A stretch of 64,000 nucleotides of DNA from Candidatus Fraserbacteria bacterium (GTDB lineage: Bacteria; Bipolaricaulota; Bipolaricaulia; RBG-16-55-9; DRXL01). Where the stretch lies: assembly GCA_947085185.1 (NCBI GenBank), contig CAMTVK010000006.1, forward strand, positions 52,721-116,720, given 5' to 3'. Below are positions 1-64,000 of the stretch, in pieces. The position numbers and the translations under genes are program-made. How positions within the stretch are numbered: position 1 is the stretch's first letter; every line of letters begins with the position of its first letter. The notes below the pieces were generated by a model. The model did no database searches. It was not told the origin of the DNA and saw only the letters and a program-made list of their open reading frames with translations.

Positions 1-1312
1 TGATGCGGCGCGCTGTGACTGACTTGCCTTGCAAGCTCAATTTGACGTCCCCAGTGGAGAAGATCAAGTTGCGAATAGCGATCCAGTCGCGGCTGGGGCT
101 GTGAGCTTTCAGTAGCGCGGCCAAGCCCGTGACGTGCGGCGTGGCCATCGAGGTGCCGCTGAAGGTGCTGTAGGTGTTGTTCGGAGTGGTGCTGAGAATG
201 TTCTTCCCTGGAGCCCCGACGTGAACGGTGCGCAGACCGTAATTGGAAGCCCCGAAGGTAAAAGTCGCTAAGTTGTCTCTGTCGTCCGTAGCCGCCACGG
301 CGATGATGTTGGGCAAGTAGTAATTGCTTGGGTAGTGAGGGATCGCATCGTTATCTGTCCCGTCGTTGCCTGCAGCGGCGATGAACAAAATTCCGGCGTT
401 CATGTGAGCTCTGATGGCATCCAAGAGCGCTTGCGAGAAGCCGCCGCCGCCCCAGGAGTTGTTGGTGGCGACGATGTTCTCGCCTTGGTTTTTCTCCGTC
501 AAGACGTACTGCAAACACGAGATCGCGCCGGCTGTCGAACCGCTGCCGCCAGCTCCTAAGAACTTACAATGGCCGACTTTCACATCCCAGTTGACGCCTA
601 CGACCCCGACGCCGTTGTTGCCGCGCGCGCCGATTGTCCCAGCGACGTGCGTGCCGTGACCGTTGTCGTCCCTGGGATCGCTATCGTTGTTGAAGGTATC
701 TATTCCGTAGATGTCGTCCACCCAGCCGTTGCTGTCGTCATCTATGCCATTGCCGGGAATTTCATTGGGGTTGACCCAGCGATTGGCTGAAAGGTCTTCG
801 TGATTGTAGTCGCCTCCGGTGTCAATCACAAAGACCACGACGCTGCTGCTGCCCGTGGAGAGATCCCAAGCTTCGGGCGCGTCAATGTCAGCGTCGGGCG
901 TGCCGCCGGTCTGGCCGGTGTTGTGCAGGCCGTAGAGCTGACTGAAGGACGGGTCATTGGGCGTGAGCTGTATCTGTTGGGCTTTGCGCACAATGTAATT
1001 GGGCTCGGCGTACAGCACGTCGGGGTTTTTTCTATAGAGCCGTATGGCTTCCGGCACGCTGAGGCTCGCTGGGAGACGCACGAGCTGCAGATTGGGCACG
1101 ATCTCGAAGGTCTTGAGCACTCTTGCGCCAAGCATGTTATGAACCTGGCTTGCGTCGACCCCGAGTTTGACCCGCACCAAAAGTTCATTAGGGACAAATT
1201 CGCCGGTTGGCTCTCTATCTTTCTGTCCTTGTACCGTTGCGGTCATGCTCACGAGCGCGAGGAGTGCGGTAAGCACTGTGATCTTCAGCGCAGATCGTGT
1301 TATGGATCCCAT
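1..1312 (-). CDS. Secreted S8 subtilisin-like serine protease (3' end outside window; absent from ORF track)
   Basis: Manual translation from ATG at 1312 (SD GGAGGT upstream): signal peptide MGSITRSALKITVLTALLALVSM, prodomain YAEPNY, catalytic motifs VIDTG, GHGTHVAGTIG, AAAGN, SGTSMATPHVTG. Confidence 0.95.
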   Translation of the reverse strand, partial: MGSITRSALKITVLTALLALVSMTATVQGQKDREPTGEFVPNELLVRVKLGVDASQVHNMLGARVLKTFEIVPNLQLVRLPASLSVPEAIRLYRKNPDVLYAEPNYIVRKAQQIQLTPNDPSFSQLYGLHNTGQTGGTPDADIDAPEAWDLSTGSSSVVVFVIDTGGDYNHEDLSANRWVNPNEIPGNGIDDDSNGWVDDIYGIDTFNNDSDPRDDNGHGTHVAGTIGARGNNGVGVVGVNWDVKVGHCKFLGAGGSGSTAGAISCLQYVLTEKNQGENIVATNNSWGGGGFSQALLDAIRAHMNAGILFIAAAGNDGTDNDAIPHYPSNYYLPNIIAVAATDDRDNLATFTFGASNYGLRTVHVGAPGKNILSTTPNNTYSTFSGTSMATPHVTGLAALLKAHSPSRDWIAIRNLIFSTGDVKLSLQGKSVTARRI

Positions 1313-1322
1313 GCTTTACCTC

Positions 1323-2684
1323 CTAGCGTAACATGACTTGCACTTCGATCACACCTGTGCCCTCGGTGAGGGGCTCGAGAGCCTTCCCGATCACGGCGCC
1401 GACGCACTGGCTCTTCTCCGGGCACCTCATCGCATACCCGGGGATCGGCGAGCTCACCAACAGATCGCCGACTTGGATGGCTCCATACTTGGCTGTCACC
1501 TTGACGGGCACGCGCCCGGCCAACGCCAAGATCGGGCGAGTATCGCTGCTCTTGGCGCTCTGGTTGCCCAATATAACTCCCGGAGCTGTCGAAATGACCC
1601 CGGCGACGCGATGGCTTATGGCCTCGCGGGCCTTGCGGAACTTGCCCGGATTGTCTGGGTCAATCTCGACGACATCGCCCGCTTCGAGCGGTTCGGTAGT
1701 ATCGATGCGCTCGGCGACGTCGGCCCCGCCGCCGGTGATCGAGCCAGCGGCGTAGACGTTGCCCGTCGTGCGCTCGACGCGGAAGATCAAGCCTGTAGCT
1801 GAGCCAGAGCCCGTGTTATAAATTTCCAGAGCATTGGTACCGCTGGAGCTGTCGATGCGCAGGCCCGGCTGATTGGCAGTGTTATTGATATGGGTCTTGG
1901 CGCTGGGGCTGGAGGTGCCAATCCCGAGGTTGCCATCGGCGGTCAACCTCATCCATTCAGGGGGCGCTGTGCTACCGCTATGCGCCGCCCACGCAAACCC
2001 TCCCCCACTCACGTGGCGGAAGTCGGATCGACTAGCCCCAGCCACATCCCGGTAGACGATCCCCACGACACTCGTAGGTGTTGAGAATTCTATCCGTCCT
2101 ACTTCGCTGGTACCACTATTGAGAAACCAGCGCTGGAGACCCGTAGGTCGAATGTGGGAGCGCTCGATGCTTCCGCTGTCAGTGTAGAACTCTACAATGT
2201 TCACGCCCGCTGGGGCGTTCACCCGCAGGTTATCGTTGATCGTCTGCACCAACGGCTGCAGGCGCGGATTTTGAGCTACTTCCCCCACCGTAGGGCCACT
2301 CAACAGGGTCAAGGGCGGTGCCACTTGTCCGGCCTTCCCCCGCACCAGCGCTAATTTCCCCAGCTTCTTGGTCACGTTGCCAAACTCATCTTTCATAGTG
2401 ACGGTATAGAGATAGACGCCACTGGCGACCGGCTGCCCTTGCATATTCAACATCTTCCAATCCAACGCCACGCCATTCACAGCCCCCGAATCGAAGATCT
2501 TCTGACCCGCTAACGAGATGATCTCGACTCGCAGCTCCTTGACCGAGCCTTGGGCGGAGAACCGCACCGCATCGCTGTAGGTTGTCACGGTCAGGGAGAC
2601 TGACTGGGCCAAGACTCCCAAGCCCAGCACGAACACGACTGCCACCCCGACAAGAAGACCCCGCAGAACCTGCCGCTGCATCAT
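1323..2684 (-). CDS. Secreted fibre/adhesin-like protein: N-terminal FlgD-Ig/sorting-like domain, beta repeats, C-terminal Peptidase_G2/IMC-like chaperone domain
   Basis: Signal peptide; GQPVASGVYLY motif; GNLGIGTSSP fibre repeat; C-terminal GADVAE..GDVV..VAGVIS..ALAGRVPVKV..GDLLVSS; SD AGGAGG. Confidence 0.75.
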   Translation of the reverse strand: MMQRQVLRGLLVGVAVVFVLGLGVLAQSVSLTVTTYSDAVRFSAQGSVKELRVEIISLAGQKIFDSGAVNGVALDWKMLNMQGQPVASGVYLYTVTMKDEFGNVTKKLGKLALVRGKAGQVAPPLTLLSGPTVGEVAQNPRLQPLVQTINDNLRVNAPAGVNIVEFYTDSGSIERSHIRPTGLQRWFLNSGTSEVGRIEFSTPTSVVGIVYRDVAGASRSDFRHVSGGGFAWAAHSGSTAPPEWMRLTADGNLGIGTSSPSAKTHINNTANQPGLRIDSSSGTNALEIYNTGSGSATGLIFRVERTTGNVYAAGSITGGGADVAERIDTTEPLEAGDVVEIDPDNPGKFRKAREAISHRVAGVISTAPGVILGNQSAKSSDTRPILALAGRVPVKVTAKYGAIQVGDLLVSSPIPGYAMRCPEKSQCVGAVIGKALEPLTEGTGVIEVQVMLR

Positions 2685-2769
2685 CGTGATGCGCCTCCTT
2701 CTTCATGACGAGTGTGTAACACAAATTATAGACCTTACTCCCCCCTTCTGTCTAGTCCATCCTGCTCTA

Positions 2770-4191
2770 TCAATCAAGAAGGCTCTCCAACAAGCTCTCA
2801 TAAGTCTGAACAGCTACGGATAAGTCAAACTGTGCTATGCGCTCGCGACCCCTGTGAGCCAGCTCCTGCCGCAGCTGCCTGTCTAAGAGCAGCTGCTCTA
2901 TCCCATGAGCTAAAGCCTTGGGATCACCTGAGGGCACAAGCAAACCCGCTCGCCCTTCGTCTAAATACTCTCGTACACTTGGTGAGCAATCGGTTGCGAG
3001 CACAGGAAGCCCCAATGCCATCGCCTCGCCGATGACATTGGGCAGTCCTTCTGTCAAGGACGAGAGTACAAAGAGATCTGCGCGTGCCATGTACTTCCAA
3101 GGATTTTCCTGGAAGCCCAACAGCGCAACTCGATCAGTTAAGCCCAATTCTACAATCAAGTTCTCTAAAGCACTTCGTTCCTCACCCTCACCGATGATCA
3201 CGAGGTTCACTTTCATTGAGAGCTGTGCCACCGCCCGAATCAGTATATCAAACCCTTTGAGCTTGACGAGTCGGCCCACAGCTATGAGGAGCGGTTCCCT
3301 TCGCTCATCGAACCAGGGGTGGAGGACTGGCTCAGCTGCTTGTACACATACGTTTTGCACGTCAATAGGGTTGTAGATTACAACAATCTTCTCTGCAGGC
3401 AGACCGAAGTTCTCGATGAGATCTCGTTTGATGCCCTGCGCCACCGCTACTATCACATCGGCTCGTGGGTAAAGGAGCCGAACAAGCCAGCGCAATAGGA
3501 AACGCTCATAGCGCTCAAGTTTGCTGTGTTGAAGAATCCGGCTAGTCACATCATGGACATTGACCACAACTTTCAGGTGACGATCAAAGAAAAGCTTCGC
3601 CAGAATTGCGATGATATTTGACAATGTGATTGAGCTGACTACGACTCCACAGCCGCTCTCCCGCGCTACCGCCGCGAGTCGGCGCGCCTGCCACAGCAGA
3701 GAATAGCAGTAGTAAGCAGGTTTAATCTTGCGTAACCAACGTAAGAGCGTGCCGATCAATCTTAAAGGCACACTTGCAACAAAGTAAGTTGTTGTGAGTA
3801 TCACTTGCGAAAAACGCTGCTTTGCACGAGACAGGAGAGCTTTGATCTGCCAGAGGAAAGACCTGAATGCCCTTTGGGGAGGTTCTGTAACTGATATAAA
3901 GAAGGCTCTAACTGCTTGTATGCCCTTCCCCAATACTCTCAAGGAGCGGACTAATCGAGACGCTTTATTCTCAACAATAGAAAGCGCGAAGATCTCCAAT
4001 AGAGGCACACTGGTGCTGACTATTCTCAGGAGCGGACCGCGCTTCAGTTGCAGAAGCAGGATAGGTCGATGGGACCTCAAATTGTTGACGTAATTGATGC
4101 AGACGCGCTCGGCCCCTCCGGCCTCTAACGTTGGGATGAAGAAAAGAACTCTTTTTTTAATCTGCTCCAAATCCGCTTGTGGCATAGTCAC
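2770..4191 (-). CDS. GT4 (GT-B) glycosyltransferase with long insertion
   Basis: GGAERV, VGRLVKLKG, EGLPNVIGEAMA (EX7E). Confidence 0.9.
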   Translation of the reverse strand: MTMPQADLEQIKKRVLFFIPTLEAGGAERVCINYVNNLRSHRPILLLQLKRGPLLRIVSTSVPLLEIFALSIVENKASRLVRSLRVLGKGIQAVRAFFISVTEPPQRAFRSFLWQIKALLSRAKQRFSQVILTTTYFVASVPLRLIGTLLRWLRKIKPAYYCYSLLWQARRLAAVARESGCGVVVSSITLSNIIAILAKLFFDRHLKVVVNVHDVTSRILQHSKLERYERFLLRWLVRLLYPRADVIVAVAQGIKRDLIENFGLPAEKIVVIYNPIDVQNVCVQAAEPVLHPWFDERREPLLIAVGRLVKLKGFDILIRAVAQLSMKVNLVIIGEGEERSALENLIVELGLTDRVALLGFQENPWKYMARADLFVLSSLTEGLPNVIGEAMALGLPVLATDCSPSVREYLDEGRAGLLVPSGDPKALAHGIEQLLLDRQLRQELAHRGRERIAQFDLSVAVQTYESLLESLLD

Positions 4192-5363
4192 ACAACCTCC
4201 ATGATAAGTTGCTCGTATTGTTTGACTATCTTAGGAGCATCAAAGTCTTTAGCCCGTTGAGGACCTAGCTCAGCGAGCTTAGTGCGCAGTTCATGATCCT
4301 GTAACAACTTGAGCATTGCGGCGGCCAAAGCTTCTTCATCTGCTGGTGGCACTAAAACCCCGTACTGCCCGCCTTGTAAGATTTCAGCAGGCCCCGAAAG
4401 ACAATCGGTCGAGATGACAGGGCAACCGCAAGTCAGAGCCTCCAAAATGACGTTGGCAAGGCCCTCCACTAGTGACGGAAGGACCAGTGCAGTTACCTTG
4501 CTCATGTAGCTAAAAGGATTGGGTGTAGCTCCAATAAAGTCAACTTTGTCTTCCACATGCAAGGCTTTCGCCAGCTCTTGCAGTGCCCCTTTCTCTTCTC
4601 CTTCACCAACGACTAGTAACCGTGCTGGCTTCTCTGAATTTGCGATTTTTAAAGCATTGAGCAAGATATCTACACCCTTGAACTTGACGAGTCTACCGAC
4701 AAAGAGGAAGATCGGAACCTGAGCTGCAAACCAAGGGTGAGTGACAGGTTCTTGACTTAAATCCTGGATTTTTCGGACATCTAAAGGGTTATAGATCACA
4801 TGCAAATGGTTGTGGGGAATCCCCCATTTGGTGGTAAGGTCATCAGCAATTCCTTGACTAATACAAACGATTGGATTGAGCTCTCGCAGGCGAGGTGCCC
4901 AAAACATCCGAAACTCCCTGTGGGCGGGATTCTGCATGAGGGTATTTGAAAGGTGGCTGGCTAAGCGGGCGATTACTTTTACTTTGTGGCGCAGGCTAGC
5001 CTTATAAGCCACGAGGGAGGTTAAGAAATTCGTTGTTAAAACGCAATCTATTTGCCGTTGGACAAGATGATGTGTTAATCTGCTTGACAACAATTCTAGC
5101 CACACGAAGGATTCGCACTCTCCCAGCAAGCTCAGAGGGATGTCGACGACCAACTTTTCCGAAGGTGGTAAGGGTTGCGAATTCAACACAAACACGGGGA
5201 TACCGGATGGAAGGGAGTAAAATGACTGACCTTCATGGAAAACTGTCAACTCAACCGCTATGTGCGAGCTGACATGCTGCAAGAAGGTCGAGACGAACCG
5301 CTCCACCCCGCCGGGAACATGCAGGGTCTCGGTCAGCAGAGTCATCTTAACTTTACGTGCCAT
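4188..5363 (-). CDS. GT4 glycosyltransferase
   Basis: GGVER, VGRLVKFKG, EGLANVILEA, DCLSGPAEIL. Confidence 0.92.
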   Translation of the reverse strand: MARKVKMTLLTETLHVPGGVERFVSTFLQHVSSHIAVELTVFHEGQSFYSLPSGIPVFVLNSQPLPPSEKLVVDIPLSLLGECESFVWLELLSSRLTHHLVQRQIDCVLTTNFLTSLVAYKASLRHKVKVIARLASHLSNTLMQNPAHREFRMFWAPRLRELNPIVCISQGIADDLTTKWGIPHNHLHVIYNPLDVRKIQDLSQEPVTHPWFAAQVPIFLFVGRLVKFKGVDILLNALKIANSEKPARLLVVGEGEEKGALQELAKALHVEDKVDFIGATPNPFSYMSKVTALVLPSLVEGLANVILEALTCGCPVISTDCLSGPAEILQGGQYGVLVPPADEEALAAAMLKLLQDHELRTKLAELGPQRAKDFDAPKIVKQYEQLIMEVV

Positions 5364-6540
5364 AAGTGTCTCGTATGACCTGCACGTACTGATTTACGAT
5401 CTTCCGAGCTTCGAAATCCTGAGCCCGTTGTCGGCCTTGTTCGGCAAGCTGCTGTCGCAACGCAGGATCACTTAGCACTTTGGTGATAGCCTCTGCAAGG
5501 GCTCGAGCATCAGCCACCGGCACCAAGAGTCCATAACGCCCGCCACCCAGGATCTCAGCGGGACCGGAGGGACAATCTGTTGCAATCACGGGACAGCCGC
5601 AAGCAAGAGCCTCTGCAATTACATAGCCAAATCCCTCATACAAAGAAGACAAGACGAACACCGTCGAACGGGCAAAATACTTGAACGGGTTCTTTTGCTT
5701 GCCTGCAAACCAAATGCAGTGTTGAATACCTAATTCCGCAGCTAAATCCTCTAATCTTTGGTGCTCGTCCCCTTCACCTAGAAGGATCAAACGTGCAAGG
5801 TTACCCTGCTTGTGGACAAGGCTTAGTGCACGGAGCAGATAGTCAAAACCTTTCTGCGGAGCTAAGCGACCTGCTGCCGTGATGATCGGCGTGCATTCAG
5901 CCATCCAAGGATGGTCAACAGGCTCTGACACCAGTTTCTCGATCTGTTGAAGATCCAGAGGATAGGGGATCACTGTGATCTGCTGTTGGGTAACTTTGAA
6001 GTTATGCATAAGATCGGAAGCTACGCCTTCGCTTGGACAAACAATTTTGTCGGCCTTCTGAAGATGCTCACGCCCCAAGAACATGTAAAGCGGGCCTTTG
6101 GGAGCATGGGAAAGCATTGTGGAAGCGTGATTATCCACGGAGCCTACGAAGCAGATCTCCTTCGGCCAATACTTGCGTGATAGCAAACACAACGTGGACG
6201 CGAAGAGTTCGCGTGCGAACACGACATCCGGCCTCCTTTGGTGTACCAGTTCGGCCAGCTTAAGGGCAGTTAGCTCAAGCCAAATAAAGTCTTCACGGGC
6301 TCCCAAGAGTTGAATCGGGATATCCACGCGAATCGAGTCGACATGCGGCAGCGGATTGCGCTCCAAGATGTGCGTTTGAATTTCCAGAGGGATAGGGTAA
6401 AAAACCTCTCGATTAAAGATCATGACTAATTCGACGTCAAATAAACTGCGATCCAAATATCTCAAAAGAATGGTTATATTACGTCCTACTCCGCCCAGAG
6501 GCAAGCCGTGGGTGACGATCATCAGCTTAATTTTCCTCAT
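5353..6540 (-). CDS. GT4 glycosyltransferase
   Basis: GGVGR, AGRLAPQKG, EGFGYVIAEA, DCPSGPAEIL. Confidence 0.92.
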   Translation of the reverse strand: MRKIKLMIVTHGLPLGGVGRNITILLRYLDRSLFDVELVMIFNREVFYPIPLEIQTHILERNPLPHVDSIRVDIPIQLLGAREDFIWLELTALKLAELVHQRRPDVVFARELFASTLCLLSRKYWPKEICFVGSVDNHASTMLSHAPKGPLYMFLGREHLQKADKIVCPSEGVASDLMHNFKVTQQQITVIPYPLDLQQIEKLVSEPVDHPWMAECTPIITAAGRLAPQKGFDYLLRALSLVHKQGNLARLILLGEGDEHQRLEDLAAELGIQHCIWFAGKQKNPFKYFARSTVFVLSSLYEGFGYVIAEALACGCPVIATDCPSGPAEILGGGRYGLLVPVADARALAEAITKVLSDPALRQQLAEQGRQRAQDFEARKIVNQYVQVIRDTYGT

Positions 6541-7741
6541 TATTGCTCTCCTCCCCAGACAGCAGCCTCAAGATTCTTTTTGTATACCGGCTAGTTATTT
6601 GGGGGGCATCAAAGGCTAAGGCGCGCGTTGGAGCCAGCCGGGCAAACTGTTCTCTGAGCTGCGGGTCTCTCAGTAGCTTCAGAATTCCTTCGGCCAGCGC
6701 TGGGGGACTTTCCATCGACACTAAGAGGCCGTACTGTGTTGTCCCCTCAGCTAAGATTTCCGATGGCCCATACGGGCAGTTGGAAGCCACGATGGGGCAG
6801 CCGCAAGCCAGCGCTTCCACCAAGGCGTAACCGAAACCTTCCCACCGAGAAGGAAAGGCGAATACCGTACACTTCTGCATGTACTTAAAAGGGTTCTGTT
6901 GGAAGCCTAAAAAAGCGACATGAGGTGCTATGCCTAACTCCAGAGCGAGTTTGCGAAGGACGTCCTCCTGCGGACCTTCCCCGATGATGACACATCGCGC
7001 CGGAAGCTCCGCCCTGACGCGAGCGAGCGCTTGAAGCAGGAGATCAAACCCTTTTTGCGGGGCAAGCCGACCCACCGCCAAGATAACAGACTCCAGCCCA
7101 GAGAAGAAGGGATGGTCCACACTTTCTTTTGCTAGTTGCTGCACAGCTTTGACATCAATAGGGTACTGGATCAAAGTGATCTTTTCGGCTGGTATGCTGT
7201 AGCTTTGTTGTAACACTTCAGCGACACTGGCACTGGCGGTGATGAGACCATCTGCTTCACATAGTCTTGTTCGCGCCAGCTGCTTGTACAGCTCCCCATG
7301 CGACGCGGCACGAAAGTCGCTGGCAATCTCGGCACCAGCGACGACTATCACTTTGATAGAAGGAGCATGCTTTTTGGCGTATAAGCTAAGCATTCCGCAA
7401 AACAAGTTGAATGCCAAAACCACTTGCGTCTTCTGCACCGTTATCACATCGGCCAATTTATGAGCCATGACTTCAAGCCAAGCAAGATCAGCGCTATAGC
7501 TCAGTGATTGTAAGGGTATTTCAACATGTATTGATGGTATATTAGGCATTGGAGTCTTTTCTAGAACATGCCAGGGCACGTCACTGGGGATAGGGAAGAA
7601 GGGCTCTTGGTCAAAGATGGTAACGAGTTCGATATCTAGCATCTTTCTGTCGAGATGGTGCAACAAGATGGAAACACACCGCTCCATACCCCCAACGCTT
7701 AAGGTTGGTGAGATGAGTACAACCTTTGTTTTATGAGCCAT
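6527..7741 (-). CDS. GT4 glycosyltransferase
   Basis: Start moved to MAHKTKV (TGATG coupling with upstream stop); GGMER, VGRLAPQKG, EGFGYALVEA. Confidence 0.92.
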   Translation of the reverse strand: MAHKTKVVLISPTLSVGGMERCVSILLHHLDRKMLDIELVTIFDQEPFFPIPSDVPWHVLEKTPMPNIPSIHVEIPLQSLSYSADLAWLEVMAHKLADVITVQKTQVVLAFNLFCGMLSLYAKKHAPSIKVIVVAGAEIASDFRAASHGELYKQLARTRLCEADGLITASASVAEVLQQSYSIPAEKITLIQYPIDVKAVQQLAKESVDHPFFSGLESVILAVGRLAPQKGFDLLLQALARVRAELPARCVIIGEGPQEDVLRKLALELGIAPHVAFLGFQQNPFKYMQKCTVFAFPSRWEGFGYALVEALACGCPIVASNCPYGPSEILAEGTTQYGLLVSMESPPALAEGILKLLRDPQLREQFARLAPTRALAFDAPQITSRYTKRILRLLSGEESNNEEN

Positions 7742-9753
7742 CAAGCCTCCAGTCTTCTTCTTACAGTATAGAATATTGTCACTCCTTGCACGAGCACAAA
7801 CCAAGCTGCGTAAACATAGATGAAAACTAAAAAAGGCGCGGTATGCACTACCAGCCGCGGATCAATACCCAAGGGCACTAAAAAAGCTATCAGGTTAATT
7901 GTTAGGATTGGGAAAATCAGAATTTCGCGAAATCTGGAGAATATCACAAGCAGCAATCCCATTAGATACAGATAATATAAAGGGGTGATTTCAAGCCCCG
8001 CTTGCTTCCAGAACAGATGAGTGGGTCTGAGGAATAGATCGAGATAGCCACTTATAGTTCTCGAAATGATTTCACCAAGGCTATGCATGCCAAAGATATA
8101 TTGAAATGTCGTCACGGGTGCTCCACTGTGACCCTTTGCCCGAAACTGCTCTAACGTGGGGCAGCCCTCACAGCTGATGCCTTTGAGAACCACAAATTCA
8201 TAGTTTCTATACCACTTGGCATGGACGTTCGCGCTCCAGAACGGATCGCCGAACTTCTGATAACTATAAGCTAAATACGGTGCGAGCAACAGCATCAAAA
8301 CAGCTATAGGAATGAAAAGCTTCTTCCAAACAATCTTCTGCCGCCAGAAGGCGTAGCCCCACAGGGGAAGAACAAAGACTAAACTATTGATCTGTTGCAA
8401 GACGGCTGCTGCACCCCACCCACTAAGACCGGCCAATCGCTGCTTTTCTCCCAGCCGCTCTTGCCTTATAAGCACGTGATAAGCCAGCATGAGAATGGCG
8501 ATAGTATAGAGCTCTAAGCGCAGACCACGCACACTCATAAAGATCAAGTATGGGTTAATCGCCAGTAGCGCAACCACGAGTAAAGCCAGCACTGGTTGTT
8601 TTGTGTAGTCCTTGAAAAACTTGTAGGCAGCTACCAATGTGAGCAAGGAGAGCACGAGAGTGAGCATGCGCAGGTTGAGATCCGAGGAGCCAACGACTAA
8701 GAACCAGAGCTTGGTAGCCCAAATCCATAAGGGCTCCCTAAAGCTTGTGTCATAAAGATGTCGCATATTATCAGCAATTTGTCGGTAGCCAACTGCATCG
8801 GGGTCAAGGGGGCGGTACTGAAACTCCGTTAGCGCCTCCCAGCGCAGCACGAAGCCCAGTGCGATGATCGCTACCAGCAATGAGCTTACAACAAACTTCT
8901 GTACCCCCTCTCCTGGCTTTATCAGCGGAGCCATACTAAGTGCAATTACAGTTCCAGCTGCATACAGGAACCAGATCCAAGGAATAGCGAGGTCTTCCAC
9001 ATAAGGCCCCAGCTGGGGCGTGACAAACCGCGCAAGAGAAGGCAAGTTCGCCAGGGGAAGCCCCGTGAAGATCCAGTTGGGCCAGAGTGCGCTGGCCAAA
9101 GCCTCGGCACCTAAAGCAGCAGCAAAGATGGCGAGAGCAAATTTCAGCTGCACAGCTCGCGCCCAAGCATAGAGGCTCAAAGGGATAGCGATGAACAGAA
9201 AGAGGCCCGGTAAGTAAGGCAAGGCGATCGGGTTTTTAATTTTGACTATCTGAATCCAATCTAAAGCAACATAGGTCTCAGCAGAACCCGTCTCTGCAGC
9301 GCTTGCAATGATCCGTAAAAAAATTTCGGAAGAGCCTAGGGCATATGGAGTCAAAAGCACATAACGGTTGGCTACTTGCAGGTTAGACCCAACCGTTTGA
9401 TAATGAACCCCATCCGTAGAGATTTCGAGACGAATCTCCTCTAGCCCGGTCCAGTGAACTCCGAGGTTTAGATTGAGATCTTCGTCGGGCTCTTTAGTGA
9501 TTTTATAGATGACTTCGCCACGCTGGCCTGATCTAAGATAGAGGCCATCGACCTCTACTTCCCAATCGCCCAGTACTTGAGCATCTTGCTGGATTTTCTG
9601 TGCCCTATCGTTAATGTGATCTAAGTAGGTGCTTAGCACAGTTGGAGTACCAACGAGTCTGAGCAGCTCCTCACGATAGATAAGCACTGCGATAAAAGCA
9701 GTGAGTAAGATAAGCATTGGCCATTGCAGCTGTTTGATATGCTTCATAACCAC
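7741..9753 (-). CDS. Polytopic GT-C (ArnT/PMT-like) glycosyltransferase with N-terminal extracytoplasmic domain
   Basis: Many TM segments; loop DPDAVGY..REPLW..LRMLT..NPYLIFMS..RLELY fits the GT-C pattern. Confidence 0.75.
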   Translation of the reverse strand: MVMKHIKQLQWPMLILLTAFIAVLIYREELLRLVGTPTVLSTYLDHINDRAQKIQQDAQVLGDWEVEVDGLYLRSGQRGEVIYKITKEPDEDLNLNLGVHWTGLEEIRLEISTDGVHYQTVGSNLQVANRYVLLTPYALGSSEIFLRIIASAAETGSAETYVALDWIQIVKIKNPIALPYLPGLFLFIAIPLSLYAWARAVQLKFALAIFAAALGAEALASALWPNWIFTGLPLANLPSLARFVTPQLGPYVEDLAIPWIWFLYAAGTVIALSMAPLIKPGEGVQKFVVSSLLVAIIALGFVLRWEALTEFQYRPLDPDAVGYRQIADNMRHLYDTSFREPLWIWATKLWFLVVGSSDLNLRMLTLVLSLLTLVAAYKFFKDYTKQPVLALLVVALLAINPYLIFMSVRGLRLELYTIAILMLAYHVLIRQERLGEKQRLAGLSGWGAAAVLQQINSLVFVLPLWGYAFWRQKIVWKKLFIPIAVLMLLLAPYLAYSYQKFGDPFWSANVHAKWYRNYEFVVLKGISCEGCPTLEQFRAKGHSGAPVTTFQYIFGMHSLGEIISRTISGYLDLFLRPTHLFWKQAGLEITPLYYLYLMGLLLVIFSRFREILIFPILTINLIAFLVPLGIDPRLVVHTAPFLVFIYVYAAWFVLVQGVTIFYTVRRRLEA

Positions 9754-9769
9754 TCCTGTGGGAAAGCCG

Positions 9770-10519
9770 CTAACGTCTCAGCAACAGGTTGTACTTTAGG
9801 ATGTACCAGATGGCCTTTAGCCCATCCCTCAAGGTGATCTTCTTGCCCTCTTCATATGTGCGTCCGTAGTAAGAGATAGGGACTTCATAGATGCGACAGC
9901 CAAGGCGAGCGACCTTGGCCGTGATCTCGGGCTCAAATCCGAACCGATCTTCTTTGAGATTGATCTTTTGTAGCACCTCGCGCCGGAACATCTTATAGCA
10001 CGTCTCCATATCGGTCAGATTCATGTTGGTGAACATGTTGGAAAGAGTAGTGAGAAAGAGGTTGCCCACGTAATGCCAGAAGTACAAGACGCGGTGCGGG
10101 CCGCCCAAGAAGCGTGAACCATAGACGACATCGGCCACGCCACGCCGGATGGGCTCCAATAGCTTATGGTATTCTTGCGGATCGTACTCCAGGTCAGCAT
10201 CTTGAATTACGATGACGTCTCCAGTTGCCTCCTGAAAGCCGCGTCGTAACGCTGCTCCCTTGCCGCGATTGCGCTCCTGAAAGATGACTTTAATGTTGTC
10301 CACGTAAATCCTCTGATTGAGTTGCGGCAATTCAAATCCCTCCGGGTTAGAGTTGTGCTGTGCCTCTAAGAGCTGTTGCAAAAACTCGCGCGTCCCGTCG
10401 GTCGAGCCGTCATCAACAATGATGATCTCCTTGTCAATATCTACTTCCTGGACACGCTTGAGCACTTCTTCAATATAAGCCCGCTCATTGTAAACGGGCA
10501 TCACCACGGACAGTTTCAT
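9770..10519 (-). CDS. GT2 polyprenol-phosphate glycosyltransferase (DPM1-like)
   Basis: [52 protein letters not shown]. Confidence 0.93.
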
Positions 10520-10523
10520 CGCT

Positions 10524-10880
10524 TCAACCCCTCACGATCAGGGCTACGCCCCCCAAGATGAGTGCGATACCTACCCACTGTGTGAATGACAGCGGCTCGC
10601 CCAAGAGCTTAGCCGAAATCAGAGCAACCCACACATAGCTTGTCGCAATCACCGGATACAGCACCGACAAATTGCCGTGTTTGAGCGCCACGATGAACAA
10701 GATGGCGGAAAGGCCGTAAAGGGCCATCCCGCCGAGAATCTTGAAATTCGTCAGCCAACTCCATACGCTCAGCGATATTGAGGGCGAGCCCAGCTTGAAC
10801 AACAGCTGGCCCAGTGAGCCCATCAGCGCACAAAATGCCGCCAGTGCAATCGCCCAAGCTTTGGTCTCCATCCGACTCAC
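10524..10880 (-). CDS. EamA/SMR-like small membrane protein (ArnE/ArnF-like flippase subunit)
   Basis: 118 aa, 4 [31 protein letters not shown]. Confidence 0.8.
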
Positions 10881-11827
10881 GCTCCCTTGTTCAATAAGCT
10901 TCGGAAATAGTCAAGTGTGCGGCGCAGGCCTTCTCGTCGTGTGACCTTGGGCTCCCAACCCAGCCGCTCCTTGGCCAAGCTAATGTCGGGGCAACGCACT
11001 TTAGGGTCGTCAGCAGGCAGCGGCTCAAAGACGATTTCACTGCGGCTATTGGCCAACTCAATGATCTCTTTAGCCAGCGCTAATATTGTGACCTCGTCAG
11101 GATTACCCAGATTGACCAGACCGCTCTCATAAGACTGGAGCAGCCGGTAAAGCCCCTCAATCATATCGTCTATATAGCAGAAGCTTCGGGTCTGTGTGCC
11201 GTCTCCGTAGATGGTCAATGGCTTATTATGAAGAGCTTGCCAGCAGAAGTTCGAGACAACTCGTCCGTCATGGGGGCGCATGAGTGGACCATACGTATTG
11301 AAAATGCGAGCGATTTTCACATCTAGTCCATAGCACCGGTGATAGGCCATCGTCAGCGCTTCAGCATAGCGTTTGGCTTCGTCATAACAACTGCGCGGTC
11401 CAACGGGATTGACCCGCCCCCAGTAACTCTCTGGCTGTGGGTTCACCTCCGGATCGCCGTAGACTTCGGATGTTGAAGCGAGCATAAAGATAGCCTCTTT
11501 CTGCCTTGCTAGCTCGAGCATATAATATGTGCCGAATGCCCCAGCTTGTAATGTCTCGATTGGGTATTTCCCATAATCAGAAGGGCTGGCAGGACTGGCT
11601 AGATGGAGCACATAGTCTAGCGAATCTGCAAATGAGAGGGGCTGAGTCACGTCGTGCTGCAAGAAGTGAAAGTTGGGGTTGCTCAAAAAGGGTGTTATAT
11701 TCTCCCGACGGCCGGTCAATAAGTTATCCACGCACCACACCTCATAGCCCTCTTGCACCAGACGAGCACATAAATGCGCTCCAATGAAGCCAGCTCCTCC
11801 TGTAATCAGCACTTTCTTTGCGCTCAT
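10877..11827 (-). CDS. uxs: UDP-glucuronate decarboxylase (UDP-xylose synthase)
   Basis: [53 protein letters not shown]. Confidence 0.9.
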
Positions 11828-13125
11828 GGCCGGCCTACCCCATAGTATATGAAGCCAAGCTTACGCAGCCTCTCAGGATTATAAATATTGCGGCCGTCAA
11901 ATATAACTGGTGTTTTCATTGCTCGCTTAATTCTCTCAAAGTCTGGAGTACGGAATTCACCCCACTCTGTAAGCAGTACCAGGGCTTCCGCAGCTTGCAC
12001 GCTTCCATAGTGATCATCGACATACTCGATCCGGTCACCAAAGATGGTCCGAGCCTTGTCGGTAGCCCTTGGATCATGAGCTACCACGTCCGCTCCATGT
12101 TCCAAGAGCTTTTCAATAATGGCCAGTGAAGGGGCTTCACGTATATCGTCGGTACCTGGCTTAAATGCCAACCCCCAGATTGTGATGCGGCGGCCCTTCA
12201 GATGCCCTTGGAAGTGATCGTAGATCTTCTTGAAAAAACGAAGGCGCTGCTCTTCGTTCACCATGTCGACAGCAGCAGCGATACGCAATGGGCAGCTGTG
12301 ATCTTGTCCCATCCGGACAAGGGCTTTGACATCTTTGGGCAGGCAAGAACCTCCATAGCCTACACCGGGGAAGAGAAAAGCATAACCGATACGACTGTCC
12401 GCTCCGACCCCCTTGCGTACCTGCTCAATGTCCGCTCCTAGCTGCTCGCATAAGGCGGCTAGTTCGTTCATCAGGGAGATCTTGGCAGCCAGTATCAAGT
12501 TGGAGGCGTATTTAGTCATCTCAGCGCTCCGGTGGTCCATAATAATAATGGGTTTTTCAGTGCGCACAAAGGATGCATAGAGTTCTCTCATCACTTCGGC
12601 GGCTTTCAGACTGCTGGTGCCAATAATGACTCGATCGGGCTTGAGGAAATCATTCAGGGCCGTGCCTTCTTTAAGAAACTCAGGGTTGGAGACAACTTCA
12701 AGCTCATAACGAGTATATCGAGCGATGAGTTCTCGAACCTGTTCGGCTGTCCCGACGGGTACAGTGCTCTTAAGCACGATGATCTTTGGACCATTCATGG
12801 AACGTGCAATCTTCTCCGCGACGGTAAAGACCTGGCTGAGATCAACGCTGCCATCGGGGTTGGAGGGCGTACCCACGGCGATGAAGATGATCTCAGAGTT
12901 GCGAACAGCTTCAGCAAGATCCGTAGTGAACTGGAGCCGCCCCTCTCTTATATTGCGTTCGAGCAGCTCTTCCAAGCCCAGCTCATAGATGGGTGAATGG
13001 CCTTGCTGAAGCTGAGCAATTTTCTGAGCATCGCTATCAACGCCGATAACATGGTTGCCGCTATCGGCAAAGCAGGCTGCTGCTGTCAAGCCAACATACC
13101 CTGTCCCTATGACCGCAAGATACAT
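11824..13125 (-). CDS. ugd: UDP-glucose 6-dehydrogenase
   Basis: [49 protein letters not shown]. Confidence 0.95.
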
Positions 13126-13128
13126 AGG

Positions 13129-13354
13129 CTATCGAGTTACGAGGAACACGCCACCACCGATTAATAATATACCCAAGAGCCGAGCCAGCGTAAGCGACTC
13201 CCCTAAGAATGCCCAGGAGATCAGCGGCAGAATAAGATACACTCCTCCCCCAAATAAAGGTAAAGCATAACTAATTCATGCCCTTCTTCATCAAGACCTG
13301 CCCGCTGAGAGCGAGAACCAGGACAAAGAATATCAAGAAGATGACACGGTTCAT
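13129..13354 (-). pseudogene. Internally deleted, frameshifted EamA/ArnF-like gene
   Basis: SD AGGAGG, then MNRVIFLIFFVLVLALSGQVLMKKGMN* (13354-13271); another frame reads ISYALPLFGGGVYLILPLISWAFLGESLTLARLLGILLIGGGVFLVTR*. Both halves resemble 10524-10880; the middle is missing. Confidence 0.75.
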
Positions 13355-13399
13355 TTCGTATCCTCCTGTGTTGAAACATTATAATGGCTTCGATTTCGA

Positions 13400-13690
13400 T
13401 GGTCAAGCGCTTATAGCTAGGCCATTGTGATTGCGTGGATAAGCCCAGATCATCTTGGTATATCTCCCTCTCGACAGTATACAGATACGTGAGTGGCGGT
13501 ACCAGCCAAACCAGCGCGCCTGCGCAGAGCTGATGCTGGAGAATTGCCAAGGGATTTCTGAAAATTAGAGAAAGCCATACACGCCTGAAAGCCGCTACAT
13601 ACTCGCTATCAAAATCGATGAGCTGACGATTAAAATCATGCGCATAGACTATAGAATGCATAGACGTACACACATAGGCTTTGCTCCATT
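13400..13690 (-). pseudogene. Probable internal fragment of a membrane glycan-modifying protein
   Basis: Open frame KWSKAYVCTSMHSIVY..RVWLSLIFRNPLAILQHQLC..IYQDDLGLSTQS with no proper start or SD; resembles a loop of GT-C-like membrane proteins. Confidence 0.35.
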
Positions 13691-13692
13691 TA

Positions 13693-14436
13693 TCAAACTG
13701 CTAGGAGGGCCTCATAATCATCTAAGACGGAGGCAACTTCTCCCAAAGCCTTTAGCTTCCCTTGGGAGAGCAAACACGCACGGTTGCACAGGTGTTTGAC
13801 AGCTGTTATATTGTGTGAAACAAAGACGAGTGTCTTCCCCTGACGGCGAAGCTCCATCATCCGTTCCAGACACTTCTTCTGAAAGTGCTCATCTCCTACA
13901 GCAAGCACCTCGTCAATCAATAAGATATCCGGGTCAAGATGCGCTGCGATCGAAAATCCCAAGCGTGCATACATCCCTGTTGAGTAGTTCTTAACGGGAA
14001 CATCAATGAACTCCTCAAGCTCAGAAAATTCTACAATATCCTTATAGATTCTATCAATCTCGCGGCGCGTCAGCCCATACAGCGACGCATTGAGATAGAT
14101 GTTCTCTTGCCCAGTCAGCTCGTGATGGAACCCCACCCCCAGTTCGATCATCGGCGCCACCCGCCCGCGCACGATAATTTCACCCTTGGTGGGATAGAGC
14201 GTGCGCGCGATTAATCTCAGTAATGTGCTTTTGCCCGACCCGTTTGGGCCGATCAACCCCAGCGCCTCCCCGTGCTCCACCGTTAGGTTAATGTCTTGCA
14301 AAGCCCAGAAAGGTTCACAGTGCTCTCGATAGCGCCTGTTGAAAAGTCCAACGAAGCGCTCTTTCAGTGAGTCGGCGCGGTTGTGTCGGATGAGAAATTG
14401 CTTCCAGACGTTGCGAATCTCAATAGCTGGGAGCAT
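13693..14436 (-). CDS. wzt: Polysaccharide ABC exporter ATPase (Wzt/TagH-like, no C-terminal domain)
   Basis: GPNGSGKST, ELTGQENI, YSTGMYARLGF, IDEVLAVGD; start MLPAIE coupled to wzm stop. Confidence 0.93.
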   Translation of the reverse strand: MLPAIEIRNVWKQFLIRHNRADSLKERFVGLFNRRYREHCEPFWALQDINLTVEHGEALGLIGPNGSGKSTLLRLIARTLYPTKGEIIVRGRVAPMIELGVGFHHELTGQENIYLNASLYGLTRREIDRIYKDIVEFSELEEFIDVPVKNYSTGMYARLGFSIAAHLDPDILLIDEVLAVGDEHFQKKCLERMMELRRQGKTLVFVSHNITAVKHLCNRACLLSQGKLKALGEVASVLDDYEALLAV

Positions 14437-15224
14437 CAGAGATCCTCCGCAAAGAACCGCTGCCGCCGCCGAAAGACCCAACTTCCCACCCCAAGCGCAG
14501 CTAGCGCCCACAAACTCCCCAACAGCAGCATCTGAGCATCAGGCCAGCGGCCCCAGTAGAGCATATCGTGATACGCTGTGATGTACGCTGTCATGGGGTT
14601 AAGCTCAAAGAGCCAGCGTACCCGCCCCGGAACCATCGAGAGATGATAGATAATAGGCGTCATCCAGAACAGAATCATCAGAGCGACTTCAGTCAGATAC
14701 TTGACATCGCGATAGGAGACGGTAACAGCCGAGAGAAAGAGCGCTACGCCTAGAGTGAAGACCACTTGTAAGAGCAGGACAAGAGGGTAAGCTGCTATTG
14801 CTGGGGTCCACGGCGCACCGAGAAAGACGAGCGCCGGGAAGAAGACGAGCAGCGCCAAGAGAAACTGCACAAAGTGAAAGAACACCGTAGCGATGGGCAA
14901 GATCTCACGGGGAAACGCGATCTTTTTGATGAGATTCGCATTGCCGATGATGGCTTCCGTAGAAGCTATCGCTGTCCCGCTGAAGAGATTCCACGGCAAG
15001 ATCCCCACAATCAAAAAGAGCGGAAAGTTCTCCACCTGGACGCGCAGGATGTACTTGAGCGCTACCGAGTAGACGACGATCATCATCAAGGGGTTTAGCA
15101 AAGACCACAAAAATCCCAAGAACGAGTTGCGGTACTTCACTTTAAGGTCCTTGATAACCAAGTTTTTCAAAAGCTCTTGGTAGTGGAAGACAGAAGGTCG
15201 CGTCTCAATTGCTTGGATACTCAT
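14436..15224 (-). CDS. wzm: Polysaccharide ABC exporter permease
   Basis: DLKVKYRNSFLGFLWSLLNPL, YRDV, TPIIY, NPM. Confidence 0.93.
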   Translation of the reverse strand: MSIQAIETRPSVFHYQELLKNLVIKDLKVKYRNSFLGFLWSLLNPLMMIVVYSVALKYILRVQVENFPLFLIVGILPWNLFSGTAIASTEAIIGNANLIKKIAFPREILPIATVFFHFVQFLLALLVFFPALVFLGAPWTPAIAAYPLVLLLQVVFTLGVALFLSAVTVSYRDVKYLTEVALMILFWMTPIIYHLSMVPGRVRWLFELNPMTAYITAYHDMLYWGRWPDAQMLLLGSLWALAALGVGSWVFRRRQRFFAEDL

Positions 15225-15235
15225 ACGGGCTGATT

Positions 15236-16375
15236 CTACCCAAAGCCTCGCTGGGGCTCAAGGTTGCGATACAAAGCCCGCACCCGGCTTATCATCTGCT
15301 CCACCGTGAAATGCTCGAGTGCCCGACGTCGCCCTGCTTCTCCCATGCGCTGCCGCGTCTCTGCTGAGCTGAGAAGGTGCTTCAGGGCACTTCGGAGAGC
15401 AAGGGCATCCTCAGGGGACACAAGCAGCCCTGTGACGCCCTCTTCGACAAGCTCAGGCACCCCGCCCACCCGCGTCGCGATCACCGGCAGTCCCGCAAGC
15501 ATTGCCTCGATGATCGTCAGTGGCATCCCCTCCCAGAGCGACGCAAGCACGAAGATATCTGACGCCTTCAAGATCTCCGGCACGTCATGGCGCTCGCCTA
15601 AAAACGCGATCTGCTCACCCAAGTCCTGAGCGTGCACGATTTTTTCTAAGCGCGAGCGCCGAGGGCCTTCTCCAACAATCCAGAGCTGCCATCCCGGCGC
15701 TTTCAGCCCTTCCCACGCGACAATGAGAGTTTCAAAATCCTTTGGCGGCGCCAGGCGCCCGACCATCGTGACGATCCCTGCCACGTTGCTTGCTCCAAGC
15801 CTACCCCATAGCACTCTCTTATCAGTTGGAGTGCAGAACGGCTCTGGCTCAAGTCCATTGGGGATCACGACGAGCTTCTCATGAGAAACCACACCAAAGC
15901 GCAACGCCAGCTGACGATCATATTCTGAGACACAGATGATCTTCGTCGAGAGCAGTGCAGGCAGGCGCTCAGCTTGAGCCAGCAACCATCGCCAGAGCCA
16001 CGGCCGACCTTCAGAGAATGCCCAGCCGTGAGCCGTAAACAGAATCACGGGCACCTTCGCAAAAGAAGCTGCTAAACGGCCTAGCAGCCCTGCCTTTGTG
16101 CTGTGCGTGTGCACGATATCGAAGCGCTTGGCTTTTATAAGCCGATAAAGCTTCCAGAGAGCACCAAGATCTTTCACGGGGTGCAGCAGGCGACATAGCT
16201 CAGGGATCTCTACGACGCAGATACCGAGCGCCCGCAAACGCTCTACCAAAATCCCCCCTGGCGCACATGCTACAGTGATCTCATACTCCGATCGCAGATA
16301 TTTTGCTAATAGATAAACAATATGCTGAGCACCACCCCATTCCGACAATGTTACTACTTGCAGTACTTTTTTCAT
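15236..16375 (-). CDS. GT4 glycosyltransferase
   Basis: GGAQ, HTHSTKAG, TAHGW, VGRLAPPKD, EGMPLTIIEAM. Confidence 0.92.
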   Translation of the reverse strand: MKKVLQVVTLSEWGGAQHIVYLLAKYLRSEYEITVACAPGGILVERLRALGICVVEIPELCRLLHPVKDLGALWKLYRLIKAKRFDIVHTHSTKAGLLGRLAASFAKVPVILFTAHGWAFSEGRPWLWRWLLAQAERLPALLSTKIICVSEYDRQLALRFGVVSHEKLVVIPNGLEPEPFCTPTDKRVLWGRLGASNVAGIVTMVGRLAPPKDFETLIVAWEGLKAPGWQLWIVGEGPRRSRLEKIVHAQDLGEQIAFLGERHDVPEILKASDIFVLASLWEGMPLTIIEAMLAGLPVIATRVGGVPELVEEGVTGLLVSPEDALALRSALKHLLSSAETRQRMGEAGRRRALEHFTVEQMISRVRALYRNLEPQRGFG

Positions 16376-16377
16376 CG

Positions 16378-16405
16378 TGTAGATGGTCAAGAGATCGCTA
16401 CCCAG
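16378..16405 (+). repeat. Left-end copy of inverted-end motif (TGTAGATGGTCAAGAGATCGCTACC)
   Basis: 20/25 identical to 60510-60534; core is the approximate reverse complement of 19506-19531 and 60633-60658. Confidence 0.6.
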
Positions 16406-16578
16406 TCCGCATTGTAAATAATACAGCCCTGCGTCGCTCTCTTCAACAACTCCCGCTAGGGTCTAACAGTTGACCAGCTGCCCTGCCGCGGAAAGAGTAC
16501 GCCGCGAGATATCACGCCATCCCCCTGCTGGCGGAGATAGAGTTGGATTTGCCCTTCGCAATAGTTTACAATAAAACT

Positions 16579-16652
16579 CTATGGAGCGCAGCCGTGACTG
16601 GATGGACCAAGGGAATCACTGCGAAGTTGCAGCAGGAGGAAAAAGAACATGA
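16579..16652 (+). pseudogene. HEPN gene 5' stub (MERSRDWMDQ...), direct repeat of 17169-17201
   Basis: 31/33 bp identical to 17169-17201; both preceded by GTTTACAAT; stop overlaps the hicB ATG. Confidence 0.65.
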
Positions 16653-16861
16653 TGGGAAGGGAGATCATCTTTATGGTAGAAGAATCCCCAGAGGGAGGAT
16701 ATGAAGCGCACGCTTTGGGCCATGCTATCTTTACGGAAGCTGACACCTTTGAAGAGCTGAAGGGAAAAGTACGGGACGCTGTGCACTGCCACTTTGATGA
16801 GGCTGAGCGTCCGGCCGTTATTCGATTGTACTTGGTAAGAGAAGAAGTCTTCGCAGCATGA
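16649..16861 (+). CDS. hicB: HicB-like antitoxin (short form)
   Basis: EESPEGGY.A.ALG..IFTEADTFEEL..VRDAV; SD AGGAGG; ATGA overlap with hicA. Confidence 0.8.
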   Translation: MMGREIIFMVEESPEGGYEAHALGHAIFTEADTFEELKGKVRDAVHCHFDEAERPAVIRLYLVREEVFAA

Positions 16862-17109
16862 AACTCCCCCGTGATCTTGGTGGAGAAGAGCTGGCACAGC
16901 TTTTGGCCCGCTATGGATATCGAATCGTGCGGCAGACAGGAAGTCATATGCGACTCCTCTCTTCCACCAAAGATGTTGAGCACCGAGTTACTATACCAAG
17001 ACATAAACCCCTTCGAGTAGGCACCTTAAGCAAAATTCTCAAAGAAATAGCATCCTATCTGGAGATCGATTACCAAGAATTTTTGAGAGAATTGTTCCAA
17101 AAGGACTAA
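16858..17109 (+). CDS. hicA: HicA toxin (mRNA interferase)
   Basis: RQTGSHMRL..VTIPRHKPLRVGTL. Confidence 0.9.
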   Translation: MKLPRDLGGEELAQLLARYGYRIVRQTGSHMRLLSSTKDVEHRVTIPRHKPLRVGTLSKILKEIASYLEIDYQEFLRELFQKD

Positions 17110-17134
17110 ATTCGTGAAGTCACGGTACAATGAG

Positions 17135-17163
17135 TTGCTTTAAGCTATAAGGATGTTTACAAT
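17135..17163 (+). promoter_or_regulatory. Sigma70-type promoter, probably leaderless
   Basis: TTGCTT-17bp-TACAAT, 7 nt before ATG 17171, no SD. Confidence 0.6.
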
Positions 17164-17170
17164 GAATGCT

Positions 17171-17275
17171 ATGGAGCGCAGCTGCGACTGGATGGACCAA
17201 GCGAGAACGATCCGTTATGCCGAGCAGATCATCAACTTTTGTGCAGGTCTTCTATCCCAAGCTGAGCCAAGCTGA
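17171..17275 (+). pseudogene. HEPN toxin gene collapsed by in-frame deletion (34 aa)
   Basis: MERSCDWMDQA|RTIRYAEQIINFCAGLLSQAEPS: start and end mirror intact HEPN 18567 (MPNRAQDWLRQA...AVSYAREILEFVRAQMA), with the same kind of overlap into an MNT gene. Confidence 0.75.
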
Positions 17276-17567
17276 AGTCATCACACGTCTCAGAGAGGGG
17301 CTGAAGGAGCTGCGAAAGCAGTTCCCCATCGCCCGGGCAGTGCTGTTTGGCTCCTACGCCAAGGGGAATTATACCGTGGGCAGCGACATTGATTTGATGA
17401 TCGTCTACGAGGGGGAGGCACGACCCGACGCCTATGCTCTCGTGAAGAAGATCCTTGATCTGCCACGCCTGGAGCCCCATCTGTATACTAAGACAGAATA
17501 TGAGAGACTCGGTGAGACGCTCCGCAAGATGACTGAGGGCGGGATCGTGCTGGTGGGGCGCTCATGA
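17217..17567 (+). CDS. Minimal nucleotidyltransferase (MNT) antitoxin
   Basis: LFGSYAKGNYTVGSDIDL (GSX10DXD). Confidence 0.88.
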   Translation: MPSRSSTFVQVFYPKLSQAEVITRLREGLKELRKQFPIARAVLFGSYAKGNYTVGSDIDLMIVYEGEARPDAYALVKKILDLPRLEPHLYTKTEYERLGETLRKMTEGGIVLVGRS

Positions 17568-18550
17568 GCATCTTCTGGGTTGTGCTGCTTGTGTCGGGCG
17601 GAAGCGCCTTTTTCTTACTACGCATTCTCATCCCCAAGCTCGCGCAAGCGGGAATCGTCGGAAAAGATATGAACAAGCCCGGCCAGCCTCCCGTGGCCGA
17701 GATGGGCGGGCTCGGGATTGTACTCGGCTTTGGAGCAGGCGTGCTCACGGTGATCGCCCTCAAGACTTTTCTCAAAATAGAGGTACTGACGACGGTGAGC
17801 GTTGCCGAGCTCCTTGCCGTCTTATCTACCGTCTTGGTGATCGCGCTCGTTGGGATGTTGGACGATCTCATTGGGGTGCGCCAAGGCTGGAAGGCGATCA
17901 TACCCGCTCTAGCCGCCGTCCCCCTCATCGCTCTTGCGGTAGGCCAGACCACTATGAGATTGCCCCTTATCGGCACCGTGAATTTCGGGATCTTCTATCC
18001 TTTGGTGCTTGTGCCGGTGGGCGTGACCGGTGCGGCGAATGCGTTGAACATGCTCGCGGGATTTAATGGGCTAGAAGCGGGCATGGGCGCTATAGCTGTG
18101 GCCGCCCTCGCAACAATCGCTGTTCGTTTAGGGGAGATGACGGCGTTGGCGCTCCTGCTTGCGGCGTTGGGGGCATTGGTGGCAACGCTCTACTTCAATT
18201 GGTATCCTGCTCGAGTCTTCATTGGCGACGTGGGGACGCTCACCATCGGCACGATGATTGCCACAGCCGTGATCGCGGGGAACTTCGAGTGGGCCGGCGT
18301 GATTGTGATCATCCCTCACGCTCTAGATTTCGTGCTCAAAGCGCGCAAGGGGTTTCCCAGCACCGGCTGGCATGGAGAGTATCGTGAGGGCAAGCTCTAT
18401 TGTCCTGAGCACGGCCCGGTAGGGCTGGCCCAATTGATCTTGAAGCTCGCCGGAGGGATGCACGAGCGCACGCTCGTCTTAGTCTTGATGGGTTTTGAAG
18501 CCCTCTGTGGCCTGCTGGCGATCTGGGTCTATTGGCGGGCTGTGATCTAG
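17564..18550 (+). CDS. UDP-GlcNAc:polyprenol-P GlcNAc-1-P transferase, GPT/AglH(Alg7)-like
   Basis: GKDMNKP..AEMGG, GMLDD, NALNMLAGFNGLEAG, FNWYPARVFIGD; many TM segments. Confidence 0.88.
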   Translation: MSIFWVVLLVSGGSAFFLLRILIPKLAQAGIVGKDMNKPGQPPVAEMGGLGIVLGFGAGVLTVIALKTFLKIEVLTTVSVAELLAVLSTVLVIALVGMLDDLIGVRQGWKAIIPALAAVPLIALAVGQTTMRLPLIGTVNFGIFYPLVLVPVGVTGAANALNMLAGFNGLEAGMGAIAVAALATIAVRLGEMTALALLLAALGALVATLYFNWYPARVFIGDVGTLTIGTMIATAVIAGNFEWAGVIVIIPHALDFVLKARKGFPSTGWHGEYREGKLYCPEHGPVGLAQLILKLAGGMHERTLVLVLMGFEALCGLLAIWVYWRAVI

Positions 18551-18560
18551 CGTGTATACT
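18532..18560 (+). promoter_or_regulatory. Sigma70-type leaderless promoter
   Basis: TTGGCG-17bp-TATACT, 6 nt before ATG 18567. Confidence 0.55.
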
Positions 18561-18566
18561 AAGAAT

Positions 18567-18950
18567 ATGCCCAATCGCGCTCAAGACTGGCTCCGCCAAG
18601 CCCAGCGAGACCTCGAACAAGCCGAAGACTCTCGCCAGGCCGGACGACACGAATGGGCGTGCTTTGCCGCGCAGCAAGCTGCCGAAAAGGCTGTGAAAGC
18701 CCTCCATCTGCACCTTGGACAAGAGGCCTGGGGGCACGTCATCGCCAAGCTCCTTAGCGAGCTCCCCACACCACCTCCAGAGGACCTGATCGAAAAGGCC
18801 CGAACACTCGACAGCTTCTATATCCCCCCACGATACCCTAACAGCCATCCCGAAGGAGCACCGTTTGAACATTACGGTCCGTTGCAGAGCAAGGAGGCCG
18901 TCAGTTATGCCCGTGAGATCCTTGAGTTCGTCCGTGCTCAGATGGCCTGA
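18567..18950 (+). CDS. HEPN domain protein (toxin)
   Basis: DWLRQAQRDL, WACFAAQQAAEKAVKA, WGH, RYPNSH (RX4H). Confidence 0.92.
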   Translation: MPNRAQDWLRQAQRDLEQAEDSRQAGRHEWACFAAQQAAEKAVKALHLHLGQEAWGHVIAKLLSELPTPPPEDLIEKARTLDSFYIPPRYPNSHPEGAPFEHYGPLQSKEAVSYAREILEFVRAQMA

Positions 18951-19314
18951 CGCCCACACCGTAGATGCAGCCGTGCGCCGCTGGGCTTCTCATATCGCAC
19001 GCCAGCACCCGGAAGTCGTCCGCGTGGGCTACTTTGGCTCCTATGCCCGCGGCGACTGGGGCGTCGGCAGCGATCTCGATATCATTATCATGGTAGACCA
19101 AGCGGCACGGCCCTTCCCAGAGCGTCCTCAAGCATGGGACACTACAGAACTTCCCGTCCCTGCAGATCTGTTCGTCTATACCGTCGCCGAATGGCAGAGG
19201 CTGCAGGGGCGATTCCGCCAGACAATCTCCAGGGAGGTCGTCTGGGCCTATAACAAGTGCCAAGGCTATGAAAACCAAGAGAAAGAATCGCGCAGTCACT
19301 CTCAGTATAGCTGA
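18907..19314 (+). CDS. MNT antitoxin
   Basis: YFGSYARGDWGVGSDLD; overlaps the HEPN 3' end. Confidence 0.88.
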   Translation: MPVRSLSSSVLRWPDAHTVDAAVRRWASHIARQHPEVVRVGYFGSYARGDWGVGSDLDIIIMVDQAARPFPERPQAWDTTELPVPADLFVYTVAEWQRLQGRFRQTISREVVWAYNKCQGYENQEKESRSHSQYS

Positions 19315-19510
19315 GCTCTTCCCGCCCCAGGGGCAGTGGACGGAGCGAGATTATTTCGCCCTTCCCGATACGAATCGCTATCTGGAGCTCTCCGAGGGGA
19401 GGTTGATCATACCGCCGCATCCAACCTATAGCCATCAAGACGCCTTGAAGCGCTTGTTCTTGCGGAGGATGCCCGCTTTCTTGAGCCATTTCCACACCTC
19501 CCCCTGGTAA
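19268..19510 (+). pseudogene. Truncated Uma2 (DUF820) endonuclease
   Basis: WTERDYFALPDTNRYLELSEGRLII.P.P..SHQ is a Uma2 N-terminus; the catalytic PD-(D/E)XK part is missing; frame ends in the repeat motif. Confidence 0.75.
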
Positions 19511-19531
19511 CGATCTCTTGGCGCAGGGACC
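19506..19531 (+). repeat. Right-end motif GGTAACGATCTCTTGGCGCAGGGACC
   Basis: 26/26 identical to 60633-60658. Confidence 0.9.
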
Positions 19532-19539
19532 GGGAGAAG

Positions 19540-19569
19540 TTGACGCCGGGGCAGTCCATCGCGTACAAT
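19540..19569 (+). promoter_or_regulatory. Sigma70-type promoter for lgt
   Basis: TTGACG-18bp-TACAAT. Confidence 0.6.
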
Positions 19570-19630
19570 CGCCTATACCCTCCTCGAGAGCCGAAGCTCG
19601 GCGAGGATGAAGAGTAGGGGGATATGACCG

Positions 19631-20467
19631 ATGAATCCAATCTTCATGGAGATTCCCTTGCCATGGGGGAACACTATTCAGATTCGCTACTACGGCTTGA
19701 TGTACGTCATTGCTATTGTCATTGGGATCTTTCTCACGCGCCGCGAGGCCGCCCGCAAGGGGCTCCCGCTCACCCTCGACGATATTTTGGATTTCGTGCT
19801 TATTACTGTGCCTGTGGCGATCATCGGCGCGCGGCTCTATTACGTCGCCTTCCAATGGTCGAACTTCTTCGTCCCCACTGATCTTCTCAAGACGGTAACG
19901 AATATCATCGCGATTTGGGAGGGCGGCTTAGCTATTCACGGGGGCATCTTGGCAGGGCTGCTGATGCTGTGGGTCTATTGTCGCTGGAAGAACGTCCCTT
20001 TGTGGCAGTTTGCTGATGCTGTCGCGCCCAGTCTGATCTTAGGGCAAGCTCTAGGGCGCTTTGGGAACTTCATGAACGGCGACGCCTACGGGACGCCCAT
20101 CGGGCCGGACTGGCCCTCGTGGCTCGATTGGGTCGGGGTCGTCTATAAAGAGGGCACCCCAGGATTCCAGCAGTTTGGACATATCCCCACCCACCCGACC
20201 ATGCTCTACGAGATGTTCGGCGATCTCATGATATTTGGGGTGCTGATGTGGCTGCGCACCAAGAACTTTCAAGATGGATTCATCGCGTCGCTCTATCTGG
20301 TGCTCTACTCGTTCTTGCGTTTTTGGATGGAGTTTTTGCGGGCAGACGCCCTGTGGCTCATCCCCGACGTGCTGCGGGCGGCTCAGGTCATCAGCGTCAT
20401 CTTGCTCATCATCTTCGGCGGGCTGATCGTGAGAAGGAAGCTCTATCTGCGGAGAATTTATAACTGA
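19631..20467 (+). CDS. lgt: Prolipoprotein diacylglyceryl transferase
   Basis: IRYYGLM, GARLYYV, WEGGLAIHGG, GQALGRFGNFMN, HPTMLYE, RFWMEFLR. Confidence 0.96.
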   Translation: MNPIFMEIPLPWGNTIQIRYYGLMYVIAIVIGIFLTRREAARKGLPLTLDDILDFVLITVPVAIIGARLYYVAFQWSNFFVPTDLLKTVTNIIAIWEGGLAIHGGILAGLLMLWVYCRWKNVPLWQFADAVAPSLILGQALGRFGNFMNGDAYGTPIGPDWPSWLDWVGVVYKEGTPGFQQFGHIPTHPTMLYEMFGDLMIFGVLMWLRTKNFQDGFIASLYLVLYSFLRFWMEFLRADALWLIPDVLRAAQVISVILLIIFGGLIVRRKLYLRRIYN

Positions 20468-21177
20468 AAATGCTCCCCAAGATAGTAGCGTCGCGCCAGC
20501 GGGTGAGCAGCGATCTCATCAGGGCGACCGGCGAGCAGAATCTGCCCTTCGTTCAAGAGATACGCATAATCTGTGACGCGCAGCGTCTCGCGCACATTGT
20601 GATCGGTCACAATGATGCCGATCCCATCCGACGCTAAGGCCCGAATGATCCCTTGGATCTCCGCCACAGAGATCGGATCTATCCCAGAGAACGGTTCATC
20701 TAATAAGAGAAATTTTGGGGAGGTTGCGAGCGCTCGCGCGATCTCGACGCGGCGGCGCTCCCCCGCCGAGAGCGTGTCCACCCGCTGATGCACAAATGGA
20801 TCTAACCCAAGCTTATGGAGAAGCTGCAAGGCCCTCTGGCGGGCGAGCTCCAGCGACGGCTCCCAGCGCTCCAGCACGAGCAAGAGATTTTCCAGCGCGC
20901 TCAACTTGCGAAAGACCGAAGGCTCTTGAGGGAGATAGTGAATCCCCTTGCGCGCTCGAGCATAAAACGGCTCTCGGCCAATGGGTTCGCCGTCTAGGAA
21001 GATCTCCCCGGCCTCGTGAGCAATCAGCCCGGTGATCATATAGAATGTGGTCGTCTTGCCTGCGCCGTTGGCCCCCAGCAATCCTACGACTTTGCCGCTC
21101 TCGATGCGCACGGAGACGCCGTTGACGACGCGACGTCCCCCGTAGCTTTTGACCAGCCCTTCTGTGCTCAGGATCAT
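20458..21177 (-). CDS. lptB: LPS export ABC ATPase
   Basis: GANGAGKTTTFYMI, YLPQEPSVFRKL, ERRRVEIARAL, DEPFSGIDPI, TDHNVRETL. Confidence 0.93.
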   Translation of the reverse strand: MILSTEGLVKSYGGRRVVNGVSVRIESGKVVGLLGANGAGKTTTFYMITGLIAHEAGEIFLDGEPIGREPFYARARKGIHYLPQEPSVFRKLSALENLLLVLERWEPSLELARQRALQLLHKLGLDPFVHQRVDTLSAGERRRVEIARALATSPKFLLLDEPFSGIDPISVAEIQGIIRALASDGIGIIVTDHNVRETLRVTDYAYLLNEGQILLAGRPDEIAAHPLARRYYLGEHFQL

Positions 21178-21770
21178 TCTTGCAACCTACCCCCACCTCC
21201 TTCCCTCAAGAGCAGGGGCTTCTCTCCCACTTTTTGAGGAAAGAGCATGAGCTGTGCTGCGCTTGTGATCGTCGCCAGCCCCGTCTCGGACGAATACTCC
21301 AGCCCTCGGCCCGTCAGCGTGAACCCATCGCGCTCGATACGCACGACCGACGGCGTTGCCAAGATCTTTCTTTGGTTATCCCAGAAGAGATTTTCGGCGG
21401 TGAACGAAAACTCGTTGCCGGTAGCACTTATAGCTCCGAGCAGTTCAAGATCTTGGGTGTGATTGTTCAGCCGAGCCTGGGGAGCGATCACCCTGAGCAC
21501 TTCATGGCCCTCGTTGTCGAAGAAGCGCACGGAGACTCCTTCGGCGATGCTCTCGTCTTCAGCCGTCTGCACTGTGCGGGCCTCCAGCTCCCAGAGTCTC
21601 TTCCCTGAGGCATCGTACTTGACGATATGGGCTTGCTCTGCAGAGATCGCCGGCGCAGAGCTCTCTGCAGGCCACGGCCACAGCCGTGGCGTCGTCACTG
21701 ACCAGAACCACCAATAGAAGAGACCAGCCCCGATCACGAAGAGACCAAGAGCTTGCGCCGCGCGAGACAT
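21174..21770 (-). CDS. lptC: LptC-like periplasmic beta-jellyroll protein
   Basis: One N-terminal TM; G..LWEL.A, AENLFWD, G.GLEY; directly upstream of lptB. Confidence 0.75.
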
Positions 21771-23335
21771 GCTTGCACCAACCCCACAAAGAGCGGGCGC
21801 GGCCGCGTCGGCCGCGACTTGAACTCCGGGTGAAACTGCGAGGCGATAAAATACGGGTGCTCCGCAAGCTCGAGAATCTCCATGCGCCGACCGTCAGGCG
21901 ATTTCCCGGAAAACTTGAGCCCCGCGGCTTCCAAGGCCCTAATATATTTGGGGTTGACTTCGTAGCGATGCCGGTGACGCTCCGAGATCTCCAGCGCGCC
22001 ATAGAGCTTATGCGCGAGCGTCCCACGCTCGATGACGACCGGTTGAGCCCCCAGGCGCATCGTTGCGCCCTTCTCCGTAAGAGATCGCTGCTCCGGCATA
22101 AGATCAATCACGGGGTGCTCCGTAGGACCGAACTCGGCGCTATTGGCCTTCTCCAAACCCAGCACATATCGAGCGAATTCGATCACCGCGAGCTGGAAGC
22201 CGTAACAGATCCCCACAAACGGCACGTTCTGCGTGCGGGCGTAGTGAATCGCTCTGATCTTCCCCTCAGCCCCGCGATGCCCAAACCCCACCGGGACAAC
22301 CATCCCGTCTACGCCCTCCATCTGGGATTCAGAGAACCCTTCTGCTTCGATCCACACGACCTCGATCCCTGCGCCCAGCGCCGCGCCGGCATGGGTGAGC
22401 GCCTCCACGTAGCTCACGTAGCTATCGCGTAAATCTGTGTACTTGCCCACGAGCGCGATGCGCACCCGCACCTTGGGGTGGAGCACTGCTTCCGTAAAAT
22501 CCCTCCAGGCGCTCAAATCGGTGCTCGACGAGGGAAGCTTCAAGCGCCGCAACAGCAGATCTGTCAATCCCTGCTCTTCAAACAAGAGCGGGACTTGATA
22601 GATTGAGGGGGCATCGGGCGCACTGATGACCGCTTCAAAGGGCACATCGCAAAAGAGCGCGATCTTCTTGCGAATCCCCTCTGTGAGCGGGATGGTGCTG
22701 CGCCCGATAATGACATCGGGCTGAATCCCAATAGCCCGCAGCTCCTTCACCGAGTGCTGGGTCGGCTTGGTCTTCTGCTCGCCGACCACAGATACGGTGG
22801 GCACGAGCGTCGTGTGCACAAAGACGCACTGATCGTCGCCCAGCTCCTGGTGCATCTGGCGCAGGGCTTCTAAGAAGGGCATGGACTCGATGTCGCCCAC
22901 CGTGCCCCCGACCTCCACCAATACTACGTCGGCCCTGTCTTTTTCAGCCACACGCTTGATGCTCGACTTGATCTCGTCGGTAATATGAGGGATGATCTGC
23001 ACAGTCGCGCCTAGATAATCTCCGCGACGCTCTTTCTCGATTACGCTCTTGTAGATCTTCCCCGTGGTGATGTTGTGATCTTTGGTCAAGTCTCTATCTA
23101 AAAAGCGCTCGTAGCTGCCCAAATCCATGTCGGCCTCACCGCCGTCTTCGAGCACGAAGACCTCCCCGTGTTGATAGGGGTTCATCGTGCCAGCGTCACA
23201 GTTGAGATAGGGGTCTATCTTGATAGCCGTGACGTTGAGGCCGCGCGATTTGAGCAACAACCCGATGGAAGATGACGTGATGCCCTTGCCCAACCCGGAG
23301 AGCACCCCTCCAGTCACAAAAACATATCTGCTCAC
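21734..23335 (-). CDS. pyrG: CTP synthase (archaeal-type signatures)
   Basis: [54 protein letters not shown]; start GTG 23335 or ATG 23365. Confidence 0.97.
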
Positions 23336-23463
23336 AGGACACCCCTTGTGATGGGAGACGTTCATGTACGTTCGGGCTCATGTGATTATACCCCGCCCCT
23401 GCAGAGCAAGCAACTGGTGATCTTGCTTTCTTGTGAGAGATGTGTCATAATCTGAGCTACTCT

Positions 23464-24432
23464 ATGAAGGACCGATTTGGCCGAGAGCACAACTACCTGC
23501 GGATTTCGGTCATCGATCGTTGTAACTTGCGTTGTCATTACTGTATGCCCCTCCATGCGCAGTTTTTCAACCCCAAGGACGTACTGTCGTTCGATGAGAT
23601 CATCACCGTTGTTCAAGTCGCTTCTCAGCTGGGGATACGCAGCGTGCGGATCACTGGTGGGGAGCCGTTAGTCCGCCCTAACCTTCCAGAGCTGATCTCT
23701 AGATTAAAGGCCGAGTGCACCGTAGAAGAGATCTCGTGCACGACCAACGGGATGTTGTTAGAACAGTTTGCCAAAGCTTTAAAAGACGCAGGCCTCGACA
23801 GAATCAACGTGAGCATGGACACGCTGCGCCCTGACAGGTTCAGAAAGATCACGCGCTTTGGGAGCTTGGAGAGAGTGTTGAATGGGGTGCGCCGTGCCCT
23901 CGAAGTCGGGCTGACCCCGCTCAAGATCAACGCGGTCATCCTCAAGGGGTTTAACGACGATGAGATCGAAGATCTGTTCAAGCTGACGCTCGCAGAGAAT
24001 GTGACCGTGAGATTTTTAGAGCTCATGCCCATCGGCGAGGCGCTCAGCCTCGACGGGCTGGGGGGCTATCTCAATCTCAGCATGGTGCGGCGTGCGCTCA
24101 CGGAAAAGTATAAGTTAGTGCCCACCGACGAGAGAGGGCGTGGACCGGCGCGCTATTGGAAAGCCCCCGGCGCGCCGGGAAAAGTCGGCTTTATCACCCC
24201 CATCTCAGACAAATATTGCTCGACGTGCAGCCGCATCCGTCTGACGGCCACCGGCGAGATTCGCCCCTGCTTAGCTTACGACGTGCATGTCAACTTAAGG
24301 GACGCCATCCGTCGCAACGACCGAGAGGCCATCGCGGCAGGGATTCAGAGAGCACTCGAGATCAAGCCCGCGGGACACCACTGGGACGAAGGCCAGATCA
24401 CCCATACCATGATGTCGAGTTTGGGAGGGTAG
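23464..24432 (+). CDS. moaA: GTP 3',8-cyclase (radical SAM)
   Basis: DRFGR..YLRIS..RCNLRCHYC, TGGEPL, C..C.R.RLT..G..RPCL, C-terminal GG. Confidence 0.96.
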   Translation: MKDRFGREHNYLRISVIDRCNLRCHYCMPLHAQFFNPKDVLSFDEIITVVQVASQLGIRSVRITGGEPLVRPNLPELISRLKAECTVEEISCTTNGMLLEQFAKALKDAGLDRINVSMDTLRPDRFRKITRFGSLERVLNGVRRALEVGLTPLKINAVILKGFNDDEIEDLFKLTLAENVTVRFLELMPIGEALSLDGLGGYLNLSMVRRALTEKYKLVPTDERGRGPARYWKAPGAPGKVGFITPISDKYCSTCSRIRLTATGEIRPCLAYDVHVNLRDAIRRNDREAIAAGIQRALEIKPAGHHWDEGQITHTMMSSLGG

Positions 24433-24894
24433 ATGATCCCTTGCCTCGCCATCGTAGGCGTCAGCGGCTCCGGCAAGACGACTCTTATGACGGGGCTTAT
24501 CAGGGCTCTCAGGACTCGCGGCTATCGTGTGGGCGCGATCAAACACACCCATCATGACTTTGAGATAGACCATCCCGGCACAGATTCGTGCTCTCTCAAA
24601 GCCGCCGGAGCAAGCACGGTGATGCTCCTAGCGCCGCATAAGCTCGCGCTCGTCCGCGATCTTGCCGGTGAGCTCCCAGAAGAAGAGCTCCTCTCGCGCT
24701 CTTTTTTTGGGGATGTGCAGCTTGTGCTCATAGAGGGCTTGAAGCATTCAGAGCTCCCCAAGATTCTCTTAGTAGAGGACGCTGCGTCGCCCCTAAAAGT
24801 TTCTCACGTCGTAGCGACGGTGCCGGCGCGACGCTTCGGCCCAGATGAGCTCGAGCGTCTTGCCGACTTGATCGAGGAGAAGTTCTTACGATGA
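24433..24894 (+). CDS. mobB: Molybdopterin-guanine dinucleotide biosynthesis protein B
   Basis: GVSGSGKTTL, IKHTHHDFEID.PG.DS, LIEG. Confidence 0.92.
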   Translation: MIPCLAIVGVSGSGKTTLMTGLIRALRTRGYRVGAIKHTHHDFEIDHPGTDSCSLKAAGASTVMLLAPHKLALVRDLAGELPEEELLSRSFFGDVQLVLIEGLKHSELPKILLVEDAASPLKVSHVVATVPARRFGPDELERLADLIEEKFLR

Positions 24895-26129
24895 GGGCTT
24901 TTCACGAAAAGACGCTCGACGAAGCGCTGGCGCTTGCCCTCGCTCACGTCGAGCCCATCACTGAGACAGAGACCATCGCGACGACGGATTCTTTAGGTCG
25001 AGTGCTCGCTGAAGATATTCTCTGCCCCCAGGACGTTCCAGGGTTTGCCCGCTCAGGGATGGACGGCTACGCCATACGCGCCCAGGACACTCAAGGGGCA
25101 AGCCCTGAGCATCCCGTCGCGTTGAAGCTCATCGGCTCGGTCGAGATGGGCCAGGACCCACGCGCGCTGCCCTGTGTCCACGAAGGGGAAGCGTGCGAGA
25201 TCCCCACAGGTGGCCCTCTGCCCCCAGGCGCTGATGCCGTGGCCATGCTCGAAGAAGCAGAGCGTCTCGATCACGCACTTATACGGCTCGTTGCGGAAGT
25301 ATCTCCGGGGGCGCATGTCATGGCGGCGGATTCTGATTTCCGGCATGGCGAGCTCATCTTCAAGAAGGGGCACAAGGTGCGCGCGGTAGACGTGGGGGCT
25401 TTGTTAGCAATGGGCATACTCTCAGTGAGAGTCTATCGGCGCGTGCAAGTCGGGATTCTCAGCACCGGCGACGAGCTTGTTGAGCCTGATCGGCCGCTTC
25501 GCCCAGGACAGATCCGCGAGATTAATTCGCATATTTTAAGGAGCTTGCTTGAATCCCAGGGGGCTCAGAGCAGGGTTTTGGGGATTGTGCCCGATGAGCG
25601 CGAACGCCTTCGCACGACGGTGCAACGCGCCGTGAACGACTCAGACATGGTGTTGATATCCGGGGGCTCGTCGGTGGGGAGACAGGACTGGACTTTTACG
25701 ATTCTCGACGAGCTAGGAGAGGTCCTCGTGCACGGGTTGCAGATCAAGCCCGGCAAGCCCACGATCTTCGCCGTGATCGAGAAGAGCCCCATAATTGGGC
25801 TGCCAGGGAATCCCGTCTCGTGTGTGATAGTCTTTGAGAAATTTGTGCGCCCTCTGCTGGCGCGGCGCAGCGGGCTCACAGTCTTGTTGCCGGCGCACAA
25901 GTTAGCCTCAGCGCACCTGACGCACACGGTGCGTTCGGTCGTGGGCAGAGAAGACTTTGTCGCAATACGCTTGAGGCTGGACCAAGCGCGTGGGATGCTC
26001 TATGCGGAGCCCCTGTGGGGGCATTCGAGCGCGATTGCGACGCTGGCGCGGGCCGACGGGATTCTCCGCGTTCCCCCGGAGCTCGAAGAGATCCCCCAGG
26101 GCGCGCACGTCTGGGTGGAGCTGCTATGA
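24891..26129 (+). CDS. moeA: Molybdopterin molybdo/tungstotransferase, copy 1
   Basis: GRVLAED, SGMDGYA, STGDEL, SGGSSVG, KPGKP, GLPGNP. Confidence 0.93.
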   Translation: MRAFHEKTLDEALALALAHVEPITETETIATTDSLGRVLAEDILCPQDVPGFARSGMDGYAIRAQDTQGASPEHPVALKLIGSVEMGQDPRALPCVHEGEACEIPTGGPLPPGADAVAMLEEAERLDHALIRLVAEVSPGAHVMAADSDFRHGELIFKKGHKVRAVDVGALLAMGILSVRVYRRVQVGILSTGDELVEPDRPLRPGQIREINSHILRSLLESQGAQSRVLGIVPDERERLRTTVQRAVNDSDMVLISGGSSVGRQDWTFTILDELGEVLVHGLQIKPGKPTIFAVIEKSPIIGLPGNPVSCVIVFEKFVRPLLARRSGLTVLLPAHKLASAHLTHTVRSVVGREDFVAIRLRLDQARGMLYAEPLWGHSSAIATLARADGILRVPPELEEIPQGAHVWVELL

Positions 26130-27322
26130 AGCCAACGAGAGCGCAGTTCCAAGCTGTCGCTTTGGAAGAGGCCCGACGCATCTTCTTTGCCAAGCTCACA
26201 GGGTTTTTTCAAGCTCTCGAAGAAGAGATCAAGACGACAGAAGCCCTGGGGCGTATCACGAGCCGTGCTGTCTTCGCTCAGCGCGATCTGCCACACTATG
26301 CGAGTGCGGCCATGGATGGGATCGCCGTCAAAGCCGAGCAGACGCACCGCGCGAGCCCCCAACACCCCGTGCGACTCACGCGCACAACCGACTTTGAATA
26401 CGTGGACACAGGCGACCCTATCCCTGAGAGATTCGATGCTGTTATCAAGATCGAAGACGTCCGCGAGCTCGATGCCACCACAGTAGAGATCTCTAAGCCC
26501 ATCCCCCAAGGGAAGCATATACGCTCCGTCGGCGAAGATTTTAGGCGCGGGGCTCAGATCGTGCCCAAAGACTGTGAGCTTACCCCTGAAGCTCTCGCAG
26601 CGCTGCTGGGCACGGGAAATCTCACCGTATGGGTGAAGCGTCGCCCCAAGATTGCGTTCATTCCGACGGGATCGGAGCTGATCCCACCAGAAGTACAGCC
26701 CTCAGTGGGGCAGATCGTCGAGACGAACTCTCAGATAGTGAAGGGGTATACCGAGCGCTGGGGTGCAATAGCTCAGATTTACTCTCTTGTGCCCAGTGAC
26801 CCGGAGTGCATCCGCAGCGCCGTAAGAGAATCTCTAGCCCAGCACGACCTCATCTTGATAGGAGCGGGGACGAGCAAGGGGCGCGGAGACTTTGTGAGCG
26901 ACGTTGTGGAGGGCCTTGGAGAGGTGCTCGTGCATGGGATCGCGTACCATCCGGGGCATCCGGTCTTGTTGGGGGTTATCGAGGGCAGGCCCGTCATCGG
27001 GTTGCCAGGGTATCCGGTGGCGACGTGGCTGGCGCTCCATCTCCTTGTCAAGCCTCTGCTAGAGCGCTATTATTTTGGCCGTGAGCGCGAACTTTCGAAA
27101 GTCCAAGCCAAGCTCACCAAGCCCATTCAGTCTCTGAGGGGCTATCGGGAGTTCGTGCGCGCGAAACTCGAGCGTGCTCCAGACGGCTCGTATTGTGTGT
27201 ATCCCCTCCAAGGGGGCGCAAGCAAGCTCTCGACGATCATAGGAGCCGACGGATGGATCGAAGTTCCAGAGGAGCTAGAAAGTCTTCCCAAGGACGAGAT
27301 GGTCACCGTCACGGTGCTATGA
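26126..27322 (+). CDS. moeA: Molybdopterin molybdo/tungstotransferase, copy 2
   Basis: AAMDGIAV, VDTGDP, PTGSEL, GAGTSKG, HPGHP, GLPGYP. Confidence 0.9.
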   Translation: MKPTRAQFQAVALEEARRIFFAKLTGFFQALEEEIKTTEALGRITSRAVFAQRDLPHYASAAMDGIAVKAEQTHRASPQHPVRLTRTTDFEYVDTGDPIPERFDAVIKIEDVRELDATTVEISKPIPQGKHIRSVGEDFRRGAQIVPKDCELTPEALAALLGTGNLTVWVKRRPKIAFIPTGSELIPPEVQPSVGQIVETNSQIVKGYTERWGAIAQIYSLVPSDPECIRSAVRESLAQHDLILIGAGTSKGRGDFVSDVVEGLGEVLVHGIAYHPGHPVLLGVIEGRPVIGLPGYPVATWLALHLLVKPLLERYYFGRERELSKVQAKLTKPIQSLRGYREFVRAKLERAPDGSYCVYPLQGGASKLSTIIGADGWIEVPEELESLPKDEMVTVTVL

Positions 27323-27813
27323 AGAAGCTTGCGCATCTGGACGCGCAAGGTCGTGCGCGCATGGTGGACGTCAGCGCTAAACCCGCCACCAAGCGCGTCG
27401 CCATTGCTTACGGCGCGATCTCTATGTCTCCCAAGACGCTGCAGCTCATTGTCTCTGAAAGAGTGGCCAAGGGCGACGTTCTCACAGTGGCCAAGATTGC
27501 AGGGATTACTGGGGCGAAGAGGACAGCAGAGTTGATCCCCCTCTGTCATCCCATCCCGCTCGATTCCATAGATGTAGAATTTCAGGCCGACCTTCAAGAG
27601 GGCCGGCTCACCGTGACCGCGACAGCCACCAGCACGAGCAAGACCGGTGTGGAGATGGAGGCGCTGACGGCCTGCGCTGTGGCTTTGCTTACGATCTACG
27701 ATATGTGTAAGTCTGCCGAACGCGGCATGACCATCGAAAAGATTTTTTTGGTGGAGAAGCGTGGCGGGCGCTCCGGCGTGTGGAAACGCCCGGGCTTTCG
27801 CAATAAGACTTGA
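27319..27813 (+). CDS. moaC: Cyclic pyranopterin monophosphate synthase
   Basis: HLD..G.ARMVDVSAK, LIPLCHP, TGVEMEAL, YDMCK. Confidence 0.96.
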   Translation: MKKLAHLDAQGRARMVDVSAKPATKRVAIAYGAISMSPKTLQLIVSERVAKGDVLTVAKIAGITGAKRTAELIPLCHPIPLDSIDVEFQADLQEGRLTVTATATSTSKTGVEMEALTACAVALLTIYDMCKSAERGMTIEKIFLVEKRGGRSGVWKRPGFRNKT

Positions 27814-27843
27814 AAGCTGAGAGGGAGGCACTGAAAAATTGGG

Positions 27844-28419
27844 TTATGGCTGGGGCTCGGCCGCTGGCAACACCGCCTCCAGCCAGCCGATCCCGCGGAG
27901 CTCTTCTGTGATCGTCAGCACGCGCTCGCGGCTCTCAAGAATGCGCTCGAGAAACCTCCGCAGGAGCGGCCGCACTTCTTCTGGATCGCCAGAAGTCGAA
28001 AATTGCAGGGCAAGCGAGGCATTCATCTTGACGCCGCCCACCTCTTTGAAGAGTCTTTCTAAAAGACTGCAAAGCCGCTCGTGCTCGGCGCGATTCGAAG
28101 CGTTAGGCCGCAGCCGCCCTGACTGACAGATCCGCCCTCGATAATCTGCGAAAAGGTGCTCGTACTGCTCGGCGAGCTCGAATGCGAACGCGAAGTTCTC
28201 TTTGCGCAGGCAGATGGCTTCATCGCGGCAGTTGAGGTCCTCTTTTAGGCCCCGCAAAAGAAAGGCCAAGCCGGGGTCGAGAGTCCCTGGTTGTCCTCGC
28301 AGAACTTGTAAAACGCCCTCGCGATACGCCGCGGTAGAAAAAAAGGCCCCGCGTGTTAGCCACAGCCCTAAACCCATTAATATGACTAAAATCAGCAGCC
28401 ACCACCAACTCCTTCGCAT
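27844..28419 (-). CDS. Hypothetical protein with N-terminal TM/signal
   Basis: SD GGGAGG; hydrophobic N-terminus; fills the gap. Confidence 0.6.
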   Translation of the reverse strand: MRRSWWWLLILVILMGLGLWLTRGAFFSTAAYREGVLQVLRGQPGTLDPGLAFLLRGLKEDLNCRDEAICLRKENFAFAFELAEQYEHLFADYRGRICQSGRLRPNASNRAEHERLCSLLERLFKEVGGVKMNASLALQFSTSGDPEEVRPLLRRFLERILESRERVLTITEELRGIGWLEAVLPAAEPQP

Positions 28420-28431
28420 AAGGCCCTCCCC

Positions 28432-28460
28432 TTGACAAACTTCCTCATTCGCTGTATAGT
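28432..28460 (+). promoter_or_regulatory. Near-consensus sigma70 promoter
   Basis: TTGACA-17bp-TATAGT. Confidence 0.8.
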
Positions 28461-28602
28461 AATCTTAACCAAAAAGAGGTCCTAACTCAACGCAGCCATC
28501 GCGAAAGGGAGGTGATGTTATCCGCAAGATCAGCTGAGTGCAAGTGCGGCGGAGCCGGTTGCAGGTGTAAAGCGTAATTCTCTACAAAAGGAGGTAGGGG
28601 GA

Positions 28603-30657
28603 ATGAAAACAATATGGCGATGGGGAGCTTTGGCTCTAAGTTTGCTTTTAGTTTTTGGCGCGTCGGCGCAACCACCGGTCAAGAATCCGGACACATATAT
28701 TGAGGCCACCATCGGTGACGTCGTGTCGCTCGACCCGGCGTGGCACTACGACACGGCCTCAGCCACGGCGATCTTCAACATCTACGAGACGTTGCTCTTC
28801 TACGACGGCGACAAGATCGACAAATTCGTGCCCGTGCTGGCCGAAAGTTGGACAGTCTCTCCAGACGGCAGTGCCTACACTTTTAAGATCCGTAAGGGGA
28901 TCAAGTTCCACGAGGGCGGGGACTTAACAGCAGAGGACGTGGCTTACAGCTTCCAGCGGGCGCTTCTGCAGGACAGAAGCGGCGGCCCCATCCACATGCT
29001 CCTTGAGCCGGTGCTGGACGTGTACTCCATTGACGAATTGGCCAAGAAGGTCGGCGATCTGAAGGCCTGCCAGATGGTGCTGGAGGCGGCTACAGTGAAG
29101 GGAGACGAGGTCACCTTCAAGCTGGCCTTCCCCTTCCCGCCCTTCCTGCAAATTTTGGCCGGGAGCTGGATGTCAATTCTAGACAAGGAATGGGTGATCG
29201 CCAAGGGCGGCTGGGACGGCAAGTGCGACAACTGGCGCAAGTGGTGGGACCCCAAGCAAGAGGCCTCGGAGCTCTTCAAGATTGCCAACGGCACCGGACC
29301 CTATAAGCTGTCGCGCTGGGATCCGGGCAAAGAGATCATCTTCGAGCGCAACGACGCCTACTGGCGAGGTCCGGCCAAGCTGAAGAACCTCATAATCAAG
29401 GTCGTGCCGGAGTGGGGCACGCGGCTGGCGATGTTCGAGGCCGGAGATGCCGACTCGATCACTGTGCCTCGACCATTCGTCGCAGCGATGAAGCCGCTGG
29501 TGGACAGAGGCGCGGCTCGCCTCTACGGCCCGCTGCCGGGAGCGACCGCGCAGTCCGGCTTCATCAACTTCAAGGTCAAGGAGGGCAGCCCTTACATGCC
29601 CAAGCTTGGGGGCAAGGACACGCCCGATCTGCTAAACGACCTCAGCCTGAGAAGGGCCCTCAACTACTGCTTCGACGTCGGAACGTATATTAAGGAATCC
29701 TGGCTTGGAGAGGCGGAGCAGCTACGTGGGCCGATCATCAAGGGCCGTCTGGGCTACAACCCCGCACAGCCGGTCTATGAGTTCAGCCTGGCCAAGTGTG
29801 AGGAGGAGCTGAAGAAGGCTTGGGACGGCAAGGTCTGGGCCGATGGCATGCGCCTCGTCTTCACCTTTAACGTGGGGAACATCCCGCGCCGGTTCGCCGC
29901 GGAGATGTTGGAGCGCCATATCGAAGACATGAACAAGAAGCGGCCTGGTAGGCCGATCTTCTCAATAGATGTGCTCGACCTGCCCTGGCCGACCTATCTC
30001 AAAGCGATGGAGGCCGGTGAGTTGGCGGTCTTCTGGGTCGGCTGGCTGGAGGACTACGCACACCCCCATAACTGGGTCCACCCCTACATGTTCCGGACCG
30101 GGGCCTTCGCGGTGGGCCAGAACTTCCACACCACCAAGGACGTGGAGTTCAAGCCGGTCTACGCCACCTTCCTAGAGGCCAAGAAGTACCCGACCCTTCA
30201 GGACCTCTTCGACGATCTGGTAGTGAAGGCCAAGAAGGAGCCGGACCAGAGAGTAGGCGGCAGAGCCGAGAAGATCTACTTCGAGCTCAATCGCCTGGCC
30301 ATCGAGTATGCCATCAATATCCAGTCGATCCAGCTCTGGACCCGCCGCTACGAGCAGCCGTGGGTGCTGGGCTGGTTCTACAACGTGGCTTACCCGGGCA
30401 CCTACGTCTACTGGCTGTGGAAGGAGATGCCGAAGGTTAAGGAGTTCAAGGAGCCCGGAAGCTTCGACATCGATGTGCCCGGTGGCCAGACGCTGTGGGT
30501 GTACAACCTCGGCCCCGGCAAGGCCACCCTTACTATAGGCGCTGAGAGCTTCCCGCTCGATCCGCAGGGGAACTCTGTCAACAGATTCTTCCCGGCCGCA
30601 GGCAAGGCAATCGTCAAGGCCGAGGCAGCCACAACGATCCAGTACGGAACGAAGTGA
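28603..30657 (+). CDS. Peptide/nickel ABC substrate-binding protein (family 5) with C-terminal extension
   Basis: SLDPA, IYETL, LAESW.VS.DG..YTF.IRKG.KFH, GTGPYKL. Confidence 0.92.
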   Translation: MKTIWRWGALALSLLLVFGASAQPPVKNPDTYIEATIGDVVSLDPAWHYDTASATAIFNIYETLLFYDGDKIDKFVPVLAESWTVSPDGSAYTFKIRKGIKFHEGGDLTAEDVAYSFQRALLQDRSGGPIHMLLEPVLDVYSIDELAKKVGDLKACQMVLEAATVKGDEVTFKLAFPFPPFLQILAGSWMSILDKEWVIAKGGWDGKCDNWRKWWDPKQEASELFKIANGTGPYKLSRWDPGKEIIFERNDAYWRGPAKLKNLIIKVVPEWGTRLAMFEAGDADSITVPRPFVAAMKPLVDRGAARLYGPLPGATAQSGFINFKVKEGSPYMPKLGGKDTPDLLNDLSLRRALNYCFDVGTYIKESWLGEAEQLRGPIIKGRLGYNPAQPVYEFSLAKCEEELKKAWDGKVWADGMRLVFTFNVGNIPRRFAAEMLERHIEDMNKKRPGRPIFSIDVLDLPWPTYLKAMEAGELAVFWVGWLEDYAHPHNWVHPYMFRTGAFAVGQNFHTTKDVEFKPVYATFLEAKKYPTLQDLFDDLVVKAKKEPDQRVGGRAEKIYFELNRLAIEYAINIQSIQLWTRRYEQPWVLGWFYNVAYPGTYVYWLWKEMPKVKEFKEPGSFDIDVPGGQTLWVYNLGPGKATLTIGAESFPLDPQGNSVNRFFPAAGKAIVKAEAATTIQYGTK

Positions 30658-30667
30658 GCCGTCTTGG

Positions 30668-30719
30668 GACAAGGCAGGGGGCGGGGCACTCTCCCCCCGT
30701 CCCCTATCCTTGTCTTTTT
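30668..30719 (+). terminator. GC-rich hairpin with T-tract after SBP gene
   Basis: GACAAGG..GGGGCGGGG / CCCCGTCCCC..CCTTGTC then TTTTT. Confidence 0.7.
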
Positions 30720-30752
30720 CACCCGCCTGCACTATAGTTCAAGGGATAGCAG

Positions 30753-31781
30753 ATGCTCGCGTATATCATGCGCCGGTTGCTGATGCTCCCCGTGCTACTG
30801 CTCGGCGTGACGATCTTCGTCTTTGCGATCTTCTCGCTGCTGAGCCCCGAGATGCGGGCCAGCCTCTACTTACAAGATGTGCCGAAGACCCCAGAAGCGA
30901 TGGAGCGGATCATCAAAAAGTATGGGCTCGATCAGCCGATTCACATCCAATATTGGATGTGGCTCAATCAAATCGTGCGAGGTGACTTCGGCTGGTCACA
31001 GACGGCCCAGCGGCCTGTCACTGAAGCCTTACTCTATTATCTTCCCGCTACTCTAGAGCTCTCGCTCTGGGCGATGCTGCCCGTCATTTTAGTGGGCATC
31101 TGGCTGGGGATCCTCTCGGCCGTCCACCAGAACAGACTTATCGATCAGGCGTTGCGCGTCTTTGCACTTATCGGTTGGTCATTTCCAACTTTCGTCTTCG
31201 GGCTCCTGATGCTGATGTATTTCTATGCCAAGCTGCAGTGGTTCCCCGCCGGCCAGATCTCTGATTGGGTCACACGGGAGGTCATTGCTGGCACCTTTGT
31301 GCGCTACACCCAGATGTACACGCTAGATGCCCTGCTCAACGGGCGGCTGGACGTCTTCTGGGACTCCCTGCGCCATCTTATTCTGCCCGTGATCACGCTT
31401 TCTTATGTGCAGTGGGCGCTGCTTTTGCGCGTGACCCGATCTTCGATGTTAGAGACCCTGCGCCAGGAGTACATTATGACCGCGCGGGCCAAGGGCCTGA
31501 AAGAGAGCGTTGTCATTAATAAACATGCCGCCCGCAATGCGATGATCCCTGTGGCCACGATGGGCGGGCTGTTACTGATCGGCCTGCTCAACGGCGTTGT
31601 GATCACTGAAACGATCTTTAACTACCCAGGGATCGGCCGCTGGGCGGCCGAGGCCGCGATCCGGCTGGACATCTTGGGCATAGTGGGCTTCACGCTCTTC
31701 AACGGCCTCTTGCTCGTCGTGGGCAACTTAATCGTAGATGTGCTCTACGCTTTTATTGATCCCCGGGTGAGGCTGGAATGA
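30753..31781 (+). CDS. Peptide ABC permease (OppB/DppB)
   Basis: YGLDQP, GDFGWS, PATLEL, TARAKGL..KHA.RNA. Confidence 0.93.
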   Translation: MLAYIMRRLLMLPVLLLGVTIFVFAIFSLLSPEMRASLYLQDVPKTPEAMERIIKKYGLDQPIHIQYWMWLNQIVRGDFGWSQTAQRPVTEALLYYLPATLELSLWAMLPVILVGIWLGILSAVHQNRLIDQALRVFALIGWSFPTFVFGLLMLMYFYAKLQWFPAGQISDWVTREVIAGTFVRYTQMYTLDALLNGRLDVFWDSLRHLILPVITLSYVQWALLLRVTRSSMLETLRQEYIMTARAKGLKESVVINKHAARNAMIPVATMGGLLLIGLLNGVVITETIFNYPGIGRWAAEAAIRLDILGIVGFTLFNGLLLVVGNLIVDVLYAFIDPRVRLE

Positions 31782-32707
31782 AAATACTCAAGCGCTTGTT
31801 GAAGAATCCGCTCTCTATGACCGGCTTGGTTTTGGTCTTCTTCTTCGCGGCTGTGGCCATCGCCGCGCCCTGGCTGGCCCCGCCGGATAACCCTGATGAG
31901 CCCTATCGCATCACCCGCTGCGGCTACACCCATATGCCCCAGCCGCCCAAAGTTGATAATCCTTTGGAGGGGATCTGGAAGATCATCACCAGACAGGCCC
32001 ATATCTGTGAGGTCAATCCCTTCGGCCTCATCCAAAGTCGCGACATCTACTACGGGGTTGTGTGGGGGACGCGCACGGCCTTCTTCGTGGGGCTGGTCAT
32101 TACGGGATTAAATGTCTTGATCGGCTTACTTATCGGCTCGATCGGGGCTTACTTCGGCCGCTGGGTGGATGAGCTCTTGATGCGTATCACCGATATCTTT
32201 CTAGCCTTCCCCTTCCTCGTGGCGGCCATCACTTTGGCTGCCGTGCTGCAACCCACGATAGGCCGTGGGTTGATCACCGCCATGATCGCATTGATCGCCT
32301 TCGGCTGGATGAGCTACGCGCGACTCATCCGCGGGGATATCCTTTCTTTGAAAGAAAGGGACTACGTCTTGGCGGCCCGTGCCTTGGGGGCCCCTCATCA
32401 CCGCATCATGCTGCGGCACATCATCCCAAACGCGATCTACCCCACCCTGGTCGTCGGCTCGATGGACATCGGTTCTTATGTGTTGAGCTTTGCAGCGTTA
32501 AGTTTTTTGGGCCTGGGAGCTGAAGTGGGTTACGCCGACTGGGGACAGATGATCTCTTTTGCCCGCGACTGGATCCCCAGGCTCAGCGATTACTGGTACA
32601 TTGTTGTTTACCCCGGCATGGCTATATTATTATTTGTGCTCGGCTGGAATTTGATAGGCGATGCCTTCAGAGATATTCTCGACCCGCGCCTGCGGGGGCG
32701 TGTCTAA
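31778..32707 (+). CDS. Peptide ABC permease (OppC/DppC)
   Basis: LMRITD.FLAFP, YARLIRG, YVLAARALGA..RHIIPN, LSFLGLG. Confidence 0.93.
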   Translation: MKILKRLLKNPLSMTGLVLVFFFAAVAIAAPWLAPPDNPDEPYRITRCGYTHMPQPPKVDNPLEGIWKIITRQAHICEVNPFGLIQSRDIYYGVVWGTRTAFFVGLVITGLNVLIGLLIGSIGAYFGRWVDELLMRITDIFLAFPFLVAAITLAAVLQPTIGRGLITAMIALIAFGWMSYARLIRGDILSLKERDYVLAARALGAPHHRIMLRHIIPNAIYPTLVVGSMDIGSYVLSFAALSFLGLGAEVGYADWGQMISFARDWIPRLSDYWYIVVYPGMAILLFVLGWNLIGDAFRDILDPRLRGRV

Positions 32708-32708
32708 G

Positions 32709-32906
32709 CTATTCTTTCTTCTCTTCGAGGGCGATGATCTCCATCCCGTTGTAGTACCCGCAGTTGAGACAGACGCGATGGGGGAGCTTGGGCTCATGAC
32801 AGCGCGGGCATTCGTTGATCGTGACCGGAGTAAATTTATAGCTGGCCGCACGATGCATGCGCTTCTGTGAACTCGATCGTCTGTACTTTGGTTGTCCCTG
32901 ACCCAT
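32709..32906 (-). CDS. rpmF: 50S ribosomal protein L32
   Basis: CPRC..KLPHRVCLNCGYYNG; SD AAGGAG. Confidence 0.93.
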   Translation of the reverse strand: MGQGQPKYRRSSSQKRMHRAASYKFTPVTINECPRCHEPKLPHRVCLNCGYYNGMEIIALEEKKE

Positions 32907-32928
32907 ATAAAAACTCCTTCTCGATGAG

Positions 32929-32990
32929 AATCACGGAAAACTGCTTTTCCCCGTGCTCTCCGTGGGCTCATTCCGTGCCTTCCGTGATTC
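32929..32990. repeat. Short CCGTG/CACGG repeat cluster with inverted ends
   Basis: AATCACGGAA ... four CCGTG copies, the last as TTCCGTGATT. Confidence 0.6.
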
Positions 32991-32998
32991 AGATTCTA

Positions 32999-33463
32999 TC
33001 AAATTGGATTCGTCTTTGCAACCGGCGGGCTCTCGAGGATGAACGTCACTGGGCCGTCGTTGACTAAAGAGACCTTCATGCGTGCCCCAAAGATCCCGGA
33101 TTCGACCTTCACCCCACCGCGACGGAGCTCTTGCAAGAAGAGCTCATAGAGCACGCGGGCGTGCTCTGGAGGCGCTGCCGCGTCGAAGCTGGGGCGCCGC
33201 CCTTTGAGCGTACTGCCATAGAGCGTAAACTGCGAGATGACTAAGATCTCGCCCTGCACGTCTTTGACGGAGCGATTCATCTTGCCCGCGGCGTCCTCGA
33301 AGATCCTCAGCCCCACAACTCGATCGGCCAAGAAGATCGCATCGTGCTCAGAATCGCCCTTGCCCACCCCAAGAAAGACTAAGAGCCCTGGGCCAATCTG
33401 CCCCACAATGCTCCCGTCAATCTCTACAGACGCTGCCTTGACGCGCTGCAGTACAAGGCGCAT
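32999..33463 (-). CDS. dtd: D-aminoacyl-tRNA deacylase
   Basis: QRV..ASV, LRIFED..GKMN, SQFTL, NDGPVT. Confidence 0.96.
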
Positions 33464-33468
33464 GAGAT

Positions 33469-33981
33469 CTATTGAGATGCAGCTCCGTTGGAGCTCCCCA
33501 TCACGAACCCCAAAATGAAAGCAGCAAGGCCCACCAATAGGATAGCTCCAACATCAGTTTTGTAAGCGTCTTCGCTTTCGAGTTTCTTAGATATATTGTA
33601 AAAATCACGAGCTTCTTCGCTGGTGAGCAGCTCGCCCTGCTGAGTGCGAGCGACATAAGTCTTGAGACGCTCCAACTCGGCTTGGGAAATTGGATTGCCA
33701 GGTTTGACTCGGCTCAAAAGCTGATTGATCGCGTCTTGATGAGAAAACTCTTGATAAGGCCTGTTGATGGCTTGTATCTCGGCAGATGTGAATAGTTTCT
33801 TTGTAGAGAGTATGTTAAGGAGTATGCCATAGGAGTTCATTTGCGCTTGAATACTCTTTAAGCCGTTGGCAAGGTCAGCCTGGAGAGAGCCGAGCTTGCG
33901 CCCTATCCCAACCCAGAGCGTGATAAACCCTAAAAAGAGTAAGCCCAAGTTTACCAAAGTCAGTATTTCATTGAGCTCCAT
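33469..33981 (-). CDS. Hypothetical membrane protein (AT-richer)
   Basis: SD GGAGG before MELNEIL; TM segments at both ends. Confidence 0.65.
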
Positions 33982-34066
33982 AGATCCTCCAGCAATCAAT
34001 AGTTTGCCCAATTTGCCTGAGAAAGTCAAGCTTGCAGACACTCGCTCTGAGGCTCTATAATAAGCT

Positions 34067-35575
34067 ATGCCCAAGCGCCCGTATGTGCTCGTCATTCTCG
34101 ATGGCTGGGGGATGCGCACAGAGCCCCAAGGGAATGCGATCGCCGCCGCGAAGACCCCAAATTTCACGCGCTACTGGCGGAGCTGCCCCCATACCCTCGT
34201 GCGCACCGATGGACGTTTCGTGGGGCTGCCTGACGGCCAGTTTGGCAACTCCGAAGTCGGCCATCAGAATCTGGGCGCTGGACGCATCGTCTTCCAGACT
34301 TCAACGCGCATCTCCAAGGCGATCGCCGATGGGAGCTTCTTCACCAATAGAGCCCTCTTGGGCGCTCTCGCGCACGCGTCCCGACTCCATCTGATGGGGC
34401 TGGTCAGCGACGGCGGTGTGCATAGCTGCTTAGACCATCTCTTTGCCCTGATAGAATTGGCTCGGCGCGAACACGTCTACGCTCTTTATATTCACGCGTT
34501 CCTAGACGGGCGCGACACCCCCCCGACCTCCGGAGCTCGCTATGTCCAGCGAGTGCGCGAGGTCTGTGCACAAAGAGGGGTCGGACAGATCGCAACGATC
34601 ATGGGCCGATATTGGGCCATGGATCGTGACAATCGCTGGGAGCGCACCGAGAGAGCATATCGCGCTCTGCGCTTCGCCGAAGGGCACTGTGATCCAGGAC
34701 CCCCAGAAGATGCCGTCGCACGAGCCTATCAGCGCGGTGAAACCGATGAGTTCCTCCAGCCCATCATCCTCGATCCTGAAGGGGCCATTCGTGACGGCGA
34801 TGCCGTCATCTTCTTTAACTTTCGTCCCGACAGAGCTCGCCAGATCACCCGCGCCTTCACGGAGAAAGACTTTGCGCACTTCCAGCGCGGGCCGTGCCCC
34901 AATATAGAGTTCGTCACGCTCACCCAGTACGATCAAAGCTTTTCTGTGCCAGCAGCATTCCCCACCGAAGAGCCCCTTAAGAATATCTTCGCTGAGGTGC
35001 TCAGCCGCGCCGGGCTGACGCAGTTTCGTATTGCCGAAACAGAAAAATACGCGCACGTCACGTATTTTTTTAATAACGGGCGCGAAGCTCCCTTCCCCGG
35101 CGAAGACCGAAAACTCATCCCCTCGCCCAAAGTCGCTACCTACGATCTCAAGCCGGAGATGTCCGCGTATGCAGTGACCGACGAAGCTATCAAACGGATC
35201 ACAAGCTGTCGCTATGATTTTGTTCTGATCAACTATGCCAATCCCGATATGGTGGGGCACACCGGGGTCTTTGAAGCAGCCGTCAGAGCCGTCGAAGCCG
35301 TTGACGAATCTCTTGGGCGTGTGGTCGAAGCGACCCTCTCTGTCAACGGAGAGATTTTAGTGACGGCCGATCACGGGAATGCGGATATTATGCGAGACGA
35401 GCAGGGCCAACCGCACACGGCGCACACGCACAGCCCCGGCCCACTTATTTATATTGGGCCACGCGCTGTAAAATTCTCTGACGGTGGAGCGCTCTGCGAC
35501 ATCGCCCCAACTCTCTTAGAGCTTATGGGACTTGAACACCCACAAGAGATGACCGGGCGGAGTTTGATAGAATAA
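34067..35575 (+). CDS. gpmI: 2,3-BPG-independent phosphoglycerate mutase
   Basis: LDGWG, GNSEVGH, DGGVHS, DGRD, AETEKYAHVT, DMVGHTG, ADHGN. Confidence 0.97.
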   Translation: MPKRPYVLVILDGWGMRTEPQGNAIAAAKTPNFTRYWRSCPHTLVRTDGRFVGLPDGQFGNSEVGHQNLGAGRIVFQTSTRISKAIADGSFFTNRALLGALAHASRLHLMGLVSDGGVHSCLDHLFALIELARREHVYALYIHAFLDGRDTPPTSGARYVQRVREVCAQRGVGQIATIMGRYWAMDRDNRWERTERAYRALRFAEGHCDPGPPEDAVARAYQRGETDEFLQPIILDPEGAIRDGDAVIFFNFRPDRARQITRAFTEKDFAHFQRGPCPNIEFVTLTQYDQSFSVPAAFPTEEPLKNIFAEVLSRAGLTQFRIAETEKYAHVTYFFNNGREAPFPGEDRKLIPSPKVATYDLKPEMSAYAVTDEAIKRITSCRYDFVLINYANPDMVGHTGVFEAAVRAVEAVDESLGRVVEATLSVNGEILVTADHGNADIMRDEQGQPHTAHTHSPGPLIYIGPRAVKFSDGGALCDIAPTLLELMGLEHPQEMTGRSLIE

Positions 35576-35580
35576 CGCAT

Positions 35581-35940
35581 ATGGCAGAGCTCAAACGCAT
35601 CAGTGGTGAGCTAGGGGATATTTATATCTCGGAGCGGGCCATCGCGCAGATCTGCGCGAAGGTCATCAGCGAGCAAGAGGGCTTGCGCACGCCGCGCCAG
35701 GTCCGCGAAAGCTCTGGGCTGTTGAGCACCATTGCTCAAGCCATCAAGGGCGATGGCATCGAGGTGCTCAAAGAAGACGGGCGTATGATCATTAAAATGT
35801 CGCTCTTTGCTGTGTATGGCGCGCGCATCCAAGAAGCTGCTCGCAAAGCGATCAAAGAAGTGAAAGCTCGGGTGCGCGAGCTGGCCGGCCTAGAGATCGA
35901 CGACGTCGTCATAGAGATCACCGGGATCGTCAAAGAGTGA
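35581..35940 (+). CDS. Asp23/Gls24 family envelope protein
   Basis: G.I.ISE.AIA.I, YG.RI, GLEIDDV.I.I.G. Confidence 0.8.
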   Translation: MAELKRISGELGDIYISERAIAQICAKVISEQEGLRTPRQVRESSGLLSTIAQAIKGDGIEVLKEDGRMIIKMSLFAVYGARIQEAARKAIKEVKARVRELAGLEIDDVVIEITGIVKE

Positions 35941-35943
35941 GCG

Positions 35944-36645
35944 ATGCGTCCCGACGAAGTCGCCCGGATGTTCTCCCGAATTGCTCATCGCTACGACAGA
36001 GCCAATCATATTCTGAGCTTCAATCGCGACCGGGCGTGGCGCAGAGTATTAGTCCAGCAGGCCGCGCCCAAAGCCGGGGAACGGCTCTTAGATCTATGCA
36101 CCGGCACGGGGGACGTCGCCATCGAGTTTGCCAGGGCGTGCCAAGACCTTCAGATCGTGGGGCTGGATCTCTCGGAAGAGATGCTCCGCGTCGCTCAAGA
36201 GAAGCTCACCCGGCTGAGCTTAGATCATCGGGTGCAGCTTATGTTGGGGAATGCGCTCGAGCTTCCGTTTGCTGAGAGCTCTTTTGACATCGTGACCATA
36301 GCGTTTGGCTTGCGCAACCTGCCGGAGCGGGCCCGAGGGCTCCAGGAGATCTATCGAGTGCTCTCTGCTGGTGGGCGGGTGTTCATCGTAGAATTTTCTC
36401 TTCCCCAAAGCTCTCTTGTGCGCTGGGTCTATCTTCCGTATTTGCGATATTGTGTGCCTTGGGTGGGGAAGATGCTGTCGGGGTCGCGCGCTCCTTATGA
36501 GTATCTGCGCGATTCTATTCTAAACTTTCCCGATCGCGCCACAATTCTCGAAGAGCTTTACGAAGTGGGCTTTCGTCCTGTGGGGTATCGCGATGTGACT
36601 TTTGGGATCGCTACGCTCTACTGGGGCGGGAAGGCCAGTTGCTGA
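35944..36645 (+). CDS. menG: Demethylmenaquinone methyltransferase (UbiE/MenG)
   Basis: MFSRIA.RYD.AN..LS, LDLCTGTGD, FGLRN, YEYL..SI. Confidence 0.9.
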   Translation: MRPDEVARMFSRIAHRYDRANHILSFNRDRAWRRVLVQQAAPKAGERLLDLCTGTGDVAIEFARACQDLQIVGLDLSEEMLRVAQEKLTRLSLDHRVQLMLGNALELPFAESSFDIVTIAFGLRNLPERARGLQEIYRVLSAGGRVFIVEFSLPQSSLVRWVYLPYLRYCVPWVGKMLSGSRAPYEYLRDSILNFPDRATILEELYEVGFRPVGYRDVTFGIATLYWGGKASC

Positions 36646-38219
36646 GCTAAGCTCTGCAGCGCCCGACGAATCAACCAGACGATCACAATCACAGCGATCA
36701 AAAGCGCAAGCACCAGCTCCCACACCGAGAGCGCTGGCCGCGCATTGGCTGCTTGAAGAGCTGTCTCTACCCCGGAGATCTGGCCCTTCACCGCGCTCAT
36801 GTCAGCTAAGAGCAGAGCGATCTGTTGTGAGAGCTCTGCGAGCCGTTGCTCGGTGCGATTCCCCATCTCGAAGCCCTGAGTTTGAACGGCGTCGAGCTTT
36901 TGAGAAAAAACCGTGACGGCGTCGTGCAGCGCTCGAATCTGTTGTTCGAGCTGCCCAAGGGCCTGCTCGGCCGCAGCGAGTTTTTCTTTATAGACTTTCG
37001 TCTCGCGGCTAAGCCGCACCAGAGAGCTCTGCACCCCTAAGAGCACACTGAGATTGCGCTCCTCGTGAGTGCTTAGATCTCTTGTCCAGATCTCTCCACC
37101 CAGCGCTTCACCCTCTCTTAGACGCACGAACCCAATCGCTCGGTCAGAGAGCCAAAACCCAAACCCCGAGCGCCCGTCATCGGTGAGCGGGCGCGCCGGA
37201 GCCATCCCCAAAAGATTCAACAGATACAGATCAGCTTTGGGAGTCTCTGCAGGAACGATGACCGTAAAGAGCACCTGCTCTCCCTCGGGCGATAGCGCCG
37301 GAGCGAGCGCAATGCCCCCCTTGTCATAGAGCGTCGCTTGCTCGCCGGTCTCTCTAGTGATTTCATAGAGATTGACGCGCTCGGACGCCTCAACGGAGAA
37401 CGTGCGATCATAGCCGTTCACGTAGAGTTTTTGGCCATCGGGAGAGGCTATGAGAGAGAGGGGCACAGGCAGGAGCGGGAAAAATCCCCGAAGAACGCGC
37501 TGCTCGCACGCGCACTCGACGCTCGCCATCGCCAGATACCCTGCGAAGATCCGCACGGTCTGAGGGGTGAGCTGGCTCGGCAGAGTTCTTTCTGGAAATA
37601 TCTCTTCGATGCCAAAGACAAAGAGCCATTGGCCATCGGGAGTCCACAAGGGACCGGGGCCATAGGGCGCATAGTACAGCCCGTGCGCGTCCTGCATGAG
37701 CTTAAGCAGGCGCTCCCCCCCGCCATCACGATCGAAGATATAAAGACCGAGACGATCTTCGCCGTCGCCGCGATAGTACGCGATCTTGCGGCCATCAGGG
37801 GAGAACGTCGGAGCCCAGAGAAATCCGTGATCTGCCGAGACAAGCTCTGTGAGAGTGCCGCTGCGGCGATCCAAGAGCATGAGCTTCCAGGGATGCGAGA
37901 GCTTCCCCGTCAGAATTTGATGCGGGTCAATGGGTGGGCTTTCGACATACAGCAGCTCTTGGCCATTGGGAGAAAACGTCGCCCACGAGAGATTTTCGCC
38001 CTCGGCGATCACGGTCTGCACGCGCCCTGTCACAGTATCGAGAAGCCAGATGTGCCCTCGCTGTGGGAGGGCTTCGTAAGAGCCGTTGGTCTCATCGGGC
38101 ATGGAGAGAGCCAGCAGCCCATCAGGCCCCACGGCGATCCGGTTTGGCATGGGCCAGCAGCCCGTCACCACAACGAGCATCGCCAACAGACTCACCACCA
38201 CGAGGGCACGCTTTGGCAT
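36618..38219 (-). CDS. Lipoprotein with TolB/PD40 beta-propeller, coiled coil and C-terminal TM
   Basis: Lipobox VTG-C; repeats FSPNG/FSPDG/WTPDG/SPEG; heptad-rich region; hydrophobic C-terminus. Confidence 0.75.
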   Translation of the reverse strand: MPKRALVVVSLLAMLVVVTGCWPMPNRIAVGPDGLLALSMPDETNGSYEALPQRGHIWLLDTVTGRVQTVIAEGENLSWATFSPNGQELLYVESPPIDPHQILTGKLSHPWKLMLLDRRSGTLTELVSADHGFLWAPTFSPDGRKIAYYRGDGEDRLGLYIFDRDGGGERLLKLMQDAHGLYYAPYGPGPLWTPDGQWLFVFGIEEIFPERTLPSQLTPQTVRIFAGYLAMASVECACEQRVLRGFFPLLPVPLSLIASPDGQKLYVNGYDRTFSVEASERVNLYEITRETGEQATLYDKGGIALAPALSPEGEQVLFTVIVPAETPKADLYLLNLLGMAPARPLTDDGRSGFGFWLSDRAIGFVRLREGEALGGEIWTRDLSTHEERNLSVLLGVQSSLVRLSRETKVYKEKLAAAEQALGQLEQQIRALHDAVTVFSQKLDAVQTQGFEMGNRTEQRLAELSQQIALLLADMSAVKGQISGVETALQAANARPALSVWELVLALLIAVIVIVWLIRRALQSLAQQLAFPPQ

Positions 38220-38235
38220 AGAAAGTCCCCCAAAA

Positions 38236-38766
38236 TTATTTATCTTTTTGCGACTCCTCGTATAGTCGGTTGACAAACTCCAGCACGCGCCGCTGGTCCA
38301 GCTCATCTAAGAGTTCGACTTTTCTACGAATGCGCTCGGGAAGCCCCATCTCGGCTTCTTTTGCGACTTTCTCTAAGAGTGCCTTCTGAGCGAGACGATG
38401 GGCTTTCCAGTTGGCGTCGCGCTCGACGTAGTTCACCTGCCAATTGGGGAGTTGGACAAGCAGCTCGTGCACTTGGCGATTGAGCGGCTCCAGATGTGGC
38501 CGACGAATGCGATAGAGCCCGTTCACTTGATTGGCTAAGAGCTGGCTATCTGTGAAGAAGATCACGCGCTTGGGATTATAGGGCAAGACCAGTTTGATCG
38601 CTTCGATGAGGGCGCGATATTCCGCGACGTTATTGGTAGTACGCCCGATATGTTCCGAGATCTCTTTGATGACGTTGCCCTCGGCATCGGTGATGACGAT
38701 GCCAATGGCGGCCTCGCCGGGGTTGCCCTGCGCCGCGCCGTCTACATTTACGAAGAGCTTTTCCAT
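38236..38766 (-). CDS. rnhA: Ribonuclease HI family protein
   Basis: VDGAAQGNPG, TNNVAEYRAL, DSQL, RDAN; ORF-track N-terminus overlaps a tRNA, so start set at MEKLF. Confidence 0.85.
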   Translation of the reverse strand: MEKLFVNVDGAAQGNPGEAAIGIVITDAEGNVIKEISEHIGRTTNNVAEYRALIEAIKLVLPYNPKRVIFFTDSQLLANQVNGLYRIRRPHLEPLNRQVHELLVQLPNWQVNYVERDANWKAHRLAQKALLEKVAKEAEMGLPERIRRKVELLDELDQRRVLEFVNRLYEESQKDK

Positions 38767-38807
38767 AAAATAACTGTGAACTTCGAGCTCATACCTTGGA
38801 ACTGTCC

Positions 38808-38883
38808 TGGTGGGCCCGGCAGGATTCGAACCTGCGACCAACCGGTTATGAGCCGGCCGCTCTGACCCCTGAGCTACGGGCCC
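38808..38883 (-). tRNA. tRNA-Ile2 (CAT, lysidine type); tRNA-Met less likely
   Basis: GGGCCCGTAGCTCAG..CTCATAAC..GGTTCGAATCC..GGGCCCACCA. Confidence 0.9.
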
Positions 38884-38929
38884 CGCTTTAACTATACTCA
38901 AGAGGGGCTGGGATCGTCAACTTGGGGGA

Positions 38930-38970
38930 GAAAAGAGAAGCGGCCCCGCAAGCCTCCGAGGCCGCTCCCA
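38930..38970 (-). terminator. Intrinsic terminator of the YVTN gene
   Basis: On minus strand AGCGGCCTCG..CGGGGCCGCT then TCTCTTTT. Confidence 0.6.
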
Positions 38971-38987
38971 AACTCTGAGCAGCTTGT

Positions 38988-40229
38988 TTATGGGCAGGTC
39001 TTCACCTGGTCAGGAACAGGATAGACGAGGAGCTCGCCGCGAGCGCTGATGTTCAACACCCAAGCGAACTTGGCATCAGCTGTCGTGAGAACTTGCACCT
39101 GCGTAGGAGTGATTGGGTCCCCCTCAACCATAGCCACAATAGGCACTGTCAAGACTTGATCCAGACTCTCGTGGATGAAGGTGAGACTCGCTCCCACTCC
39201 TTCAACGTTATCCACGTTGGTGTTGGTCACAGCGGTCCAGCACTGGCCATCGGTAGCGATCCCACGTGGCGCGTCACCAACGGGGATTTCAACAGGCTGG
39301 CCGTCTTTCAGGACAGGCCTCAAGGGATCCAGCAGCAGTGGGCTGACACTATCCCCCGAACTGTTCACGACATAGGCTTTATCCCCGAGCACGGTCATGG
39401 CGCGCGGGTACGCACCGGTGTCGACACAATCGCCCAGCTCGATCTTCTCTTCGCCCTTCTTCACTTTCTCACTGTCGGCGTTCACGTTCTTGATCTCGCA
39501 GGCCTTCCACGTGTCCGTGTTGACAATATATGCCTTATCGCCCTTGAGCATGATGTCAGCTGGGCTAGGATATGTGGGGTTCTCTTCGTTGGGGTCGAGC
39601 TTGATCGTCGCGATCACTTCGCCCTTGTCTGGCGCATCGTTCTTGTACAGGATATCTACAACGCTGACGGTGTGCTCCCGCTCGTTCACCGTGAAAGCCC
39701 GAGTACCCTCAGCATTGACAGCGACGGCTCGTGGGCCTGCCCCCACGGCGACTCTCTTCGCGGCTTTCGCCTCAGTGGGCTTGCCGTCTCTATCAAAAAC
39801 AACCTGGGAGATATAGAGCGTGTCGTCGTCATAGCCGGGTACGAAGAGCACTCTCTTCGCTTTGTTGTACTCCAAATCTTGTGGGTTGATATTCCCGCGG
39901 ATCTGGACTAGACAGATCTCGCCGGCGATGGGGCAGCCGCGAACCTTCTTGCCATAAAACTTTGTGGTATCCGCCGTGCTGGCAGCTACAAGAAAAACCG
40001 AACTTTCACGCCCGACGCTGACGGAGACAAAGACAAATTTCCCGTCTGGCGTGAAGACGAAACCATTGACCTTTGACCCGCCAAGATCGAGCTTGGCGGA
40101 GGGGGCTAGTTTTTCTTGCTCCTGCGCGCGTATCTCCGTGAGCGCACTAGGAAGGTTGGAGAACGACACGACACCGAGCAATACAGCAAGGCCCACTACT
40201 ACTGCCAAAACTTTGCATCTAGGAAACAT
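38988..40229 (-). CDS. Secreted YVTN/YncE-type beta-propeller protein
   Basis: Signal peptide; VAVGAGPRAVAV..RAFTVN..TVSVVD, TGAYPR..AYVVNS, VGDAPRGIA; SD AAGGAGG. Confidence 0.8.
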   Translation of the reverse strand: MFPRCKVLAVVVGLAVLLGVVSFSNLPSALTEIRAQEQEKLAPSAKLDLGGSKVNGFVFTPDGKFVFVSVSVGRESSVFLVAASTADTTKFYGKKVRGCPIAGEICLVQIRGNINPQDLEYNKAKRVLFVPGYDDDTLYISQVVFDRDGKPTEAKAAKRVAVGAGPRAVAVNAEGTRAFTVNEREHTVSVVDILYKNDAPDKGEVIATIKLDPNEENPTYPSPADIMLKGDKAYIVNTDTWKACEIKNVNADSEKVKKGEEKIELGDCVDTGAYPRAMTVLGDKAYVVNSSGDSVSPLLLDPLRPVLKDGQPVEIPVGDAPRGIATDGQCWTAVTNTNVDNVEGVGASLTFIHESLDQVLTVPIVAMVEGDPITPTQVQVLTTADAKFAWVLNISARGELLVYPVPDQVKTCP

Positions 40230-40437
40230 CGTCGCGCAACCTCCTTTTTGTATACAAAAGCTCTCCATGGGCTCTGTTGCCATCCCGCTCTCTGACTGTG
40301 CAATTATTGATTCGCTACCACCTCCTTACTGTAAGGAAGGGTGCTATCTCTTGTAAGAGATTAGCACGAAAGGGGAACGGTTGTCAAGCAGAGCCCCTAC
40401 GGCACTAGGAGCAAGCGTTGGCAATCTTTGCCCCAAG

Positions 40438-41697
40438 ATGATACAATTTTTAGTGATGTGCAAGGACAACGGCACCCGACAGATATGGCTAGGGTTTTGG
40501 TGTATCTTGCTCCTGGGCTGGAGTGCTTCAGGTGATCCCACCGTGGCGTTCCAACTGAGCCAGCTCATCCAAACAGGCTCCACCACAACAGCCGTTGCCT
40601 TAGAAGATCTCAACCGCGATAGTATTCTCGATCTCATAACCTCAACCATCGTGGTCGCCGACGAAGAGAAGGGCCTCAAGAGGCTGCACATAGCCGTCGC
40701 CTCAGGAAGCCTCGCAGGAAGATTTCTTGCGCCTCAGCTCATCGAGTTTAACTTTGTCAAGATAGACGATCCCCTCAAGATAACCCGCGGTAAAGTGCTG
40801 GCCCTGGGCGACATCAACACTGATGGTTTTCTGGATGCGGTGCTCGCCTATCCCAGCGGGGGAAGTTTTTGGGTCTTCTGGGGGAACGGATCGCTCTTGC
40901 GACCCGCTTCAAGTCGTGATTTGCCGCGCAGCTTGCGCGACGTCAGCTCTGTGGCTCTCTCCGATTTCACCGGCGATGGCCGTCTGGATATCGTCTGCAC
41001 CAATCTCCAAGGAAGCGTCTACACTTTTATCAATACCGGGACAGACCAGATAGATCGTTGGACTACTCAAGAGACGTTTGTGGGCGGAAACTTGCAGTCT
41101 ATAGCTGTAGGCGACCTCAATCGTGATGGCAAGAGCGATCTCGTCGTGAGCAGCATCGGTCGGGCAGCGATTCTTCTAGGAGATGGCACAGGGAATTTTA
41201 CTGTCGCCCATCGCCTGTCAGCAGGGCTGTATTCGGGAGATTCGCCTGCGTGGATCGAGCTCGCCGACATCACCAATGACGGTCTCAGTGATTTGGTGAC
41301 AGCGAACCCTGAAAGCGACCGAGTGCTTATCTTCCCAGGGGATGGCACAGGGAAGTTCGATGAGCCGCGGGCTTGGCCTACAGGTGGCCTTGACCCACGA
41401 GCTCTCGCTATCGCGGACTTCAACCAAGACGGATGGCTCGATCTTGCCGCAGCCAATTCGTCAAGCAACGCCGTTACGGTGCATCTGAACGACGGCTTTG
41501 GCGGCTTCGGCTCGATCGTTTTGGTTGACCCCCCGCGGGGGAAACCTGTGCAGCCAAACAGGGCGATCACCGTTCCTGTAGGCTCGCTCCCCGTTTCACT
41601 GGCCGCTGGAGATCTCGACGGCAATGGCAATCCCGATTTGGTCGTGGCCAATCAGGGGGATGATTCGGTCTCGGTCTTGCTCAATAGAAGCCAATAA
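40438..41697 (+). CDS. FG-GAP/VCBS repeat secreted protein
   Basis: About seven DxN/TxDGxxD repeats (DLNRDS, DINTDG, DFTGDG, DLNRDG, DITNDG, DFNQDG, DLDGNG); start uncertain. Confidence 0.88.
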   Translation: MIQFLVMCKDNGTRQIWLGFWCILLLGWSASGDPTVAFQLSQLIQTGSTTTAVALEDLNRDSILDLITSTIVVADEEKGLKRLHIAVASGSLAGRFLAPQLIEFNFVKIDDPLKITRGKVLALGDINTDGFLDAVLAYPSGGSFWVFWGNGSLLRPASSRDLPRSLRDVSSVALSDFTGDGRLDIVCTNLQGSVYTFINTGTDQIDRWTTQETFVGGNLQSIAVGDLNRDGKSDLVVSSIGRAAILLGDGTGNFTVAHRLSAGLYSGDSPAWIELADITNDGLSDLVTANPESDRVLIFPGDGTGKFDEPRAWPTGGLDPRALAIADFNQDGWLDLAAANSSSNAVTVHLNDGFGGFGSIVLVDPPRGKPVQPNRAITVPVGSLPVSLAAGDLDGNGNPDLVVANQGDDSVSVLLNRSQ

Positions 41698-41790
41698 AGT
41701 CCAGTCAAGAGGGGAAAACCCCGATAAGATCAAGGTTTTTTCGTGAAACGCTCAGAGAACTGTCAGAGTTCTGTCGTCAGGGTGTAGAGT

Positions 41791-42252
41791 ATGGAAGTAC
41801 GGATCGAGTTGGCGCGCTTAGCATACGCCGAAAATATCTTGCGGTGCACCAATGAGCCCCCAGAGATGGTCGAAGATTTGCTCTCTCTGGACGGCGAATT
41901 AGACAAGGCGCGCCGGTGGTTTGCCTTTGCGGAGGCCAAGCGACGGTTTGACTCCAATGTCGTCCGAGGACTCTTGGTCTATCTGTTCAGTCACTATGCG
42001 AGCGCGGAGTTCGACCCGCGCAAGCGCGAGCAGCTCGTGCGCGAGATCACCGAGGGGCGTGTGCGTATGCGCGATCTGACGATTGAGCGCTTGGCCGGCA
42101 CTCGACTCAGTTGGGAGCACATCTTTCGTTTGGTAGGCCGTCAGTTCAATCCCACCCGCGAGAAAGAGAAGATCAAGGAGCTGTATGCACAGCTCTACGT
42201 TTCGGCTTCGGCGCCTGCCATCCCCCGCACGGAGGTGCACTATGGATACTAA
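41791..42252 (+). CDS. Hypothetical helical protein; candidate divergent sigma/regulator
   Basis: Overlaps the downstream ZAS gene; C-terminal LSWEHIFRLVG loosely resembles a sigma4 HTH. Confidence 0.6.
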   Translation: MEVRIELARLAYAENILRCTNEPPEMVEDLLSLDGELDKARRWFAFAEAKRRFDSNVVRGLLVYLFSHYASAEFDPRKREQLVREITEGRVRMRDLTIERLAGTRLSWEHIFRLVGRQFNPTREKEKIKELYAQLYVSASAPAIPRTEVHYGY

Positions 42253-42811
42253 GTATTCCCCCCACCAGCTCCCTGAAGACGAGCTGCACCAAGAGAAGCT
42301 TTCCGAGTTCGCTGAGCTGTTGGCAGACTTAAGACAGCTTGAGTACCACGACCATCCCAGTGAAGATATCTTGCGGGCTTATGTAGCGAACAGATTATTA
42401 GACGATCCCCAGGCCGGGCGTGTTGGGGCGACCTTCCGTGATGAGCAAGCGTTCGAGAAGTTCTTGCGCGGGCGCATCCCCCACTGGACGCGCTCCGACG
42501 TGGCGATGCACGTCCTGACGTGCTCAGTCTGTCAGCAATACGTTATGCGTCTGCGGGCGAGCCGCTGGCAGCTGCTCAGCTTGGCCCGCCAGCGCCCCAA
42601 AGAAGAGCGAAATTGGCTGCGTCGTTTCGCGCTTGGAGCTTTAGCCAGTGCAGCTACAGCTGCGATCATCGCTGCTCTGTGGCTCTGGCCTGCCAGTCCA
42701 CCAACCCCAGCGTGTTGGATCGAAGAGCAATGCTGGCAGCAGGTGGTTCAAGGCAGCCCTCCGACAGGCGGTATCATGGTGGTGTATCGTACATCACGAG
42801 GGAGATTCTAA
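42242..42811 (+). CDS. Membrane-anchored zf-HC2/ZAS anti-sigma-like protein
   Basis: SD GGAGGTG; HPSEDILRAYV...HVLTCSVC (H..Hx3Cx2C), then RR + Ala-rich TM. Confidence 0.7.
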   Translation: MDTKYSPHQLPEDELHQEKLSEFAELLADLRQLEYHDHPSEDILRAYVANRLLDDPQAGRVGATFRDEQAFEKFLRGRIPHWTRSDVAMHVLTCSVCQQYVMRLRASRWQLLSLARQRPKEERNWLRRFALGALASAATAAIIAALWLWPASPPTPACWIEEQCWQQVVQGSPPTGGIMVVYRTSRGRF

Positions 42812-42899
42812 AGGAGGTGATGTCTCTTCATAAGGGATAGCAAGTCAGTCTCTTAGAAAGCCAAGGCACACTTAACCTAGAAGAAAAGGAGGTTGTAAA

Positions 42900-44897
42900 A
42901 TGTTCAAAGGTGTGAAGTTTCTGGCGGTAGCGATCTTACTTGCGCTCTTTGTCGGAGTGGCCTTCTCCAGCCAGTCCAATTCTGTGGTTCAAGCTCAGGC
43001 TCAGAAGATCTACAAGCTCGCGATCTTCGAGGACTTGACGAGCTTGAACAGCTTAGCCGTGTTGGGACCTAAGGCCACGGTGTGGAATTTTTATGTCCGA
43101 CTCAACGGGTGGGGGCCGAGCTTGTTCGGGCTCTCTGATAAGTTCGACGATTATATCCCAGGGATCGCCGACGCCAGCACCGAAGAAGAAGCGAACAAGA
43201 TGAAGACCATAGGCCCGGACAAGACGGCAACGATTAAGATCAAGAAGGGCATCAAGTGGTTCGACCCCAAGACCGGCAAAGAAGTAGGGGAGCTGACTGC
43301 CGAAGACGTCGCGTTCAGCTTCAACGCGATCATGGGGAAGAACGTCAAGGGCGAGCCCGCTTATAAGGGCATTGCCCCAGTGAAACTGGGCGGCAACTGG
43401 CCAGGCATTATTAACCCAGACTTCTTCGATCGCGCTGAGGTCGTGGACAGATATACAGTGAAGTTCTATCTGAAGGCCCAATGCAGCTATGACGGCTGGG
43501 ACGAGGGCCTGCTCTTTGCGCCCATCTTCAGCAAAGCGTACTGGGAGCCGAAGTTCGAAGCAGCAGCCAAGGCCGCTGACCCCGTCAAGGCCCTCTACGA
43601 GCACAAGGGCGACGACGAGCCTGTCATGGGCGGTTGGCTCTTCCAGAAGTGGGAGCCGGGGGCCTTCGCTGAATCTACGGCCAACAAGAATCACTACTTT
43701 GCTGGAGCCAAGTCCGTCCGACCATACTCCGGCGGCTACACTGAAGAAAAGCCCGGCGTCTATAAGTACACCCATACGACGAAGACCGCCTTCCCCTATG
43801 ACGGCGACCAAGGTTCAGCCATCCTCGATAAAGATAAACCCACGGTGAGATTGGAGCTGACCACTGGCCCGTTCGTAGATGCGACGCAGTGGCGCATCTA
43901 CGGCGATCAAGCCACAGCGGTCGCGGCGCTCATCAAGGGCGATGTGCACTTCATGCTCAACCCCTTAGGGGTGCAAGCGGGCTTCCGCAAGCAGCTCAAA
44001 GAAACCAAGGGCGTGGGCATCGCGGAGAACGCCGGCAACGGCTTGTTCTATATGTCCTTCAACCTGCGCCGCGAGCCCTTCAACGTCAAGGAGTTCCGCC
44101 AGGCAGCCTCTATTATGATCGACCGCGAGTTCGTCACGCAGCAGCTCCTGGCGGGCTTGGCCATCCCGACGTACTCTATTGTGCCGCTGGCCAACACCGG
44201 TTGGTATAACTCCAACATCAAGACCTACGGCAAGGGCCTGAAAGAAGCCGAGAAGGCTGATTTAGCCATCAAGCTCCTCAAGCAAGCCGGCTTCAGCTGG
44301 GATGTCGAGCCCAAAGTGGACATCCCCAATAATAGAGTCACGCCGGGACGCGGGCTGAAGTACAAGGGCAAGGCTGTGGCCCCCTTTGAGCTGCTCGCGC
44401 CGCACCAGGGCTATGACCCCCTGCGCGCGACCTTCGCTCTGCACATCGAGGAGCGCCTCAACAAGATCGGCATCCCTATCAAAGTGAACTTGACGGGGTT
44501 TAATACGATTGTCACCCGCGTCTTCGATGAGCAGAAGTTCGACGCGTGGATCTTGGGGTGGGGTCTGGGCGGCAAGTTCCCCAGCTACTTGGTGAGCTTC
44601 TTCCACAGCGAGAACTCTGGGCTGGGCGGCCACAACCCGCAAGGGTACAACAACCCCGAGTTCGACAAGATCGCCGATGAGTTCCGCGCAGCCTGCGAGC
44701 AAGCCAAGCTCAGAGAGCTGGCGTTCAAGATGCAGGAGATGCTCGCGGAAGAGCTGCCCTATGTGCCGCTCTTCAACGCCCCGCTCTTTGAGGCCTTCCG
44801 CGCCGATGCCTTCGTAGGCGATCGCATGCCCTACGAAAAAGTCTTCGATGGCATCCAAGGCACCAACGGCCTCATGAGCTACGTCCAGCTCAAGTAA
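42900..44897 (+). CDS. Peptide ABC substrate-binding protein (family 5)
   Basis: Signal peptide; TAEDVAFS, FNLRREPF..FRQA..IDR, YNNPEFD, AEELPYVPL. Confidence 0.9.
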   Translation: MFKGVKFLAVAILLALFVGVAFSSQSNSVVQAQAQKIYKLAIFEDLTSLNSLAVLGPKATVWNFYVRLNGWGPSLFGLSDKFDDYIPGIADASTEEEANKMKTIGPDKTATIKIKKGIKWFDPKTGKEVGELTAEDVAFSFNAIMGKNVKGEPAYKGIAPVKLGGNWPGIINPDFFDRAEVVDRYTVKFYLKAQCSYDGWDEGLLFAPIFSKAYWEPKFEAAAKAADPVKALYEHKGDDEPVMGGWLFQKWEPGAFAESTANKNHYFAGAKSVRPYSGGYTEEKPGVYKYTHTTKTAFPYDGDQGSAILDKDKPTVRLELTTGPFVDATQWRIYGDQATAVAALIKGDVHFMLNPLGVQAGFRKQLKETKGVGIAENAGNGLFYMSFNLRREPFNVKEFRQAASIMIDREFVTQQLLAGLAIPTYSIVPLANTGWYNSNIKTYGKGLKEAEKADLAIKLLKQAGFSWDVEPKVDIPNNRVTPGRGLKYKGKAVAPFELLAPHQGYDPLRATFALHIEERLNKIGIPIKVNLTGFNTIVTRVFDEQKFDAWILGWGLGGKFPSYLVSFFHSENSGLGGHNPQGYNNPEFDKIADEFRAACEQAKLRELAFKMQEMLAEELPYVPLFNAPLFEAFRADAFVGDRMPYEKVFDGIQGTNGLMSYVQLK

Positions 44898-44903
44898 ATA
44901 GAG

Positions 44904-44946
44904 TCCCTCTGGGGGTGAGGGCCTCATGCCCTCATCCCCGGGGATT
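44904..44946 (+). terminator. Strong hairpin between SBP and permease (stabiliser/attenuator)
   Basis: GGGGTGAGGGC..GCCCTCATCCCC. Confidence 0.6.
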
Positions 44947-44986
44947 TAGCTACGTGCTGCGCTCGTCTTAAGGAGTAGCGACTGCT

Positions 44987-46333
44987 ATGAACCATATCTG
45001 GCAGGCCCTGACCAGCGGCATGAGCAAGTTCATCATCAGGCGCCTCCTGCAGATTCTGTTGGTGCTCTATCTGTACATGACGCTCGTCTTTATCATCTTG
45101 GAGGCTCAGCCGGGGGACATCACAGATATCTACGTAGGGAACCCCAGGATCACCCCGGAGGCGCGCGAGGCCATCGTCAAGCAGCTTGGCTTAGATAGAC
45201 CAATCTACGAACGATACTTTGCATATCTGAAGAACTTCGTGACGGGGCACCTGGGGTGTTCATTCAAGTGGGGGAACATCAGCGCTACCCCAGACCCAGT
45301 CTGTCGCGAGCAGCGCCCCACATGGGATCTCATCAAGGAGCGCCTGCCTCGGACCATCGTGCTTTTCTTAACGTATACGATCGTCTCGTTTTATATTGGG
45401 TTCTTTCTCGGGAAAGTGATCGCATGGCGCCGCGGCGCCATTATCGAATATTTCTCGACCGTGGTGGGCGTCGTGCTCTTTACGGTCTTCACACCGTGGT
45501 TTGCTCTGCTTTTGGTCTGGCTCTTCGCGGTGAATCTCGGCGTCGTTCCCATCGGGGGATTCATCAATCCCGATAGCTGGACCAATATTCGTCAGATCGG
45601 GTCCACAGACTGCAGCATCGGGATCAGTTGCTCGAATATCGTCTTCAATCATATGTTGTTATGGATGGGCGGGTTGACGCTCTTTTGGGGTGTGGTCTTT
45701 CTATGGAGCCGACGTTTCCCCTATGCGTGGCAGAAGAACGCCGTGCGCTGGGGGGCCGTCGCGCTCGGTTTAGTTGTAGCTGGGCTCTTCTTTGGGGGGG
45801 GCTGGCTCGGCGAGATAGATCGCGTGGTGTTAGCGCGCGACACAAAGTTTCAGTTCTTCATCTGGCACTTTGAATTCCCCGCGGGGACGATCCCGCTCTT
45901 CCCTTTGGTGCTCGACTTCGTGCAACACATGGCCTTGCCCATCTTGACGCTCACGCTCATATCTTTTGCGGGAACGATGCTCTTAATGAGAAATACGATG
46001 CTGGAGACGATGCGCGAAGACTACGTGATGGCCGCCAAAGCCAAGGGCCTGCCCGATAACGTCGTACGGGACAAGCACGCCGCGCGCAATGCGCTGCTCC
46101 CTGTCGTGACAAGCTTGATCTTCGCTATCGCGTTCTCGGTAGACGGGGGCGTCTTCACCGAGACGATCTTCTCCTGGCCGGGCATGGGCCAGCTCTTATT
46201 GATCAGCGCTCTGGAGCAAGATTACCCCGTAGCCATCGGGTCGCTCGTCTTCACCGGGATCTTCGCGTTGGTCGCGCACCTCATCGCTGATATCCTCTAT
46301 GCGTTCTTGGATCCACGCATCCGGTATGACTAG
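44987..46333 (+). CDS. Peptide ABC permease (OppB)
   Basis: LGLDRP, RLPRT, AAKAKGL..KHAARNA, ETIFSWPGMG. Confidence 0.92.
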   Translation: MNHIWQALTSGMSKFIIRRLLQILLVLYLYMTLVFIILEAQPGDITDIYVGNPRITPEAREAIVKQLGLDRPIYERYFAYLKNFVTGHLGCSFKWGNISATPDPVCREQRPTWDLIKERLPRTIVLFLTYTIVSFYIGFFLGKVIAWRRGAIIEYFSTVVGVVLFTVFTPWFALLLVWLFAVNLGVVPIGGFINPDSWTNIRQIGSTDCSIGISCSNIVFNHMLLWMGGLTLFWGVVFLWSRRFPYAWQKNAVRWGAVALGLVVAGLFFGGGWLGEIDRVVLARDTKFQFFIWHFEFPAGTIPLFPLVLDFVQHMALPILTLTLISFAGTMLLMRNTMLETMREDYVMAAKAKGLPDNVVRDKHAARNALLPVVTSLIFAIAFSVDGGVFTETIFSWPGMGQLLLISALEQDYPVAIGSLVFTGIFALVAHLIADILYAFLDPRIRYD

Positions 46334-46353
46334 AGAGCACAAAGGGAGACTCT

Positions 46354-47382
46354 ATGCAAGCTGCTCCAACATTTAAGCCAACAGAATCTATCTGGCGTGT
46401 GCGCCTCCAACTGCTCTGGAGAGGGTTCAAGGGCAGTTGGGCCATGTTCACCGAGAGCAAGATCGGGCTGACCGGCCTGGGAATTATTATATTCTTTGCG
46501 CTCTTTGGGGCACTATGGCCAGTGTATCCCTGGCTGATGGAGCATCTCGCCTGGACGCCAGAAGAGCTCGAAGCGGCGCGCAACGCCCCCTACGGCGCCA
46601 TCAGTAGCATCTATCAAGTCTATGATCCCGTGGTCGGCTATGACCCGCTCATCCCGGGGATAGAGAATCCCACCCCACCCTCGCGGCGCCACCCTCTGGG
46701 GACGAACCAGTACGGCCGCGACATCCTAGCCCAACTGATGGCCAGCACGGGGTCAGAATTTATGCTCGGTGTGCTAGCCGCGCTCATCACCGTCGTCATT
46801 GGCACGCTCATCGGTGCGATCACTGCGTATTATGGCGGCTTCGTCGATACGTTCTTCATGAGATTAGCCGATGTCTTCATTCTCTTTCCCCTGGTCTCGT
46901 TCTTGATTGTGCTCGGCTCGATGATCGAGCTGACGCTCTTGAAGCTCGCTTTTGTCTTGGGGATTCTCTACGGCTTTGGGCAGATTACGGTCATCTTAAA
47001 ATCCCAAGCCCTGGCCGTGAAAGTCAAGCCGTACATCGAAGCTGCCAAGGTTGCCGGAGGCGGGCACTTTCACGTGATCTTCCGCCATATCATCCCCAAC
47101 TTGCTGCCCCTGTCGTTTCTCTATATGATGTTCAATGTAACTGGGGCGATCTTCTCCGAGGCGGCCCTGTCGTTCTTCGGATTGTTGCCGGGGATTAAGA
47201 TCAGTTGGGGCATTATGATCGACTCTGCCCACAGCGGTGGCTACATTCTTGGAGGACGGTCCTTTCAAAATTGGTGGCTGTGGATGCCGCCAGGAATCGC
47301 GATTACGCTGCTTTGTTCGGCGTTCTATCTCGTAGGCCGCGGGCTGGATGAAGTGGTCAACCCGCGCCTGCGCAAGAGGTGA
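46354..47382 (+). CDS. Peptide ABC permease (OppC)
   Basis: HPLGT..GRDI, YIEAAK..G..RHIIPN, NPRLR. Confidence 0.92.
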   Translation: MQAAPTFKPTESIWRVRLQLLWRGFKGSWAMFTESKIGLTGLGIIIFFALFGALWPVYPWLMEHLAWTPEELEAARNAPYGAISSIYQVYDPVVGYDPLIPGIENPTPPSRRHPLGTNQYGRDILAQLMASTGSEFMLGVLAALITVVIGTLIGAITAYYGGFVDTFFMRLADVFILFPLVSFLIVLGSMIELTLLKLAFVLGILYGFGQITVILKSQALAVKVKPYIEAAKVAGGGHFHVIFRHIIPNLLPLSFLYMMFNVTGAIFSEAALSFFGLLPGIKISWGIMIDSAHSGGYILGGRSFQNWWLWMPPGIAITLLCSAFYLVGRGLDEVVNPRLRKR

Positions 47383-47386
47383 GAGC

Positions 47387-48553
47387 GTGGCAACCGTGAC
47401 GACCTATCCCGTGCTGCAGGTCGAACACTTAACGATGCACTATACTACGCGTAAGGGCACAGTCAAAGCTGTCGAGAACGTCAGCTTTGCTCTCGACAAG
47501 GGGGAAGCCCTGGGGTTAGTAGGGGAGTCTGGCTGCGGCAAGACGTCGGTCGCTTTGACGCTCTTGCGCCTGCTCCCAGAGAACGCCCGATTCTTGGGGG
47601 GCCATGCCTATTTCTTTCGTGATGGCACAGACGAAGCGCATGCGCGACGTTCTGTAGGGAAGCTGGTGAAAGTCTTCTCAGATGGGCAAGAGCACCAAGG
47701 GCGCCTGCTCGAGCTCGACAAATCAGCACTTGTGCTCGATGTGCACACGAACGGACGAACCCAGCATCTGCGCCTAGGAAGAGATCAGATCGCGCGTCTT
47801 GGCGTTGATCTCACGGCGCTCAGCGACGAGGAGATGCGCCCCATCCGCTGGAGGGGCATTTCCATGATCTTCCAGGCCGCGATGAACTCCCTCAACCCCG
47901 TGTATAAAGTCGGGGATCAGATCATCGAAGCGATGCAGACCCATATGCCCATCTCTATCCCTGAGGCGCGGGAGCGGGTGGCGCAGCTCTTTCAGCTGGT
48001 CGGGCTCGACCGCCAACTCATGGACCGCTACCCTCACGAATACTCTGGGGGCATGAAGCAGCGCGCTGTGATTGCCATGGCGCTCGCGTGCGATCCCGAT
48101 ATTATCATCGCGGACGAGCCGACGACGGCTCTCGACGTGATCGTCCAAGATAAGATCTTGCGCGAGATGCGCCAGATTCAGAAAAAACTCAATATGAGCA
48201 TGATCTATATTTCACACGACATCGCGGTCATCGCTGAGGTCGCCGATAAAGTCGGGGTGATGTACGCGGGGGGCTTAGTCGAGTTTGGGCCTGCAGAAGC
48301 GATCTTTAAGAGCCCGGTCCATCCCTATACGAAAGCGTTGATGTCGGCCTTCCCCTCTATCAAAGGGGAGAAGGTGAAGCTTGCAGCACTGCCCGGAGAG
48401 CCTCCGGACTTGATTAAGCCCCCGTCCGGCTGCCGCTTCCACCCACGGTGCCCCTATGCGACAGAGATCTGCGAGCGTGAAGTCCCGCAGTTCGTCGAAC
48501 ACAAACCCAAACAATACGCAGCTTGCTGGAATCCCTTAAGTTCATTAAGATAG
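47387..48553 (+). CDS. Peptide ABC ATPase (OppD) with ~60 aa inserted domain
   Basis: [38 protein letters not shown]; insertion before the Q-loop. Confidence 0.92.
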
Positions 48554-48556
48554 CAG

Positions 48557-49600
48557 GTGACTATGATGGCTATACAAACACAGACAAAGACAGAGACGCT
48601 CGTGCGTGTAGAGCGCTTGCGCAAGTTGTATCCCGTCACAGCGGGGGTTTTCGCCCGTGCACGCAGCTTCATCCATGCCGTTGATGACGTGAGCTTTGAG
48701 ATCAACCATGGGGAGATCTTTGGACTGATCGGCGAATCTGGCTGCGGCAAGACTACCACAGGGAAGCTGCTCGTCCGGCTCATTGACCCAACGTCGGGAC
48801 ACATCTATCTGCGCGTCGCCCAAGACCCCTCCACGGACTCCCAAGGGGAGCAGTTCGTAGACATCGCCACGCTTGAAGGACGGACGCTCAAGGCGTTTCG
48901 CCGCAACGCCCAGATGATCTTCCAAGACCCCTATGAATCGCTCAACCCGCGCATGACGATCTTTGACATCGTCTCCGAACCCTTGGGGATTCACGGGATC
49001 GGCACCGTCTATGAGCGCGAGGAGCGCGTCGCAGAGTTATTGAGCTTAGTAGGGCTGACGCCCCCGGAGAGCTTTCTCTTCCGCTATCCACATGAGCTCT
49101 CGGGAGGCCAGCGCCAACGGGTCGCTATCGCCCGCGCCATGATCTTAAATCCCAGCTTCATCGTGGCTGACGAGCCCACATCTATGCTCGACGTCTCCAT
49201 CCGCACCGGCGTCATGAACTTAATGCTCGATTTGCGCGAGGAATTTGGGATCAGCTATCTCTATATCACCCACGACTTGGCCGTCGCTCGATATATGTGC
49301 GATCGCATTGCCGTGATGTATCTGGGCAAGATCGTCGAGCTTGGCCACACAGAAGAAGTCATACAAAACCCACTCCATCCCTACACCCGCGCATTGATCT
49401 CGGCTGTGCCCATCCCAGACCCAACTGTAGAGCGCCAGCCCATCGAGATCAAAGGCGGGGTGAGCAAGCCCATTGACCCCGCGCCGCGATGTCGCTTCTA
49501 CGAGCGCTGCCCCATCGCTACTGACCGCTGCGCCCGCGAGGACCATCCCCCGCTCGAAGACAAGGGCAACGGGCATCTTGTCGCTTGCTATGAGATCTGA
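48557..49600 (+). CDS. Peptide ABC ATPase (OppF)
   Basis: [32 protein letters not shown]-terminal Cys cluster. Confidence 0.93.
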   Translation: MTMMAIQTQTKTETLVRVERLRKLYPVTAGVFARARSFIHAVDDVSFEINHGEIFGLIGESGCGKTTTGKLLVRLIDPTSGHIYLRVAQDPSTDSQGEQFVDIATLEGRTLKAFRRNAQMIFQDPYESLNPRMTIFDIVSEPLGIHGIGTVYEREERVAELLSLVGLTPPESFLFRYPHELSGGQRQRVAIARAMILNPSFIVADEPTSMLDVSIRTGVMNLMLDLREEFGISYLYITHDLAVARYMCDRIAVMYLGKIVELGHTEEVIQNPLHPYTRALISAVPIPDPTVERQPIEIKGGVSKPIDPAPRCRFYERCPIATDRCAREDHPPLEDKGNGHLVACYEI

Positions 49601-50120
49601 AACAAGATCATGGCGCCAGATCGCCGGCATTGGCCTGCTCGCGGCGATCTTCGTTCTGTCATTAGTTCTCCTCTTCTTAACAGAAAGAAGCTACGGAGCG
49701 TTTCGCGATACCCTGAAAAACATCCAGTTTGAGATACGTCTCACGTCGTGGGAAGAGGCTGCCCCCCAGCAAGCTCGCCTGAGGTGGCAGGCCACGGTGA
49801 CGATACCGGACCTCAAAGTGCCGGTGCAGCTGGAGCTCTTAGATTGGCACCTGCGCAGCACAGATAGAAGCGTCCATCTGGGATTTTATACCACGGGCGA
49901 AGTGCAGATCGCCCTGACAAGGACGACGTCCATCCCCCTCGAAGCTCTTCTTGAGGGACCGAACTTTGAAAAGCTCCAGCGCCTGCGGGCAGAATCCCAA
50001 ACATTGCTCTTTGACGGCATGGCTCGCGTGATGTTCCGACTGCCCCAAGGAGAGGTGCGCAAGAAGATCCCGGCCACAAGCACCTTCACGCTCCCCACTG
50101 AGGAGGACGATGGCCTGTGA
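49590..50120 (+). CDS. Hypothetical membrane-anchored protein (possibly LEA_2-like)
   Basis: Overlaps the oppF stop; one TM then beta-rich sequence. Confidence 0.6.
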   Translation: MRSETRSWRQIAGIGLLAAIFVLSLVLLFLTERSYGAFRDTLKNIQFEIRLTSWEEAAPQQARLRWQATVTIPDLKVPVQLELLDWHLRSTDRSVHLGFYTTGEVQIALTRTTSIPLEALLEGPNFEKLQRLRAESQTLLFDGMARVMFRLPQGEVRKKIPATSTFTLPTEEDDGL

Positions 50121-50497
50121 AGAACGGCCAGAAACTCGTGCGCTTGCTCCTCCTTGCCCCTATAGCAGGGATCGCGGCGGGAGCGAGCGCAGCCCTCCAA
50201 GCAGGAGAGTTCCTCAAATTCTCCCCTGTGCCCAGCAACGTTGCGTACGCGCTGGTGCTGCTTGTGGGGCTGAGCGTGGGATTGCTCGTGAGGGGCGTGC
50301 AAGAAGGGCTCTTGACAAGCGTTCTTATCACGATCATCGGCACGATCACGCTCTTTCTAGCGATTTATCTCCCCAACGTCGAGATCGTCGCGACGGCCCC
50401 AGAGCTGATCTTGCGTTCAGTCTGGTGGGGAGCTCTTTCTATATTCTTTCTGACGATCATCGGCATCGTTGTGGGCCGGATCCTCTCCGGAGAATAG
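50117..50497 (+). CDS. Hypothetical 4-TM membrane protein
   Basis: Hydrophobic throughout; GTGA overlap; SD AGGAGG. Confidence 0.65.
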   Translation: MKNGQKLVRLLLLAPIAGIAAGASAALQAGEFLKFSPVPSNVAYALVLLVGLSVGLLVRGVQEGLLTSVLITIIGTITLFLAIYLPNVEIVATAPELILRSVWWGALSIFFLTIIGIVVGRILSGE

Positions 50498-50989
50498 TCT
50501 AAGAAAGAGACGCTCTAGGGGGCGTCTCAGCTTGGCCCAGCACGAGTCCGACGATAGCTTGACTGGAGCTACTAAGATCGCATAGAGTCCGGCGCGCTTC
50601 GCCCCCAAGATATCTGTAAAGAGCTGATCCCCGATCATGGCAGCGTGCTCCCTTGGACTTTGCAAAAGCTCTAGCATGGTCTTGTAACTGCCAGTGCACG
50701 GCTTGCGAGCGCGCCACACTATCGGCCAAGAGCGCAGCTGGGTCTTCAAGAGATGGCGATCCTCCCCACCGTCGTTGCTGAGAAATCCCAAGGCGAAGCC
50801 GCGCATCTCAAGCCGATGCAACAGCTCAGAAGTCTCTTGGGGGAGCGCGCGGCACCCCCACTCCCCAAGGGTGTTATCTATATCGAAGACAAGCGCTCGA
50901 TACCCCGCACGCCTCAGACGCTCATAGTCAATCTCGTGCACCGAAGAATAGATCTCGTCAGGGCGAAGGGAGCTAAGCAGACGCTTCAC
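50417..50989 (-). CDS. yqeG: YqeG-family HAD IIIA phosphatase
   Basis: FDIDNTL, LSN, ARKP, IGDQLFTDILGAKRAG. Confidence 0.88.
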   Translation of the reverse strand: MKRLLSSLRPDEIYSSVHEIDYERLRRAGYRALVFDIDNTLGEWGCRALPQETSELLHRLEMRGFALGFLSNDGGEDRHLLKTQLRSWPIVWRARKPCTGSYKTMLELLQSPREHAAMIGDQLFTDILGAKRAGLYAILVAPVKLSSDSCWAKLRRPLERLFLRLFSGEDPAHNDADDRQKEYRKSSPPD

Positions 50990-51249
50990 GGCTCAACCAC
51001 GATATCTCCGATCGTTACGTACTGGCGCAACGTTTCCAAAAGACTCTGAATCTCTGGCCAAAAATCCGGGGCGACATAGTTCTTATAATAGATCTTGCCG
51101 TTGATGAGCTTCACGTCGCGTCGGGGATTGACTTTGTGATCAAAAGCTTTCAGGGCGCTATCGAAGAAGTGCACGTCTTTCTCAGATAATTCTACATAGA
51201 CCGTCAACGCTTCCTGAGGCGGTGGGGGCAGGTCACTCAGATCGAACAT
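50986..51249 (-). CDS. Small hypothetical protein (DUF4911-like)
   Basis: MFDLSDL.. start; fills the operon gap. Confidence 0.5.
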   Translation of the reverse strand: MFDLSDLPPPPQEALTVYVELSEKDVHFFDSALKAFDHKVNPRRDVKLINGKIYYKNYVAPDFWPEIQSLLETLRQYVTIGDIVVEP

Positions 51250-51877
51250 GGCTGTTGAGCTTGCTTTCGACCTCATGGGCAAACCGAGCGTTGGCTCGCT
51301 TGAGCGCCAGCTCCGGGTCAAGCTGCAGCTCTCGGGCTGCAGCGACGATCTCAAAGAGGAGCTCTCCCAAGCGCTCCTGACTAGGCTCGTTGAGCAACGC
51401 TGCCACCGACGGGGAAGGACGCGTAAGCAGCGTTTTGTCTGTTTGAGCAGCGCGCTCTTGCAGTTTGCGCGCCTCGATCAGCGCGGGGAGAGCCGTCGTG
51501 ACCGACAGGCGCTTCCCTTCGCGACGCTTGATCTCTTCCCAACGCCCCTTGATCTTCTCAATGTCTTGAGTGGACTCCGAGCTAAAGACATGCGGATGTC
51601 GCCGCACAACTTTCTCATAGATCCCTTCAAGCACATCTTGCAGTGTGAATGCTCTCTGCTCTTGGGCGATCTGCACATGGAACGCTACGTGCAATAACAG
51701 ATCGCCCAGCTCGTCTTGGAGCGCGCGGCTGTCCCCAGCTTCGATGGCCGCTACGGCCTCGTACGCTTCTTCTATCAATAAATTTTTGAGCGAGTCATGA
51801 GTCTGAGCACGATCCCAAGGGCAGCCACGCTCGGAGCGCAGATGCGCAACCAGCTCGACCAACGAACGCAGCTCCAT
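51233..51877 (-). CDS. mazG: MazG nucleoside triphosphate pyrophosphohydrolase
   Basis: LR...GCPWDRAQTH, EEAYE, ELGDLL, RRHPHVF. Confidence 0.92.
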   Translation of the reverse strand: MELRSLVELVAHLRSERGCPWDRAQTHDSLKNLLIEEAYEAVAAIEAGDSRALQDELGDLLLHVAFHVQIAQEQRAFTLQDVLEGIYEKVVRRHPHVFSSESTQDIEKIKGRWEEIKRREGKRLSVTTALPALIEARKLQERAAQTDKTLLTRPSPSVAALLNEPSQERLGELLFEIVAAARELQLDPELALKRANARFAHEVESKLNSHVRSE

Positions 51878-51881
51878 ACCC

Positions 51882-54800
51882 TTACTGTTGAGCACAGGGG
51901 ATCTGCTCCGGCCCCTTGTTGATCCACTCGTCAATGAAGCCCTCTATACGGTTCTCGTCATACGACGAGAGCTTATCTATCCGTCCCCATGCGGTGAGCG
52001 CTATCTGTTTCGGCTCAAGCTTGTCGTACGGAGCGATCAGTAAGCGACAGTATTTCTCGGCGTGCTCGTTCTGCAAGCGCTTGAGAAGATTTTCAAGCTG
52101 AGTGAGGATTGCCGGCTCGGTTCCCCGCCCATATTGGATGAGCACGGCACCGCCGCGCAGCGCTCGCACCTGGAGCTCTTCAGCGATGGGCTCTTTGTGC
52201 ACGCCAAACGTGATCTCTCCGTCTATATACGCTCCCGATGTGGGCGGCGTCGAGTTATATGGCTCATGCTCTTGCCCAGCAGAGATCGCTTGAGATTCTT
52301 GGAGGGCCACGGGCATCCCGGGCTTGTCGTCGGTCCATTTACCCGTGACTTCGTAGAGCATCTGGGCGACTTCAGTCGCTTTATAGCTAGGGTCTTCTTG
52401 CTTGAGCTTCTCGAGCTGTTCCCTCATATCGGCCATCTTCTGCTGAGAGCGAGCGATGAGCGCGAGCTGATAGAGCGCCTCGAGCCCGTCTTCGCCAAGC
52501 TTCCCTGACGCGCCCACAAGGGAGCGCTCCGCCTCCAAAATCTTTTCATAGAGACTCTTCTTCTGGCCGTCGGTCGTCGCCACAGCCAACCCGGACTTAT
52601 AGTGTTGCTTGGCTTGTTCGTATTCGGTTCGGCCTACGGCGACATCCCCAAGCCCAATATACGCATTGAGGGCTTGCTCAGGGGTCGGCCCTTGCTCCAA
52701 GATCGCCGTGTAATGGCGCACGGCGGACTCAAAGATGTGCTGCTTCTGATAGTGCTTGGCTAACTGAAAGCGCGTCTCGATGTCTTTGGGATCAAGCTCG
52801 ACGATGCGCTCGCCCAATTGCTCGCGCAGCTCCGCTGCCGCAGTGCGCTTGAAGCCCTCTCGATAGTTCTTCAAAGCTTCTTCGTTCTGACCTAACTTGC
52901 GTTGTACGTCCCCCACAGCAAGATACGCTTCAGCTAAGTACGGCGACTCTTTGATCACTTGAGCATATTGTTTGAGCGCCTCATCGAGATTATTCAGCCC
53001 CTCATAGGCGCGCCCAAGCTTCAACCGCACATTGGGGTTATTTTGCAGCTTGAGCGACTCTAAGTAGAGCGTGATGGCGCGTTCGTAGTCGTTCTTCTTC
53101 ACAGCAATATCAGCAAGAGCCGTGACTAACCGGGGGTCGTCGTAGCCGCGCTCAGTACGTTCTTGCTCGCGCAGTTCAGTGTAGAGCGCTTCGGCTTTGT
53201 CCCACTCTTCAAGCCCAAAATACGCCTCGGCCATCTTCTGTTTGACCGTCCGGATGGCATATTTGTCTTTGGCCGGGTCGAGATTTTCCAGGGCTTTCTG
53301 ATAGTACTCGAGGGCCAGCGTGTAATTCTTGATGGACATCATCAAGTGCCCGTAGAGCCGTAATGGGCCGGGGTCAGTCGGAGCCAGCTCCGTGGCGCGC
53401 TTGGTCACTTTGATGGAGTCCTGCACGCTCTGCTGATCGCCCTCGGTGAAGAGAAAGAGCCCATACTGATAGTACGCTTGGGGATTATCGGGATCGAGCG
53501 CGATCAATTGGTCATAGAAGCTGCGATCCCCACCGGCAGACTTCGCTACCTCCAGAAGATGCTGCACGGCCTTCTGACGATACTCTTTGATCTTCTGCTC
53601 GAGTTCTTGGAGCTTCGCCTCTTTATTTTCGACGTTCTCTTGTCTCTCCAGATCGGCTTTCTCCTGTTCGGCCTGGCGCAGCTTCACTTGATAGAGTCGG
53701 GCAATATAGTAATCTAAATATTTGCCCAGCTCATCATCTGCTGACAGCGTCCCCCCTTGGAGCAGTCGTTCATACGCAGCAATGGCTTCATCAATCTTCT
53801 CTTGTTGCTCGAGCTGATACGCTGCGATTAACGGCAGGCGCAGCTCGATCTGTGCCGACGCTCTGGCTTGCTTGAGCCATTGGTCGAATCGCTCAACACG
53901 CTGACGCGTCCGATAGTCACTGGCGATAGATTCCCGAACGGACTCAAAGCTTTTGCGGTCTTCCAGACGTACAAGCCACAGCCCTTCAGCTGTCTGAACC
54001 AGATCGCTCACTTGACCGACTTGAAGCTGAGCCAGAGCGTCCTGAAGCTCCTTGGGCAAGTCCGTCAGAGTGAGATAGCCCATATCGCCGTTGCGATCTT
54101 TGAAGTCTGGGTCCTGGGAATATTCTCTTACGACATCTGAGAAGCTAGCGCCTTCGACTTTCAGTTTATCTTTGGCTTCTTGGAGGCGCTTGCGAGCTGC
54201 GATCAGCGCGTCTTCGGGGGCGTCAGGCGCGATTGGGATAAATATTCTGCTTAGGCGAACGCGCTCCAAGAAATTTCCCTGCTTGGCCGCTTCGAGCCAT
54301 TGGGCCATCAGTGCGTCTTCGCGTTCGCGTAGCCAATCGCGACGCACGTCCGATTGCGCCTGCTCGAACGTGCGCACCCGCTTATCTTCAACTTTGATGA
54401 GATGGAACCCAAAGCGCGTGCGCACCGGCGCGCTGACCTTCCCGATATCGAGCGAGAACGCCACGTCTTCGAACTCTTTCACCATGACGCGCTTGCCAAA
54501 CCAGCCCAAATCCCCGCCGTTTTGAGCGTTGCCCTTGTCGTCAGAATACTTTTTCGCAAGCTCCGCGAAGTCCGCTCCTGCGTCTATTTGCTTTTTGATC
54601 TCTTCGATCTTCTTCTTGGCCTCGGCGACTTGCTCTTCAGAAGCGTTTTGATCAACACTGACTAAGATATGGCGTGCCTTGACTTCGGGAGTAGCATACT
54701 TCTCTCGGTTGGCTTCGAAGTATGCCTGCAGCTCGGCTGTAGACGGCTGGAGATACCCCAAGATATCACTGACATAGCGTGTCTTGTTTTGCTCAATAAA

Positions 54801-55403
54801 TGCTATGAGCTGAGCGTCTGTAACGTCGATCTGGCCGACCACGACCTCTTCGAGGGCCTCTTCTTTGAGCTGTGCCGCGACTTGGTCGCGGATCTGCCGT
54901 TGATAAGCAGGCAGAGAACTCCCGCGCTCCTTGAGCAACCGCGCCAATTCTTTCTCATCAATGCCATAGTTCTGGCGCAGCGTTATCAGCAGATTCTCGT
55001 ATTCTTTCTTGTAGCGCTCGTCAACTTTTTTTGCCGGGACGCTGATGCCACGCCTTCGACTCTCTTGATCTTTGAGAGCCTTCTCGATAAGACGCTCAAT
55101 GGCTTGAGCACGCCATTGGAGCTGCCGATACGCCCCATCAGGCCCTTGCAGAATCTTTTCAAGATCTTGAGTGAACCGACGTTGCTCGTTCACAATCTCC
55201 AGATACGCCTGGTCGTATTTGGCCTTGTCAATCTTCTCCCCGTTGACGACGAGGACGACGTCTTCTTCTTTGGGAGCATTGCGTGCGCCAGGATTGAGCG
55301 CGACCGGAGAAAAGATCACCAATGCCCCAGCAACGAAGCTGATGACCACAGCCCAGATCACGTACTTGCCATATCTCTCCACAAACCTACGAATAGTATG
55401 CAT
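51882..55403 (-). CDS. Large SurA/PrsA-like foldase: TM, SurA-N, two parvulin domains, TPR array, DUF3105-like C-terminus
   Basis: ARHIL, FAELAKKYSDD..GGDLGWF, FGFHLIKV; second YSQD..NGDMGY; TPR repeats; YNSTPPTSG..IALTAWG. Confidence 0.85.
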   Translation of the reverse strand: MHTIRRFVERYGKYVIWAVVISFVAGALVIFSPVALNPGARNAPKEEDVVLVVNGEKIDKAKYDQAYLEIVNEQRRFTQDLEKILQGPDGAYRQLQWRAQAIERLIEKALKDQESRRRGISVPAKKVDERYKKEYENLLITLRQNYGIDEKELARLLKERGSSLPAYQRQIRDQVAAQLKEEALEEVVVGQIDVTDAQLIAFIEQNKTRYVSDILGYLQPSTAELQAYFEANREKYATPEVKARHILVSVDQNASEEQVAEAKKKIEEIKKQIDAGADFAELAKKYSDDKGNAQNGGDLGWFGKRVMVKEFEDVAFSLDIGKVSAPVRTRFGFHLIKVEDKRVRTFEQAQSDVRRDWLREREDALMAQWLEAAKQGNFLERVRLSRIFIPIAPDAPEDALIAARKRLQEAKDKLKVEGASFSDVVREYSQDPDFKDRNGDMGYLTLTDLPKELQDALAQLQVGQVSDLVQTAEGLWLVRLEDRKSFESVRESIASDYRTRQRVERFDQWLKQARASAQIELRLPLIAAYQLEQQEKIDEAIAAYERLLQGGTLSADDELGKYLDYYIARLYQVKLRQAEQEKADLERQENVENKEAKLQELEQKIKEYRQKAVQHLLEVAKSAGGDRSFYDQLIALDPDNPQAYYQYGLFLFTEGDQQSVQDSIKVTKRATELAPTDPGPLRLYGHLMMSIKNYTLALEYYQKALENLDPAKDKYAIRTVKQKMAEAYFGLEEWDKAEALYTELREQERTERGYDDPRLVTALADIAVKKNDYERAITLYLESLKLQNNPNVRLKLGRAYEGLNNLDEALKQYAQVIKESPYLAEAYLAVGDVQRKLGQNEEALKNYREGFKRTAAAELREQLGERIVELDPKDIETRFQLAKHYQKQHIFESAVRHYTAILEQGPTPEQALNAYIGLGDVAVGRTEYEQAKQHYKSGLAVATTDGQKKSLYEKILEAERSLVGASGKLGEDGLEALYQLALIARSQQKMADMREQLEKLKQEDPSYKATEVAQMLYEVTGKWTDDKPGMPVALQESQAISAGQEHEPYNSTPPTSGAYIDGEITFGVHKEPIAEELQVRALRGGAVLIQYGRGTEPAILTQLENLLKRLQNEHAEKYCRLLIAPYDKLEPKQIALTAWGRIDKLSSYDENRIEGFIDEWINKGPEQIPCAQQ

Positions 55404-55509
55404 GCTCTCCTCACCTCAAGATAAAGACAGTGAACAGTTACGTTAGAAGTTACAAGATTCAGTCACCTGCACCTGTTATAATAAACAGTGGGGGGTGATC
55501 TGTCAAGCG

Positions 55510-56103
55510 ATGCGCGGGTATAGTCTGGGGCTTCTCGTAATCAGTTTGTTGAGCCTCTGGGGTGTGGGTCAGCCCGCGCTCACCGTCGTCATAGACGCTG
55601 GACACGGCGGAGATGACACCGGTGGGATCGGCGTTGGCAACGTGGTTGAGAAAGATATCGTCCTCCAAATCGCCCATCTGATAGCCATCGAAGCCGTGCG
55701 CTTCCCCCATATAAAAATTCTCTTGACGCGTCGCGATGATCGTTATCTATCGCCCGCAGAACGCATCGCTGCCGCTCACGGTGCGCATATATTTATCAGT
55801 CTTCACTTAGACTTCTCGTATGATCCGCGCGTGCGGGGCATCACGGCGCTGGTGCCAACCAACGCTGGAGTCCTAACACACACCTTGGCCGACGCGCTCC
55901 GCGCTCGCTTGATCTCCGCCACCAAGACGCCCGATCGAGGGACGAAGACCGCACCCCTGTGGCTGCGACGGCTCCCTATGCCCGCGGTGCAGCTCTCTCT
56001 TGGCTTTGTGACCAACCCCGACGAAGCACGCAACCTCAGCGAGCTTGCGTATCAGAAGAGATTGGCTCAAGCGATCTTAGACGCACTCAAAGAGTCTTTC
56101 TAA
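55510..56103 (+). CDS. N-acetylmuramoyl-L-alanine amidase (Amidase_3) homologue, degenerate
   Basis: IDAGHGG, EKD, LTR.DD, FISLH, PAVQLSLGF.TN. Confidence 0.8.
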   Translation: MRGYSLGLLVISLLSLWGVGQPALTVVIDAGHGGDDTGGIGVGNVVEKDIVLQIAHLIAIEAVRFPHIKILLTRRDDRYLSPAERIAAAHGAHIFISLHLDFSYDPRVRGITALVPTNAGVLTHTLADALRARLISATKTPDRGTKTAPLWLRRLPMPAVQLSLGFVTNPDEARNLSELAYQKRLAQAILDALKESF

Positions 56104-56603
56104 AGCTGCTGCACCGCGTGGGCGATCACAGGGAGTATGAGTCTCTCCAAGGCGAGCCGCACAGCGTGCTCTGCCCCCGGCAGCGAGAAGACAAGCTTTT
56201 TGTTGATCACTCCCGCGCAGGCGCGGCTTAAGAGCGCATACGGCCCAATCTCGTGATAGCTGAGCATCCGGAAGAGCTCACCAAACCCCTCGAGCTCCTC
56301 GTCGAAGAGCTTTTTGAGTGTGCGCGCTGTCTGGTCTTTGGGCGAAAGCCCTGTGCCGCCGTGAAAGATCGCCACGTGCACCTCTGTATTCTTCTTCAGT
56401 TGCGTGACGATCTCCGTGATCTGCGCTGGGTCGTTCTTAATAATTCGAGAGAGCGCAACGCGGTGGCCACGAGCTTGGAGCTGCTCTCGAATGAACTTCC
56501 CTGAAGTATCCGTGGTCTCGTCGCGGCTATCGCTGACGGTGATAACCCAACACACGACGCGTGCAGCCGCGTGCTCTGTTTGGTGTTTGATGTGGTCGGT
56601 CAT
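56100..56603 (-). CDS. moaB: Molybdenum cofactor biosynthesis protein B (MoaB/MogA)
   Basis: ITVSDSR..DTSG, GGTG, GFGELFR, SRA, LPG. Confidence 0.9.
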   Translation of the reverse strand: MTDHIKHQTEHAAARVVCWVITVSDSRDETTDTSGKFIREQLQARGHRVALSRIIKNDPAQITEIVTQLKKNTEVHVAIFHGGTGLSPKDQTARTLKKLFDEELEGFGELFRMLSYHEIGPYALLSRACAGVINKKLVFSLPGAEHAVRLALERLILPVIAHAVQQL

Positions 56604-56660
56604 GTGAAAAACCGCAAAAGATCACTCTGCCAAAGTCGGAGCTCTCACCGCATGCACCCA

Positions 56661-59207
56661 TTAAAACCGCGGCCCTAAGACCGAGAGCACAGAGTATTGC
56701 AGATATCTTTGGGCAACACGCTTGATCTCGTCCGAGGTCACAGCCTGGATGAGCTCCGGGTACTTTGCGTCCATCTGATAGCCCACGCCGAGGGTCTCGT
56801 ACCAGCCCAAGTACCAGGCGCGGCGTTCTGCTGTCTCGTGCTCGATCCTGTAGTTGCCGATGACGTAGCTTTTGGCGCGCTCGAGCTCTTCTTGGGGAAT
56901 CCCGCTCTCTTGAATCTCTCTGATGATATCGAGAATCCCCTGACGCGCCGTCTCAGCGTTCTGGGGAAGCGCAATGATATACGTGACGAGATGGCTCTCC
57001 TCGGCTCGTGACGGATAGAACGCCCCCGTAGAGTACGCCAGTCCACGCTTGTCACGCAGCTCACTGAAGAGTCGCGAGCTCATGCCGCCGCCCAAGATCG
57101 CGTTCAGTAATTTCATGGCGGGGTAGTCAGGGCTGGCAACAGACGGAGCCGGATAGCCTACAATAAGCCAAGTTAAGGTGGAGCGCTTGGTCGCTGTGAC
57201 GGTCTTGTTCTCCGAGAGTTTGAGCGAGATTGGCTGTGGTGTGAGGGGCAGCTCTGCCGTGCCCTTAGGCAGCTCTTGGAGCTTGGCCCGCAGCAGCGCT
57301 TCTACGAGAGCGCGATCGAATGCCCCCACGGCAACGATGGTCATATTGTTGGGCACATAGTATTTTTTGTAGAACTGCACGATGTCTTCTTGAGTGATGC
57401 GCGCGACGCTCTCTGGGGTGGGGAAGCGCCCGTAGGGGTGATCCCCATAGAGAGCTTTTTGGAAGTTCTCGTAGATGACGGAGAAGTTCTGATCGGCCTG
57501 AGCTCGGATCTCTCGGATGAATTCGGTCTTAGTGCGCTCGACTTCATTGGGGGCGAACGCCGGATTGAGCAGCACATCGAGATAGATGGGCAAGGCGCGC
57601 TCCACTGTCTCTTTGGGAGCGACGAGCGTCACGTAGGCCATGTCGGCTAAAGTGTCTTGGCTGAGCTGGGCTCCGAGGTCTTCGAGCTCTGTAAAGATCT
57701 CTTCTTCGGAGCGCGTGGTCGTGCCGCGCACTAATAATCTCGAGGTGAGCTCAGCGATCCCAGCTAAGTCCGAGGGCTCAGCGCGCGATCCTGTCCCAAC
57801 GAACGCTTGGAGTGCGACTGTCTCTGAAGTGTGATCTTCTCGAAAGATGAGCTTGAGCCCATTGGGCAGCGTGACGAGCTCGTCGGTTGTCGGCTCTGGT
57901 GCGCTTTCAGGGATGAGCACGAGCTCATAATACGCGTCGAGATTGATATATTTGCGCGCGACGCTCAGAATATCTGCGACCGTGACGGCACGGATCTTGT
58001 CGGGGTATGTGAGCGCAAACCGATAATCTCCGGCGACAACAGAATAGAATCCCAACGTCCCGGCGACCCCCGCCGCGGTCTCGGCTTGCAAGGCTTCGCG
58101 GGCTAAGAGCACTCTCTTGGCGCGCTCGACTTCGTCGGAGCTGAGCTTGCCATCAAGTATCTCTTTGAGCTCCGACAAGATCGCTTGCTCGACAGCAACA
58201 CGATTCTCATAGGGGAATTCAGCATAGATATTGAAAATCCCCGGCTCTTTCTGAGTGAAGTACCCCGCGTCTATCGCTGTGACCAAGCCCAGCTCTTTTC
58301 GGAGTTTCTTATAGAATCGAGAGCTGCGGCCTTCTGAGAGCAGCGTGATCAGGACGTCCATAGCGTAGACGTCTTGGGCGTCTTTCACTGACGGTCCAGG
58401 CCAAGCATAGATCAGATATCCTTGGGTGACGTCGCGTCGGATCTCCCTGACGGTCTTTTGGGTCCGTGTGGGCTCCTTGGGATAGACTTGCGCGGGGATC
58501 TCTTGGCGCTCCAGCGCGCCGAACTTTTCTGTGACGATCTGAAGCGTCTTGTCGATCTCGATATCTCCAGCGACCACGAGCGTCATATTATTGGGGACGT
58601 AATACGTCCTCATCCAATTGAGAAGGTCATCACGGGTCAGGTTTCCTAAGCTATCGGCAAACCCGATGATGGGCAGCTTATAGGGGTGCACCGTGTAAAA
58701 TTCTTGGCGCAGCGTGAAGAACGCAAATGAGCGGGGATCATCAGATCGTTGTTGCTGCTCGCGCAGGACGACCTCTTTCTCCCGAGCGATCTCTTCTTCT
58801 GGGAAGGTCGAGTTCTGAGTGATGTCGGCGATGATATCTAGAGCTAACTCGGTGTGCTCACTGGGCAGAATAATATAATAATGTGTGAAGTCATAGGACG
58901 TCGCGGCGTTCGTGCGGCCGCCGAGGGCTTCGATCTCACGGTCGATGCCGCCGGGACGTCTTTCGGTGCCCTTAAAGAGCATGTGCTCAAAGAAGTGCGA
59001 GATGCCCGAGATCTCCCTGGTCTCGTTGAGGCTGCCCACGTTGACCCAGATATCTACAGCCGTGATGCCGGTGCCAGGTCGGGGGACGAGCAAGACTTTT
59101 AAGCCGTTCTCCAGAGTAAATGCGTAAACCTCCGGCTGAGCAGAACTGAGCGACGGCCATAGGGCCAGCGAAGCGAGCAGGGCTATCAGCAGTGCAGAGC
59201 GTCTCAT
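56661..59207 (-). CDS. Secreted M16 zinc peptidase (two fused halves)
   Basis: Signal peptide; L.NGL; HFFEH (HXXEH); NAATSYD; inactive second half; SD GGAGG. Confidence 0.92.
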   Translation of the reverse strand: MRRSALLIALLASLALWPSLSSAQPEVYAFTLENGLKVLLVPRPGTGITAVDIWVNVGSLNETREISGISHFFEHMLFKGTERRPGGIDREIEALGGRTNAATSYDFTHYYIILPSEHTELALDIIADITQNSTFPEEEIAREKEVVLREQQQRSDDPRSFAFFTLRQEFYTVHPYKLPIIGFADSLGNLTRDDLLNWMRTYYVPNNMTLVVAGDIEIDKTLQIVTEKFGALERQEIPAQVYPKEPTRTQKTVREIRRDVTQGYLIYAWPGPSVKDAQDVYAMDVLITLLSEGRSSRFYKKLRKELGLVTAIDAGYFTQKEPGIFNIYAEFPYENRVAVEQAILSELKEILDGKLSSDEVERAKRVLLAREALQAETAAGVAGTLGFYSVVAGDYRFALTYPDKIRAVTVADILSVARKYINLDAYYELVLIPESAPEPTTDELVTLPNGLKLIFREDHTSETVALQAFVGTGSRAEPSDLAGIAELTSRLLVRGTTTRSEEEIFTELEDLGAQLSQDTLADMAYVTLVAPKETVERALPIYLDVLLNPAFAPNEVERTKTEFIREIRAQADQNFSVIYENFQKALYGDHPYGRFPTPESVARITQEDIVQFYKKYYVPNNMTIVAVGAFDRALVEALLRAKLQELPKGTAELPLTPQPISLKLSENKTVTATKRSTLTWLIVGYPAPSVASPDYPAMKLLNAILGGGMSSRLFSELRDKRGLAYSTGAFYPSRAEESHLVTYIIALPQNAETARQGILDIIREIQESGIPQEELERAKSYVIGNYRIEHETAERRAWYLGWYETLGVGYQMDAKYPELIQAVTSDEIKRVAQRYLQYSVLSVLGPRF

Positions 59208-59265
59208 GTTGACCTCCTCTGGGAGTATTCTACCATTTCGATGGGACTGGGACAAATTCTTCAGT

Positions 59266-59294
59266 TTGACAGAGCCAGGCAAGATGAGTAAAAT
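59266..59294 (+). promoter_or_regulatory. Sigma70 promoter for tRNA-Lys
   Basis: TTGACA-17bp-TAAAAT. Confidence 0.8.
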
Positions 59295-59300
59295 CTTACT

Positions 59301-59372
59301 GGGCCGTTAGCTCAGTGGTAGAGCACCTGCCTTTTAAGCAGGGGGTCGCAGGTTCGATCCCTGCACGGCCTA
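59301..59372 (+). tRNA. tRNA-Lys (TTT)
   Basis: GGGCCGTTAGCTCAG..CTTTTAA..GGTTCGATCCC..ACGGCCTA; no encoded CCA. Confidence 0.93.
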
Positions 59373-59382
59373 CTACACTTCT

Positions 59383-60300
59383 ATGAATATTCTCATCACC
59401 GGCGCGACGGGCTTTCTTGGTCGTCGTCTGTGCGAAGTGCTCCATCAAGCTGGACACACCGTGAGGGCGCTCTCGCGCGACCCCAGCGCAGCCAAGCAAC
59501 GCCTTCCCCTGCTCAGCGAAGCTTTTCTGTGGGACCCGCTCCGTGAGCTGCCCCCGGCTCAAGCGTTTACGGGGTGTGACGCTGTCATCAATCTTGCAGG
59601 GGAGAGCGTCGCCGGCCGGTGGACCAGCGCAAAAAAGCAAGCGATCCAAGAGAGCCGCGTCGTGGGCACAAAGAACTTAGTAGCGAGTTTGGCTCGGCTC
59701 GACTCGCGCCCCAAAGTGCTGATCTCGGCGAGCGCTATTGGGTACTATGGCGACCGTGGAGAGGAGACGCTCACGGAGGAGTCCGCGCCGGGCTCGGATT
59801 TTCTTGCGCGGGTCTGTCAAGAGTGGGAGGGGGAAGCCTTCAAAGCTGAGAGCCTCGGGATGCGGGTGGTGCGGCTGCGGATCGGGCTGGTGGTGGGCCC
59901 TGGGGGCGGAGTACTCCAAGCGATGCTCCCGCTCTTTAGGGCAGGGCTAGGCGGGCCGTTGGGTTCTGGACGCCAGTGGTGGTCCTGGATCCATCGCGAT
60001 GATCTGTGCCAACTGATCGTGCACGTCCTAGCGAGCGAGGGCATCAGTGGGCCGGTCAACGTCACGGCGCCGCAGCCGGTGCGTCAGCGGGAGTTTGCGC
60101 ACGTGTTGGGGGACGTCTTGAGGCGTCCGGCATTCCTGCCCACGCCAGCATGTGTCCTAAAGTTAGTGCTGGGGGAGTTTGCTGGTGGGATCTTAGCGAG
60201 CCAGCGGGTTCTGCCTCGGCGTGCTCAGGAGATGGGGTATCGTTTTCACTTTGGGGAGCTGGAGTCTGCGTTGAGGGACTCTTTGGGTCTGTCTGCTTGA
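59383..60300 (+). CDS. TIGR01777/YfcH-family NAD-dependent oxidoreductase
   Basis: TGATGFLG, INLAGE..RW, SASAIGYYG, FLA.VC..WE, GGPLGSG.QW.SWIH. Confidence 0.92.
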   Translation: MNILITGATGFLGRRLCEVLHQAGHTVRALSRDPSAAKQRLPLLSEAFLWDPLRELPPAQAFTGCDAVINLAGESVAGRWTSAKKQAIQESRVVGTKNLVASLARLDSRPKVLISASAIGYYGDRGEETLTEESAPGSDFLARVCQEWEGEAFKAESLGMRVVRLRIGLVVGPGGGVLQAMLPLFRAGLGGPLGSGRQWWSWIHRDDLCQLIVHVLASEGISGPVNVTAPQPVRQREFAHVLGDVLRRPAFLPTPACVLKLVLGEFAGGILASQRVLPRRAQEMGYRFHFGELESALRDSLGLSA

Positions 60301-60336
60301 CAAAAGGGGGGGCGACAGCTTACAATACTCTCAGAC

Positions 60337-60408
60337 GCGGGCGTAGCTCAGCGGTAGAGCGTCTGCTTGCCATGCAGAAGGTCGCGGGTTCAAATCCCGT
60401 CGCCCGCT
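60337..60408 (+). tRNA. tRNA-Gly (GCC)
   Basis: GCGGGCGTAGCTCAG..TTGCCAT..GGTTCAAATCCC..CGCCCGCT; promoter TTGACA-18-TACAAT at 60297-60326. Confidence 0.93.
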
Positions 60409-60421
60409 CTCCACACCACAA

Positions 60422-60508
60422 GCCGGGGTGGCGGAATTGGCAGACGCTACGGACTTAAAATCCGTTGGAGGTGTCCCCTCCGTGCGGGTTCGAGTCCCGC
60501 CCTCGGCA
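60422..60508 (+). tRNA. tRNA-Leu (TAA)
   Basis: GCCGGGGTGGCGGAATTGGCAGACGC..CTTAAAA, long variable arm, GGTTCGAGTCCC. Confidence 0.93.
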
Positions 60509-60509
60509 C

Positions 60510-60658
60510 TGTAATGGGTCAAGAGATTGTTACCAGGACCCAAACAGTTTGTCAGTTGATCAGTTTTTCAGTTCTCAACTGTAAAACTGTCAAACTGTAA
60601 AACTGTTCCACCTGGGTGCACCAAAACGTTCCGGTAACGATCTCTTGGCGCAGGGACC
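60510..60658. mobile_element. MITE-like mini-element with imperfect terminal inverted repeats
   Basis: GTCAAGAGATTGTTACC vs GGTAACGATCTCTTGGC (15/17 as inverted repeat); right end identical to 19506-19531; directly after tRNA-Leu. Confidence 0.6.
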
Positions 60659-60667
60659 TACTCTCGC

Positions 60668-60696
60668 TTGCAAGAGCTCAATAAACTGAGTATACT
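60668..60696 (+). promoter_or_regulatory. Sigma70 promoter for rpsI-rpmE
   Basis: TTGCAA-17bp-TATACT. Confidence 0.7.
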
Positions 60697-60733
60697 AGTC
60701 TGAATTTTTCAGGAGGAGGTCCGATCTTTCAGG

Positions 60734-61186
60734 ATGACGAATACACAGACAGTGATCAAGCCGCGCTTGCCCAAGGTCCTGCCCGATGGGAAGATCCATG
60801 CCATCGGGCGACGCAAAGAAGCGGTCGCGCGGGTCTTCCTCAAGCCCGGCGACGGCCAGGTCATAGTCAACGGCAAGCCCGCAGAGCATTACTTCGCCGC
60901 CGATGGCTTTATCAAAGACCGCGTCACACAATTGATTCAGAAGCCCTTTGTCGTGACAGGCACGATGGGGCGCTATGACGTCATCGCCACCTGTCGCGGC
61001 GGGGGTTTTACCGGTCAGATGGAGGCCATTCGTTTGGGGATCGCGCGGGCGCTGCTGGCGGTCAACGCTGACTACCGAACAATCTTGCGCAAGGAAGGAC
61101 TACTCACGCGCGATCCACGCATGGTCGAGCGCAAGAAGTACGGCTTCCATAAGGCGCGCCGCGGCCAACAGTTCAGCAAGCGCTAA
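60734..61186 (+). CDS. rpsI: 30S ribosomal protein S9
   Basis: GRRKEAVARV, GGG..GQ..AIRLGIARAL, LTRDPRMVERKKYG..KAR...QFSKR. Confidence 0.97.
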   Translation: MTNTQTVIKPRLPKVLPDGKIHAIGRRKEAVARVFLKPGDGQVIVNGKPAEHYFAADGFIKDRVTQLIQKPFVVTGTMGRYDVIATCRGGGFTGQMEAIRLGIARALLAVNADYRTILRKEGLLTRDPRMVERKKYGFHKARRGQQFSKR

Positions 61187-61198
61187 GGAGAGATCTCT

Positions 61199-61417
61199 AT
61201 GAAGCCGGGCATCCACCCAGAGATGAAACGAGTCGTCATCCGGTGCGCTTGTGGCGCCGAGCTCGAGACGCTCTCGACTGTAGACAACCTTCATGTCGAT
61301 ATCTGCTCCAAGTGCCACCCGTTCTTCACCGGCGAAGAGAAGCTCTTGGACACCGAAGGGCGAGTGCAGCAGTTTGAGCGCCGCTACGGCCTGACCACCA
61401 AGACCAAGAAAAAATAA
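61199..61417 (+). CDS. rpmE: 50S ribosomal protein L31 (Zn-binding form)
   Basis: [29 protein letters not shown]. Confidence 0.97.
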
Positions 61418-61426
61418 GATAGAGTA

Positions 61427-62548
61427 ATGCGCGCTGAGACCAAGGCCGTCCGTGCAGGGTATCAGATTGATCCGGTCACCGGGGCGATCGTCCCACCAGT
61501 GCACCAAGGGGCGACGTTCGCTCAAGAAGAACCCGGAGTCCATAAGGGCTACCCCTACGGGCGCACGGGCAATCCCACTAGGGCGCTCTTAGAAAGAGCT
61601 ATCGCAGAGCTTGAAGGCGGCACGTATGGGTTAGCATTTGCCTCAGGGCTCGCCGCCGAAGATGCGATCCTGCACTTGCTCAAACCCGGGGATCACGTGC
61701 TCTGCTGCGACGACGTCTACGGCGGAACGTATAGACTCTTTGAGCAAGTTCGACGACACTATGGGCTGGAGTTCAGCTACTTCGACACGACCTCGACCAA
61801 GATAGAACTTCAGAAGAACACCAAGCTCATCTGGCTCGAATCCCCAACAAACCCCCTGGTGAAGATCGCAGATATTGAAGCGATCGCGCGCCAGAAGAGA
61901 GACGCCCTGCTTGTTGTGGACAATACGTTTGCCACGCCCTACCTGCAGCGCCCTCTGGAGCTTGGCGCAGATATTATTGTGCACAGCTCGACCAAATATC
62001 TCAGTGGGCATGGTGACGTCATCGGCGGGCTGATCGTCACGTCCACCCCTGAAGTCTACGAGACCTTGAAATTTCTGCAGAACGCCATGGGGGCAGTCCC
62101 CGGCCCTATGGACTGCTGGCTTGTGTTGCGCGGGCTCAAGACGCTCGCGCTGCGCATGCGGGCACACTCCGAGAACGCGCAAGCGATCGCAGAATTTTTG
62201 AGCAAACACCCCAAAGTCGAGCGCGTCTACTATCCGGGATTGGCGACTCATCCAGGACACGAGATTGCCAAACGCCAGATGCACGGGCTCTACAGCGGGA
62301 TGCTCAGTTTTGAGCTGCGCGGCGACGTCAAGAGATTCGTCCAATCTACTCAGCTCTTCACGCTCGCCGAGAACTTAGGAACGGTAGACTCACTCACGAC
62401 TCACCCAGCGACGATGACCCACGCGTCGATCCCACTAGAAGAGCGCGCGCGCCGTGGCATCAAAGAGAACTTAGTCAGGCTCTCCGTGGGCATCGAACAT
62501 GCCCAAGACTTGATCGAAGATCTTCAACAAGCTCTCGAATATGCTTGA
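61427..62548 (+). CDS. Cystathionine gamma-lyase/synthase (Cys/Met PLP enzyme)
   Basis: Y.R.GNPTR, FASGLAA, ESPTNP, DNTF, HSSTKYLSGHGD, RLSVGIE. Confidence 0.93.
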   Translation: MRAETKAVRAGYQIDPVTGAIVPPVHQGATFAQEEPGVHKGYPYGRTGNPTRALLERAIAELEGGTYGLAFASGLAAEDAILHLLKPGDHVLCCDDVYGGTYRLFEQVRRHYGLEFSYFDTTSTKIELQKNTKLIWLESPTNPLVKIADIEAIARQKRDALLVVDNTFATPYLQRPLELGADIIVHSSTKYLSGHGDVIGGLIVTSTPEVYETLKFLQNAMGAVPGPMDCWLVLRGLKTLALRMRAHSENAQAIAEFLSKHPKVERVYYPGLATHPGHEIAKRQMHGLYSGMLSFELRGDVKRFVQSTQLFTLAENLGTVDSLTTHPATMTHASIPLEERARRGIKENLVRLSVGIEHAQDLIEDLQQALEYA

Positions 62549-62584
62549 TAGACTCTGGACTCTACAGACTCTTAAGACCCCATT

Positions 62585-63547
62585 ATGCGCGTTGCTGAGA
62601 ATCTCTTAGGGTTGATTGGGCAGACGCCTATGGTCGCGCTGCGCCGCATCAATCCCGTGGGCGGGGTGCGGCTGCTCGCCAAATTAGAGTATTTTAATCC
62701 CGGCGGCTCTGTAAAAGATCGCATCGGAATCTCTATGATCGAGGCGGCGGAGCGCGAGGGCAAGCTCAAGCAGGGCGGCTGGATCGTCGAGCCCACCAGT
62801 GGGAACACGGGCGTTGGACTCTGTATCGCTGCTATTCTCAAGGGCTATCGGGTCGTCTTCACCATGCCCGACAAAGTCAGCCCGGAGAAGATCGATCTCT
62901 TGAAAGCGTATGGGGCTGAGGTCGTCGTCTGCCCCACGGCCGTCGCCCCTGAAGACCCGCGCAGTTATTACTCTGTGGCCAGACAGATCGCTCGGGAGCG
63001 CCCCGCGGTCTTGCTCAATCAGTATGAGAATTTAGCCAACTGTGAGGCCCATTATCGCACGACTGGGCCGGAGATCTGGGAGCAGACCCAAGGCCAGCTC
63101 GACGCGTTCATCGCGGGGATCGGCACCGGCGGCACGATCAGCGGCGTGGGCAAATTCCTCAAAGAGCGCACCCCCAACGTGAAGATCATCGGGGCCGATC
63201 CCGAAGGTTCGATGATCTACTCTGAGTTTTACAAGCTCCCCCATAACGTGCACACGTATCTCATCGAAGGGATCGGCGAAGATATCATCCCCAAGACGCT
63301 CGATTTCTCCGTTATAGACGAGATCATTCGCGTGACCGACAGAGAAGCGTATCACATGGCGCGGGAGTTAGCGAAGAAAGAAGCGATTCTCACGGGGAGT
63401 TCCGGGGGTGCGGCTCTTGTCGCTGCGCTCAAATATGCAGAAAAAGTTCGAGAGGGAACTCTTGTCGTGCTCATCCCCGACACGGGGCGCCAGTATCTGA
63501 GCAAAGTCTATTCAGACGAATGGCTACGCGCGCACGGGCTGCTCTAA
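62585..63547 (+). CDS. Cystathionine beta-synthase / cysteine synthase family
   Basis: KLEYFNPGGSVKDR, PTSGNTG, CPT.V.PEDPRSYY, GTGGT, EGIG, YLSKVY.DEW. Confidence 0.92.
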   Translation: MRVAENLLGLIGQTPMVALRRINPVGGVRLLAKLEYFNPGGSVKDRIGISMIEAAEREGKLKQGGWIVEPTSGNTGVGLCIAAILKGYRVVFTMPDKVSPEKIDLLKAYGAEVVVCPTAVAPEDPRSYYSVARQIARERPAVLLNQYENLANCEAHYRTTGPEIWEQTQGQLDAFIAGIGTGGTISGVGKFLKERTPNVKIIGADPEGSMIYSEFYKLPHNVHTYLIEGIGEDIIPKTLDFSVIDEIIRVTDREAYHMARELAKKEAILTGSSGGAALVAALKYAEKVREGTLVVLIPDTGRQYLSKVYSDEWLRAHGLL

Positions 63548-63663
63548 TCTTTTTGCTTGGTGCAGTGCTCGGGGGCTGTGCCAAGCTTACTCCACCAGTT
63601 ATTATTAAGAGCATCTTTAGAGTATTTCATTGACGACGTGCGCGTTGAGGTGCGCTAAGCCGT

Positions 63664-64000
63664 TTACTTTCGGAACCCCGGCGGCCAGGGGTAGTCGGGT
63701 GGGCAGAGGTCGGCTTTGAAGTTGCCATACAGCTCATTATTCCCGCCAAAGATCCTGATGAGGGCGCTCTCCCTCCCATTCTCATTCATCAGCAGCCAGC
63801 TCCCCGCTGCCTCCTCGGACATCACGCCGAGGATCACGCCCACGCCGTTCTCGGAGATCTCGTTGCTCTGCAAAGCCCCCTTATACTGAGGGCCAAACGC
63901 CGACGACGGAAGTCTCAGCTCGATCCCCCAGAATCGATTCTTGCACACCGTGCTGTGGGTGAGATATACGCTATCCACCATAAGGCCAGCTTCGTTATCT
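63664..64000 (-). CDS. C-terminal part of a probable right-handed beta-helix protein (partial)
   Basis: Asn/Gly turn repeats (KNRFWGI, SNEISENGVGV, NNELYGN); frame open to window edge. Confidence 0.5.
   Translation of the reverse strand, partial: DNEAGLMVDSVYLTHSTVCKNRFWGIELRLPSSAFGPQYKGALQSNEISENGVGVILGVMSEEAAGSWLLMNENGRESALIRIFGGNNELYGNFKADLCPPDYPWPPGFRK

Follow-up and report, generated by a model that had tools for sequence, protein, structure and literature searches.

A stand-alone sigma4-like protein paired with a ZAS-type membrane protein and a TGTCAG box in one order of the Bipolaricaulota

The window (the whole 64-kb stretch of DNA that was analyzed) contains two overlapping genes on the plus strand. 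The first (41791..42252) encodes a protein of 153 residues that is predicted to be a stand-alone sigma4-like protein with a helical addition at its N-terminus and an insert of about 30 residues before the helix-turn-helix. The second (42242..42811) encodes a ZAS-type, membrane-anchored protein of 189 residues with a long spacer between its two histidines and a short outer tail. The genes have 11 nucleotides in common, in agreement with the overlap noted in the first-pass annotation. The pairing to which that annotation drew attention is also found elsewhere: the source genome holds three such pairs (on contig C6, which carries the window locus, and on contigs C5 and C2), and a gene with a ZAS motif lies directly behind 40 of 48 stand-alone sigma4 loci, the remaining eight lacking one as judged by a pattern search. 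Forty-two of 108 candidates proved to be homologues of the 153-residue protein, which was matched in 35 of 61 related genomes, and a broad profile detected the domain in 34 of the 35 genomes of the order and in 61 of 184 genomes of the phylum. The named homologues of the 189-residue protein come from Candidatus Bipolaricaulota. The gene pair is real and is conserved across one Bipolaricaulota order.

Its surroundings are conserved as well. The upstream neighbor is a gene for an FG-GAP protein at 12 of 12 orthologous loci, and the downstream gene for a peptide-binding protein is syntenic at 11 of 12. In the window the latter (42900..44897, plus strand; Pfam SBP_bac_5) specifies the family-5 binding protein of a peptide ABC transporter and heads a permease/ATPase cluster that extends to 49600. 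A terminator-like site was looked for in the intergenic stretch between the anti-sigma gene and the binding-protein gene and none was found; from the sequence, the binding-protein gene is a candidate co-transcribed target. Elsewhere in the window, the mechanically assigned start of an RNase H-like gene (38236-38901) falls in tRNA-like sequence, and its true start is probably further in.

What kind of protein is the 153-residue product? It has no Pfam or NCBIfam match at E values up to 1, it contains no region-2 motif, in keeping with the absence of ECF region-2 hallmarks reported earlier, and it aligns solely to the C-terminal part of full-length relatives. An AlphaFold2 model (pLDDT 90.9) was compared with 48,161 chains, and ranks 1-5 were all sigma4 domains (3mzy, 3hug, 6ono, 5uxx, and 2h27; Z 4.0-4.3, rmsd 2.9-4.2, over 64-71 residues), with Z scores below the caution line of the tool (8). 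Nineteen of the best 50 structural rows were sigma chains, as judged from the titles or the nature of the entries. Other comparisons yielded less. Foldseek returned nothing at E 0.001 for the models of the 153-residue protein and of a full-length relative, the best row for the latter being E. coli sigmaE (E 0.36). A structure atlas gave no usable match for the 153-residue protein and, for the full-length relative, nothing beyond clusters without a name, a single cluster of Sigma70_r2 at 0.95, and sigma clusters whose TM was below 0.5. A narrow alignment found no match among solved-structure sequences at E 10 and none to ECF sigma4, to which the domain profile matched weakly (E 0.027).

The most conserved positions of the protein (W108, F112, G116, N120, P121, and R123, invariant in 43 rows) cluster on the predicted helix-turn-helix, which spans residues 108-140 (42112..42210, plus strand). 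A sigma4 fold and ancestry are predicted for the protein, on the consistency of the structural ranks and on the position of the domain behind a sigma2 domain in its relatives. Because it represents the region-4 half alone, it cannot be a complete sigma factor. The earlier suggestion of a highly divergent sigma factor accordingly holds for the descent of the protein, traced below, and only for half of its architecture.

The features that the first-pass annotation had seen in the partner are all present. The putative zinc site of the 189-residue protein (42353..42532, plus strand) consists of H38, H90, C94, and C97 in the motif H38...H90xxxC94xxC97, with 51 residues between the two histidines; all four are invariant in 34 rows. 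The ZAS signature as it is given in PMC2877774 and PMC4598750, HxxxCxxC plus a distal His or Cys, is found in 34 of 34 rows. A single hydrophobic segment (residues 130-148, 42629..42685, plus strand; Kyte-Doolittle 1.98) is the predicted transmembrane helix, and two cysteines of the tail, Cys158 and Cys164, are both kept in 29 of 34 aligned rows. The protein falls below the cut-offs of Pfam zf-HC2 (E 0.11, 13.1 bits as against the 22.2 needed) and of the NCBIfam anti-sigma models (E 0.005 and 0.12) because of its 51-residue spacer.

Modeling of the 153-residue protein in complex with the ZAS domain gave a score of 0.55, as compared with 0.01 for the best control; the runs agreed in at least 70% of contacts, and the pLDDT of the partner was at least 61. 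In calibration, 116 of 157 solved pairs and 2 of 215 mismatched pairs came up to the mark, but those that did so with a score of 0.60 or lower comprised only 18 solved pairs and both of the mismatches. As sigma4-ZAS complexes have already been solved (3hug), the score may show likeness only. We take the model to be weakly supportive of binding between the 153-residue protein and the ZAS domain.

The 153-residue protein has longer relatives. A profile search of 1.84 billion representatives yielded 30 matches; four of these were ankyrin proteins, which were dropped as false, and among the rest are proteins of 285-424 residues in which the domain lies at the C-terminus. Searches of genomes expanded these into a series of fused proteins, adjacent split genes (encoding about 260-300 and 140-165 residues), and C-terminal halves alone, and ZAS genes trail the fused, split, and sigma4-only forms alike. 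In the AlphaFold2 model of one fused member (pLDDT 88.7), the N-terminal half folds as an ECF sigma2 (ranks 1-8 all sigma factors, Z 6.9-8.0), and a profile comparison against 31 ECFs of the class pointed the same way, with a match to region 2 (E 2e-4). By these relationships, the 153-residue protein is derived from a highly divergent ECF-like sigma family. In full-length members of some 400-410 residues (L025, L026, L047, L078, and L079), sigma2 and sigma4 are separated by a conserved insert of about 120 residues, which is also kept in the split sigma2 genes. Three other proteins (P0087, P0090, and P0093) combine in a single polypeptide the C-terminal half of the sigma4-like domain, a directly adjoining long-spacer ZAS domain, and a membrane anchor.

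A tree built from 74 domains unites both sigma4-only subfamilies of the order in one group (100/95) beside a fused member and places a sigma4-only group from family f8 within the split forms (100/97). The tree, which is midpoint-rooted and has flagged long branches, suggests two separate losses of sigma2, the loss in the f8 group apparently being independent. Members of this group (L186-L192, L195, L196, and L080-L082), whose helix reads RKPIDF, have ZAS-like neighbors in part.

We now turn to the sequence upstream of the pair. The palindrome AGAACT-N5-AGTTCT that had been noted there is present as an exact match (41756..41772, plus strand). As an operator we reject it: it is kept in none of 11 orthologous upstream regions inspected, and it is one of 21 perfect 6-N5-6 inverted repeats in the window. 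Judged by this comparison, the palindrome is a chance feature around a conserved box, since only its core, TGTCAG, is retained. The TGTCAG box (41761..41766, plus strand) occupies the -35 position and is the putative binding site of the 153-residue protein. Eighteen nucleotides after it comes a -10 hexamer of the housekeeping type, TAGAGT (41785..41790, plus strand), and TATAAT or a close variant stands at this place in 11 orthologues. At the window locus the hexamer stands directly against the start codon, an odd arrangement for a promoter; transcription from it would begin within the 153-residue gene. The mRNA for that gene probably comes from a second promoter-like element further upstream, AGTCAA-N16-TAAGAT (41703..41730, plus strand); RGTCAAG followed after 16-17 nucleotides by a TA box could be recognized by eye in 12 of 12 orthologous regions.

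The box is a general feature of the subfamily to which the window protein belongs. At 37 of 46 loci, from four families, the pattern YGTC(A/G)(G/A/T)-N17/18-TANNNT is present close to the start, the other nine being without it, and it is carried by 13 of 19 loci that were fetched after the box had been defined. Twenty-nine loci have a spacing of 18 and nine a spacing of 17; a spacing of 16 or 19 was seen in none. For comparison, shuffles of 48 regions gave a mean of 0.66 and a maximum of 4 occurrences, and ordinary upstream windows gave 27 in 1631. The consensus is TGTCAGAAA-N15-TATAAT, in which the -10 element (TANAAT-like) matches the housekeeping promoters of the genome. Reading of 31 loci of fused and split members revealed TGTCAG-N17-CGAC, an ECF-type promoter with the same -35, at four long sigma2-bearing members; TGTCAG, TGTTAG, or TGTCGG at other spacings at other members of the order; and ordinary TTGACA promoters or none at the f8 split loci. 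We also considered TGTCAG as the -35 element of an antisense promoter and rejected the idea, as the seven sites read have no antisense -10 element 17-18 nucleotides upstream. Some TGTCAA sites may be of the antisense-promoter type and were left out of use.

The second sigma4-only subfamily of the order has a different recognition helix, VSFSYQE in place of FNPTREK, and a different box. TATCRR-N18-TATACT was found at 19 of its 22 loci, the remaining three having TATCC or TATCT at the same place. The TGTCAG-type box occurs at 0 of these 22 loci and TATCRR at 0 of the 46 loci of the subfamily of the window protein; the related genomes are not independent of one another, and both boxes span several families. 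In family f3 TATCRR lies upstream of the pair, and in family f1 it stands between the two genes; the 12 sigma4-only loci of family f8 have neither type of box. That the box changes with the recognition helix makes the sigma4-only protein itself the likely reader. The TATC-type paralogue of the source genome is encoded at G000:C2:109212-109753 on the minus strand. In the TATC-type subfamily (L022:5713-6255 on G000:C2; P0092, P0095, and P0101) the sigma4-like domain is interrupted by an insert with a CxxC motif, which is possibly another metal or redox site.

Does the box occur beyond the pairs themselves? In the source genome TGTCAG-TANNNT peaks at a spacing of 18, with 12 sites as against 0-8 at other spacings. 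Among 184 genomes, the enrichment of TGTCAG-N18-TANRVT over spacings 12-15 is 5.0-fold in those of the order and 1.17-fold in the 149 others, a contrast that counts as one event because the order is one lineage. A hand tally gave 5.3-fold enrichment in the 19 genomes of the order that have sigma4 but no family sigma2, and about 1.8-fold in the order for the TATCRR class, little of it beyond the loci themselves. An exception is family f10, which is 1.6-fold enriched though the domain occurs in only 1 of its 19 genomes.

In the source genome, sites stand before genes for a permease of a peptide ABC transporter, a binding protein for branched-chain amino acids, a binding protein of family 5, a subtilase, and a hydrolase; one site falls within a gene, and three are followed by no gene. 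From other genomes 34 sites were picked among the listed matches, with a preference for strong -10 boxes and with some of the sites orthologous to one another. The 21 genes scanned behind these sites comprise four for binding proteins of family 5, two for amino-acid binding proteins, two for subtilases, one each for an M1 peptidase and a trypsin-like protein, two for components of ABC systems, seven others, and two without a family. By a crude signal-peptide rule, 4 of 8, 8 of 15, and 10 of 14 box genes scored positive as compared with 20 of 90 genes behind TTGAC promoters (p 0.02, 0.008). Together with the synteny of the binding-protein gene, this candidate regulon lends support to the proposed link to the ABC transporter and to secreted proteins. 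An extended -10 (TG) is absent from most sites, being present in 4 of 11 and 14 of 34; most sites would therefore be weak without help.

Some individual promoters deserve mention. At L121 (G000:C5:32307, plus strand) a conserved box-N18-TATAAT has no long sense gene close behind it, and in other species of the family this very promoter has TATCAG or TATCAA where L121 has TGTCAG; it is possible that L121 is a small-RNA promoter readable by either subfamily. A conserved TGTCAG-N18/19-TATAAT precedes L122:518-1765 (G000:C6), which encodes an archaeal-type Pus10 pseudouridine synthase (Pus10_C, Pus10_THUMP_arc). At six loci (L130, L131, L134, L025, L027, and L067) the -10 hexamer lies 5-8 nucleotides before the start codon, which suggests that leaderless transcripts may be frequent in this lineage.

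A private box at a fixed distance from a housekeeping -10 element, mostly with no extended -10, is the layout of a promoter that needs an activator at -35. We therefore lean, by a modest margin over an even chance, toward the view that the 153-residue protein is a sigma4-only activator under the control of an anti-sigma, with recognition of the -10 supplied by a housekeeping sigma factor. Its helix-turn-helix would bind TGTCAG at the -35 position and would activate transcription with a group 1/2 holoenzyme, the housekeeping sigma reading the -10. It might oust the housekeeping region 4 from the beta flap and sit there itself, in the manner of T4 sigma appropriation, or might contact region 4 of the housekeeping sigma in a class II-like manner. 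The ZAS protein would sequester it until a signal arrives from outside, and release might come about by intramembrane proteolysis or by loss of zinc, for which RsiW and RslA are precedents. The first-pass annotation had proposed a new class of membrane-sequestered regulator, and a membrane-sequestered regulator of a novel kind is what fits best. Since the box at the window locus lies over the gene start, the transcript would encode the anti-sigma without the activator, and in family f1 the box of the second subfamily, between the two genes, would likewise give an anti-sigma-only transcript. Activation would thus make more inhibitor, that is, a negative feedback loop, and at the window locus the anti-sigma transcript could run on into the peptide ABC cluster.

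An unlikely alternative, though the best of those considered, is that the sigma4-only protein is a repressor, which binds the same box and blocks the housekeeping holoenzyme, so that its release turns the regulon off. Sigma4 by itself cannot melt DNA, the box covers the -35 position and overlaps the start of its own gene at the window locus, and several loci have an overlapping TTGACA-type promoter, all of which would suit a repressor. The spacing, however, is nearly fixed at 18, which is tighter than occlusion requires, and most sites, with neither TTGACA nor an extended -10, would leave little to repress; repression of a promoter that serves the anti-sigma gene alone would, moreover, amount to positive feedback.

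Somewhat less probable still is a split sigma factor, in which an unlinked, unrecognized sigma2 subunit reads the TATAAT-like -10, as in SigO-RsoA and Tn916 Sig7-8. Two-gene forms do exist in the same protein family, and the sigma2 halves of the published cases are described as hard to recognize (PMC8103513; bioRxiv 10.64898/2026.10.01.756105). A 24-row profile, however, found the family sigma2 in 15 of 35 genomes of the order, as against 34 of 35 for the sigma4 half, and did not find it in the source genome (96.8% complete) at E values up to 10. The family sigma2 half was absent in this search from the source genome and from 19 other genomes of the order; the genomes are incomplete, and the search is one that a very divergent, unlinked sigma2 could escape. 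The source genome has five intact sigma factors, three of group 1/2 and two ordinary ECFs. The only further weak match to Sigma70_r2 is a spurious one on the opposite strand, where there is no sigma-like gene; it overlies what we take, from reading the sequence, to be a hydrogenase-maturation-type gene region. HTH_16, presumably the family of the RsoA-like proteins, had no match over the cut-off in the source genome, and its sub-cut-off matches were on the two ECFs only. Also at odds with a split sigma, the -10 consensus matches the housekeeping promoters of the genome.

The three group 1/2 sigma70 paralogues of this 1.7-Mb genome (G000:C7:30171-31181, C13:2348-3343, and C2:141627-142469) have a canonical region 4.2. 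All three keep the RER(I/V)RQIE -35 helix, and an altered housekeeping sigma was rejected on this ground as reader of the box. That another factor or a group 1/2 sigma reads the box, the sigma4-only protein being a non-DNA-binding decoy or chaperone for the ZAS protein, is improbable: in its favor stand the known sigma mimics, for example PhyR (PMC4598750), the presence of three group 1/2 sigmas in the genome, and the fused remnants that join half of the sigma4-like domain to a ZAS, but the canonical helices of those sigmas, the clustering of invariant residues on the helix-turn-helix, and the change of the box with the recognition helix all tell against it.

Returning to the sigma4-only activator, we entertain, at a little less than an even chance, a broader interpretation. 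The order would possess a lineage-wide class of host-encoded half-sigmas, exchangeable region-4 modules that have their own membrane anti-sigma and that plug into the housekeeping holoenzyme to reprogram its -35 specificity, with N-x-x-R reading TGTC and S-F-S-Y reading TATC, and with the fused, split, and half forms as an evolutionary series. If true, this would be a further way of switching promoters, intermediate between alternative sigma factors and classical activators, and an instance of an ECF sigma turning into an activator with its transmembrane signaling kept. The two helix-box pairs offer a ready test of specificity and possibly an orthogonal switch, and for an uncultured lineage a candidate regulator of peptide uptake and of secreted proteases can be named. 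What we have at present is a variant of the ECF/ZAS switch; if borne out by biochemistry, it would amount to a new way of reprogramming promoters.

Finally, we compare the system with those that are known, drawing also on material in bioRxiv 10.1101/2024.09.12.612765. Searches of the literature on sigma factors and promoters of Bipolaricaulota/Acetothermia and on sigma4-only, half, or truncated sigmas, with subscription papers largely outside their scope, turned up no description of it. ECF surveys, as set out in PMC7826278, demand both Pfam domains, and sigma4-only proteins are hence invisible to them. One close likeness is to ECF/ZAS pairs such as SigL-RslA (PDB 3hug), B. subtilis SigW-RsiW, and SigD-RsdA (PDB 3vep), in which a sigma-type gene is likewise followed by that for a membrane HxxxCxxC anti-sigma; a box likewise lies beside the pair, and the candidate targets are extracytoplasmic. 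In the case of M. tuberculosis SigL-RslA, RslA was crystallized on sigma4 alone (PMC2877774). Unlike these pairs, the window system has no sigma2 and a -10 of the housekeeping type, its sigma4, enlarged at the N-terminus and by an insert, goes undetected by Pfam, and the His-His spacer is 51 rather than the 24 given for RslA (His25/His50; PMC2877774). The 153-residue protein is thus not an ECF (group 4) sigma, having no sigma2 and a housekeeping -10, but it derives from one. ECF41 is likened by promoter sequence: its promoter, given as TGTCACA-n16-CGTC (PMC3426412), resembles TGTCAGA-n16-CGAC of the four full-length relatives, from which the ECF41 proteins differ as complete sigmas with a fused regulatory extension.

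With the two-subunit sigmas (B. subtilis SigO-RsoA, Tn916 Sig7-Sig8, and the proposed Francisella MtvS1-MtvS2) the system shares a region 4 on its own polypeptide, and the family includes relatives in which sigma2 and sigma4 are encoded by separate, neighboring genes. Unlike them, the window locus has no adjacent or detectable partner, and its sigma4 half is paired with an anti-sigma. In T4 AsiA-MotA, as described in PMC7403470 and PMC6755090, a private box replaces the -35 and the housekeeping sigma reads the -10, a hybrid promoter of the kind seen here. The present system differs in that it is host-encoded and consists of a single protein, which is a homologue of sigma4, would be controlled by an anti-sigma, and may displace the housekeeping sigma4. 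If our reading is right, its mode of working would be like sigma appropriation or class II activation, placed under membrane control of the ECF type.
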